NCBI GenBank assembly: GCA_951406725.2
Contig: OX597820.1
Coordinates: forward strand, 76,198,001-76,262,000
DNA length: 64,000 nt
Direction of reading: 5' to 3'
Source: Octopus vulgaris
Lineage: Eukaryota
The notes under the pieces: generated by a model
Database searches by the model: none
What the model was told of the DNA's origin: nothing
What the model saw: the letters and a program-made list of their open reading frames with translations, nothing else
Position numbers and translations under genes: made by a program
In this document: piece after piece, positions 1 to 64,000 of the stretch
How positions within the stretch are numbered: position 1 is the first letter of the stretch
Layout: every line of letters starts with the position of its first letter

Positions 1-132
1 ATGCAGCATTGAGGATGAAGGAAGCCAGCTCAACCCACCCCGGGTGAATGATTCAGTGCGACCATGAGATAGAGACGCTAGAGATATGAAGAAGACGCTA
101 GAAGCAAGATATAACAAACCTTACAAGTGACA

Positions 133-335
133 TTCGAGCGGTTCCAAGCAGTGCTGTTTTCAGCAAGTGCTCTCCCTTTATTGCAGCCCTATCTGTTCCA
201 CGTACTTCTCAAGATTTTTACTCACTATTCCCAGGGCTCCAACAATCATTGGTACTACTACGACCTTTTCCATCGACCATAACTGCTTAACTTCCCAAGG
301 TAACCTGTCGTATCTTTCAACTTTACATCTTTGCG
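133..335 (-). mobile_element. R4/Dong-type (RLE) non-LTR retrotransposon, C-terminal fragment
   Basis: Minus-strand translation KVERYDRLPWEVKQLWSMEKVVVVPMIVGALG...KTALLGTAR is typical of an RLE C-terminus. Nucleotide match to the copies at ~41060-41235 and ~57100-57300. Confidence 0.85.
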
Positions 336-1160
336 TAAAGTAGGCTAAAAACAATAATTGATAAAACATCCACCATACAATGCCATAGCAAAGTCTATCT
401 CGTCTTCGGTATTATGGGACACAAGAATTTATCAAGAGATTTTACCTTTTTGTTTTCTAAGCCTTAACGGTTCGCAACCGAAGTCTATATGAAATTTGAG
501 GATTCATATAAGAGTTTGTTGTTAAAATTTATCCGCAATATATTGGTACTATTTCTACAATGCTCCAAACACTGTTACACTTCTTTTTCCTACTAATGAT
601 AAAAATGTAATAGGATATTTTAAACCTCGATTTACTGCGGAGGTCTCTCCTTGCAAAATAGGAAACAAGGAGGTCCATAGGAAAAAAAAAAAAAACCAAA
701 AAAGGTGTTTGAAAACCAGCGTTCTTAGTTGAACTTTGGAGGAGATTTGGTTAAAATTTCTAGCAAACCTAGTGGCTACGTAGTAAGTCATCCGACTGGT
801 TTATAAAGTGAGGTTTTGTAACAGATATATCACAGTTAACTACAGCGTCGGTCATTAAGTTGGTAATTAAACACCAATAAGATTAATCATTCTGAAAAAC
901 TTTAGCAATTTAATTACAAATCTTAAGACTGGTATTAGTGTTAGAAACTTTTGACACCATATATATACATATTAATCTTTATTTTCTTCATTAATCTCTT
1001 ATTTCAACTATTGGCCATTTATTGCATATTAACATGCAAATGTATCTAGACGCAAGCCTAAAGTCACACATGCAGACAGATATACAATCTCTCTCTGTGT
1101 AAATTAGGTATGCTCATAATTATAGCGACATATGTATGGATAGATGTGTGTGTGTGTGTA

Positions 1161-1204
<44 letters not shown>

Positions 1205-1424
1205 GGGTGCAATTTGATAACTGCGAGGGATTCATATTCATGTGTCAACTCGTGTGTACACCCGCAGCAGTTAATGATTTACTAAATTGTATTAATTACT
1301 CCACTGCATTGGTATGTATGCATGTATGTATGTGTAGACGGATGGATGGAAGTGTGTATATATATGCATATATATAGGTATATATATATATGCATATATA
1401 TTTATTTATGCATATATATACGAA

Positions 1425-1456
<32 letters not shown>

Positions 1457-1457
1457 A

Positions 1458-2030
1458 GTGTGGTAAGAAGTTTGCTTTACAACCACATGGTTCTGGGTTC
1501 AGTCCCACTGCGTGGCAACTTGAGCAAGTGTCTTCTACTATAGCCTCGGGCCGACCAAAGCCTTTTGAGTGGATTTGGTAGACGGAAACTGAAAGAAGCC
1601 CGTCGTATATATATGTATGTATATAGTCAGTGTGTATGTTACTGTGCGTTTGTGGATATACGCAGAAGCTTAAAAGTATATACTCTTTTACTCTTTTATT
1701 TGTTTCAGTCATTTGACTACGGCCATGCTGGAGCACCACCTCTAGTCGAATAAATCGACACCAGAACTAATTCTTTGTAAGCCTCGTAGTATTCTATCGG
1801 TCATGTGTTTGTTGTTTGTGTTTGTCTCCCCACCACCACTACAATCACTTGACAACCGATGTTGGTGCGTTCACGTCCTCGTCCATAAGCGGTTCGGCAA
1901 AACGTGACCGATAGAATACTACGAGGCTTACAAAGAATTAGTTCAGGTGTCGATTTATTCGACTAGAGGTGGTGCTCCAGCATGGCCGTAGTCAAATGAC
2001 TGAAACAAATAAAAGAGTAAAAGAGTATAT
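1458..2030 (+). mobile_element. tRNA-derived SINE, family B (CORE-like), interrupted by an inverted duplication
   Basis: Head gtgtggtaagaag...gggttcagtcccactgcgtggcaacttgagcaagtgtc and tail ...gctccagcatggccgtagtcaaatgactgaaacaa-(taaaagag)n. Many copies in the window. Confidence 0.85.
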
Positions 2031-2083
2031 ACTTTTAAGCTTCTGCGTATATCCACAAACGCACAGTAACATACACACTGACT
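1625..2083. repeat. Near-perfect inverted repeat, ~179-bp arms (1625-1803 / 1905-2083)
   Basis: The arms are reverse complements with one mismatch that I could see. The ORF track gives the identical peptide MVLQHGRSQ...IHTD on both strands. Confidence 0.9.
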
Positions 2084-2820
2084 GGCGGCGAGCCGGCAGA
2101 AACGTTAGCACGCCGGGCGAAATGTGTAGCCGCATTTCGTCTGCCGTTACGTTCTGAGTTCAAATTCCGCCGAGGTCGACTTTGCCTTTCATCCTCTCGG
2201 GGTCGATAAACTAAGTACCAGTTACGCACTGGAGTCGATATAATCGACTTAATCCGTTTGTCTGTCCTTGTTTGTCCCCTCAATGTTTAGCCCCCTGTGG
2301 GCAATAAAGAAATAAGAAACGTTAGCATGCCGGGCGAAATGTTTAGTGGTATTTCGTCTGTTTGTTCCCTCTGTGTTTAGCCCCTTGTGGCTAGTTAAGA
2401 AATAGGTATTTCGGCTGCCGTTACGTTCTGAGTTCAAATACCGCCGAAGTCGACTTTCCCTTTCATCCATTCGGGGGTCGATAAATTAAGTACCAGTTAC
2501 GCACTGGGATCGATGTACTCGACTTAAGACATTTATTTGTCCTTGTTTGTCCCCATAATGTTTAGCCCCTTGTGGGTAATAAAGAAATAAGAAACGTTAG
2601 CACGCCGGGCGAAATGTTTAGTGGTATTTTGTCTGTCTTTACGTTCTGAGTTTAAATTCCGCCGAGGTTGATTTTGCCTTTCATCCTTTCGGGATCGATA
2701 AATTACGTACCAGTTATGCACTGGGGTCGATGTAATCGACTTAATCCCTTTGTCTGTCCTTGTTTGTCTCCACTGTGTGTAGCCTCTTGAGGGCAGTAAA
2801 GAAATAAGAAATAAGAAATA
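2084..2820 (+). mobile_element. SINE family A, head-to-tail multimer (~4 partial units)
   Basis: Repeated gaaacgttagcacgccgggcgaaatg...gagttcaaattccgccgaggtcgactttgcctttcatcc...ggggtcgataaattaagtaccag...agccccttgtgggtaataaagaaata. Confidence 0.85.
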
Positions 2821-3384
2821 ACATACACACTGAGTGCGTGTGCTTATAGACACGCATATGTATAAATATATGTATATGTGTGTGTATTTATGTATATATA
2901 TATGAATGTGTATGTGAATATATGTAGATGTATATATGTGGGAGTTTGTGTATATACATACATACACACAAAAACATGCAAACACACACACAGACACATA
3001 CATACATATATAAATACATACATGTGTACATGCACACACACATGCATATATATGTGTGTGTGTGTGTGTACGTGCAAGTGTGTGTGTATGTGCAAGTGTG
3101 TGTGTATGTGCAAGTGTGTGTGCATGTGCAAATGTGTGTGTATGTGCAAGTGTGTGTGCACATGCGCACGTATAAATGCTAGAAGGAAAAATTGATTCCC
3201 ATGAAAGCTGAGTCGTCTTGAACAGAATGACGTATCGCAATGACGAAACGGATAAAACCTCATTTCCAAGTTACTGTCAATCAGCACGTTAGAAAAATAA
3301 TAAGATATTTAAGATTCCCAAAGTTACTAAGGATCCATCAATTAAAGTTCGATTGAAACCAACTTTCTCCTAATCGACCTCTGT

Positions 3385-3597
3385 CTCTCTGTTTCTCTCT
3401 CCCCGACCCCAACATCGCTTGACAACCGATGGTGGTGTGTTTACCTCCCCCGTAACTTAGCGGTTCGGCAAAAGCGGCTGATAGAATAAGTACTAGGCTT
3501 CCAAAGAATAAGTCCTGGGGTCGATTTGCTCGACTAAAGGCGGTGCTCCAGCATGGCCGCAGTCTAATGACTGAAACGGTAAAAGAGTAAAAAGGGA
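3385..3597 (+). mobile_element. SINE family B, 3' half
   Basis: cgcttgacaaccgat...gctccagcatggccgcagtc...taaaagagtaaaa matches the other family B tails. Confidence 0.8.
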
Positions 3598-3601
3598 GAG
3601 T

Positions 3602-3657
<56 letters not shown>

Positions 3658-3714
3658 TTAGTGAATTGAAGAAATGGAGTTGAACGAAGATTGAACAGAA
3701 ATCGTTTTATTGCA

Positions 3715-3794
3715 TTCTACACGTGTTTCGAAAGGCACAATTTACCAAATTCCGATCGAATAATGAGACCATATTGTGTCTTTCTCTTCAGGAA
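3715..3794 (-). ncRNA. Minimal type I hammerhead ribozyme (Penelope-like element type)
   Basis: Minus strand reads UUC-CUGAAGA-GAAAGACACAAU...AUUGUGCCUUUC-GAAA-CACGUG-UA-GAA. The core CUGANGA/GAAA is intact, stem II has 11 of 12 pairs, stem III is the palindrome ACACGUGU, the cleavage triplet is GUA and stem I is 3 bp. Confidence 0.8.
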
Positions 3795-3880
3795 GAAATA
3801 GGAAATCCGTTGGAAAAAACAAAAACAGAACAGAGGCGGAGCAAAACAAATCGAACGAGGCTCCTAAGAGCCCATGGCCA

Positions 3881-4027
<147 letters not shown>

Positions 4028-4039
4028 TTGTGTGTGTTT

Positions 4040-4325
4040 GTCAGGGTGTGGTACTCAGGATCTAGCGATCGTGATTTCAATTCCTAGACGGGGTGGTATG
4101 CTGTGTTCTTGAGCAGAACACTTCATCTCACGCAGCTCTGCGATCAGTTCGACACCTGAAACGTGGCACACACAGTGCACCTGTTCAGGCAACATCGATT
4201 TGATGGGGGAGTGAGTTAATGTGCGGCACGAACATTTGATCACTATAAGCACTATCTTTTTTGTGCGAGTCGTTTCGCCTAAGCTGAACGCTCATACGTT
4301 ATCTTCGACGAGAGTGTCCACCACC
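4040..4325 (+). mobile_element. tRNA-derived SINE-like element (diverged)
   Basis: tRNA-like head with B-box-like gtgatttcaattcc, followed by gtgttcttgagcagaacacttcat, which resembles the SINE central domain seen at ~32490. Confidence 0.5.
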
Positions 4326-4327
4326 AC

Positions 4328-4390
<63 letters not shown>

Positions 4391-4491
4391 TAGTAATGGT
4401 AAGACAACAAAATAATGAATGAGACTTCGATATTATGTAAATAGAGGAATTTGTCAGTAATATAATATGTGACAATTGTTCGGTTGCCATA

Positions 4492-4550
4492 ATAAGACTC
4501 CGAGTTTCGGATGCCGGAGCAGAAAACTGGTGCGGCATCTCGTGAGTTAT
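4492..4550 (-). ncRNA. Hammerhead ribozyme, inverted copy with a core mutation (CUCACGA)
   Basis: Minus strand reads AUAA-CUCACGA-GAUGCCG...CGGCAUC-C-GAAA-CUCGGAG-UC-UUAU. The G-to-C change in the core probably inactivates it. Confidence 0.65.
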
Positions 4551-4634
4551 CGAGGCAATCAAAAACTGCTATGAAAATGACCGTTCAACAATGGGAAATT
4601 ACGGTCATTTGCATAGCATTTTTTGATTGTCTCG

Positions 4635-4693
4635 ATAACTGACGAGATGCCGGAGTAGCTTTCCGCTCCGACATCTGAAACTCGGAGTCTTAT
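4635..4693 (+). ncRNA. Minimal type I hammerhead ribozyme
   Basis: AUAA-CUGACGA-GAUGCCGGAG...CUCCGACAUC-U-GAAA-CUCGGAG-UC-UUAU. It has the core, a long stem II, a short stem III (ACUC/GAGU), a GUC triplet (cleavage after 4689) and stem I AUAA/UUAU. Confidence 0.75.
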
Positions 4694-4944
4694 TACGGCA
4701 ACCGAATAGCTGTCACATATTGTATTACAGATATATATGCATATGTGTGTGTGTGTGTTGTCAGTTAGTTGCCCATGCATTAGAAACAACACACTCAGTA
4801 TGAAAAATAGAATGGTTTTATTGTTATTCATTTGATCCATATATTTTTGGTTATGGTTTATAACTGGGCACAATGCTACCGTCGGTTTCGCACCGACTAT
4901 CGCACAATCCAAGACTGATGACTGTTTAGACACACCTACATACG

Positions 4945-5010
<66 letters not shown>

Positions 5011-5077
5011 TATCGACAGATAAACAAATAAGTGGGTAACGTAATATATATATATGTATATATATATATACATATAT

Positions 5078-5225
5078 ACGACAGGCTTCTTTCAGTTTCC
5101 GTCTACCAAATTCACTCACAAGGCTTTGGCCGGCCCGAGGGTATAGCAGAAGTCACTTGCCCAAGATGTCACGCAGTGGGACTGAACCCGGAACCATGTG
5201 GTCGGTTAGCAAGCTACTTACTGCG
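5078..5225 (-). mobile_element. SINE family B, 5' half
   Basis: Reverse complement of the family B head (gggactgaacccggaaccatgtgg). Confidence 0.8.
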
Positions 5226-5294
5226 CCTATATGTGTGTATGTGTATATATATATATATATATATGCATACATACATCCATATACCTATACATAC

Positions 5295-5365
<71 letters not shown>

Positions 5366-5889
5366 TGTATGTATGTATGTATGTATGTATATATATACAC
5401 ACACACAGACAAACGCTAATGATATCCAGATTAATGCATAAGAGATTACGTACGAGAAAACTACATGATAAAAACATAAAATACATCATGCTATGGAAAC
5501 TGCGCTTAAAAGTTAAAAAGCAACATAATTCTACAAACACACACACACACAGACAGAGTATCAATTTTTTTTTTCTCTCTCTCTCACTCTTTTTCACTCT
5601 CTCACTCTCTCGCATACTATCTCTCTCTCTCTCTCTCACACACACACGTGCATTCAGAGAAGCATTCAAAGATGAACACAAATACTCTAGAGACACAATA
5701 TCCACAAATACCTACGAGAATATATGTCTTCAGTTATACGAACTGACAGAGGAATTACAATTTTTTTAAAAATTCAGTCAGACAAACAGAAACGAAGACC
5801 CACAATATTACGCTGTAGACAGTCTAATATCACTTTCAGCATCTTGTATTCGCAACTTGATAATATAATCCTTCGACAAAAATCACGAC

Positions 5890-6665
5890 GTCTGGAATTT
5901 TAGGAAAGGGCTACGTCGATTACATTGACCCCCAGTGCTCAACTAGTACTTATTTTATCGACCCTGAAAGGAAGAACGGCAATGTCGACCTCGGTGGAAT
6001 TTGAACTCAGAACGTAAAACAGAACGAGATGAATGCGTTAAACATTTTGTCAGATTCTCAAATGATTCTGACAGCTAACCTTCCTATGACGGGTTCCAGT
6101 ATTGCGTTTCAAATTTTGACCGAAAGCCAGCAATATTAAGCTGGAGGTAAGTCGATTAAATCTCACCCCAGTGTTCAAATAGTGCTTATTTTATCGACCC
6201 AGAAAGGACGAAAGCCGAAGTCAAACTCGATGGAATTTTGACTCAGAACATACAGACGGACGAAATACCGCTAAGCATTTCGCCCGGTTTACTAACGATT
6301 CTTTTTTACTCTAGGCACAAGGCCCGAAATTTTGCGGGATGGGGCCAGTCGATTAGATCGACCTCAGTACGCAAATGGTATTTAATTTAACGACGGCGAA
6401 AGGATCAAAGGCAAAGTCTGCCTCGGCGGATTTTGATCTCAGACGCAAAGACGGAAGAGATACCGCTAAACATTTCGCCCGGCGTGCTAACGTTTCCTTT
6501 TGCTATAGTGCCCACAAGGGGCTAGACACAGAGGGGACAAACAAGGACAGAAAAACGGATTAAGTCGATTACATCGATCCCAGTGCGTAACTGGTACTTA
6601 ATTTATCGACCCCGAAAGGATGAAAGGCAAAGTTGACCACGGCGAAATTTGAACTCAGAACGTAA
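5890..6665 (-). mobile_element. Cluster of family A SINE copies (about 4, variably decayed)
   Basis: Repeated gtcgattacat..gaccccagtg...tttatcgaccc.gaaagga.gaaaggcaaagtcgacctcggcggaatttgaactcagaacgt. Confidence 0.8.
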
Positions 6666-6669
6666 CTTT

Positions 6670-7075
<406 letters not shown>

Positions 7076-7080
7076 TGTTC

Positions 7081-7128
<48 letters not shown>

Positions 7129-7873
7129 CTACCGGAACGCAATATAAATATATATTAACCAGACATGGATTAACAATAATCTCCTCTGTTTACTCACCAC
7201 AATCTTTTCAGCATAATTTTTTTTCTGTTTCTTTCATTCATATTTCTGTTTTAATACAGAGACACACAGCATCATTATTGCTTGAATATCCTCTTTTCCA
7301 CATAGCCATATATCTTACTTACATATTTTATCATAATACTAAGAACAACAACATACAATTCTTCTTGCTTTCGTTGTTGTTGTTGTTGTTGATCTTTGTT
7401 GTAAACAATGGTATGGAATCTATTCAGATGAAATCATCTGGTTCACTAGCGTTATATTGTGTTTAATGCATGGATTATGTAGTCGCAGGCATGGCCGTGT
7501 GGTTAATAGACTCGCTTCGTTACCACGTGATTTCGGGTTCGGTGCCACTACATGGAAGATTGAGCAAGTGTCTTATACTATAAGCCCGAGCTGACCAACA
7601 ATTGGAGTAACTACGGGAGTCTGAAGCTGTGTGGAAACTCATCACATACTTTACATAGAAACATACATGTCTGTGTGCATGTGTGTGTGCGTGTGTGTGC
7701 ATGTGTGTGTGTATGTGGGTGTATTTGTGCATCCCAACTGCTTGACAAGCCTTAACCTAGCAGTTCGTCAAAAGTTAACGATAAATTAAGTAACAAACTT
7801 TAAAATATATCGAAGTACTGCCATCAATTTATTTGCCTGAAACCTTCAAAGTGGTGCCCCAGGACATACTCAC

Positions 7874-7940
<67 letters not shown>

Positions 7941-8483
7941 TACACGCACACAAACACACATACACACGCAAACATATATACAGTGGTCGCAGTCCAATGA
8001 TTAAAGCAACCGATAGATAAAAATGCATTTTGTCATAAACAAGCGAACTTCAAACATTTAATATGGAGTTATGTCCTGGACGCACTACTGACACAAGATT
8101 AAGCAGTTTACTTTGTAATCATGAGGTCGTGAGCTCGATTTCACCAGATAGAAAATTTGACCAGTATCTTTTTACATATTTTCTGTATCTTTCTGCTATT
8201 TAAAGGTCCTGGTAACCTTTAAATTTCACTTGCTTAGTTCATAGGACCTCAGCCATACTGGAGCATGCCTTTGAATGGTTTCAGTAGAACTAATGCAACA
8301 CTAGTACTTATTATTGTTTAACGTTTAGTACTTATTCTATTGATTTCTTTTGTCGATTTGCAAAGTTTCACGGATGGAAATAATCGAACAAATGTTACCA
8401 AGCGGTGGACGGAGATGAACAGAGATGAACAGAGATGAACAGAGATGCAGAGATATATACACATACGCAGAAACACAAACTCT

Positions 8484-8546
<63 letters not shown>

Positions 8547-10866
8547 ACACACAGGCAGGTGCAAGCACGGACGCACACGCACACACTCATAAACACACGC
8601 ACACATATACACACATACACGATCATACTCCAAAAAGGGTGGTGTTGGTCTGCGCCGCCATACTTTAGTTATTTTGTTAAATCGATAAAAACTGTAGTGA
8701 ACTCGCAGTGGAGAGTGGAAAATTTAACGTTTCGGAGAAGGTTCTTCTTCATGGAAAACTAGATAGGAAAGATACTAATGAGAGACAGCAGATTTTTACA
8801 TCCTCTAAATTAACTTAATAATTATATAAATCTTAGCAATTATATACGCCTTACCTGCTTCACCCATATATGTGCTGAAAAGTATGTATATATGTCTATA
8901 TTCCTCGTCTATAATCAGTTAAAGATTTTTCAAATTGTACTCAAGCACATCTAAGATTTCAATTATTCAAGGAGGTAGTTAAAATTATATCCTCTCACCG
9001 CGGGAAAGTGTATAAAACTAACTGCATTAAGGTACATTTATATATAGTGAGAATTTACAAAAAAAAAAAAAGACGAAGTTGGGTGTGTAAAAAACAAACA
9101 GATGTATTGGTTTAATGCTCGGGAAGTGAGAAATTATTATACGTTTCGAGTCTACACTCTTCGGCAGAAAGGAACACAGAAATAAACAGGGAGAGGGGAA
9201 AATAGGAAAGCCATTTATATATACATATTCTACAGTTAGTTTTGATTAGTGAAGCGATGAAAAAACGTTTTGACCAACATGTAGTTGTATTGAGAAGATA
9301 AAAAATCTGCCCATTTGTTTCTATAACCAGTATGTTCTTACGACAATTATTCTACTGCCAGAGAAAGTTAATTATAGAGAGTATACCCATAGTTCTTATA
9401 GAATCCAAAATGCCACAGTAACCATACCATCTGCAACTCGTAGCAAGGAAAAAGAAAGCAAGCATTAAGCTAATATGTAAGCTACATCTCAGCTAATAAG
9501 TCCTTAAATCTCGTCCTTAAGTAACAAGAAAACATTTTTCTGGTTTTTCTGGTCACCACGTGTATAGTTTTTCGGTTAAATTTAGCAACTTACAGAGCAG
9601 ACATTTTAATTAAGTCTTTCTGATTTTTATTGCATTAAACATATGAGGGAAAGGCGACAGATCTATCTCGGCTCAACATTATTAGATAATACTATAATAT
9701 TAATACCTTTAACTAACATTTAAATGTAATGAAGCTTGCTTAATTACCTGCACTGATGAAGTAAGTATACATCGGCATCTTAGCAGTGGAATTGCAATGC
9801 GTATTTATTAGCTAGAGGCTTAATCATATCCAGTTGGCCATATAGCTTCTAGATGTTTGCTTTCGATAATTAATAAATATTAAAACATTTAAGCTAATCG
9901 AATGATCTGCAGCATTCTCGGGGGCGGGAGGTGGGGGGAATAGATGTGACATTACGTTCCACATATAATTAATTCTCTGCTCAATATTATTACATTGATG
10001 CAAACATGGAAGATTATTAGTGGCGAGAGGAAACATATTTGATTTTCTGGAAGGAATTTATACTTAGATGAAGATTCCATCTCCACAACACAGTCACATA
10101 ATTTAATTTCAGCTTTTCACTTAATTGACTTTTAGCGAAGACGTAGGCCACTGATAAATTCTCTTCGAATTGAAATCGTTTGTAAGGAAGAAAAAAAATC
10201 AATAAATATTATCACAGAATGATATGCTCAGTCACTGAGTGACTAGACTAATGTATCAGCACTCGTAACTTTCAAGTCAAAAGTTAGTATATGTTAGCGA
10301 GATATAAATCTTATATCTGTAACTAAGCATAACAAACTTCTCCGATCAAGAGTTTCCAGCTTAAACATTAGAGATTTCTCCTCTCCATGGAACATTAGCT
10401 TAGCTCAATATTACCTATATAGTAAATTAATTCTCGCTAACATCAGGCCATTCCAAGTCTATTCGAATTAAATTAAATATATATCATGATGTAAATGTAT
10501 GTTGTATAGACGTTTGGTCGAACTACCGTTTTCAAAGAACTAGAAATGATGTAAACACTTTTCGAAATGACATGGTGATGCTAATTAAGATAAAGTGTGT
10601 TTTAAGTAACTGAAATTAGTATTAATGGAAGAACTTAGGGAATTAATTAAAGTGACTGCGATGCAGTTTGCTTACTTCAGGCGAAAATCGAGACACAGGA
10701 GAAAATGAATAAAAACATATCTTCTCTTGTTACGACTTTAGTCAGTACAAATAGATGTAACTATGTATGAAAGTACACACAGACAAACACACATACATGC
10801 ACACATACGCATGCACACACACATACATACATACACACACATACGGACAGACACGTACACACACAT

Positions 10867-10901
<35 letters not shown>

Positions 10902-11187
10902 ATAAATTTATAGATATATTATCGATGAAGAATGCAGGAGAACTCTCAAACAACTACAGAGTTCGAATCTCCGTAGCGGCTTGCTGGTTTTCTTTCTATA
11001 AAGGTATTTTACTCGTTTCTATAAACTCATTCCACAGTTATTTCCCTTCTTTCGAGATTTCCTTAATTTCTAAAATACCACTTACTCGGAGCATCAATGT
11101 TTGTACACACACACACACACGTCTTTTATCTTTTACTTCTTCATTAGAATATAGTCATGCTGGGACACCGTCTTAAAGGCTTTAGAC

Positions 11188-11522
11188 CAGTGGTTCTTAA
11201 CCAGGGTTCGTATGGCCCCTGAAGAGCCACATAAAATTTTGGGGGGCCCATGTAACAAAATAGTAGATTAGGGGACCACAATTGTACCCCCCCCCCCCGA
11301 AAAATTTGCTTTAGATGTATGTATTGCAAGAAAGAGCTAAATTTCTTTCTTCAATATTTTACATAGTTCACCTTACACAAGTCAATGTGTTAAAAACGAA
11401 ATAGGGATTTTTTAAGAAGCTTCTATAAAACGAGTTTTTAAGCATCGAATGGTTGTGGGGATCATCGGTATTAAAATAGTATTCAAAGGGGTTCATAGGT
11501 GAAAAAGTGTTGAAAACCCCTG
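11188..11522. mobile_element. hAT (Charlie-like) MITE with 8-bp target-site duplication
   Basis: Termini cagtggttcttaac...gttgaaaacccctg, flanked by ctttagac (11180-11187) and ccttagac (11523-11530). Inserted into a SINE tail. Confidence 0.8.
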
Positions 11523-11662
11523 CCTTAGACGAACAAATCGATATGGTTCTTACTCTCTAATTTTGGTATTTATTCTATCGGCTTTTTTGCCGAACCGCTC
11601 GGTTACATTTGACAAGCATTAGGGACGGTGGAGGGACAAACACAAACTCTAATACGAACGCA

Positions 11663-11945
11663 CAGGGTAGCGGACTCGCGGTCGGAGGATCGCGGTTTCG
11701 ATTCTCAGACCGGGTGTTGAGTGTGTTTATTGAGCGAAAACACCTAAAGCTCCAGAGACTTCGGCAGGGGGTGGTGGCGACCACTGTTGTACTCTTTCGC
11801 CCCAACTTTCTCTCACTCTTTCTTCCTGTTTCTTGAGTAACGCTGCGATGGATTGGCGTCCCGTCCAGCTGGGAGAAACACATAAGCCATAGGAACCGGG
11901 AAGCCGGGCACATGAGCCTGGCTAGGCTTGAAAAAGGCGCATAAA
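11663..11945 (+). mobile_element. tRNA-derived SINE family C
   Basis: agggtagcggactcgcggtcggaggatcgcggtttcgattctcagaccggg...gtgtttattgagcgaaaacacctaaagctcc. Homologous to the copies at 28340 and 47065. Confidence 0.8.
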
Positions 11946-13057
11946 TAAAAAAATATATGCACATACATATACCTGACGGGTTTTGACAAAAGGTCCGTCT
12001 ACCAAATTCACATGTAAGTCATTAGATGCAGGACTATAGTAGAAGAAATTTGTCCATTGTGCCATGCAATGGGATTGAACTCGAAAGTACATGATTTCAA
12101 AGCGAGCTGTTTACCTACACAGCTATGCCTGTGCCTATGTATAGATATAAGCATGTATGTGGTGTGTATGTATACCTGTATGTATGTGCGTGAATGTTAG
12201 TATCCATACGTAAATACATCCATAATATATAAATAGTGTAAATAGATGTCAGTCGGTTTCGCTGATACATGTTCAAGTGGCTTGACAAATTCACACATAT
12301 ATTCATTGAATATGCTCACCAACTAATTCCTTGGATTGACCTGTAAGTGGTTGAGTATTCCACAGACAAGTGTCTGTTAGCGTAATTGTGAAGTACAGAC
12401 ACGGGGCTTCACACATTTTCCACCAAACCGATTGTCACTCAATTCTTTGCTAGACACAAGGCTCTGATAAAGACATTGGCCCGAGATTCTCTGCAAATGA
12501 TATCAAAATCAATACTACCGTCTTTAACTAAACGGAAAGTAAGTTACAGAGGTGGCTAGACGCAATCTTGGTTCTATAGCATGACGTTTTATTGTTTCCA
12601 AACATATGGATCTGTGTAGAGTCCCATGTGTGGCACCTTGGCAAGTGCCTCCTATCATTGCTTCTGACCAGCCAATGTATTGTGAGTGGATTTGGTGGAT
12701 GGAAATCGTAAAAAATCCCGTCGAGTGTACATATAATACATGTAAATGATTTATTTATTATTAAATATGATAATATAAATTATCGACATGATTTTAAGTT
12801 ACGAAACAATTCGTGATATTTGAGTTTTCTTTTTGTTAACTAACATTTCATTAAACTATTTCTCTCTCATTTATGATTTTATAGACCTCGTATCGTTTTC
12901 TCTTATATAAATTCTATAAATTCTATATGTTTTGTACAATGATACATTAAGAAATTTTTTTATGAGCACTACCATATTATTTGAATTCATATACTGTGAC
13001 TTAAATATATATATACATATACATGCTCGTATGTATGCATGTATGAATGTGTATATA

Positions 13058-13150
<93 letters not shown>

Positions 13151-13476
13151 GTATATATATATATTCCAAATATAACAATAGTATACATATATATGTATAT
13201 ATATATATGTATACGTATATATGTATATATATATATGTATATGTATATGTATATGTATGTATATGTATATGTATTTATATATATGTATGTATATATGATA
13301 TATATATACGTACATATACATATGTAAAAATAAAGCCATAAAACCGCATGGATAGGGGACTACAGTCCACGGTATAGCTGCTCAATTCGAAGAGGATGGT
13401 ATTTTCTAAGTCACCAACAGGAATCTATCCATGCTTTATTTCAAATCTGGAATTCACCATTTCGTGGAGCTCTTAC

Positions 13477-13547
<71 letters not shown>

Positions 13548-13611
13548 TGTGTGTGTGTGTGTTTGTGTGTGTCTGTGTGTGTGTGTATTGATACACGCAT
13601 ACATAAATATA

Positions 13612-13783
13612 TATGGATCAAAACAGTTTGATTTAAATTCGTTGGTACTCTTGGGTTTCAAGCGTGATGCTAGTCGTCAGCTATTGTAAATTTGAATTTC
13701 AAATTCAAAATGGCTAACAACTAGCATCACACTTGAAACTCAAAAGTAAAAATGAATTTGAATGAAACTGTTTTGATCCATAC
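13612..13783. mobile_element. Palindromic (foldback) MITE-like element, ~170 bp
   Basis: tatggatcaaaacagttt...gtttcaagcgtgatgctag...aatttgaa|t|ttcaaatt...ctagcatcacacttgaaac...aaactgttttgatccata folds end to end. Confidence 0.75.
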
Positions 13784-13872
13784 ATGTAATTCCCCATAAA
13801 TGGCTGAGTGTTCTTTCGTTTGTCTACTCACTTGTATACATACATACATTCATACATACATACATACATACA

Positions 13873-13943
<71 letters not shown>

Positions 13944-13945
13944 TC

Positions 13946-13996
<51 letters not shown>

Positions 13997-14057
13997 CAGT
14001 GCTCCAGCATAGCCGCAGTCAACATGACTGAAACAAATAATAATAATAATAATAATC

Positions 14058-14147
<90 letters not shown>

Positions 14148-14344
14148 TGTATGTATGTATGTATGTATGTATATATAGAAAGGTAATGCTTCAAATCATT
14201 TCAAAAATTTGTCTATACTCGCTCATTTTTGGGATGAGGCTTTCCAAGAAAATTTCGAAAGTGTTTTCATTGCATATGTTTATATATATATGCATTACAG
14301 CACAGCGTGTCAGACGGTGTTGCGTCATTGTGGTACGGAATCAG

Positions 14345-14995
14345 GTCTTCAAACAGCGAAGTGAACTGAACATTTTCTTGCTGGAGCAACAGACACAGGC
14401 TTGCCACATGATGACATCTTCATCACAAAGGCTGGTCCATAGCGCTTTCAGAAGAACGGTGAGCTGATGAACAAAGTTCAATGCATCAGTGACCATGGAA
14501 GCTGTAAATGCAATTTCTTGGCGGACAAGGTCTAGAGAGTGGTTTCCATAGTATACAAAAGTATACCAGGTAATTTGTCTTATAATCTCTTTTGTATACC
14601 TGAAATGTTTATGCTCGTAGCACATGCGCCATCAAAGACAAATGCAGCATAATTTTGAACCCAGAGAATTGTTTAAGAAACAAAACCTTAGTCATTGTCT
14701 CCGAAGTGTAGCTAGAAGGGTTATAAAAGCTGAGAAAATTTTCGTGGACATCCTGGTTTTCATGACCTCAATAACTGTCTTTTGTTCCATGCCAAAGCAA
14801 TCACATATAACATCAATAAACATGGAATCTTCAACTATCTTTCTGCTCTCATGCTGGGTGTTATGAGCATATGCCTATAGGCTTTCATTTTGTATGGTAT
14901 CGGATAAGAAACTAACCCATCATTTAAGCTGCTGACTCATTTCTGCAGCATATTCTTCGACAAGTTCTTTTTCGAAATTTAGAAAGTTTCCTGTG
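14345..14995 (-). mobile_element. hAT-superfamily transposase relic (ZMYM1-like/DUF4371 type)
   Basis: Minus-strand translation with stops and frameshifts: GNFLNFEKELVEEY...FLSDTIQNESL...IVEDSMFIDVICD...HENFLSFY...FDGACA...YTFVYYGNHSLDLV. This matches the GNF / SxxIQNE / YDGA / HCxxHxLNL motif order. Confidence 0.7.
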
Positions 14996-15019
14996 ACATG
15001 TGTTAACTTTTTTCTTCGA

Positions 15020-15235
15020 GGATGGAACTAATAACTTCTTTCGTCTTTTACTAAGGATATTCCTTGATCCTTCAGCAATGGAACTGCGAACTGCTATTAT
15101 CTTTCACTAAGGATTTCCTTCCTTCTCTGATCATGAAAGTGCTAACCACCATTATCTTTCACTAAGTACGCTTTTTAAACATTCGATGAACTGGTAACTA
15201 CTAATATCGTTTATTAAAGATGTTCCTTAATTAAT
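15020..15235. repeat. Degenerate tandem repeat, ~55-bp unit, about 4 copies
   Basis: Recurring atggaact...(at)tatctttcactaagga..tcctt. Confidence 0.55.
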
Positions 15236-15439
15236 GCTCTCCAAAGACGGTGTAGTTGGCTTACATGGACATCTTTGTTCAATGATAAATGGTCCACATG
15301 CTCAGCTATTCTAGAAAGAATTTTAAGAAACTTTACCTATTGTTTCTTTATCCCTTGTTTACAATAAATACTTCGAAATTATGCTCGAATTATAAATTAC
15401 ATGTTTTTCTTGTTCATCTCTCTAATATATCAAGTCATC

Positions 15440-15920
15440 CCATAAGTAGTTTCCGGAAATAGCTGTGGGTATGAACCGAACATTGTGAATGAAGTTTGTA
15501 TTGGTGCTAAAGACTGGGTCGAGAATTTATTTCCTCTAGAAGGACGGGTAATAATTTGTTGCATGAGGAAGTCTTTAGTGCTTCCAAGAAGAACATTCAT
15601 ATCTCCCCTGTTCAGTTGTTTAATTTCAGGTTGGTTATAGCCCTCAGGCCAACTGAGATTAGGAAAATTAAAATCCCCTGCTAAAAGTACATTGGCCTGT
15701 AGGCTGGGCTCTTTGGGATTTGACTTATGAGCGACAAAACATCTTTGAAGTGATCTCTGTATTTAGCTTTATCAGTAAAACAGTAGGTAATACATATGAT
15801 CAAATTCAGGTCAATCACATACATTATTAGTGTGTTATACACTGTGTTGGACTGGGACAGGAGGACATTTGTTACCAAGTCTTTTTGGATGAAGATCACT
15901 ATTTCTCCTACTTCGCATAT
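15440..15920 (-). mobile_element. LINE apurinic-endonuclease (APE) domain relic, CR1/Jockey-like
   Basis: Minus strand: IFIQKDLV...LNLIICITY...ANVLLAGDFNFPNLSW...MQQIITRPSRGN...VFSTN...IPTAIS, showing the GDFN and PTR..LD motifs. Confidence 0.75.
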
Positions 15921-16864
15921 TCTAACGCTAACCCTAATCCTAACCTTCCGAGTTCTTTTCCAGGACATAGAAAAACCGAAGGGCTACTGCAATCAATGTG
16001 TGAATCTGAGAGGAGAATATGTGGAATAAAATCATAATCAACTGATCCTCCTGTATTTTCTTTTCCCCAAAGCCAGGAAGTTTTCAACACTTCCACATAT
16101 GTGTGTGTGTGAGTGTGTGTAAGGGCATGTGTGTGTATTTGTGTGTATGTGTACATATATATATCCATACGTATGTGTGTGTGTGTGTTTATGTGTATAT
16201 ATGTATGTGTGTCTGTGTTTGTTTCTGTCCGCCACTCTTGACAACCAATGTTGGCTATTTTACGATCCAGTAAGTTAGCGGTTAGGTAAAAGATCCCAAT
16301 AGAATTAGAATAAGTACCAGACTTCAATGAAATCTAAGTATTGGTTTCTGTTTGTTTGACTAAAACCCATTCAAGGGAGTGCCCAAGCATGGCCGCAGTA
16401 AAACATCTGAAACAGTCAAAGACGAAAGATAAAAAGGACACCAAACAAGACATAATAATGTAGATCAAAGAAACGAAACTCTGCTGACTAATAGAAACTC
16501 GTTGTCCAGCACACGTTAACATAATGTTTTAAGATAAAAGAATACGAACAAATCTAAGCTGGACCAATAAGAAATCGTCAGATACTAAGGACAGACTATT
16601 ATTTTTATTTGACCACGTGATTATTGGGCATATGGTCGTGTAATTAACTGGCTCGGTACCAATCCTCAGCTGAAGCTAGAATTCACAAAACCAGAAAGGA
16701 CATGGTAATTTATAGAAAATTACTGTTGTAGTCAATTTAACAGAATTTAATAGAATTGGGAAATGATGTTGAACATCAAACATCATACCCAGACGTATAG
16801 TTTGTACAATGTACAATTCCGTCAGCATACACATACAAATATGTGTATGCGTACATGAATGAAA

Positions 16865-16904
<40 letters not shown>

Positions 16905-16906
<2 letters not shown>

Positions 16907-17765
16907 CATTAGGGTAATAAGAATTATAGAAAGCTTTATTACCAGCGGCCTTGCGCAAAAGAAATTAGTCAATAGACTATATATTATTCATATAGAATAT
17001 CGTGTACATTAAAACACATTAAAAAGCCTTCATCATAGGGAAGCCTTGCGCTAGAAAGAGCAGTAAACAACTCAAACCACTAATTAGGGATAAATTCTCG
17101 AAGGGAATGAAAGTCTAAAACATTTACCATCTAATTTAGTTCCTACCATCTAGTTTAGATAGTAAATGTTTTTAATTTTCATTCCCTTCGAGAATTTATC
17201 CCTAATTAGTGGTTTGAGTTGTTTACTGCTCTTTCTAGCGCAAGGTTTTCCTATGATGGAGGCCGCTTAATGTGTTTTAATATACACGATATTTTATATG
17301 GATAATACATAGTCTATTGACTAAATTTTTGTGCTCTAGGCCACTGGTAATAAAAATTTCTATAATTCTTATTACCCTAATATTATTTATGTTTTAAATG
17401 ATTTTTGATAAATTTGTTCGAGGTCTTACCGGCATCCTCTCTATTGCCAGTAATAAGCTGCGTCTGCGCAGTGGAATTGAAAAGTTAGAATATGCAAACC
17501 ATGAGTTTACATGCGGAATCGATCTCGTGTGTATATTTAAAATCTAAAGGCTACCTACTGATGAAGACTGGCCTCAGTAAATCGTTTTTACTGAAATAAG
17601 ACAGAAACCATGGTCTAGGAACTAAATTAGATGGTAAATGTTTTTAATTTTCATTCCCTTCAAGAATTTATCCCTAATTAGTGGTTTGAGTTGTTTACTG
17701 CTCTTTCTAGCGCAAGGCTTTCCTATGATGGAAGCCTCTGAATGTGTTTTAATGTACACGATAAT
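16905..17765 (+). mobile_element. Non-coding Penelope-like/retrozyme-type element: inverted copy plus ~472-bp unit plus partial tandem copy, with hammerhead
   Basis: 16905-17145 is the reverse complement of the unit start (matching 17155-17386). The unit start recurs directly at 17616-17765. Flanked on both sides by (TA)n. Confidence 0.8.
17554..17619 (+). ncRNA. Minimal type I hammerhead ribozyme with palindromic stem III
   Basis: CCUA-CUGAUGA-(agacuggcc UCAGUAAA ucguu UUUACUGA aauaagaca)-GAAA-CCAUGG-UC-UAGG. Stem I is CCUA/UAGG and GUC cleavage falls after 17615. The base of stem II is imperfect. Confidence 0.75.
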
Positions 17766-18067
17766 TTATATATATATATATATATGTATATATTTCGTTT
17801 TGGGATTTGGTTTGCAAGATGCTTTATGTGAGTTCGTGTGTTGAAGCATATTCTGTTGTGTCTGGGAAGAGTCATTCTCTTGTTGGTGCCTTATAATTTA
17901 AATTATATATATATATAATTTTAATATGGTTTTGAGTCAAAAATATTGAAAAGGTTGCAAGACGCAAGGAAAATTTTAGAAGAATAAAAAAAAAATGTGG
18001 AAATTTTACCGGTGAGTGTGTTCAATTATAAGGCATCAAAAGAGAATTACTCTCCCCAGACACAATA

Positions 18068-18310
<243 letters not shown>

Positions 18311-18804
18311 AATGGAGAAAAGAAATGTATTCCCAGAGAGGAAGGGAGTTTGTTTTGGCAGCTTAAAATGCACTTGAGCATTAAAACGGCTGGCCGATTT
18401 TGTAACAGATTTAATAAGATATATAACCAGTTTTGACAATTTTCTTTTGTTTATCAAAGGTAAATATTAAACAAAAATGGTTTTAGGGAGAGGTTAAAGT
18501 TACAAGGGGAAATTCGGAAAAATATGCTTAAAAGATCAAATGTTCTTAAAATTTCCAATATTGAAAGTGTTTCACTAAGGAAGGTGGTAATATAAGTTCA
18601 AGTGTTTCAGGAATTTCATTACAGTTACGTGTAATTGAAAGGCTCTGAATAAGCGCCTTCGCTTGGCAATTATAGCGTCAATAATTATGGAATACCTACC
18701 CTCGCACTTTGTCAAGGAAAATATTTTAATAATCGTTTATGAATTTGTGTTGTAAGATTCTTGATGTGAAACCGTGAATTGCAATAGATATTGTATTGCG
18801 GAAT

Positions 18805-19090
18805 ACTCTTTTTCTGTTTTATTTGTGTCAGTCATTTGGCTGCAGCCTTGCTGGAGCACTGCCTTTAGTCGAACAAATCGACCCAGAACTTTTTCTTTGT
18901 AAGTCTAGTACTTATTCTATTGGTTTCGTTTTGCCGAACCGCTAAGTTACGGGGACGTAAACGCACCTGCACCGGTTGTCAAGCGATGGTCAGGGGCAAG
19001 CACAGACACACACAGACACAGACACACACACGCACACACGCACACACACACACATACGCACACACACACACACGTACATACACACACACA

Positions 19091-19127
<37 letters not shown>

Positions 19128-19290
19128 GACAGGTTTCTTTCAGTTTCCGTCTGCCAAATCCACTCACAAGGCTTTGGTCGGCTCGAAGCTATAACAGAAG
19201 ACACTTGCCCAAGGTGCCACACAGTGGGACTGAACCCGGAACCATGTGGTTGGTAAGCAAGCTACTCACCACACAACCACTCCTGCTCCT
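18805..19290 (-). mobile_element. SINE family B, near full length with internal (TA/CA)n
   Basis: Head (reverse complement at ~19130-19290) and tail (18805-19000) match the other copies. Confidence 0.85.
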
Positions 19291-19481
19291 GTATGTTCAT
19301 TTTCTTTTTTCTTTTGCCAAATAAACACACACACTATACATTCGTTCCTGTCCACAAATCTTTCGTCACGTATCTGTGACCTCTTCAACTACACTTTCCG
19401 GCCTCGTGTGTACTCCTGCTCCTCTTACTCCATTCTGTTCTTCTATAATCGTTTTTGCTGTTATTGTTATTGTGGTTGTTA

Positions 19482-19482
<1 letters not shown>

Positions 19483-19560
<78 letters not shown>

Positions 19561-19614
19561 TTACTTCTGCTGTTGCCGCTGCTGTTACTACTACTACTAG
19601 TGATGTTGCTGCCT

Positions 19615-19685
<71 letters not shown>

Positions 19686-19763
19686 ACTACCCCACCATCA
19701 CCACTACTACTAAGACTACTACTACTAATGCTGTTGCTATATCTACTACTACTACTACTGTTG

Positions 19764-19797
<34 letters not shown>

Positions 19798-19990
19798 AAC
19801 TACTACTACCACTACTACTACTACCACCACTGCTGCTGCTGTTCTTGCTGCTCTTCATACCACTACTACAACTACTGCTACTGCTAAAACTACCATGACT
19901 ATCACTACTAATACCACTATTACTAATACAACTGCTACTGCGACAGCCAGAACAAGAACTACTACTACTACTTCTACTACTACTACAAAT
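19483..19990. repeat. (CTA)n/(CTG)n compound trinucleotide tract
   Basis: Read directly from the sequence. Confidence 0.95.
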
Positions 19991-20329
19991 GCCATTACCC
20001 CGAATCTAAAGAACTGCAACCACTTTTGATTTTTGGAATGAAGCATCGTTTTCTTCTGATTCGGACTCTTGTCTCTTAGAATAGTTATTTATATCACCAT
20101 TCAGGCATTATGACATAATATCCGTAGCATGGTAACCACAATCTTTTATACAATTTAATGCCATTACAATTTTTCATTGATGTTGCACATCACAGCAGCC
20201 GATTTGCTTTCTTGCAGAAAACGACAGAGATATCTTTACGTTTCATGTACGACAAAAGCGACTGAGTTTGTTAAGGTTTGATGGTGTATCCAACACTGTT
20301 TGGTTCACACGCTATGCTGTTATAAACGA

Positions 20330-20393
<64 letters not shown>

Positions 20394-21119
20394 TATATAC
20401 GTTTATATCGTCTATGGTACATTGTTTAGTGGAACTTGTTTAGTAGATCACAGACTAAGATATACCATTAATGCAGAAAACTAGTAATGTTTAAACTTTT
20501 TCTATGTAGCATTTACCATTGGCTTTACAACGTAATTTAATTGTTCTTTAGGTTATAAGATTACTTCCGGATCATCTTTCAAACAATTGTAGGAGATAAC
20601 ACAGCAGTAGAAAGACTGTCTGGATATTTGCGGTGACATCTAAAGTTGAAGCTATTGCTTAGAAGAAAAATATTCAGAGATAGTTTTCTCGTTTTTTCTT
20701 CATTGCAAATGGAAGGCGATTTTAGATATCTAACAATTACGTTAGTAAATTCTAAATAAATCAATCTTAATTATGGCTATTGTGATATTGTAATAGTCGC
20801 TTATGTAAAATATTTAATGTATGCACATTTCTGTTGGGCCTATTACTGCGGTATTTAGCATGCAATAAAACATCTGGCGTCCTTGTGAGTCACTGCTGTG
20901 ACGAATTTTTCTCTCCCTCCATTATCTAAATTTTTAACACGCTACAAATACTGCAGAAATTGAAAATAATATAAAAAATATTAAATATGTATATTCTGTA
21001 GTGTTCTTCCTTAGTCTTCTATTTAAAATTCAAGCTTCTGATACCACCATGGTTGATCGAGAAGTGAATATCTCCCACACAACAACTGCAGCCAGGGTGC
21101 ACCACGTCTACATCAACAT

Positions 21120-21425
21120 TCACACTGCTGTGTATCCATGAACGCGAGAGCCTCTATGAAACTGCGTTATTAGCATAAACCAGGGGTGGGAAACAGTTGT
21201 AGTACTTCCATGACTAATACTTTTCTCACTCTACAACTGCTATTGTTGCCATTGAGACCTCAGGATTTTTCGGATCCTGCACTGTTGATTTCTTCCGTAA
21301 AATCGGGATAACTGCGGCCCGTCTAAGAAATGAGTCCTCTGAAGTGGGGGTGGCTATTGTAGCGAGTGTTGCTCGTGATTTTCCGAGACAATACATTTGC
21401 AATCTTGGCCGCGAGGCGGGGCTAA
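21120..21425 (+). mobile_element. CRE-like RLE non-LTR retrotransposon C-terminal relic
   Basis: IVAIETSGFFGSCTVDFFRKIG...RNESSE / WLL*RVLLVIFRDNTFAILA resembles the PIAxETxGxxG...FL..IG...WLFQRxSxAxQRGNAxxIL end of CRE-clade ORFs. Confidence 0.55.
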
Positions 21426-21814
21426 ATACGCCATGCGTTTTGGGGGTGTACAATCCTTAATTTCCTCCACCCGATTCTTCTTCTGATTAATTCGCCTCCC
21501 CCTTTCTCACTTTTTGTTTACTTAGTGAGGTTGTTATAGGGCTTTACCAAAATAATTTAATCGTTTATACTTTTAATGTTTTGCTTTCTTCCTTTTTTTC
21601 CTGTAAAAATATGATGGCAATAAAATTGGGTTTTTAAAAATTAAAAGGTAACTACCATTGTTGTTGTTTATGATGATGTTGACACTACTGGCGCTTATTC
21701 TGTTGCTATCACAAGTAAAAGGGATAACATAATACATAGATAAGATATCAGTTATTCAGACTGCGAGTTCGTGTCCTAATTTTTAACAGATTAATATTCA
21801 TTCTTAGGTTCAAA

Positions 21815-22030
21815 AGGCGGCAAACTGGCAGAATCGTTAACGCACCGGGCAAAATGTTTAGCGGCATTTCGTCTGTGTTTACGTTTAGAGTTCAAATTCC
21901 ACCGAAGTCAACTTTGCCTTTCATCCTTTCGGGATCGATAAAAGGCAAAGCGATTAAACACCGGGGTCGATGTAATCGACCTATGCTCTCCCCGGTCTTG
22001 CTTGCCTTGTGCCAATATTTGAAATCAATA
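21815..22030 (+). mobile_element. SINE family A
   Basis: ggcggcaaactggcagaatcgttaacgcaccgggcaaaatg...gcctttcatcctttcgggatcgata. Confidence 0.8.
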
Positions 22031-23912
22031 TTTATTCTTAGTCTTCATAAAAATATGCTGTTGACTTAGGATTTAATATCTAGAATAAATTTGCGTCAAT
22101 ATGAAATGTCTCTTCTACAAAATACTAAAAACAGTCTCTTCTGCATCCGGACTTAAACATTTAACGTACGTCTGTCAATGGTCCTAGGTCTCATAAGGCC
22201 GGGGTTTCGCCTGGTCTGAATGGCATGTAAGCAAGTGAGAATACAACACGCGCTACTGGGCGGGATATCGGTCAGTTACAGGGTTAACTTTGTAGGTATG
22301 CGTTGATCTCTTTTATAGCCAAGTAGACTGGGGCAATGTGAAATGAAGTGTATTACTTAAGAACACAAAGCATCGCCTGGTCTGGGAATCGAAATCACGA
22401 TTGAATGATCTTGAATGAGGCACTCAAGAAGAAGGATCTTGAATGAAGAGGAGTACTAGGCCACTTGTCTTCGAAACGTTTAAATGCATTTGAAGTGATT
22501 GTCTAAAACTCAGGGTTGAATTCTGACTACACAGTCGGGATAACGAGAAATCAAGAAAAAAAATCTGTGTTGGTCTCCGGTGTTATCTTTTAGTTTTTAT
22601 TTGTCTGAGTCATTTTGTGTTGCAGCCATGCTGGAGCACCGCCTTGAGGGGTTTAGTCGAACAAATCAATCCCTATCTTTAAAGTCAGTTATTTTTTCTA
22701 GCGTTCTCTCTTGCTTATCCGTCAAGTTACTGGGACGTAAACACCATCACTGGTCTTCGTTAGGACGTCAATTTTCTGCAGTTCTCTCCCTCTTGTTTTT
22801 GTTTTTTCCTGATAGCCGTCCTCCTGCAACTGTAATGAACTCGTGCAGCTGTCCACTTGCACTGTAATGAACTCCGAGAGCTTGCAGTTACCATACGTTC
22901 AGTGACCTTCCCCCATACAATATCATACGCCACTTCACAAAAATTAGATTTCTACCGATTTTATTCCAAGTTCTATTGCATGACACTGGCGCCCATAACG
23001 GAACGTACCCCACAGTATATTTTTCTTTAAAAGACCTTCAATATATTTGTCTCATTTACACAGGAGAATCTCCAGAATATGTCTATGCTCGACTGGGGTT
23101 CGTTTCTTTTTTAGCTCTTGCCGTATGGATCGTCTTTCATTCCTCATATTTTGACACAGGGACAACATTGTTTTAGAATCTTCAAGCCTTTGAGATATTT
23201 AGATATTTGTTCAAACTAAAAGAAAGGAAAGAAAGACGGAAAGAAAGAAAGAAATAAAGAAATAAAGAAAGAAAGCAGGAAAGACACAAATAGAGGGAAA
23301 AGAAAACGTTTGGGAAAGAAAAAAAACAAAATGAGTGGTTGTAGGATTAATGTCTTTGAGCGATCTTTATACAAACAAATAATTTCTACTTGTGTAAATC
23401 CGGATACTGGTATCATTCAAGCCTCCTAGATTTTCTTATCTGATAAAATAATAAATGTGATTTACTTACAGTATTCCTGTTGTATATAGTACGACAAACA
23501 GACAGACAGTCAATTCTCACACTTTCGCAGTCTTAGTTTTAATTTCCTCTTCCGTTTTTATTTGCTGTGTAAAAGCGAAGGCGTTGATGTTTTGCTATGT
23601 CTGTACTTTATATTGTTACAGCCATGTCTGTCTTTACGTCGTAAAACTTTATTCATTTTTATAAGATATATTTATTGACAGAAATATTTCACACCTTTCT
23701 TTAGATATCGTCAATTTATAAGATGATAAGACTTTCAGAAAATATCTGTTGAATTTATTTGAGATGCTTTATTGTTTTCTTCTAATTTAAGAACACATTT
23801 CAGACATTCTTTTTTCATTTTATACCATTTTCTACGTATAATCCATACTTTTATTGAGACTTCCATTCATTCATTCATTCATTCATTCATTCATTCATTC
23901 ATTCTTCTTCTT

Positions 23913-24021
<109 letters not shown>

Positions 24022-24025
24022 GTCA

Positions 24026-24239
24026 GGCGACGACTGGCAGAATCGCTAGCGCGTTGGGCAAGATGCTTAGCGGTATTTCGTCCGTCGCTTACGTTCTGAG
24101 ATCAAATTCCGCCGAGGTCGACTTTACCTTTCATTCTTTCAGGGTCGATAAATTAAGTACCAGTTGTGTAATGGGGTCAATGTAATCGACGCATCCCCTC
24201 ACTCAAAGTTGCCGCCCTTGTGTCAAAATTGGAAACCGC

Positions 24240-24240
<1 letters not shown>
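24026..24240 (+). mobile_element. SINE family A, inserted in an (ATT)n tract
   Basis: ggcgacgactggcagaatcgctagc...ggtcgataaattaagtaccag, with (ATT)n on both sides. Confidence 0.8.
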
Positions 24241-24313
<73 letters not shown>

Positions 24314-24314
<1 letters not shown>

Positions 24315-25385
24315 AGCCTCTCGGATAGTTCTTAATTACCGGTTGTTCATTACTTGAAAGCAGGCAATAAAAAAGGTTTTAAGTAGTGCCTTCTCCTGTG
24401 ACTCAAAGACACAATACTCTCCTTAGAATACGAGCTGTACCCAACGATGCTGTCTTTTGGATCACTTCGAGCCTGACAGCAGCGCCAGTATTCTTAATAT
24501 GTTTTTCAAAGCTCTTGGAAACTGCTCTTAATGCTCCAATTACCACCGGTATCACCATTACTTTCTTATCTTGTCCCGCAGAGGCTGGTATTTTTCACTC
24601 TTTTCTGATTCCATACATTTCACCCTCGAATCGCCTGGTATTGCAAAATCTATTATCTTTATTTCTTATTCACCTTTATAGATGATCACGATATCTGGTC
24701 GTCTCGCCTTTATGACTTGATCGCGCTGCGTGTTAAAATCCAAGAGTATTTTGTAATGTTCGTTTTCCATTACTCCCCCTGGCTTGTGTTCATACAATTG
24801 TTTGGCTCTCTCGAGGTTTGCTTTACCACACAACGGTCACTGGACATACCTGGCCACATTGTCGTGTCTCCTTTTGTATTCGCGTAATGCAAGCTTACAG
24901 TACTCACTAACAATATGGCTTATACTTTCTCCCTTCTCAGAGCACATCCTGCACTGCGGCGAGTCAGTGCTTTTATCATTGTGATATTTGGAGTAGTTTG
25001 TTCTGAGAGCTTGTTCTTGAGCGCTGCACACTAATGCCCCAATCTCGTCTTTATTCTTCAAGGACTGACAGTGCATTTTCATGTCCTGCCAAATTTTCTT
25101 CATCTACTCTTTCTGATCTTCCTTTAAATTGTGTTGCATCTACGGCTTCGTCTACTTTTAAGGTTCCCTGCATTTTCATTGCTTCAGTCATTTCTTCTTT
25201 ACCCCCCTTGACATACAAAACCAGGCTATTCTCCTCTTCTCTTACACAACCTTCACAACAAACTAATCACCGTCCTCATTCTTTCCTCTTTAAATACAAT
25301 CTTGACACATCACTCTTGGGGTGTAGTTCCTTGTTCATTGTTATTGATTTACGTGTTCTCCGGTCTATCTCTTGTAATTCGTGCT
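24314..25385 (-). mobile_element. R4/Dong-type RLE LINE, 5'-truncated, with (AAT)n 3' tail
   Basis: Minus strand: LHPKSDVSRLYLKRK...AQEQALRTNY...CRMCSEKGESISHIVS...RRHDNVA...LLDFNTQRDQVIKARRPDIV...PVVIGAL...QKTASLGTARILRRVL (zinc knuckle plus PD..D RLE). Ends at the (ATT)n tract on the + strand. Confidence 0.9.
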
Positions 25386-25774
25386 TCTACCATCATCATC
25401 ATCAGAACAAAGAGTTCACCATCAGTATCTGGCTACGCTGTGTGTTGGAAATGGTGACCCGATTTTCTTCAATACCACACATACACACATACAAAACGCA
25501 TACAAACACACACACGCACGCACGCACACACACACAACACGCACGCACATATACATTGAATTCTAACTACTGTTTATTAGTATCGGTTTACCAAACTAAA
25601 ACCATCTCTCTCTCTCTCTTCCTTTCGCTCTCTCTCTCTCTCTTCCTTTCGCTCTCTCTCTCTCTCTTCCTTTCACTCTCTCTCTCTCTTCCTTTCGCTC
25701 TCTCTCTCTCTTCCTTTCGCTCTCTCACTCTCTCTCTCTCTTCCTTTCGCTCTCTCTCTCTCCCCTCCATATAT

Positions 25775-27011
25775 ATTATAATGAAAAATGCAAACAGAAG
25801 AGATAATATTCTTAAGATTATAAACCTGGAAAAGTATAGAACAAGTTATTACACTTGGAAAAGTTCAGGACAACTTGTTACGTCTGGTAAAGTACAGAAC
25901 AAGAAAATTTCTACTTAAAATATTGCAGCTAAGGATAAAATTTCAAATAAGATATTTAGATTTAGAAAATATTAGCTTTTATTAAAACATAACTCAAAAT
26001 ATTTTTTGTACTTTAAACAAATTCATTTTTTTAGTTATTAGTTAATGATTAAAAATTTGAAAATAGGTTATAAAAAATAATAGTAGTACATAATTAGATA
26101 GTACAATAAATAGAATAATACAAACATTAGACATATTATAGTAAAATCTACAGTGAAATTTGCTTGGGTTATTGCCAAAGTTATTGCAAAGTCTTCACAT
26201 TTTTAGTCATGACCCAATGCCTATTTTTTATATTATGAATATGCCTACCATTTATACTATTCTACTTTGCATAAAACTTTAGCTAAATTTGTACTTCTAG
26301 TTTTCAGTTTTTAAGTGCTCTAGAGTGTTAATATTTTAACAAACATATGGCACCGTTTTTAATTAGAATGTTACGTTGTAAATTAAAATCAAAGAATTTT
26401 TGATATTCAAATTTTATCCTTAGCTGCAATATTCTAAGTAGAAATTTTCTTGGTCAGCACTTTACCTGACGTAATAACTAGTCCTGAACTTTTCTAATTG
26501 TAATAACTTGTCCTCTACTTTTCCAGATTTATATATTTCTTTACTGCCCACAGGGGGCTAAACATAGAGGGGACAAACAAGGACAGACAAAGGGATAAAG
26601 TCGATTACATCGACCCCAGTGCGAAACTGGTACTTTATTTATCGACCCCGAAAGGATGAATGGCAAAGTCAACCTCGGCGGAATTTGAACTCAGAACGTA
26701 GCGACAGACGAAATACTTATTTTTTTACTACCAACAAGGGGCTAAACACAAAGGGGACAAACATGGACAGACAAAGGGATAAAGTCGATTACATCGACTC
26801 CAGTGCGAAACTGGTACTTAATTTATTGACCCTGAAAGGATGAAGGGCAAAATCGACCCCAGCGGAATTTGAACTCAGAATGTGGCAACAGACGAAATAC
26901 TGCTAAGCTTTTCGCCCGGCGTGCTAACGTTTCTGTCAGCTCACCGCCTTACTTTTTCAGATTTATAATCTTAAGAATGTTATCTCTCTTGCTGGCATTT
27001 TCCAATGTAAT
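25775..27011. mobile_element. MITE/foldback element with ~180-bp TIRs, right TIR split by a SINE
   Basis: 25775-25950 is the reverse complement of 26400-26533 plus 26950-27011. The TIR contains ~29-bp subrepeats (ggaaaagt..ag.acaa). Confidence 0.8.
26535..26949 (-). mobile_element. SINE family A dimer with ~18-bp target-site duplication
   Basis: Flanked by tacttttccagatttata (26516-26533) and tactttttcagatttata (26950-26967). Confidence 0.85.
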
Positions 27012-27066
27012 TTATGTTTTTTCCAGGCTATGCTGTTATGCTAATTAATGATGTGTGAAACGTGTC

Positions 27067-27475
27067 AATTAGCGGTATCGTTGATAATTTTTTCCGGACC
27101 TCAATGATGCCGGTGACATATATTAAAAGTCTCTTTATAGAACTATATTCATAAAAAATATAGAACTATATTATCATACTCAAATTTTAGAAATAAACAC
27201 TCATAAATTTTTCTTTTAAAAAAAATTTTCTTTTCTCGTCTCAGATATTACGGAATGTATTTATATGATGTAATTGCATTAATTAATACAGATGGCGTAT
27301 TTAAACTAATTACAAATTAGCGGTATCGTTGATAATTTCTTCCTTACCTCAATGATGCCGGTGACATATATTAAAAGTCCCCTTAAATAACCATAATCAT
27401 GAAAAAAGTATGGAACATAATAATCACTCTCAAATTGGAGAAACAATCGCTCATAACATTTTTCATTTAAAACTT
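27067..27475. repeat. Direct tandem duplication, period ~250 bp
   Basis: aattagcggtatcgttgataattt...ctcaatgatgccggtgacatatattaaaagtc occurs at ~27067 and ~27315. Confidence 0.8.
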
Positions 27476-27984
27476 CATTGCATGAGATTCATACCATGAA
27501 ATTCCCCGTGTTCAGCCTCGTCATTAATTAAAATATAGCTTGTTTTTAAAATAAAAAAGTTAATTATGCTCAAATCAAATTTTTTGCCCTGCCTATATAT
27601 GTTATCGTGGTATCTTACCTCACAACTTTTCTGATAAAATGTTTTGTTGCATGGGACCAAAACAACGAAATTCCTCATGCTTTCTTCTATCATTGAAGCT
27701 AAGATAAATATATTTTGCTTTTAAAATCTAAAAACTTATTTAGATCTAAACTTGATGGGAGGCATTGTTTACTCTCCTATAACGTTGCTCCAAATTTTGA
27801 TGCAAACTTTTTTCTAGTTGACGAAATCTCAATTTTTTAATGCCAAAATGTAGCTAGGGACCAGCCGTCTTCAAAAATGTTTTCAATATGGTTAAGAACT
27901 GAATTAGCGACAAACTGTGAAGACGCTACATGTGTGTAAATTACGGCCTCAAGAATGTTATTCAACTACTGCCGTAGTTGAATG

Positions 27985-28632
27985 AGGAGTGGCTGAGAGG
28001 TAAGTAGCTTGCTTACCAAAAGCATGATTCCGGGTTCAGTCTCACTGTGTGGCACCTTGGACAAGTGTCTTCTGCTATAGCCTCGGGCCAACCAAAACCT
28101 TGTGAGTGGATTTGGTAGACGGAAACTGAAAAAAGCCCGTTGTATATATATATATGTGTGTGTGTATGTGTGTTTGTGTGTTTTATGTGTGTGTGTGTTT
28201 GTCCACTCACCATCACCTGACAACCGATGGTGTGGTTATGTCCAAGTAACCTTGCGGTTCGGCAAAAAGAGACCGATAGAATAAGTACTAGGCTTACAAA
28301 GAATAAGTTCTGGAGTCGACGAAAGGTTGTACTCCAGCATGGTTAGGGCAGCGGACGCGCGGTTGTAGGATCGCGGTTTCGATTCCCAGACCGGGCGTTG
28401 TGAGTGTCTGTTCAGCGAAAACACCTAAAGCTCCACGAGGCTCCAGCAGGGGTTGGTGGCGATCCCTGCTGTACTCTTTCTCCATAACTTTCTCTCACTC
28501 TTTCTTCTATTAGCCTGCTCGTTTAGCCAGCGAGTTGGCGTCATTTGAAGGCTAAAACAATGCAAAGCGCATTGTGACCAGCGATGTGTAGCAACATCTG
28601 ATAGCCTGGTCGGTTACGGGGATCACGGTGAT
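27985..28632 (+). mobile_element. SINE family B followed by/interrupted by SINE family C (28340-28632)
   Basis: Family B head and tail, then ggttagggcagcggacgcgcggttgtaggatcgcggtttcgattcccagacc...gatcacggtgat. Confidence 0.8.
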
Positions 28633-28649
28633 ATATATATATATATATG

Positions 28650-29917
28650 CAGGGTGTCCCAAAAGATGTATACACACTTTAAATAACTGAATAATTGTAA
28701 AGCAGGTGTTTATTAAAATACATTTTAGTTTCAAAATTTAATAGAATATACAGACAATATTTTTTTGTTTTGTCAATGGCTGTTTTCAAACTGACGTCCG
28801 TTCTGGTCCAGGCATTTCTGACAACGCGAAGCAGTCGAATTGCAAATATCACGAAATAATTCGTATAGTATTTGTGTGCATTCTCGTTCAATGGCTGCTC
28901 TCAAATCAGCGATTGTTGCATATTTCATAGCGTAGACTTTGGCTTTCGGGTTTCCCCATAAAAAAAAGTCTAGTGGTGTGAGGTCTGATGAATGCAGAGG
29001 GTATTCAGCGAATCACCTTCGTTTAATCCATCTGTTTGATGAGATCTCATCAAGGAAGGATCTAACATCGCGATGGTATTGTGGGGGGTTCCATCTTGCT
29101 GAAAATAAAACTCTTCCCCTTCGAAGTCTTCTCTAATGTTTAGCATGACAGACTGTTGCAGCAAGTTCGAGTAAACGGGACCAGTCACTGTAGCATCAAA
29201 AACGAATGGTCCAATTAATTCTATTGATGATAAGCCACACCACACTGTAACTCCTAGTAAATTAACATGGTGTTCCATGGTAAATTAACATGCGAATTCT
29301 CAGGTCCTCAGTAAGTGCAATTGAGGCGGTTATTTGAACCATTTAATTTGAATGTGTCCTCATCCCTTCACATAATCTTTGTTGGAAAGTGTGCATCTTC
29401 TACACATCATGCCAAGTACCATTCGCAATATTGCAATCTTTCGGTCATTAATAGCATGGACTAATCTTCGAACGTAACTTTTCTATCGACAACGCTTCAA
29501 AATACGTTGGACAGACGATTTTGGAATACCTACCCCACGACTCGCTAGCCGCACAGATTTTCTTGGATTTTGGTGATACGTTTCCAGCACTTCTTGCTTC
29601 GTTGGGATTGTTAATGTTTGTGGTCTTCCGGAAACGCTTCTAGTGGACATTCTGAGCAGTTCTATCAGCTTCAAGCTTATCACTTATTCGAGTTATGGTG
29701 AGTCCCATTGGTGGATCTGTTTGAAACTCCGTCCTAAAGTGTCTTTGCACTTCAACTGCGTTTTCACACTTCCAGTAGCATTTTAGAATGAATTTCCTTT
29801 GTTCAAAGCTTAGCGTCTGACTGCCATCATTATTTCCAGTCGGTTTAATCTAGAATGAAAAAAACATGGATTGAATTATCAGATGCCAAAATGTGTGTAC
29901 ATTTTTTGGACACCCTG
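28650..29917 (-). mobile_element. Tc1/mariner-superfamily transposon, DD41D (rosa/Visitor) type, full length but decayed
   Basis: TIRs cagggtgtcccaaaagatgta / tacattttttggacaccctg followed by TA. Transposase relics: SGRP...[45 protein letters not shown]...[12 protein letters not shown]. After correcting one frameshift I count 41 residues between the 2nd and 3rd Asp. Confidence 0.85.
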
Positions 29918-29926
29918 TATATATAT

Positions 29927-29979
<53 letters not shown>

Positions 29980-30241
29980 GAGAGAGAGAGAGATTAGGAA
30001 GGACACACTGGATAATACTGAAGTGCTTCAGGTTGAAATATCAAAATATCCACCCCTAGTCCTAATGGCTACTAAAATAATTGGTATTCCGAAACTTTCT
30101 TGAATTTAATGGAATAGCCATATATACGACCAATTAATGCTAAAAACAACCAGCAATCACAATCACCACCACCACCACCACCACCACTACAACCACTACT
30201 ACACCTTCTGCTGCTGCTGCTACTACTACTACTACTACTAT

Positions 30242-30293
<52 letters not shown>

Positions 30294-30489
30294 GCTTCTG
30301 CTGCTGCTGCTACTACTACTATTATCGCCATAACACCACGAGCACAAATACTACAATTGCTAATACTGCTACTGCTGCTGCTGCTAAAAAAGTTTTAAAA
30401 GTAGTAGTAAAACTAGTTGTATTAATAGTGGTAATGAAAATAGTAGTAGTAGCACAGTGGTTGCAGTAAAAGGAATCGTCGTATTCGTA

Positions 30490-30591
<102 letters not shown>

Positions 30592-30818
30592 TCCTCCACA
30601 GCACCTCATCTGTGTGTGTGCGCATGCTCTGTTTTCCTCTTCTAATTAATAGGTTTGCAAAGAGTCTTTCCCCCCCCCCCCAATCTCTTTACGTCGTTCT
30701 TCGTTTCCATCTATGTTATTCATTTCTTGTTCAAGTAAATAAGATATGTCTATAATGAACCTTGTAGCCATATCTCTTTTCAGCAACCACTGCCAATAAT
30801 AACAACACCCATCTCCTT

Positions 30819-30850
<32 letters not shown>

Positions 30851-30956
30851 CTGCAACAACAACATCGGGAACAGCAAAAACCAACAACGGTGAATAAAAT
30901 ATTATTACTACCACCACTATCACCACTATAACCACCTATCTGCCTGTCTGTCTGTA

Positions 30957-31013
<57 letters not shown>

Positions 31014-31811
31014 GTCTGTTTGTATGTCTGTCTCTCACTCTCTCTGTATATATATATTTATATATATATATATATATATATACACCCAGTTTCATCCGAG
31101 ATGTCATCGACTTCCTGTCCCATCTCCATCATCCCAGCAACACTACCACCAGCATCCCCATAACCACCACCACTACCAGCACCATCACCACCACTATCAG
31201 AACCATCAATATGAAGTCAAATACCACCAACGCTATCTATGCTCCCATTGGTACCCGTTTCACCCTTTGCTCGTATCCGGAGACATCACACGTTTCTTCC
31301 AAACCCACATTCGACACTTGTCCCCTTTCCTTTACGAGTGAGACAACCCTATCAATTTACCCACGCATCCACCCACCTCTCATTTCATCTTGTGACCATA
31401 GGATCAACAAGAAGCATATTTCCGTTGGTCTGTTCTTTGTTACAAAGAAACTTCTCGAAAGTGTCTGGACAGCGTAAGTTTGAAATAGATTCTCAGCGAC
31501 GCCGTAATTTTATCCAACATATCATTAACATTTTCAAAAGGAAAAAAAATAAGAAGAAAGAAAATGGTGAGGGAGAAAAAAATAACGATAAGGAAAACTT
31601 CATCAAACAGGTGCAGGCACGGTTGTGTAGTTGGTTAAGAAGCGCCTTTCCGAACTGCTTGATTTCGGGTTCAGCTCTACAGCGCGTCTCCCTGGGCGAA
31701 TGCGTCCTACGATAGTCGTGGGTCGATCAACGCCTTGTGAATGGATCTAGGAGACAGAAGCTGTATGAAAACCTGTCATAGACACATACACACACACACA
31801 CGCACACATGC

Positions 31812-32713
31812 ACACACGTGGTATTTATCTCGTTTTTTAATTTATTTCTTTTATCTCTTGAAACTTGTTTCAGCTATTGGGCTGAAGTCATGCTGGGACA
31901 CCGCTTCGAAGTGTTTTAATCGAACAGATCGACCCAAGTCAGGTACTATGTCTATCATCCACTTTCACCGACGTTATAGGGATATAAGCAAACCAACACC
32001 GGTTGTCAAACGATATGGGGATATAGATACACATACGCAAAACACTCTATTATAAACGTAAATGAACATTAGTGCCCCAACATGGACGTAGCTCTCGAAC
32101 TGGGACTAGTAAGAAGAAAAGAAGTATTTACGACAGGCTTCCATATAGTTTCCGTTCACCAAATTTATTCACAAAGCATTGGTCGGCCTAGGATAGTGGT
32201 AGAAGACATTTGGCCAAAGTACCACACAGTACCACATGGCTGCAAATTGAACCTCTCCGCTTGGCCACACAGCCCTACCTGTGCTTGTTAGTCATTAAAA
32301 TCTCACATATTTTCCTTGAAGAAAACCTATTCAAAGATAGTGCCAGCGACATGTGTGTGTGTGTGTGTGTGCGTGTGCGTATGTGTAATAAGTGTATAAT
32401 GAGTGTGTATGAGAAGGCGCGTGGTCAAGTTATTAGGGGTGCTGGACTCATGATCGGAAGATTGTGAATTCGATACCCTGCGGCACGTTGTGCCTTTGAG
32501 CAAGCCACTTTATTTCACATAGCTCCAGATAACTCAGCTGGCAAAAATGAGTTGTACCTGTAATTCAATGGACCAGCCAGGTCCTATTTTGCGTCATGCT
32601 GAATATACTTGGGAACTACGTTAAGGGTAAGCTGTTCCGTTGTTTGGATCAACTGAAGCCCATATCATCGTAACTGACGGAAAAAAGGACATGCGTGTGT
32701 GGATGTGTGTGTA

Positions 32714-32781
<68 letters not shown>

Positions 32782-33820
32782 TGTGCACGTGTGTGCACGC
32801 GTATGCATGTCATGGTGTCTTTATATCCCCATAACTGGCAATTCGGTAAAAGAAACCGATGGAAGAAATTTAAAGTTTAGAATTAATTACTGATGTTGAT
32901 TTTTTTTATTTTTACTGAACCCTTCACTGCGGTGCCCCAGCCTGGCCGCAGTCCAAAGACTGAAACCAGTAAAAGATAAAAGATAAGATGTTATTAAAAT
33001 ATGAAACCCTCCCTCGCCCACCACCATTTTTCTCTTCCTTTTAATCACTGGCAGAAGTAACCGAAACCTTTTGGCAGCCAAGGAATGCGGAATGAAAAAT
33101 AGGATTTCTGTCAAAATAAATAAATAAATAAATAAATAAATAAATAGATAAATGAAATCAAGTGCAAACTATTTCCTTTTTCTATCAGGGAGAGTGAAAA
33201 AAAAAACGAGGAACTAACTCTTTGATTATTTCTGAAAAATAATGGATTTCCTTCCCCACCACTGCCGGCACCATCTTTCAATAGGTTTTCTTCAAGAAAA
33301 AAAAAGTATTAGTTTCCAATGACCAATAGGCATAGATATGGCTGTGTGGCTAAGCAGAGAGGTTCAATTTGCAGACATGTGGCTTCAAGTTCAATCCCAT
33401 TGTGCGGTACTTTGGCCAAGTGTATCTTGTACTGCAGTCGTAGACCAACAAATGCTTTGTGAGTAAATTTGGTGAACGGTCAGTATATAATAGACTGTCG
33501 TAAATACATTTTTTCTTCTTACTAGTTTCAGTTTGAGAGCTACGGCCATGCTGGGGCACTGACGTACATTTATGTTTATAATAGAGATTTGTATGTGTGT
33601 GTGTGTGTGTGTTTATCTCCTCATACCGTTTGACAACCGGTATTCGTTTGCTTACATCCCCATAACTTAACAGTTCGCTGAACGAAAATATTAGAAATAG
33701 TACCTGACTTGGGTCGATCTGTTCAATTAAGACACTTCGAAGCCGTGCCCCAGCATGAAACAAATACAATAAACGAAACGAGATAAATACCACAAAGCGT
33801 GTGATAAATACCACGTGTGT
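31812..33820. repeat. Diverged inverted duplication (~540-bp arms, 31812-32347 / 33264-33820)
   Basis: A composite SINE plus non-SINE flank (gaagaaaacctattcaaagatagtgccagc / gccggcaccatctttcaataggttttcttc) is present in both orientations. Confidence 0.8.
32415..32680 (+). mobile_element. tRNA-derived SINE (diverged)
   Basis: ggcgcgtggtcaagt..taggggtgctggactcatgatcggaagattgtgaattcgatacc (A/B-box-like), then gtgcctttgagcaagccactt. Confidence 0.65.
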
Positions 33821-33904
33821 TTGAGCGCGGGTGTGTGTGCGTCTGTGTGTGTGTGTGTGTGTGTGTGTGTTTAATCCCCATACTGTTTGATAACTGGTAT
33901 TAAC

Positions 33905-34343
33905 CGGCGAGCTGGCAGAAACGTTAGCATGCCGGGCGAAATGCTTTGCGGTATTTCGTCTGCCGTTACGTTGTGAGTTCAAATTCCGCCGAGGTCGACT
34001 TTACCTTTCATCCTTTCGGGGTCGATAAATTAAGTACCAGTTACGCACTGGGGTCGATGTAATCGACTTAATACCTATGTCTGTCCTTGTTTGTCCCCTC
34101 TATGTTTAGCCCTTTGTGGGTAATAAAGAAATAGGTATTAATCTAGTCTTTTACTCTTTTACTTGTTTCAATCATTTGACTGCGGCCATTCTGGAGTACC
34201 GCCTTTAGTCGAGCAAATCGACATCAGGACTTATTCTTTGTAAGCCTTTGCCGAACAGCTAAGTTACGAGGACGTAAACACACCAGCATCGGTTGTCAAG
34301 CGATGTTGAGGGAACAAACACAAACATACAAACATATACACAA

Positions 34344-34416
<73 letters not shown>

Positions 34417-34580
34417 TACGACGTGCTTCTTTCAGTTTCCGTCTACCAAATCCACTCACAATTCTTTGGTCGGCCTGATGCTACAGTAGAATACACTTGC
34501 CCAAGGTGTCACGCAGTGGGACTGAACCCGGAACCATGTGGTTGGTAAGCAAGCTACTTAACACACAGCCACTCCTGCGC
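33905..34580. mobile_element. SINE family A (+, 33905-34135) and SINE family B (-, 34150-34580)
   Basis: Matches to both family consensus patterns in the window. Confidence 0.85.
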
Positions 34581-36597
34581 TTGTGTTTGCTTACATCCCC
34601 ATAACTTAATAATTCGGTGAAAGAAAATGATAGAACTAGTACCTGACTTGGGTCGATCTATTCGATTAAGACACTTCGAAGTAGAGCCCCAGCATGGCCG
34701 CTGTCCAATGGCTGAAGCAAACACAAGCGATGGAAGAAATAAACGAAACCAGATAAATACCACAAAGTTCACTGATATTTAATCAAATGTCGTTTATTTC
34801 CTTTTTACTTTAAATATGTCTTTTAAGCTGCCAAACTTTATACTTTACGTGAATACTTCATTGTCAGGCTTTCTTGTTAAAAAGTGGAAGGTGTTAAAGT
34901 TTTTATTAGAGTATGCCACAAAAGTCATGAAACTTAGTTATATAGTTTGCATGATGTCACTGATTCGGCAGGGAGCTTGGTGACAGAACGGTAAACTTAT
35001 ATTGCTTTCTTATCACTTTAAGTTGTGTATATTTTATCGTTTTAGATTGACATCTCTGCGTGAAGTCTTTTAAGTTAAAGAAACCTTCTTTTCATACTTT
35101 GTAAAGGAACCGATTCAAAATTCATAGCTTCCAGATGTTGGGGGTACAGGGTGAATGGAAGTCTACCCTAATGGTGCAACTGTACTGTAAACTGTGCAAT
35201 AATTTATCTTCAGTAACGCTTATATATTTTCTGTTTTTCTTTCTCTCTATAGCTTAAATGATATGCTTTAAATAGAACAGACGTTGTGTGACAGAATAAT
35301 TAAGAATGAACTGACTGTAATCTTAGATGGAACGGATACAGAATTTACATAATTCTTTTCTCAAGTTCAAGATACTTTGACTTGCTCTTAACAATAGTTG
35401 TTGATATAACAAAATATCCATGTCGGGTGTCCTAGTTTCAAACTGGATCTTCGGCAGTAAATATTCTTTTCTACTCTAGGCACAAAGCTCGAAATTTTGG
35501 AAGGATGGGTCCAGTCAATTCGATTGACTTCAGTACGCAACTGGTACTTAATTTATATATAAGGATGAAAAGCAAAGTTGATCCCGGTGGAATTTGAACT
35601 CAGAACGTAAAGACAGACAAAATAATTCGGTAAAAGTATTCTTTTCTGCTCCAGACACAATGCCCGACATTTTTGGGGAGGTGGTCAGGATCCCAGTACG
35701 CAACTGTTAATTAATTTATCGACCCTGAAAGGATGAAAGGCAAAATCGATTACGGCGGAGTTTGAACTCAGAACGTAAAGGAGTGAAAGAAACGACGCTA
35801 AGAATTCTCTCTGGCTTGCTAATCACTCTGCCAGCTCACCACCTTTATAAAATTGGCAGAGTATACCATTGGACAAATTTCTTGTGGTTTCATTTCGACA
35901 ATTTGAGTCTTGAGTTCAAAAAATGCTAATGTACCATTTAATTAATAAAATAAAGGAACAAACCATTTAAGAGCTGTAATCGATTTCACTCGATATTTTT
36001 CAGCTGAGGTCAACCTCTTTAATACCAGTAAATAAAAGTCTGTCAAGAGGTACAAAGCATTGTTAAAAGCGGAAGCTTGCTCTAGCGACAGCAAACTTTT
36101 GCTCTTGAAACTATGCTGAGAATCTAAAGAATCGATTCACAAGCATAACCGTTCTATGTCGCAGCACTGGAGGGAGGGATGAATAATGAATGAATAATAA
36201 ACTGGTTCTCCGTCGGTTACGACAACGAGGGTTCCAGTTGAACCGATCATTAGAATAACCTGCTCAGGAAATTATCGTGCAAGTGGCTGAGTACTCCACA
36301 TACATGCGTGCCCTTAATGTAGTCTCAGAATGTGACAAGTCTGCTCCCATTTGAATTACAGGTACAACTCATTTTTGTCATCTGGGTGGACTGGAGCAAC
36401 GAGAAATAACATTTCTTGCTCAAGGACAAAACTTACAGTCATGTATCGAACTCACGAACTTGAATCGAATACCCTAACCACTTGGCCAAGCCCCTTCACA
36501 ATGAATGAATACTATATTGTTATCGAATACTTTCTAGTCACTTTCTCTCTGTAAGGATTTTCTTGAGCCCTAGGACTCATAAGCCCAGTTACCCTGA

Positions 36598-36646
<49 letters not shown>

Positions 36647-36660
36647 ACTCTCTCTCTCTC

Positions 36661-36692
<32 letters not shown>

Positions 36693-37254
36693 CCCAGTTT
36701 CATTCGAAATGACATCGACTTCCTGTCCCATCTCCGTCTTCCCACTAACACTACCACCACTATCACCATAACAACCACCACCACCATCACCCCTACCATC
36801 ACCTCTATCAACACCACCACCACCATCAGAATACCACCTTCATCCCACCTCATCTTCTCCGCGACCGCGACCACGACCACGAACGCCACTACCACCACTG
36901 TCACCACCATGATCAGGACCATCAATATGAAGTCAAATACCACCAACGCTATCTACACTCCCAATGGTACCCGTTTCACCCTTTGCTCGTTACCCAGTTT
37001 CTATGACTTAAACAAGATACCAACATTCCAACTGAACGGATGCCGTTCTGGTACGGGTTCAAGACCAGCGATCTTGAGATGAGGGATCAAGTCGATCATT
37101 CCGACCCCAGTAATGGACCACGAAGGAATGAAAATCAAAATCGATCGCGGTGAGTTCTGATCTTAGAATATAAAGAGTCAGAAGAAATGAAAGACGCGTC
37201 CATCTTTCAAACAATCTCACTTTCCTGTGTATATGTAGAGACTCAAAGCTAATA

Positions 37255-37490
37255 CCACTTTCTTTACTACCCACAAGGGGCTAAACACAGAGAGGACAAA
37301 CAAGGACAGACAAACGGATTAAGTCGATTATATCGACCCCAGTGCGTAACTGGTACTTATTTAATCGACCCCGAAAGGATGAAAGGCAAAGTCGACATCG
37401 GCGTAATTTGAACTCAGAACGGAACGACAGACGAAATACCGCTCAGCAATTTTCCCGGCGTGCTAACGTTTCTGCCAGCTCGCCGCCTTA
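37255..37490 (-). mobile_element. SINE family A, full length
   Basis: Reverse complement of ggcggcgagctggcagaaacgttagcacgccggg...agccccttgtgggtagtaaaga. Confidence 0.85.
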
Positions 37491-38652
37491 AAGCTAATGC
37501 CACCTGGCTTGAACATAATGACACCAGTTCGTCTTTCAAACCATCTACCTTTCGGATGAAATGCTGTTGAACATTTAGTTCGATGCACCTATGATTCTGC
37601 CTGCTCAGTAAAACGCTGCAATGGGTAAGTTTAAACATGTCAATAATTTTACAGTAATTCAATCCCACTCGGTCCTCGATATTGTATTTTAGTCATTTTA
37701 TGGTCTCATGTCAAGAAGACTGACACTGCTATGGATCATTCCAGGACACCAAATCTGTTTGGAGGGAGTAATCCGGAATACATATTTACTTTTGAATGGG
37801 ACCCATGATTTGTAATTTTAGAGAGTGGGATTTATCGAGTGTATAAACATTAGAACTTCACGAGTACTTTAGTTTATCGTCCCTGAAGAAATGATGGGTT
37901 CTGAACTCAGAAAATGAATAGCCGGAAGAAATGCTACTACACAGATTGTCCGACGTGCAAACGCGTCTGCCACCTCGCAGCCCTCTCTCTATCAATAACA
38001 CATTCTTATTCTTTTTTTTGCGTTTCTTTAGCTTTCGGATAAACTTAAAGATTTATATTCAAATGACAAGATATTATGATTCTTTTGTGATCGAGAAGGA
38101 ACAAGCATGTGAAGTAAATGGAAAATACCCAAAGAAAAGAAAGAAATATGAAAACACGCTTCTATGACAATTTTGACATGTACTGGCAGAATATTCTTCA
38201 GAACAAAATACACTTATCCCAATATTTCTCTCCGCACCTCCCCTGCACTGCCATTTAATTGTATATTGTGCATTATTTATACCATACTGGACTATATGTA
38301 TGTCTGAAAGAAATTGCAAAGGGGACATACATACATACATACATACATACACACATACATACATACATACATACATACATACATACATACATACATACAT
38401 ACAAGCATACATACGTGTATGCATGCATATTGACAAGATGCCAAATGTGGTTGCGAACCCGCAGATCACGTATGCCAATCGAATTCTTAACACACTGGCC
38501 ATTCTGTGCATGTTTATATGCATGTATGCATATAAGTATACACATACACACGTACGCGGTCACACACTCCCACACACACATACAGTGAGAGATAGACGTA
38601 TTTGTTATACATATGCAGTACAAATCCACACACACACAAGTACACAAGTATA

Positions 38653-38727
<75 letters not shown>

Positions 38728-38868
38728 ATATCTTCCTTCTTTCATTCCTTTCTTGAACAGCCAATAACACTATACTTGTTCCACGTTCTCGCATTGTTGT
38801 GTTTTCTTCTAGTGTTTTCATGTTTAGATTAACTTTATATATATATATACATATATACAGACACACAA

Positions 38869-38981
<113 letters not shown>

Positions 38982-39081
38982 ATTATAAATACTTATCTAT
39001 ATATTAAATGTATATATTTACATATATACATGCATATATCTATTTATTATATGTATAATATTTATGATATATATATATATA

Positions 39082-39175
<94 letters not shown>

Positions 39176-40921
39176 AAGACAGAGAGAGAGGGAGAGAAAC
39201 AGACAGAGAGAGAGAGACAGAGAGAGATTGGTAGATAGGCAGATATAGTTATATTGATGAACGTACATGTGTATGTGCATTTGCATATATATATATATAT
39301 ACATACATACATACATGCATACATACATGCATATATTTAATGCACTATGTAAATTCTACACGAATACATGTATGTATACATACACACAGTATATATATAG
39401 ATTACATAAAAACAGCATGTAAAAACAGGCATTCAACACAATAGATAACAATAATTTCTCCGATATTTTATTGTTATTATCCTACGAATATTTTTTTTTC
39501 TAACAACGCCTGCCAAATTTTCGCTCTTTTCTTTATTTCTTCAGAGAATACGTAACAAATTCTAAAAATTGTAAAATTCATGTTTTCATTTCTTTTGTTA
39601 TTTACCATTCTTATATTGTCCGAACATACAAAAGCATGTATATATATATATATATATGTATACATATATATATATATATAGATATATGTGTATATATGTA
39701 TTTATATATAAAATTGTGTGTGGGAACTTGTGTGTGGGTTGTATGTATATATCCCTATTAGTTTAATCATCTTTTTTCTATATTTTATATTTATATTATT
39801 TATCTGTTTATTATGTATTTGTTAGGTTTTTATCGTTTTCACTTATTTCGATAAGAATGAGGAATGATATCATGGAGAGATATTTACATTAATTATTGAT
39901 AGACGCCATATCTTTTTATGAACAAAGGAAAGATAAATATATATAAAAATTGATATACTTCTCCCTACACATCATTATATACATATAAAAATGTATATAT
40001 ATATATAAGCATATATATATGTGCATATATACATGTTTGCATATATATGCAATGCGTATATATTATGCATATATATATATATATATATATGTATCTATGT
40101 ATGTATGCATGTATGTGTATAGGTATATTAAATATGTGTATGTGTGTCTATATGTAAATATATGTATGTATATATGTATATATATGTATGTATGTATGTG
40201 TGTATGTGTGTATATATATATATCTGTATGTATGTATATTTGTATGTATATAAAATAGTTTGAACAAAAGACAGCAGACAAAAGAATGATGACAATATAG
40301 AAAATGGTTGCGCTCCGTCACCTGAACAAGTAAGTTACAGATGGCTGTGTTAGAGGACTAAAGATCTATTTAATGTTCCTGTCATTAAAACGACGCTCTT
40401 TCATTAAAGGTGAAGACTGGCCTATCGTGAGGTAATTTTAATAGTTGAGGTTTGACAGCAGCATAGGGGCAAATATTTTCGACAGCTAAAACGTGACGGC
40501 ACCGATACAATAAAAGACATCGTGTACATTTTACACGCAATCACACACACGCACAGTTACATGCATAAAGGCAAATCCACAGATATACTTAACCACGTGA
40601 GAATTATCATAATATGTGCGTGCACACTCACACAAGCACTAACAATACCAAAGAAACTTCCGTTACCTCCACCGTCACCGCTACAACCATCACCACCATC
40701 AGCGACAAAAACACTTCCAGAATTGTCGCAAAAGCTATTAAAGGAAACGGCAATAAGAACGTCAACGAAGTCATCATCACAGCCAAAAGACAGGCACTGA
40801 ATTCAAATTTGAAGCAATAATTTTGTGATGATAATAATAATGATTTTGTTTATTGGCCACAAGGACCAAAGACATGGAGGATAATTTCGAAGGACGAGTT
40901 ACGGCACACAATAATATGATG

Positions 40922-40988
<67 letters not shown>

Positions 40989-40989
40989 C

Positions 40990-41054
<65 letters not shown>

Positions 41055-41057
41055 TAG

Positions 41058-41240
41058 TACGTGGAACAAATAGGGACTACTCTAAGGGTGGAGCACATGC
41101 AGAAAACAGCACTGCTTGGAACCGCTCGAATACTCAAGAAGGTATTCGAAAAATAAGAGGTGTTACCTTAGTTCACTGGTAGTGAACAGCTGTCTCTATA
41201 GTACATCTCCGGGGTTAGAAGCTGTGCAAACGTCATGAAT
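41058..41240 (+). mobile_element. R4/Dong-type LINE extreme 3' fragment between (TAA)n tracts
   Basis: YVEQIGTTLRVEHMQKTALLGTARILKKVFEK*, then a 3' UTR homologous to 57300-57377, then (AAT)n. Confidence 0.85.
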
Positions 41241-41303
41241 AATAGTAATAATAATAATAATAATGACAATAATAATAATAATAATAATAATAGTAATAAT
41301 AAT

Positions 41304-41866
41304 ACCGATGCAGTACCAGGCAGTGGCTCTCATGGCTTCTGATCTTAACTGATTGGAAGTGTTATCATGTACATTGTTTTGTCTTGGTATAAAAGATGGG
41401 CTACAACAAATATTCTGCTCAATACCACAGATTTGCTTGTCAGTTGTTTGACCTTAACCAGTTGAGCATGTCCCTTAATGGCTGACGATATGTGCATCTC
41501 TGATCACGAGCAGAAGTAGTGGGGGAGCATCATAGCCATGTGCTGAGAAGGATTCTTTGGGGTTTGAATAATTCACCTCTGGAAACATGGGTGTTTCGTT
41601 CAACGTCCTTAAACAACCCTTATTCAGGGACCTTTTGAGCGCGATGGGTTACTCGATCTGAAGAAAATTCTAACTGGGCTCCCCCTGCAAGGTCATGTGC
41701 TGTTTATCTTGATATGAGATCACCATGTCGCGCACATATGGTTGTGATGCATGTGCCTGGTGTACCCTTATCAGACGGGTAGTCATGATGGGTATACTGG
41801 GCTTCATATATTTTACCCCAGTGTCACTTTGATGGCATGCTCTGCTCGCTCACTCAATAATAACAA
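41304..41866. mobile_element. Unclassified non-coding interspersed repeat flanked by (TAA)n
   Basis: A partial second copy lies at 42152-42420. Both end in ctc.ctcactc-(AAT)n, and the same end recurs at ~55868-55885. Confidence 0.65.
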
Positions 41867-41881
41867 TAATAATAATAATAA

Positions 41882-42150
41882 AACGCATAACAGTCCGGCC
41901 TAGTGGTAGTCGACAAGTTGCACCACCTATGCTATATAGTTGACGTTGCATGCCCCTTTGACCCACGAATAGCCAAGAAGGAAGGTGAAAAGATAGATAA
42001 ATACAACCCTTTTAAATACGAAATAGCCCGGTTATGGAGCATGAAGAAGGTGAAGATTTGAGAACAGCATCATAAAGCAACAAAAAGAATTTCAAGGAAA
42101 TTGGAATGTGCCCAGTAGAACTGTTAGAAAAGTTTTACCTCCTTGGCAGA
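41882..42150 (+). mobile_element. R4/Dong-type RLE endonuclease fragment
   Basis: LVVVDKLHHLCYIVDVACPFDPRIAKKEGEKIDKYNPFKYEIARLWSMKKV. Confidence 0.8.
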
Positions 42151-42418
42151 ACTGGGGGAGCATCATAGCCGTATACTGAGAGGAAGTATTCACCTTTGGA
42201 AACATGGGTGTTTCGTTCAGCATCCTTAAACAACCCTTTTGAGCGAGATGGACTACTTGACCTGAAGAAAATTCTAACTGGGCCCCACTTGCAAGGTCAT
42301 GGACTGCTAATCTTGATATGAGATCACCATGTCGCGCACATATGGTTGTGATGCATGTGCCTGGTGTACGCTTATTAGACGGGTAGTCACTTTCATTGCC
42401 TGTGCTGCTCTCTCACTC

Positions 42419-42460
<42 letters not shown>

Positions 42461-43114
42461 CCTTGAAATTTTGGGTGAGGCGGATAGTCGATTAGATCGA
42501 CTCCACTACGCAAATGGTATTTAATTTATCGATGCCGAAAGGGTAAAAGCCAAATTCAACCTCGGCGGAATTTGAACTCAGGACGTAGCGGCAGACGCAA
42601 TGCCGCTAAGCATTTCGCTCGGCGTGCTAACGATTCTGTCAGCTCACTGCCTTAACAACAAGATTGATAATAATATGATATAAACATGTAAAATATATTT
42701 TAAAAATATGGTAAGAATCACTGGAATGCAGAAAAGTGTAAATATAAATTATATAAATATAACTGGCTACATTTATGTATATCTATGGGTCTGTAGTGAG
42801 AATAATGTTAGATGGGGTATAACCATCTAAAATGGCCGAGGAAAGTAAATATAGGCACAGAGTGAAAATATAAGTCATCATTAGCACTGCTATTATCATC
42901 ATTCATAATGCCATCGTTATCATCGTCATCATCATTATCAACTTCATCTTTATCCATGTTACGTATTGTCTTTATCCTCATCATCTTTATCATCATCATT
43001 ATTTTTTTTAAAATAATGATAAATATAAAAAAATCATTATCATTTCAATTATTCTTATTGCCGTTCTCCTTGTTATTATCATTCTTCCACTTCTTAGTTC
43101 TCTTTTTCTTTTTC

Positions 43115-43345
43115 TTCTCTTCTTCTTCTTCTTCTTCTTCTTCTTCTTCTTCTTCTTCTTCTTCTTCTTCTTCTTCTTCTTCTTCTTCTTCTTCTTCTTC
43201 TTCTTCTTCTTCATCTTCTTCATCTTCTTCTTCTTCTTCTTCTTCTTCTTCTTCTTTTTCTTCTTCTTCTTCTTCTTCTTTTTCTTCTTCTTCTTCTTCT
43301 TCTTTTTCTTCTTCTTCTTCTTCTTCTTCTTCTTCTTCTTCTCCT
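43115..43345. repeat. (CTT)n microsatellite
   Basis: Read directly. It explains the poly-Ser and poly-Lys ORFs. Confidence 0.95.
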
Positions 43346-43720
43346 TCTTCCCCCTCTCCTCCATCCTCTTCATTGTATTATTATTGGTATTGTTATTATT
43401 ATTGTTACTATTATTAATTGCTATACTTGTATAAGTAATAATTGCTATAAAATAACGAGCTACAATAACAAACTACAATTGCTTTTTGTTGTCCTAACCA
43501 TTAGCATTGTTGTTGTCCGGTCCTCCCCCTCCTCTTCCTCATCATCATCATCATCATCATCAACATCATCATCAGTATCAATATTATTGGTAACATCATT
43601 ATAATTTTAAATTATGCAATTCCTGCATTATATTTATTTGCGTTGTCAGCATAAAACTATTCCTATTATTTGCTGGGACTGACATGGAGATAAAAAGAAG
43701 GGAAGACTCCATTGTCACGT

Positions 43721-43773
<53 letters not shown>

Positions 43774-43910
43774 GAAATAAGGTACTCAGACATTCGGATG
43801 GTTTTATATTTACAGATATTTATTTGTATATTACATGTTTTTATACATCATATATCATATCATATATGATATATCTGTAAATATATCATTGGTCTTTAAC
43901 TGTATTACTC

Positions 43911-43955
<45 letters not shown>

Positions 43956-44079
43956 TACATGGAGGATAAGAAACGAAACGACGCGAGGCGCTCAGTCATA
44001 TAATAACATTTTAACAAATAAAACATATGCATGCATACATATATATATGTACATACCTACATCTCTATGTATATATACA

Positions 44080-44132
<53 letters not shown>

Positions 44133-45059
44133 TATGATCTTATGCTAAAAGGCAGATTTTCTCTGCCTCCCAAACCGTTCGTTTTTTATACAATTGTACA
44201 ATATAGAATTTCTTCAATTGGAATTTACCTACGATTTTTACAAGTAGATACGATTGGGTCATGGCATGTAAAGTTTTTTTTCTATTTGACCCCCAATTAA
44301 GCAAAAATTCGAGAAAAGTAAATATTTTACGATTTGCCTCTCTAATTTCAACTGCTTCACTCCTTCCATTACCACTACACTTTCTCCTCCTTTCTCTTTG
44401 TAAGTGTGCGACAATTAAAGTGAAAGTATTTATATCTCAAAAAAAAAAAAATACAGAGCAAACAGAAACAAATAAATACATAACGATTTACTACTCACAC
44501 AATTTCTTCAATTGGAGTTTACCTATGATTTTCCCAAGTACATCCATTCGGTCATGGCATATAAATTTCTTTCAATTTCACCCCCAATTAAGCAGAAATT
44601 CGAGAAAACTCAATATTTTACGATTTCCCTCTCTCACTTCAAAGGCTTTACTCCGCCTATTACTCCCACTTCCTCTTTACACACATAGACACGTAAACAT
44701 ATACATATATGACGGTGTCAATTGTTGAAAGAAAATTGTAAGCTAAGGTGTATGTGTGTGTGTGTGTGTGTGCGTGTGTGTGTGTGTGAGAGTGTGTGTG
44801 TGTGTGTGCGTGTGTAACAGGGATGAGCCATTAATAGAGGTCATCCTTTTTGCTAGAGGAAGATCCGCTATGGTCTTATATGCTACACCACTGGTTTTCA
44901 ATTCATATTAATCAAATTAATATTCAATTTTTCACCCTTATTATGTGTGTGTGTATTAGCAATTCGTATAAAATTGCATCAATGACTTGAACTTGAATAA
45001 GTGGTTTCACATAAATGGGGATAAATTAAAAAGGTTTGTTGTTATTATTATTACTGTTT

Positions 45060-45664
45060 GATTCTGTTCTTGATTCGACGGTCATTCGGAATGCTCACAG
45101 CAGCCATATTCTTACCACTCTATGTCACACTGGTGAGACCCATATTGGAGTATGGGATTCAAGCCTCTTCTCCTTATCTCCTCAAAGACATAAAGCATCT
45201 CGAAAGAGTCCAGAAGCTGGCTACCCGCATGGTTCATGGTCTCAAAAATTTGTCCTACGAAGAAAGGCTGAGGACGCTCGACCTTTATTCTCTTGAAAAT
45301 CGCCGCCGCCGTGGTGATCTCATTCTCGCCCACAACATCATAAGCGGAAAGTGTAACCTCTCGAAAGAGCTGTTCTTCACTCCTGCTCCAGAGCGTCGGC
45401 TGCGGGGTCATTCCGAAAAGCTCTACCTGCGACGATTTCATCTCAATCGAAGGAGAGGAGCTTTCTCCGTCCGGGTTGCGGATCCGTGGAACAAGCTGCC
45501 AAACGAGATGGTGAAGATGCCGACGACTGCTTTGTTCAAAGCCTCCCTGGACCTCAAGTGGCCTGAACTCTTTACATGAACACCACCCTGTACTTAACTC
45601 CATGTCCCCCTACATGGCCTTGCTATTTGCTTTTGAGCCAAATTAACTAACTAACTAACTAACT
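45060..45664 (+). mobile_element. CR1-clade LINE 3' fragment with (CTAA)n tail, nested in the Helitron
   Basis: LYVTLVRPILEY...LERVQKLATRMV...YEERL..LDLYSLE.RR.RGDLI...RLRGH..KL...FSVRV..PWNKLP, a short 3' UTR, then (ctaa)n. Confidence 0.9.
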
Positions 45665-45865
45665 ATTGTAATCACGTTTGTTGGTTCCTCGCCAGGGAAA
45701 CGTTGTTGTGTTGCATTTGTTAAATAATTGTAAACCGTAACCCTCCCCCTTTTGGAGAAGGGGCTTTGGTTATTGTTTCAAAATTGAATTGTGTCCCTGT
45801 TTGGGGAAATTGACAATATTTTCACCGTCTTTACGGAAGCATTTTTGTTAAAATGCCTTTGGGAG

Positions 45866-46850
45866 GATTTTTTTCCTGGACGCTCCTGGGGGCAATGGGA
45901 AAACTTTTGTCAACAAATTAATATTGGCTGAGATTATGCGAACACAAGGCATTGCCTTAGCTGTGGCATCATCTGGAATTGCGGCTACTTTGTTGCCAGG
46001 CGGCAGGACAGCTCACTCCACTTTCAAGCTTCCGCTTCACTTAGCGAAGACTGACACACCAACTTGCAACATCAGTAACAGCTCCGATCAAGCAGAAGTC
46101 TTCAGACGATGCAAGCTTATCGTTTGGGATGAATGCACGATGGCCCACTGACGTGCTCTTGAGGCACTAGATAGATCTCTCAGAGACATCAAACACTCTT
46201 CAGCTCCCATGGGAGGCATAGCACTTCTTCTTTCAGGGGACTTCCGACAAACACTTCCCGTTATTCCCAAAGGGACTAGAGCTGATGCAGTAAGTGCGTG
46301 TCTTAAGTCATCCACATTGTGGCCACTGGTGAAGACTCTCAAACTTCACACCAATATGCATGCTCATATGCGACGTAATATCACATCAGCAACATTTTCT
46401 CACACCCTTCCTGCACTTGGCGAAGGCAAAATACCAGGGGATGAAAATGGTAATATTGCCATCGATTCCATTTGTACCATTGTTAAAACGCCTTCTGATC
46501 TCAGAGATGCAGTGTTCCCAGATCTACAAGCTAATTATCAGAATATGGATTGGATTGGCCAAAGGGCTATTCTGGCCCCGAGGAATAAAACTGTTCACCA
46601 TATTAATGATGAAATGCTAAAACTCATTCCTGGGGAAGGCTATGTATATAAGTCTATCGATACAACTCCTGACCCAGAGGACGTCATCAACTATCAAATA
46701 GAGGTACTCAATTCCTTTGAGCACCCCGGACTACCACCACACATTCTCAAACTTAAAGTTGGTGCCCCTATAATGCTCATTAGAAATTTGGTTCCCCCCA
46801 AACAATGCAATGGCACACGTTTGATCGTTAAGTCCTTATCTCCCACCGTA
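45866..46850 (+). pseudogene. Helitron RepHel PIF1-family helicase domain, disrupted
   Basis: FFLDAPGGNGKTF (Walker A), VASSGIAATLLPGGRTAHSTFKLP, IVWDECTM (Walker B, followed by a stop), GDFRQTLPV, LPPHILKLKVGAPIMLIRNL, CNGTRL. Confidence 0.9.
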
Positions 46851-47064
46851 AACTTATATCAATATTTGCCTGAATAATCATCATAATTCAGTGCAATCAT
46901 TAACAGTACTTTCAAGCAATTCAGCCCCGAGCATCGCCGGGAAATTCTGCTAGTATATATATATATATGAGTACAGGACACCACAAATAAACGTAGAACA
47001 CAACGAGAAACGAAAACATAAACACAAGCAAGGAATATATACATATATATATATATATATATCT

Positions 47065-47353
47065 GGAGGCGCAATGGCCTAGTGGTCAGGGCAGCGGACT
47101 TTCGGTTATAGGATCACGGTTTCGATTCTCAGACCGAGCGTTGTGAGTGTTTATTGAGCGAAAACATCTAAAACTCCACGAGGCTCCGGCAGTACTCTTT
47201 CTCCGCAACTTTCTCTCACTCTTTCTTCCGTTGGCCTGCTCGCTTAGCCAGCGGGGTGGCGTCATTTGAAGGCTAGAACAGTACGAAGCGCATTGTGACC
47301 AGTGATGTGTAGCAAGATCTGATAGCCTGGTAGGTCACGGTGATCACGGTGAT
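47065..47353 (+). mobile_element. tRNA-derived SINE family C, full length
   Basis: ggaggcgcaatggcctagtggtcagg (A box), ggtttcgattc (B box) and tail ...ggtcacggtgatcacggtgata. Confidence 0.85.
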
Positions 47354-47851
47354 ACACACACACACACACACACATTACATGCTCCTTTCAGTTTCCGTCT
47401 TCCAAATCCACTTCTAATCCTTTTGTCATCACCCCCACGACCACCACCACCATCTCGTGTCCGAAATGCGACTTTGTGGGACTGAACCCAGAACTATTTT
47501 GAATTTATGTTTTAATAAAGCTGCTTTAATTCTTGGTAGCGGAATACAAAGTGAGGGAACTCTTACAGCGTTGGCGAAAAGGCCTTAATTGTGGTATCTG
47601 TTTTGTTCGTCATGGTTTAAGCGTTCAAATCAGACTGCTACTCTTGATCTGATATTAGAGTACCAACCAGGGACTGACATCGATTTTTTGTTCGTTCTTC
47701 CTTCCTTCTTTCCTTCCTTCCTTTCTGTCTCTCTTTCTCTCCATCTTCCTTTATTTCCTTTCTTCTTCTTTCATTTCTTTTCTTTCTATCTTGTGTTTTT
47801 TCTTTCTCTTCTCACCTCTTTTACTTCTCTCTTTCTGACTCTCTTTTCATT

Positions 47852-47907
<56 letters not shown>

Positions 47908-47990
47908 TCGTCTGTGCCTTTCTTTACACTCCTTTTGCTCTCTACCTTTCTTTTGTTTCCTTTCCTTTTCTTTCTTCCTGTCTTTCTATA

Positions 47991-48068
<78 letters not shown>

Positions 48069-49403
48069 ACTGCTACTACTACTGCTGCTGCTGCTGCTGC
48101 CACCACTACCACCACCACTTTTGCGGCTGCTTCCAATGCACATTTTGTAGCAGTAGTAGTAGTAGTAGCAGCAGTATTATCATTAGTAGTAGTTGTGTTA
48201 CTGGTGGTAGTGGTGGTGGTGGTGTCTCAGCTGGTGTTTCAATGCAGATTAAAAGGCTTGTAAAATAATATACCATTATTGTAGGATTGCTGAGTCTTTG
48301 CAGAACGTCTCAATGTTCCCAAGTGTCCCCTCTCTCTTGGACGGCATTACAGCAATGAGGTTGGAAATGGAGGCTGGATGCAAGATATATCAGACATGTT
48401 GTTATCGCTGTTATCCAGCCTCATCTACGCCACATGCAACCAATGATCCCATTCTACATCTTCACTTCCCTTTTATCACGCCTTACTCCTCCACCACCAC
48501 CACATCCATCATTATTAAAAATATCGTCTGCGCAACCACCAATCCCACCACCACCAACAACGCTACCATCACTATCAATGCCACCACTCTTGGCATCAAC
48601 ACTACTGTCGCCATACTAATGCCATGACCATCGCATCGAAACCCACCATCACCACTACTAACGATCCCTTCAACGGACACCACCTTGTGTAGTCATCCTC
48701 TCTTTACTTTCGTTATCATCATCATCACTACCCACCACCACCACCACCATCACCACCGTCATCACCATCACCATCACTCCCACCATCAATTCCATCCCCA
48801 CCGTCACTACCACCACCATCACAATCACCTCAACAACCACCACCACTACCATTCCCACCACCACCACCATCACAACCACCGCCACCATTATCACCACTAG
48901 CATCACCATCACCACCCTCACCACAACCATCATCACCATTATCATCATCACCACCACCATCACCACAAACACCATCATTACCACAACCACCACCACCGTC
49001 ACCACAACCACCATCATCACCACCACCACCACCACCGCCACCATTTTGATTTTTAAATATTATCACAGTGCAAGGTAGCAGTCTGGCAGAAAAGTTAGCA
49101 CGCCGGACAAACTACTTAGCGACATTTCGTCTGCCTTTACGTACTGAGTTCAAATTCCACCAAGGTTAACTTTACCTTTCGTCCTTTCAAGATCGATAAA
49201 ATAAGCACCAGCTGGACACTGGAGTCGATGTTATCGACAAACGTCCGCCCTCAGGTACAACAGAAACAGGTAGAAAGAGTAAGAGAAAGTTGTGGTGAAA
49301 GAGTACAGCATGGTTCACCCCCACCCCGCAGCCGGAGCCTTATGGAGCTTTAGATATTTTCGCTCAATAAACACTCACAACACCCGGTCTGGTGTCGCAT
49401 AAT

Positions 49404-49566
49404 CGGAAATTTCCAGGAAATATCAGTCCTCGTAATTTTCCAAGACGTCTAACCCTCGGAACTTTCCAGGAAGTCCTCGGAATTTTCCAGGAAGTCTCAT
49501 CCTCGGAACTTTCCAGGAAGTCATTTTAATTTTCCAGGAAGTCTCATCCTCGGAACTTTCCGGGAC
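49404..49566. repeat. Minisatellite, 7 units of cGGAA(c/a/t)TTTCCAGGAAgtc
   Basis: Units start at ~49404, 49431, 49457, 49478, 49504, 49527 and 49551. Confidence 0.85.
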
Positions 49567-49574
49567 ATTTTAAA

Positions 49575-49845
49575 TCCTGGTACTTATTCCATTAGTCTCT
49601 GCTGTTGAACTGCTAATTTACAGGGACGTAAACACACTAACACTGGTTGTCAAACCGTAGTAGGGGACAAACACACATACACACATGCCAGGCTTCTTTT
49701 CAGTTTCCGTCTACCCAATCCACTCACAAGGCTTTGGTCGGCCCGATGCTATATTAGAAGACACTTGCCCAAGGTGCCACGCAGTGGGACAGGATTCGAA
49801 ACCATGTGTTGAGAAAGCAAGTTTCTTACCACACAGTCACGCCTG
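49575..49845 (-). mobile_element. SINE family B
   Basis: Reverse complement of the family B head and tail. Confidence 0.8.
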
Positions 49846-50688
49846 TACTTATGAACGACACATATAATTGTATTCAGGCATGAATTGGATTTTCAAACAT
49901 TGAATAATATTTCATATTTCATATTTTCAACAATCAGCGTCGTACCGTTTGAGATCTGTTGTTTTCAGCGAATACAACTCGACTGACATCTATTATAACC
50001 TTGCAGAAGACGATAAGAATTATAATAACAACGAACAATATATAGAAAATTCGTCACACCAACAAACGAAGAAAAGACACGTGTCTGACATATCATTCAA
50101 ATTAACTGAACTGTAACGTTGCTACGAATCTTCTGTTCAACACAGCAAAAACACAGTGTTAGCCAAGTGAAGCGTTATTAGTTAAAGACACCGCCAGACG
50201 TGGTCTGTTTGGTTTTGAAGCGCAAGACAAGTATTAATGAAGAGTAACTTGGAAATAATCAATGGCCCACGACTATACAAGAGACTGATTCAAGTAGAAA
50301 CTACAAATAGATTTACAAAGACACATTATTGCAACAAAAGAAATTATACTTTTAATGCCGGCTGATATATTTAATTGAAGGTATGAATGCATATGTGCGT
50401 ACGTACGTATGTACATACATACATACATACATACATACATACATACATACATACATACATACACATACATATATACATACATATATATATACACACATAC
50501 ATATATACATACATATATATATACATACATATATGTATGTATACATACATACATATATGTATGTATGTATGTAAGTATGTATGTATATGTATATATATAT
50601 ATATAGAGAGAGAGAGATAGAAATATATATATATTCATGTATATATGTATATGTATTTTTTATTCATTTGTAGACATATAGATGTATG

Positions 50689-50725
<37 letters not shown>

Positions 50726-50731
50726 AGAGAG

Positions 50732-50782
<51 letters not shown>

Positions 50783-51293
50783 TGTATGTTTTGTATAAAA
50801 CTATATATATATATATATGTGTGTGTGGGGGTGTATATACAGTTTTATAGAAAACTTATATCTGTCTATACACACACACACACATACGCACACATATGTA
50901 AATATTCAGACTGAGGGAGAGGGGAAGGAGGGAAGAGAGGGGAAGAACGTGGGGCTGAGGGAGAAGACATGTTTTATGTGTTTGTATTTGTAAGCTCACC
51001 AATGAATTTTGAAAAAAAACTTGCAAAGTAAGTAAAATAACAAACATCTGAAAACAAACGTATTATGTATGATGAAATCAAATGAAATTCCAAAGTAAAC
51101 TTGTATTTCATTGATAGCTGGATAAATCTATAACAATCCAGGCACTTACCAATTTATAAGCGGTTTCTCTAGCCACTGCACTTCTTCATATTGTTGTTGA
51201 ATCTATTGACAGGTTGGGGAATTTTCAGTTTCGTTTAGGTCCTCTATCGAGAAAGCCTTCTAAAAACCCGGCTTGAAACTTTTCCCTTAGAGC

Positions 51294-51425
51294 CTTCTTC
51301 TTCTTCTTCTTCTTCTTCTTCTTCTTCTTCTTCTTCTTCTTCTTCTTCTTCTTCTTCTTCTTCTTCTTCTTCTTCTTCTTCTTCTTCTTCTTCTTCTTCT
51401 TCTTCTTCTTCTTCTTCTTCTTCTC
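51294..51425. repeat. (CTT)n microsatellite
   Basis: Read directly. It explains the poly-Glu ORF. Confidence 0.95.
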
Positions 51426-52134
51426 CCCTTTTTCTTTCTATTAAAATTGATATCTCATAACTCGCCCTCTTCTCGATTCCTATTTTCCATGTTTTAATCA
51501 CTAAATGCTTGATTGCCTGAATATGCTCTGCTGAAATTAGAGTGTTTCTAATATGCTCATGAGTCATTTATGTTATCGAATACGGTAAATTATTGAATTA
51601 ATTGATTTGTTTTTTTTGTCTGATAAAAAGAAAAGGAAAAGAACATAGCATTTGCGAAAGAAATAGTCAGCCCCTCTAACACGTTTATTTTTCTGGTATC
51701 CTTCCACACTTAGTGTAAAGTTAAGCTGTAATGTACTTCAATAAAGTATTGTCTGCTATTAACACTTATGGCATAGTTGAAAGCAGGAGCATCAGAAAAT
51801 AAGAAGCCACGAAATTCGGTGGAGGGATGGCGCATTATTTGCAGTTTGGAGTTCTGACAGTGGGTGAGTGCAGCACAAAAATGAAAGAGATCAGTGAAAC
51901 AGCAACAGTCCAGTGCAGGTGTGCCTTCTCATTGGAAGAACTCAAAGAATTGAAACTGTAGAGAACACTCATCCATCCATCCATCCATCCATCCATCCAT
52001 CCATCCATCCATCCATCCATCCATCCATCCATCCATGCATACATACATACATACATACATACTTACATACATACACACATACACACATACACACACATAC
52101 ACACATACATACATATACCGCACCTACCTAAATC

Positions 52135-52605
52135 GTAAACAAGGCGATCCAAAATGCCTTTGAATGTCGCATCATATCCCTTCGGCAACATCGTTTAACC
52201 ACCAAGCGTCGAAGTTCATCCCTTGACTAAGTTTGCGTACATAAAGCTGATAACATAATAAGACTTGGAAAGCAGCACCTTGAGCAACACTCCTCTGATA
52301 ACCCAGAGTACATGCCTAAAGAAGTCACATGACTTTACCGCAACATATCATCAGATGAAAGGATGAGCCTATATGAGCAGAAGACTATGCATGGATATGT
52401 TAGTAGAAAGTTCCGAAATGATAATAACATTGATCATCAAAGCAGTTTATCATGGACGAATAGCCGGATTACTACCTCCATCTTTGAAGGGTATGCGTTT
52501 GCAATCCAGGAATAGGAAATATCACCCAGGTACCTGATGCACAAAAGGAATAGAGTGCGGGAAAAGCCGTAAAATGTGACAACCGATGCAGACTTTGTGG
52601 AGTTC
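52135..52605 (+). mobile_element. RLE-type (R4-like) LINE fragment, second family
   Basis: YEQKTMHGYVSRK...IDHQSSLSW...FEGYAFAIQE*EISPRY...CDNRCRLCG, the region just upstream of the zinc knuckle. Confidence 0.7.
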
Positions 52606-53099
52606 ATCCCACTGTTTCTATCTTACATCACATCGTTTACATGAAAACGCATTTGTATACGAAACGCAGCAACTTCCAGGGCTGGCCCTGATTTCTATTG
52701 AAAATCCGTTGCGATAAACTTAAAAGTGAGAATATCGCATAACAAAAAAAGTAAGGTACAGTATTCTTTTCTACTCTAGGCACAAAGCCCGTAATTTTTG
52801 GGGAGTGGGGTGGGGCAGTCGATTACATCGACCCCAGTACGCAACTGGTACTTAATCTACCGACCCCGAAAGGATGAAAGGCAAAGTCGACCTCGGCGGA
52901 ATTTGAACTCAGAACATAAAGACAGACTGCCAAGATTCTGCCAGCTAAGATTCTGGCTTTGAAATATATATTATCACCTCCCTAAACAACAGTACATTTT
53001 CAAATTTATTTAGCATTTGTGTATCGTATGATTTCACCCTAATGTTATTATCTAGGTTACGAGAACGATAGTGAGACAATTGTCTTATGTAATGTATTA

Positions 53100-53565
53100 T
53101 GTGTTGCGAATGAGCACTCAAAGAAGTATATATTGTCTCTTGTAGCTACAACATAAGAAGTGGTGGGCGAATGTACTTCAGCAATTCCCATATCGATTAA
53201 ATCTTCTTGAGATGTCATCATAAATGGTATAAGCAGCTGATACAAAATGTCAGTATGCAGCACTAACTTAGTATGCAGTACAACATCATTGTGAAAGCAA
53301 TATGTAAAGACATATGTAGGAAAGATTCCACAGGGAGAAATACAAAACAAGTTTTCTGTCGTTGTCTGTATTTATAACATTCAACATGAGAAATTGCTGG
53401 GGTAGTCTAATTAAAATTTCTGTCAAAGGTGTATGCAACAAGCATGAACAGAAAGAAAAAAAGTCATGTAGACGTGTAGAATTCATCTTCTTAGCAGATG
53501 TCACCATTTTATTTATAAATCCGCCAAAAACATCTATTGACAACTGTTTCAACATATATAATTGC
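53100..53565 (+). mobile_element. piggyBac (PGBD4-like) transposase C-terminal relic
   Basis: YNIRSGG...LRCHHKWYKQL...MQ (compare YN..MGGVD...RK..KWYKKL), then a Cys-rich end VCNKH...PPKTSIDNCFNIY (compare LCxxxCFxxYH). Confidence 0.55.
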
Positions 53566-55309
53566 GATTCCAAGACTATTAATTTTCATACACACCTGTA
53601 TTACGTGGTGCACAGGATTACATTGCAGTATACTTAAGTAATAACCTCGAAAAAAGCTGGAAGTTTCAGGCAAAGACGAGATCATGAAATAAACGAATTG
53701 TTCTCCCAGGAAACACACCAGTCATTAGCATAGCCACGTTTGAATCTGTGGAAACGTTTTATGAATAGATATGCAAGACATCGTTTTGATTTTAGCTTTT
53801 CACCGTGCATATATGATTTATTATCGGTTGGCAGATATCAGCCCGGATCAGCAAGCAATTATTTTCGTTGAAATTATAAACTAGATTGCTTGCCCTTGTT
53901 AGAGTCATCAGGCTGGGGTACCTCTTTCTGACGAAACAACGATATTCAAACACAGGGAGTTCCAGAGTCCCTTGCGATAGTGACCCGATAGTGTTATGAA
54001 TGCACATTTGTTGTAAAGAAGTTGTACTGTAACAAAGCCCAACAGCTATTAGCATATTCATGTTCGAATCCATCAGAGCATTTTAAGACTAAACTCACTG
54101 TTCACCGAGCATATCACGATTTACCATCTTACACATTTTTCAAATTCACTCTCTTAGTAGAAAAGCGAAAGTATGGTAGAATTTTGTAGGATTCTGAATG
54201 CAACGCTATGCTGTTGTAATCTATACTTTTATTCTTAGAACCCATCACCATTTTTCACAGAATTAATCTTAATTCTTCTGTTAGTATGCATATTAGAGAT
54301 TTTGCAGCTCACCTAAGAAATACTTGCGTGTGCGCATGAATGTGTGTGAATGTAGTGTGTGAGTGTATGTAAGTGTGTTTGCGCATGTGTATAAGGTTTA
54401 GCTACGGATTCAATAAATATTAAAACAAATCCCTGTTTAGAATAATAATATTTTGAAATATAAGATAATTTTAAGGCGAAAAGGTACCCGAAAATCAATA
54501 TTTCTATACGTTAACATAAAGGTAAGTACTTTTATCTGGATGCCAATCCGTGTTTCAATGATATCTCGTGCAATATAAATGTTTATCAGCAGAAAGACAA
54601 AGAGCGATATTCTATCACGCTGTCCAAGAGGAAAGGCAGAGAGGTACGAATGCAGCCGAATTATTGACAAAAGTTCATAGTTTTTCTCTCTGTAGAATAC
54701 CTTAGAGGATCCATTGAGCCTCCAATATAAATTTTAAGCATTGCATATAAAATGCATCAAAACACACCAGTGTTTCCACAAGTATAACATGTATATGTTT
54801 TATATTAAATGTTTTAGCAGGTGCTAAATGAATATGAAAATGTACTGTTTAGGGAGGTGTTAATATATATTTCAAAGGCAGAACCTTAGCTGGTAGAATC
54901 TTGGCACGCCGGGCAAAATACTTAATGGCATTTCTCCCGTCTCCATGCTCTGAGCTCAAATTCCGCCGAGGTTGATTTTGCCTTTTGTCCTTTCTGGGTC
55001 GATAAAATAAATACAAAATCCTGGAGTCGATGCAAATGATTAGCACCCAGTCGCGAAAATGCTGGTCTTGTACCAAAATATGAAACAAGTATAGAGAAAG
55101 CTGAGACGAATGGACAAGTGAAAACAAAATGTTATATATATTCATTTATATTCTCTAATGAGAAATATACTGAGAAATGTATAACCAATACTACATATAT
55201 TCAGAATATCTTGAAAAATAACAACCACATAGACGAAATACCGCTAAGCATTTCGCCCGGCGTGCTAACGTTTCTGCCAGCTCGCCGCCTTGAGTGAGAA
55301 AAATATTGG

Positions 55310-55830
55310 CTTCAAAGCTGAATGCCAGAAACACAATTTCGGCAATAAACTTGCGCGCAATCGCAGTAGTTCGTTATGACTCTGGAATCCTGAAGTGGAC
55401 AGAATAGGAGTTAAAATGGACAGGAAGTCAAGAAAGCTCCTAACGTTGCATGGAGCCCATCATCCACGTGCATGCACTGATGACCTATAAATGAAGAAAT
55501 CAAATGGAAGAAGGGGACTGATAAGTGTGGAAGACTGCGTGCGTATCGAATTCGTGAGTTTAATGAGATATCTAGCCCAAAGTAAAGAAACCTTGCTAGT
55601 GGCAGTAAGGAACAAGGGAGTATTGAGATCAGAGAAAAAAGGGAAAAGAAAGGAAGAAGTAGAAAAAGAAATTGAAGAAGAATTTCACAAGAAGGGACTG
55701 CACAATCAATTCCATGAAGCCACAACAGAAGTTGCTGGAAAAAAATAGGTGGGATTGGCTAATGAAAGGAACACTAAAATAAGACACGAGACCACTATAC
55801 TGGCAGCGTAGGACCAAGCTTTGACCACGA
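55310..55830 (+). mobile_element. R4/Dong-type LINE internal fragment
   Basis: WNPEVD..EL.MDRKSRKLLTLHGAHHP...KKSNGRRGLISVEDCV...LHNQF...W.WLMKG.L...LAA*DQALTTN. Confidence 0.8.
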
Positions 55831-55910
55831 ACTGGAGGGTCAACCTGAGAAATGAGCAAGTGTCTCCGCTCTCTCACTCAATAATAATGATGATGATGAT
55901 GATGATGATG

Positions 55911-55959
<49 letters not shown>

Positions 55960-55965
<6 letters not shown>

Positions 55966-57377
55966 AGCAGAAGAAAGTATGGCGATTGGAAGACGGAACT
56001 GACAGCATACGGAAGAAGTTTGGGGACAGTAGAAATTAGGGGGGGGGGCATCATCCAAGGGGCCTATCTGTCCCCACTGATCTTTGTGCTGTGCTTGATA
56101 CTACTGGCACTCATTCTGAGGAAAGCAAAAGCTGGGTATGTATTCAAAACCCGCCAACAAAAAGTCAACCATTTGTTATTCATAGATGACCTCAAAAATC
56201 ATGGTAAAGATAAAACCCAAGTCTATCCCCTCGTTGAGACAGTGTATACTTTCAGTGCTGATATCAGTAGACGAACTAAATAGCTTAGACAGAAAGATAA
56301 GGAAGTTGCTAACTAGACATGGGACACTCCACCCAAAAATTGACTCAGACAGAGTATATGTACCAAGAAAAAGAGGAGGAAGAGGACTTATTGGATGCGA
56401 ACACAGCATTAGAGCAGAAGAAAACAACATAGTATGGTATGTAAAAATACCACAGAACCGCTATTATTAGAAGTAAGAAGATCAGACTTGTGTAGGATGA
56501 AAGATTGCAAAGATAAAGCACTATACAAGCAATTGAAAACGAATGAAACATAAAATAGGTGGGTAAAGAAAAGAATACATAGACAATTTCATAGGGATGT
56601 TGAAGATAAGACAGACAAAGAAAAAAAATGGCTGTGGATAACTAAAAGTGATTGAAAACCGGAAACGAAGGCTCTAATCTGCGCTGCCCAAAACAAGGGC
56701 CAAGAACAAACTTTATAACACACAGAACAGACAACTCATCAGAAAGTGATAAGTTCAGAATCTGTGGATAAAATGGTGAAACCGTATGGCATATTACCAG
56801 CCAATGTACGCCACTAGCCCAGAAGGAATATAAGAGACGCCACGACAATATAGCCAGGCTTGTCCATTGGACACATTGAAACAAGTATGGACTTGACATA
56901 GCAAAAAATTGGTACGACCACAAACCCGAAGGCATCGTCGAAAATAAAAATGCAAAGATCCTATGGGATTTTATGATTCAGTGCGACCATGAGATAGAAA
57001 ATAGGAAGCCAGACATAGTCTTAATTGAGAAAGAACACAAACCATGCTGGATCATAGATATAGCATGCCCAGTTGACAACCAGTTATGCGATATGAAACA
57101 AAGAAAAGTTGAGCGATATAAGAGGTTAGCTTGGGAAGTTAAGCAGTTGTGATGGGTGAAAAAGTTAGCCCTGGAAAACAGTGAGCAAAAATCCTGAGAA
57201 GCACGTGGAACAAATAGGGACTGCAATAAGAGTGGAGCACTGGCAGAAAACAGCACTGCTTGGAACCGTTCGAATACTCCGGAAGGTGCTCGAAAATTAA
57301 GATATGTTAACTTAGTTCACTTGTAGTGAACAGCTGACACCAGAGTACATCTCCAGCATTAGAAGCTGTGCAAAGGC
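55960..57377 (+). mobile_element. R4/Dong-type RLE LINE, 5'-truncated (RT + zinc knuckle + RLE) with (AAT)n tail
   Basis: GIIQGAYLSPLIF, HLLFIDDLK (RT), LHPK.DSDRVYVPRKRGGRGL, RRHDNIARLVHW, ILWDFMIQCDHEIENRKPDIV, QKTALLGTVRILRKVLE. Bounded by (AAT)n at both ends. Confidence 0.9.
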
Positions 57378-57446
<69 letters not shown>

Positions 57447-57451
57447 TATTA

Positions 57452-57523
<72 letters not shown>

Positions 57524-57556
57524 ATTATTATTATTATAATTATTATAATAATAATA

Positions 57557-57612
<56 letters not shown>

Positions 57613-57632
57613 CATTATTATTATTATTATTT
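57378..57632. repeat. (AAT)n directly followed by (ATT)n (inverted microsatellite)
   Basis: Strand switch at aataattattaattatt (~57441-57457). Confidence 0.9.
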
Positions 57633-58302
57633 TATATCGTACATGTACGTGCGTAATGAGAGTAGGTGAGGCCGAAAGCAACAACTCGGCATCAGAATAA
57701 CGAGAGTCTCTTTGTGGTTTATATCACAGCTAGCTAACCAGACAGCTGAAATATAAATAAGAGGCGACTTCACTGAAGATCTGTACACCAAAAGATGATA
57801 GATGTTCCTTTACACACACACATACACACACACATACACACACACACACACACACACGAACTAAATCTAATACTGGCCGAGCCTCTTAAAACAAGGTTTG
57901 TTAAAAGAGTGATGTTGCTTTTAAAACTAGCGTTTCTATTAAAGAAAGTAAAGCTCAAAAGAACATCTGGGATTAGAAATAAATTTTCTGAGAAATGCCG
58001 CTCTGAAAACCAAATTATTCATCCTATGATGTACAAGTTAATCAAAATAAAATTTACTTTTGACAGGATACAAGTCTTCAAGTTTGTAAGCAACTTGTCA
58101 GAAAGGAAAGATGTAAACCGTTCAAAAGGACTCGACATCTTATTTCTACATATTTAGTAAACTCATGGGGATCGGAAGGGAAATGTCGAATATGAAGTAC
58201 TGTACGAGCTGGTGTATAAGGTGTATCCATGTTTTACAAGTATATTTTGTGGAAAAACAAATTTAGTATGTTTCACCAAAGGCGCAGGCTGTGTAGTAAT
58301 AA

Positions 58303-58885
58303 GCGAGTTGGCAGAAATGTTAGCACGCCGGGCGAAATGCTTAGCGGTATTTCGTCTGCCGTTACGTTCTGAGTTCAATTTCTGCCGAGGTCGACTTTGC
58401 TTGTCATCCTTTCGGGGTCGATAAATTAAGTACCAGTTACGCACTGGAGTTGATATAATCGACTTAATCCGTTTGTCCCCTCTGTATGTAGCCTCTTGTG
58501 GGTAGTAAAGAATTAGGTATTTCGTCTGCCGTTACGTTCTGAGTTCAAATTCCGCCGAGGTCGACTTTGCCTTTTATCCTTTCTGGGTCGATAAATTAAG
58601 TACCAGTTACACACTGGAGTCGATATAATCGACTTAATCCGTTTGTCTGTCCTTGTTTGTCCCCTCTGTGTTTAGCCCCTTTTGGGTAGTAAAGAAATAG
58701 GTATTTCGTTTGCCGTTACGTTCTGAGTTCAAACTCCGCCGAGGTCGACTTTGCCTTTCATCCTTTCGAGATCGATAAATTAAGTACCAGTTACGCACTT
58801 GGGTCGATATAATCGACTTAATCCGTTTATCTGTCCTTGTTTGTGCTATCTGTGTATAGCCGCTTGTGAGTAGTAAAGAAATAAG
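58303..58885 (+). mobile_element. SINE family A head-to-tail trimer, inserted into the head of a family B SINE (58281-59280)
   Basis: The unit ggtatttcgtctgccgttacgttctgagttcaa...gggtagtaaagaaata occurs three times. The family B head resumes at 58886 (aagctttcttccc...ggttccgggttcagtccc). Confidence 0.85.
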
Positions 58886-59781
58886 AAGCTTTCTTCCCAG
58901 CGGCATGGTTCCGGGTTCAGTCCCATTGCGTGACACCTTGATTAAGTGTCTTCTACTATAGCCCAAGATCGACCAAAACCTTATGAGTGAATGAAGTAGA
59001 TGGATGGAAACTGAACGAAGACTGTCTTGTATGTGTATATGCACGCGTGTGTATTTGCGCGCATGTGTGCCCGCGCGAGTTCTGTGTTTGTCGCCTAGCA
59101 CCGCTTGACAACCGGTGTTAGTTTGTTTACGTCGCCGTATTCTAGGGTTCGACAAAAGAACTGGAAAAAATAAGTACCAGGCTTTAAAATGTGTCCTGAT
59201 GTCGAATTGTTCGACTAAAACGCTTCAAGACTGTACTCCAGTATGGCCACAATCTAGTGACTGAAGCGAGTACAAGATATTTTGCAGTGGTTTGACTGGA
59301 TAAAATGTATAATTCCGTTCATGAACATACATTATTGCAACAGCAGTCTGGAATAAAGCATAAAGGCATAAATTTATCCTAAACATACTACATTATCGGA
59401 CACCTGTATCTCTTTCTGGTCAACTGCATAATTAATTATATGTTGGTCAAGTGAATTGTCATACTTGAAGCAAAATACGTATTTCTTGTGGTTCTGTTTA
59501 ATGTAACTGTTATTGGTCGCCAAGGCAGCGCACCACTTTCGTTGTTATTCACTCATTGCAAATAACTGGCAGGCATACGAATGTTTGTTAATATATCAGT
59601 CATCTTTCTAGAAGAACTTTCGTCTAGATCATTGGTTCTGAACTATATTTTGCCAGAGTCCCCTCAGATTCTGTTTCTATTCCGATGGACCTCAAAGCCA
59701 TTAGATTTTAAAAAATCCTACATAGACACAAAGATATACATAGATACAGACAGACACACGCGCGCACATCCACACGCATAC

Positions 59782-59840
<59 letters not shown>

Positions 59841-60362
59841 TACATGAGGGGCTTCAACACAATTTCTGTCGACGAAATTCACTCATAAAGTATTGGTCGA
59901 ACCAAGGCTATTGTGGATGACACTTACCCAATGTGTCTCGCAGTGGGACTGAACTCGCAAACACATGATTGCAAATGAGTTTTTTAACCACACTGCAGAA
60001 GGTAATGGCGAACTTCTGCTGACTCTTTCGCCACAACTTTCTCTCACTCCCTCCTCCTGCACCTTGCAGCTCACCTGCGACGGATCGGTGTCCCGTCCAG
60101 GTGGGGAACCTATACACCAAGGAAACCGGGAAACCGGACCTATGAGCCAAGCATGACTTGAGAAGGAACAAACAATAACATAAATATATATCTATATTTA
60201 CTTTCTATATATTCGTTATAACGAAGGTCCTAGGTTAATTATAATCAATATTTGTTTTGAGGGCACGTATATGAGAGAATCTGCTGTGCTGGATATTTTG
60301 AGAATTCCTTTTATTGCGTGTTTCATTCACGCTTGAATTTACATCACCATTCTCCTGTCCAG

Positions 60363-60595
60363 AACAAATTACAGTAAGATGTAAAAATAACACAAGTAGT
60401 ACGAGGGGAATAAGAGAAAGACAGGTGGGCAATGCGAATGATTTACACCAGGTAGAGATACATTCGAATGATGAAGAAAAATTGTGCACAAACACACACA
60501 AAAATGACAATAAAGTTTATAAGCAGCGAATAGTTTGCCGAAACGAGGTAAAGGAAGAGAAGCAGACTGATGTTTCGGATGAACCTTTTATGTGA
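60363..60595 (+). CDS. Candidate terminal coding exon of an unidentified gene (weak)
   Basis: Pyrimidine-rich acceptor ccattctcctgtccag, then a non-repetitive purine-rich open frame QITVRCKNN...DVSDEPFM*, then AATAAA at ~60752. No recognisable homology. Confidence 0.25.
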
Positions 60596-61447
60596 CAATT
60601 TAAAAGAAAAAAAGAAAAGGAAGGATATCTGTATGAAGCATGAATGTATCCTTTTCTGAAAAGAACTGGGTTAGAGGATACTGTCTAAAGCCCTATAAAT
60701 CTGCTTTCTGAAATGAAGCAAATATATAAAACAGTCATGTGAATATTTTAGAATAAATAAGAATTAGTATTCTATTTCTAATTCACGGAACCTATTACCG
60801 CGTAGAGAATAGTGGATGCTACCGGAGAGGATGCTTAAGGAAGCGAAAAATTATTTTTGTGATGATAGTGTCGAAGATGATGACGGTGGTGTTGGTGATA
60901 ACGACGGACGGCAACATGATATGATGATTTCAGTTGCTGCTAGCTGAAGTATTGATAAAATATGGTTATTATGTATTAGTCGAAGTGGTGTCCTCATCTT
61001 GACTGTTGCTTTTAATACATCTTCCTGTGTCCTGCGATTCACATCAGTGCCTTAACTGGGATTGAACTCAAAACTTCTAAGTAACAGCACTGCATTAACC
61101 AGGGACTTTAGCCAGTACATTATGCCCGTAGGCAGTGTCAAAGTGAATTGTTAAGCTTTATAAACCTGCATTGATGTCTTATGTCGGTTCCTTACCGATT
61201 GGATAATGCAGAACTGTAATATGGTTATTGTTGATGAATATGTTTTTTTTTTATCTCTTTGAGGCGAGAAAGCTTCTATAAATTATTGGATGGGTCACCT
61301 CTACATATCGACCAACTACCTGCCTGTGTCATTTAGGATTAACGGGATCAGAGCTGACCTCGAGTCATCATTTAAGCGCATGTAACCGCAATCGATTGCT
61401 TTCCTGCTAGAAAACCCAAACATCAATCAACTATTTCATGTTAACTA

Positions 61448-61462
61448 TTGCTGCTACTGCTG

Positions 61463-61526
<64 letters not shown>

Positions 61527-62140
61527 CATTACTGCTGCTGTTGCTGCACTTCACACTTCCTTTATCACTAGAAACATGAATCATATTACAACCACCATTG
61601 TGGTAATATTCATAATCATACTTACCCTCAGCCTTACCCTCGTTATCTTCGTCATCCTTCTCCTTCTCCTCCTCCTCCTCCTCATCATCATCATCAGCAT
61701 CATCATCATCATCATCACTCTTGCCGTCGTCGTCGTTGTCGCCGTCGACATCATCATCATCATCATCATAATTGTAGTCATCTTCTTCATGATAATCATC
61801 ATCTTCTTCTTTTTCTCTTCTTTTTCTTCTTCTTCTTCTTCTTCTTCTTCTTCTTCTTCTTCTTCTTCTTCTTCTTCTTCTTCCTTCTTCTTTCTCTTCT
61901 TATTATTCTCCTTCTTCTCTTTGTTCTTCTTCCTCCACCTCACCCCCCCCCATTCTCCTCCTCCTCCTCATCATCATCATCATTATCATCATAATCGTAG
62001 TCATCTTCATGATAATCATAATCATCTTCTTCTTTCTCTTCTTCTTCTTTCTCTTCTTCTTCTTCTTCTTCTTCTATTTCCTCTTCTTCCTCCACCTCAC
62101 CACCCCCATCCTCCAACACTACCACCACCACCACCCACCC
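61448..62140. repeat. Compound trinucleotide low-complexity region (CTA/CAT/CTT/CCA)
   Basis: Read directly from the sequence. Confidence 0.9.
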
Positions 62141-62859
62141 ACCTCAGCATCATTATCGTTGCTATTGCGGTGCAGATTTCCAACAGTTATGCGCTAAAAT
62201 CACTTAGATTTCCTGCCCCCGCCCATGCCCACGCCCACACCCCCACACCCACACACCAAACACTATATATGAAATAGATAGATAGGTGAATGTTTTATCA
62301 AATTTATCGCTATGGTTTATTGATGATAATACACGACGCTTCTCATAATGTTATATTGATATATTCCGAAATTTCCTTTGATAATTGACGAACCATTATG
62401 GCCGCCATTGTTACATTCATACTGACAGCGTTTATATCAACCATTGATGGCGACGAAATACAATCGGTTGATTCGTGGATTGATGGTAATTAGAAAGGCA
62501 AACATCGGTTTTAATACAGTAATCATGATGCCGGTTTAGTGCGGTTTATGACAATCATGTGATCTCATAAGCTAGTTATGAAAATGTGAGATGATAAAAT
62601 AAAGGCATGATTTTAAAGGTTATGCAAAGAGTGGCATGTACACGCATGCGCACATACACACATGCGCACTTGCACACGCGTACGCATACGCAGATATTCT
62701 CTCTCTCTCTCTCTCTCTCGCACACACACACATACACATGCACACACACAGAAATACATACACACACATACACGCATGCACAAGCATATATCCAGGTCGG
62801 ATGAAACGTGTTAAGAATGAATACACGCATCGTCAGAGGCGTGCGTTGGTATGCGGGTG

Positions 62860-62901
<42 letters not shown>

Positions 62902-62960
62902 CGCCTCCAACACCACTGTCACAACTACCACCAACAACAGCTAATACCACCACAACTACC

Positions 62961-63001
<41 letters not shown>

Positions 63002-63321
63002 CGCCACAAACACTACCAACAATAACACAACTACAAACTCCATCATCACCACAACTACCACCACCGCCACTACTACTACTACTACTACCGCCACCAACAA
63101 CAATACAACTACAGCCTCCATCATCACCACTACTACTAATAATACTACTACTCTGATCTCCCTACTACTACAACCACCACCATTACTACTAGTGGTACGA
63201 ACACGCACATGCATTCTCACACACACACACGTCCAAGTCTATTGGAACGTGTTAAATATCAATTCCTCGCAACATTATATGCGCGTGTGTGTGTGTACGT
63301 GCGTGTGAGTAAGCATGCGTA

Positions 63322-63380
<59 letters not shown>

Positions 63381-64000
63381 ACATACACAGGCACACACCG
63401 ATTCTCTTTCATGTCAGATCTCAGCACGTATGATTATGTTCACTTTGACGATTCTATCCGTGCAACACATATTGTTGACAATTACTGAAGCACATGGCAA
63501 TGACTGGGATATTTACGTGGACGCTCGATCTGCTAAAAAGAACAACCACATCTCCCTCAAGACATAACCATCTACCATTTAAAAAGGGGACGTTTGTTAC
63601 ATTCGATATTGCAATATCAGCCGAACCATGTGTAAAAATATAGGAATGGCACAGATAGAATTGGTTTAATCAGCATCAACAATATTCGAGTGTATGAGAC
63701 ATTTTGCCGGAGCCGCTTTGGTGCCGCTGATTCAGTGCAGACTTATTTGTGTGTGTTTATGTATGTGTGTGTGTATGTGTGTGTAAGTGCGTATACGATA
63801 CACTTTTCAAGAGTAAACATCCAGCCTGAGTAATTGTCTAATCTTTATTTATGTCCTTCATTTGTTTCAGTCATTGAAGTACGGCCATGCTGGGGCACCG
63901 CCTTCAAGAATTTTAGTCGAACAAATCGACCCCGACCCCGCTACTTACTTTTGATTTTCTTTAATGCCCGGCACTTATTCCATCAGTCTCATTGCCCCGT

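Follow-up and report, generated by a model that had tools for sequence, protein, structure and literature searches.

A decayed, protein-less hammerhead element in an octopus (TA)n tract, possibly copied from a ribozyme-cleaved RNA

A (TA)n tract of the Octopus vulgaris genome appears to carry a decayed insertion of a 472-bp, protein-less, hammerhead-bearing repeat family, which we judge, with slightly more confidence than doubt, to have been copied by the enzyme of an autonomous Penelope-like element (PLE) from an RNA whose end had been made by cleavage. The insertion lies in a stretch of 64,000 nucleotides (contig OX597820.1, positions 76,198,001 to 76,262,000), which was analysed as a whole and is referred to here as the window. 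Its layout, its family, the missing coding frames, rare letters shared by its arms and an inner end at +1 to +3 of the unit were read from the sequence, and from these we infer the steps of the mechanism, weighing a single locus that was noticed post hoc. Positions in the unit are counted from 17616 (+1), the first base after the predicted cut at 17615^17616. The parts of the insertion are as follows.

16867..16904: (TA)n target, left flank, overlapping the end of the inverted arm by a few bp
16903..17145, minus strand: inverted arm, +1 (or +3) to ~+240/+243, head-to-head with the forward arm, hammerhead core absent
17144..17158, minus strand: second short inverted piece, +21 to +7, 14/15 match
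17155..17615, plus strand: first forward unit, ~+12 to +472, 33.5% G+C, without a long open frame
17426-17453 and 17457-17472, plus strand: two predicted hairpins
17554..17619, plus strand: predicted type I hammerhead motif, PLE minimal type
17616..17771, plus strand: partial second unit, +1 to +150/+156, 150-156 bp
17634..17710, plus strand: weak candidate for a 77-nt spliceosomal intron
17767..17792: (TA)n target, right flank

Alignment recovers the anatomy where the sequence-only reading had drawn it: a 472-bp unit, a type I hammerhead, a direct second copy and an inverted copy. The period of 472 bp is given by the direct copies (17143-17304 against 17615-17776, 91% identity), and the inverted pairing extends over 16899-17139 against 17150-17390 (89%) and over 16985-17145 against 17616-17776 (91%), with the inverted arm matching the first unit at 200 of 222 positions. 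The inverted arm is ~240 bp long and the forward arm covers ~1.3 units, passing through an intact ribozyme. The locus thus has the structure of a PLE insertion, a partial tandem with a head-to-head inverted, 5'-truncated copy, and both ends of the insertion lie inside (TA)n, an AT-rich microsatellite target. No target-site duplication is discernible within the (TA)n flanks, which also overlap the outer ends, so that the left one is blurred to ~+240 to +243 and the right one to +150 to +156. Pairwise comparison of the three arms over +19..+150 gives 7, 10 and 11 differences in 132 positions, so the insertion is not recent.

A coding remnant in the unit was considered and rejected, as the longest stop-free stretch inside it is 49 aa and a Pfam search with 10 of its 16 frames, at E values up to 1, gave 0/10 matches. 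The AT-rich unit repeats a GC-rich decamer 95 nt apart (16948-16972 and 17043-17067; ~+95 and ~+190), a possible protein-binding motif. Elsewhere in the window, a weak 37-nt match to the junction region of the element (27723-27758, minus strand; 84%, E 0.03) is probably due to chance.

The unit belongs to a repeat family that is present in public sequence runs. With one permuted unit (17290-17765) as the query, part of the unit was found in 20 of the 24 runs listed, which come from 10 studies and carry 4 organism labels; half of the query words occurred in none of these 24, and none of the runs is on record as RNA. The runs consist of contigs, and abundance is expressed as summed contig depth, which is no copy number. 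Four runs were aligned at 80% likeness: X1 and X12 from organism A (1657 and 153 contig records), X2 from organism B (825) and X4 from organism C (1661). X1 may be the run from which the window itself comes, and X12 may be RNA-derived but, consisting of contigs, speaks neither for nor against expression. From these runs, 40 of the 99 letter differences were viewed, together with 15 of the 20 joints, 24 of the 421 loose ends and 32 of the 4379 pieces. All 30 bins of the unit are covered by contigs in each of the four runs, and contigs that are 5-14% divergent, under three organism labels, overlap across +243 and the ribozyme and tile the whole cycle; no single contig spanning the whole unit occurs among those viewed. 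At +78 and +80 all three arms carry G and T, at which 90-99% of the family depth differs, so the arms derive from one source. Exact-pattern scans of metagenome contigs, viral contigs and prokaryote genomes gave no match, as expected for an animal repeat.

The ribozyme motif has a stem I of 4 bp (CCTA at 17554-57 with TAGG at 17616-19), the hammerhead core at 17558-64 followed by an unpaired A at 17565, GAAA at 17604-07, and a stem III formed by an 8-nt palindrome, ACCATGGT (17607-14). Stem II is composed of an upper part (17574-81/17587-94) and a lower part (17566-69/17599-602) that is broken at 17601 in this copy, with an extra A at 17603. The motif has the core, the 4-bp helix I, the base between 9 and 10.1, the G10.1-C11.1 pair and the palindromic helix III of the minimal hammerheads of PLEs. 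In this copy the pair probability is 0.67-1.0 for stem I and upper stem II and ~0.01 for lower stem II. The motif search proposed by the sequence-only reading gave a divided answer. With a descriptor combining core, stem I and a short palindromic stem III, the window yields 3 sites, where 200 block shuffles average 0.045 and never exceed 1; the strict form yields 2 sites, where 200 shuffles yield 0. The Rfam models, on the other hand, do not detect the motif, with 0 matches at gathering and 31 weak matches that include no hammerhead and are artefacts of hairpins or (TA)n. Folded without constraints, 17545-17632 does no better than shuffles (z -1.26).

The family supplies what this copy has lost. 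A T at 17601, which restores the 4-bp lower stem II, is carried by 97-99% of the family depth in all four runs; this supports the suggestion that this copy has decayed, and it is the opposite of a family without a paired stem II, the outcome that had been named as counting against the ribozyme. Because the majority letters of the family repair the broken stem, the family ribozyme looks to have been selected for its fold, with this copy having decayed. A variant of 5 contigs in X4 has a two-sided change in upper stem II, from U-A to C-G. Among the letter differences viewed, an A at 17593, present in 32-62% of the family depth, would break an upper stem II pair unless its partner changes too; the A at 17603, between 11.1 and G12, is retained in the family variants viewed. 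Similarly, the majority letter at 17449 re-forms a pair of the 17426-17453 hairpin that is broken here, while 17426-17472 in isolation folds differently and no better than shuffles.

The case for a cleavage-set end begins at the inner junction. From +1 onwards the inverted arm agrees with the unit in 139 of 150 positions, and at -1 the register is lost. Between the arms lies the short inverted piece at 17144-17158, overlooked in the sequence-only reading, which shares 2 nt with the end of the inverted arm and 4 nt with the start of the forward arm. Because its first two bases also end the arm, the arm end is ambiguous between +1 and +3, being +1 if the 2-nt overlap served as microhomology and +3 otherwise; the proposed start of the inverted copy exactly at the cut is thus uncertain by 2 nt. 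A CTAA-N-TTAG quasi-palindrome contains the start of the forward arm, at +7 to +16. Were ends placed uniformly, the arm end would fall within a given 3-nt window of 472 with probability 0.006 and the forward start within its own window (inner ends within 16 nt of the cut) with probability 0.034; the two ends are not independent and belong to a single event noticed post hoc. The stop of the inverted arm within 3 bases of the predicted cut likely marks the end of the RNA template, and we lean, by a little, towards ribozyme cleavage as what set that 5' end. The reading as a reverse transcript of a self-cleaved monomer is not supported in its first wording: since the forward arm runs for ~1.3 units and crosses the ribozyme, a doubly cut linear monomer could not have served it without circularisation or a template jump.

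A sequence of events that would account for these features begins with transcription of a tandem locus. Only some of its hammerheads would cut, probably by pairing into dimers via the palindromic stem III, and leave an RNA longer than one unit that starts at +1 and retains an inner, uncut ribozyme. A PLE endonuclease would nick both strands of (TA)n, and reverse transcriptase would start internally, at ~+240 on one strand and at ~+150 of the second unit on the other. The short cDNA would run off the cut end at +1, jump back to +21 via the 2-nt match, gain 13 nt and then pair through 4 nt with the long cDNA's end at the CTAA-N-TTAG quasi-palindrome, and fill-in would yield the head-to-head structure. 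Afterwards the arms would have diverged by 5-8% and stem II would have broken in this copy. Purified anole PLE protein is described as cutting AT-rich DNA on both strands and as initiating reverse transcription at an internal point of the RNA that lies downstream of the hammerhead cut (PMC11167929). The same work is the main evidence against a cleavage-set end, because in its account hammerhead mutants still insert in vitro and the number of RNA-seq reads beginning or ending at the cut is 0 (PMC11167929). Both other hammerhead relics of the window (3650-3885 and 4389-4735) start upstream of their ribozyme, which likewise counts against such an end. No autonomous PLE partner was seen.

The depth profile of the family shows how its other copies end. 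Depth over +11..+106 is 25-44x higher than over +243..+450 in 4/4 runs, and over +195..+242 it is 4-7x that over +243..+450; steps thus lie shortly after the cut and close to +180 and +243, the last coinciding with the left end of this locus. For the first of them the profile implies +16 to +18 (~+13 if ramped) and not +1, and upstream of the cut depth is low and roughly flat, without gradual decay. The outer ends of the insertion at ~+150 and ~+240 are 90 nt apart, to be set beside the drops in family depth near +180 and +243; published PLE insertions are described as optionally carrying a 30-40-bp 'tail' from two nearby internal start sites. The high-depth tier is a subfamily other than that of this copy, so upstream divergence could mimic truncation.

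None of 20 joint ends lies within 2 nt of the cut and 4 lie within 10 nt (binomial P ~0.01, for a window chosen afterwards). Three of these four sit 5-10 nt upstream of the cut, in or beside the palindromic stem III, and joint ends there count against cleavage because a cut RNA cannot template them. Left out of the count of 20 are five 'goes back' joints, four of them of 462-472 and the other of 403; the four were rejected as evidence for tandems or circles, as they merely restate the continuity of the unit in a permuted reference. Two joints of other copies, 17376>17625 and 17390>17611 (~+233/+247 to +10/-5; one or two contigs each), suggest internal deletions or else tandem units shortened to 225-250 bp. 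The largest group among the 24 of 421 loose ends viewed, at 17628 (19-28 contigs in X1, X2 and X4), runs on into a variant hammerhead. The alignments contained no position at which many molecules begin or end, which contigs would lead one to expect. As to the predicted pile-up of copy ends at GUC^UAGG, depth does rise downstream of the cut, but the rise comes at +13 to +18 and no joint end falls within 2 nt of the site. These data fit cleavage-set ends without proving them. That the 3' product of hammerhead cleavage was the source of most family copies, as cDNAs that begin at the cut or slightly inside it and end at fixed internal priming sites at ~+150-180 and ~+240, is a tentative proposal that we would not yet favour.

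The alternative that survives best, which we hold to be unlikely, keeps the same family and dispenses with the cut: the template was uncut, and the inner ends arose from fold-back or self-priming on short palindromes near the cut, stalling of the reverse transcriptase or a transcription start near +1. The inverted junctions of PLEs are reported to be commonly palindromic and are interpreted as self-priming (PMC3846280), and the +7..+15 quasi-palindrome here is the start of both the forward arm and the depth step of the family; the 3 of 20 joint ends in or beside stem III, upstream of the cut, also agree with an uncut template, as does the dispensability of cleavage in vitro reported for the anole PLE (PMC11167929). 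A transcription start near +1 would have a parallel in the Penelope of D. virilis, described with an internal promoter and a 75-bp intron 46 bp after the start (PMC2377424), and an intron-like stretch of 77 nt begins at +19 here. However, the inverted arm continues beyond the +7..+15 palindrome to +1/+3 and then jumps back, as on a template that ended, whereas an uncut template would have let the enzyme enter the ribozyme, as on the forward arm. An uncut template would make the match of the arm end to the cut a near-coincidence, and depth upstream of the cut is low and roughly flat instead of decaying gradually.

The 77-nt stretch runs from a GT donor, just after an ATG, through a CTAAT branch-like site and a pyrimidine tract to AG, and is present in all arms (17634-17710, 17162-17238 and 17051-17127). 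In size it is similar to the D. virilis Penelope intron as published (PMC2377424). Its pyrimidine tract and AG are kept in divergent family variants, and a pattern fitted to it afterwards occurs at 2 other places in the window. No spliced joint was found among the 15 of 20 joints viewed, and splicing would open no frame in this copy.

A retrozyme route, in which doubly cut monomers are ligated into circles, the forward arm being more than one turn of a circle and the inverted arm the product of a linear monomer ending at the cut, we regard as improbable. From a circle one would expect an arm longer than one unit with no seam at the cut, going by the published descriptions of such elements (PMC4209133, PMC7229834), and in either register the 472-nt unit folded as a circle outdoes 60/60 shuffles (z -3.2 and -4.3). 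The sign is a weak one, as z values of -3 or lower were reached by 2 of 35 control stretches (47 eligible) and the paired fraction of 0.61-0.63 equals that of shuffles (0.60). Moreover, a circle is endless, which does not suit a forward arm that stops 7-16 nt from the cut, and the ribozyme is of the low-activity PLE minimal type, whereas proven circle-making retrozymes, as described, use the canonical type. Least probable is a one-off remnant of a full PLE, reshaped by DNA-level deletion and fold-back, with the 472-bp unit never mobile: the much greater abundance of the segment just downstream of the cut than of the rest of the unit and the lack of a viewed contig across the whole unit would suit it, but divergent contigs under three organism labels overlap across +243 and the ribozyme, and a coding remnant is absent from all 10 frames searched.

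The contigs in the listed runs, the absence of coding frames and the hammerhead of PLE minimal type support the initial label of a 'retrozyme or non-autonomous PLE' family. Its two halves are nearly one, because a recent preprint, as far as its available text goes, derives retrozyme units from the terminal repeats of PLEs (Li et al. 2026, bioRxiv 10.64898/2026.07.22.740005). Judged from its sequence, the locus would work like a non-autonomous PLE derivative, a kind already known of which the family would be a new member. Partial tandems with an adjacent inverted, 5'-truncated copy and a bias for microsatellites form the published PLE pattern (PMC8557442, PMC3846280). The described insertions of canonical EN+ PLEs (Arkhipova 2013, PMC3846280; Craig 2021, PMC8557442) share with this locus the partial tandem, the head-to-head inverted copy, the palindrome and microhomology at the junction, the (TA)n target and outer ends downstream of the cut. 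In contrast to those elements, which code for a telomerase-like reverse transcriptase as well as for a GIY-YIG endonuclease, this unit has neither frame and so is no autonomous PLE; and where the pLTRs described contain the hammerhead, the repeated part here begins at the cut, without the ribozyme core.

The minimal hammerheads of PLEs are described as having a helix I of 4-5 bp, a long helix II, an unpaired base before 10.1 and a palindromic helix III, with activity that is low and dimer-dependent (Cervera and de la Pena 2014, PMC4209133). The present motif shares the type I topology, the 4-bp helix I, the G10.1-C11.1 pair and the palindromic helix III, and it differs from the consensus as published there in the extra A between 11.1 and G12 and in a helix II that is predicted to be split by an internal loop into 4-bp and 8-bp parts. 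Animal non-LTR retrozymes are likewise non-coding hammerhead repeats (Cervera and de la Pena 2020, PMC7229834); as described, they resemble the unit in having less than 50% G+C and a single type I hammerhead in each unit of a few hundred bp, and perhaps, by a weak sign in the computed fold, in being somewhat structured as a circle. The unit length of 472 bp exceeds the 150-450 bp given in one account (PMC7229834) and falls inside the 51-972 bp of the other (10.64898/2026.07.22.740005). Two ribozymes define an active retrozyme in the latter account, whereas the locus has 1.3 units and one hammerhead, and retrozyme ribozymes are described as canonical, whereas this one is of the PLE minimal type. 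For an RNA 5' end made by self-cleavage, R2 is a model that works alike (Eickbush 2013, PMC3774820), and with an R2 cut at the element end, genomic junctions are reported to vary by chance microhomology (PMC3774820). R2 is nevertheless no relative, being described as a LINE that is autonomous, carries an HDV-like ribozyme and has a fixed target in rDNA.

The window holds further mobile-element relics. At 4389-4735, in (TA)n/(TG)n, lies a head-to-head pair in which each arm has a full type I hammerhead motif, with predicted cuts after 4689 (plus strand) and at 4496 (minus strand), an altered core in the minus copy and the inversion near 4600, upstream of the ribozyme; opposite-strand hammerhead pairs of this kind are among those already described (PMC4209133). 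A further relic, at 3650-3885 on the minus strand and between two (TA)n tracts, has a hammerhead whose stem III is an 8-nt palindrome and whose stem II is long; the relic starts ~90 nt upstream of the core and ends ~65 nt after the predicted cut. Kinship of the 472-bp unit with either was rejected, as the four-way alignment is similar in the core only and BLAST gives no match. Farther on, 46152-46877 contains a PIF1-like helicase fragment (Pfam PF05970, E 2e-22; PF21530, E 4e-15), presumably from a Helitron-type element, and a 184-aa open frame at 45025-45579 has no Pfam match and resembles what we take to be the C-terminal end of a LINE reverse-transcriptase ORF.

The locus itself is ordinary, one of three unrelated hammerhead-bearing relics in (TA)n within one window. 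Penelope elements are reported to be abundant in coleoids, in a source whose available portion makes no mention of hammerheads (PMC8967140). The short interspersed repeats of the window look octopus-like. The literature that was searched, most of it judged from listings, offered no account of this family, nor of PLE 5' ends mapped to the hammerhead cut. What PLE minimal hammerheads do in vivo is termed a mystery in a 2020 review (PMC7761336), and a family of high copy number in which the repeated part begins at the cut is a test case for that role, through mapping of the copy ends. If it is true that most copies are cDNAs of the 3' product, the family would be a genome-wide fossil record of germ-line cleavage by a PLE-type minimal hammerhead, and the cut RNA would be the main template of transposition, contrary to the dispensability of cleavage in vitro.
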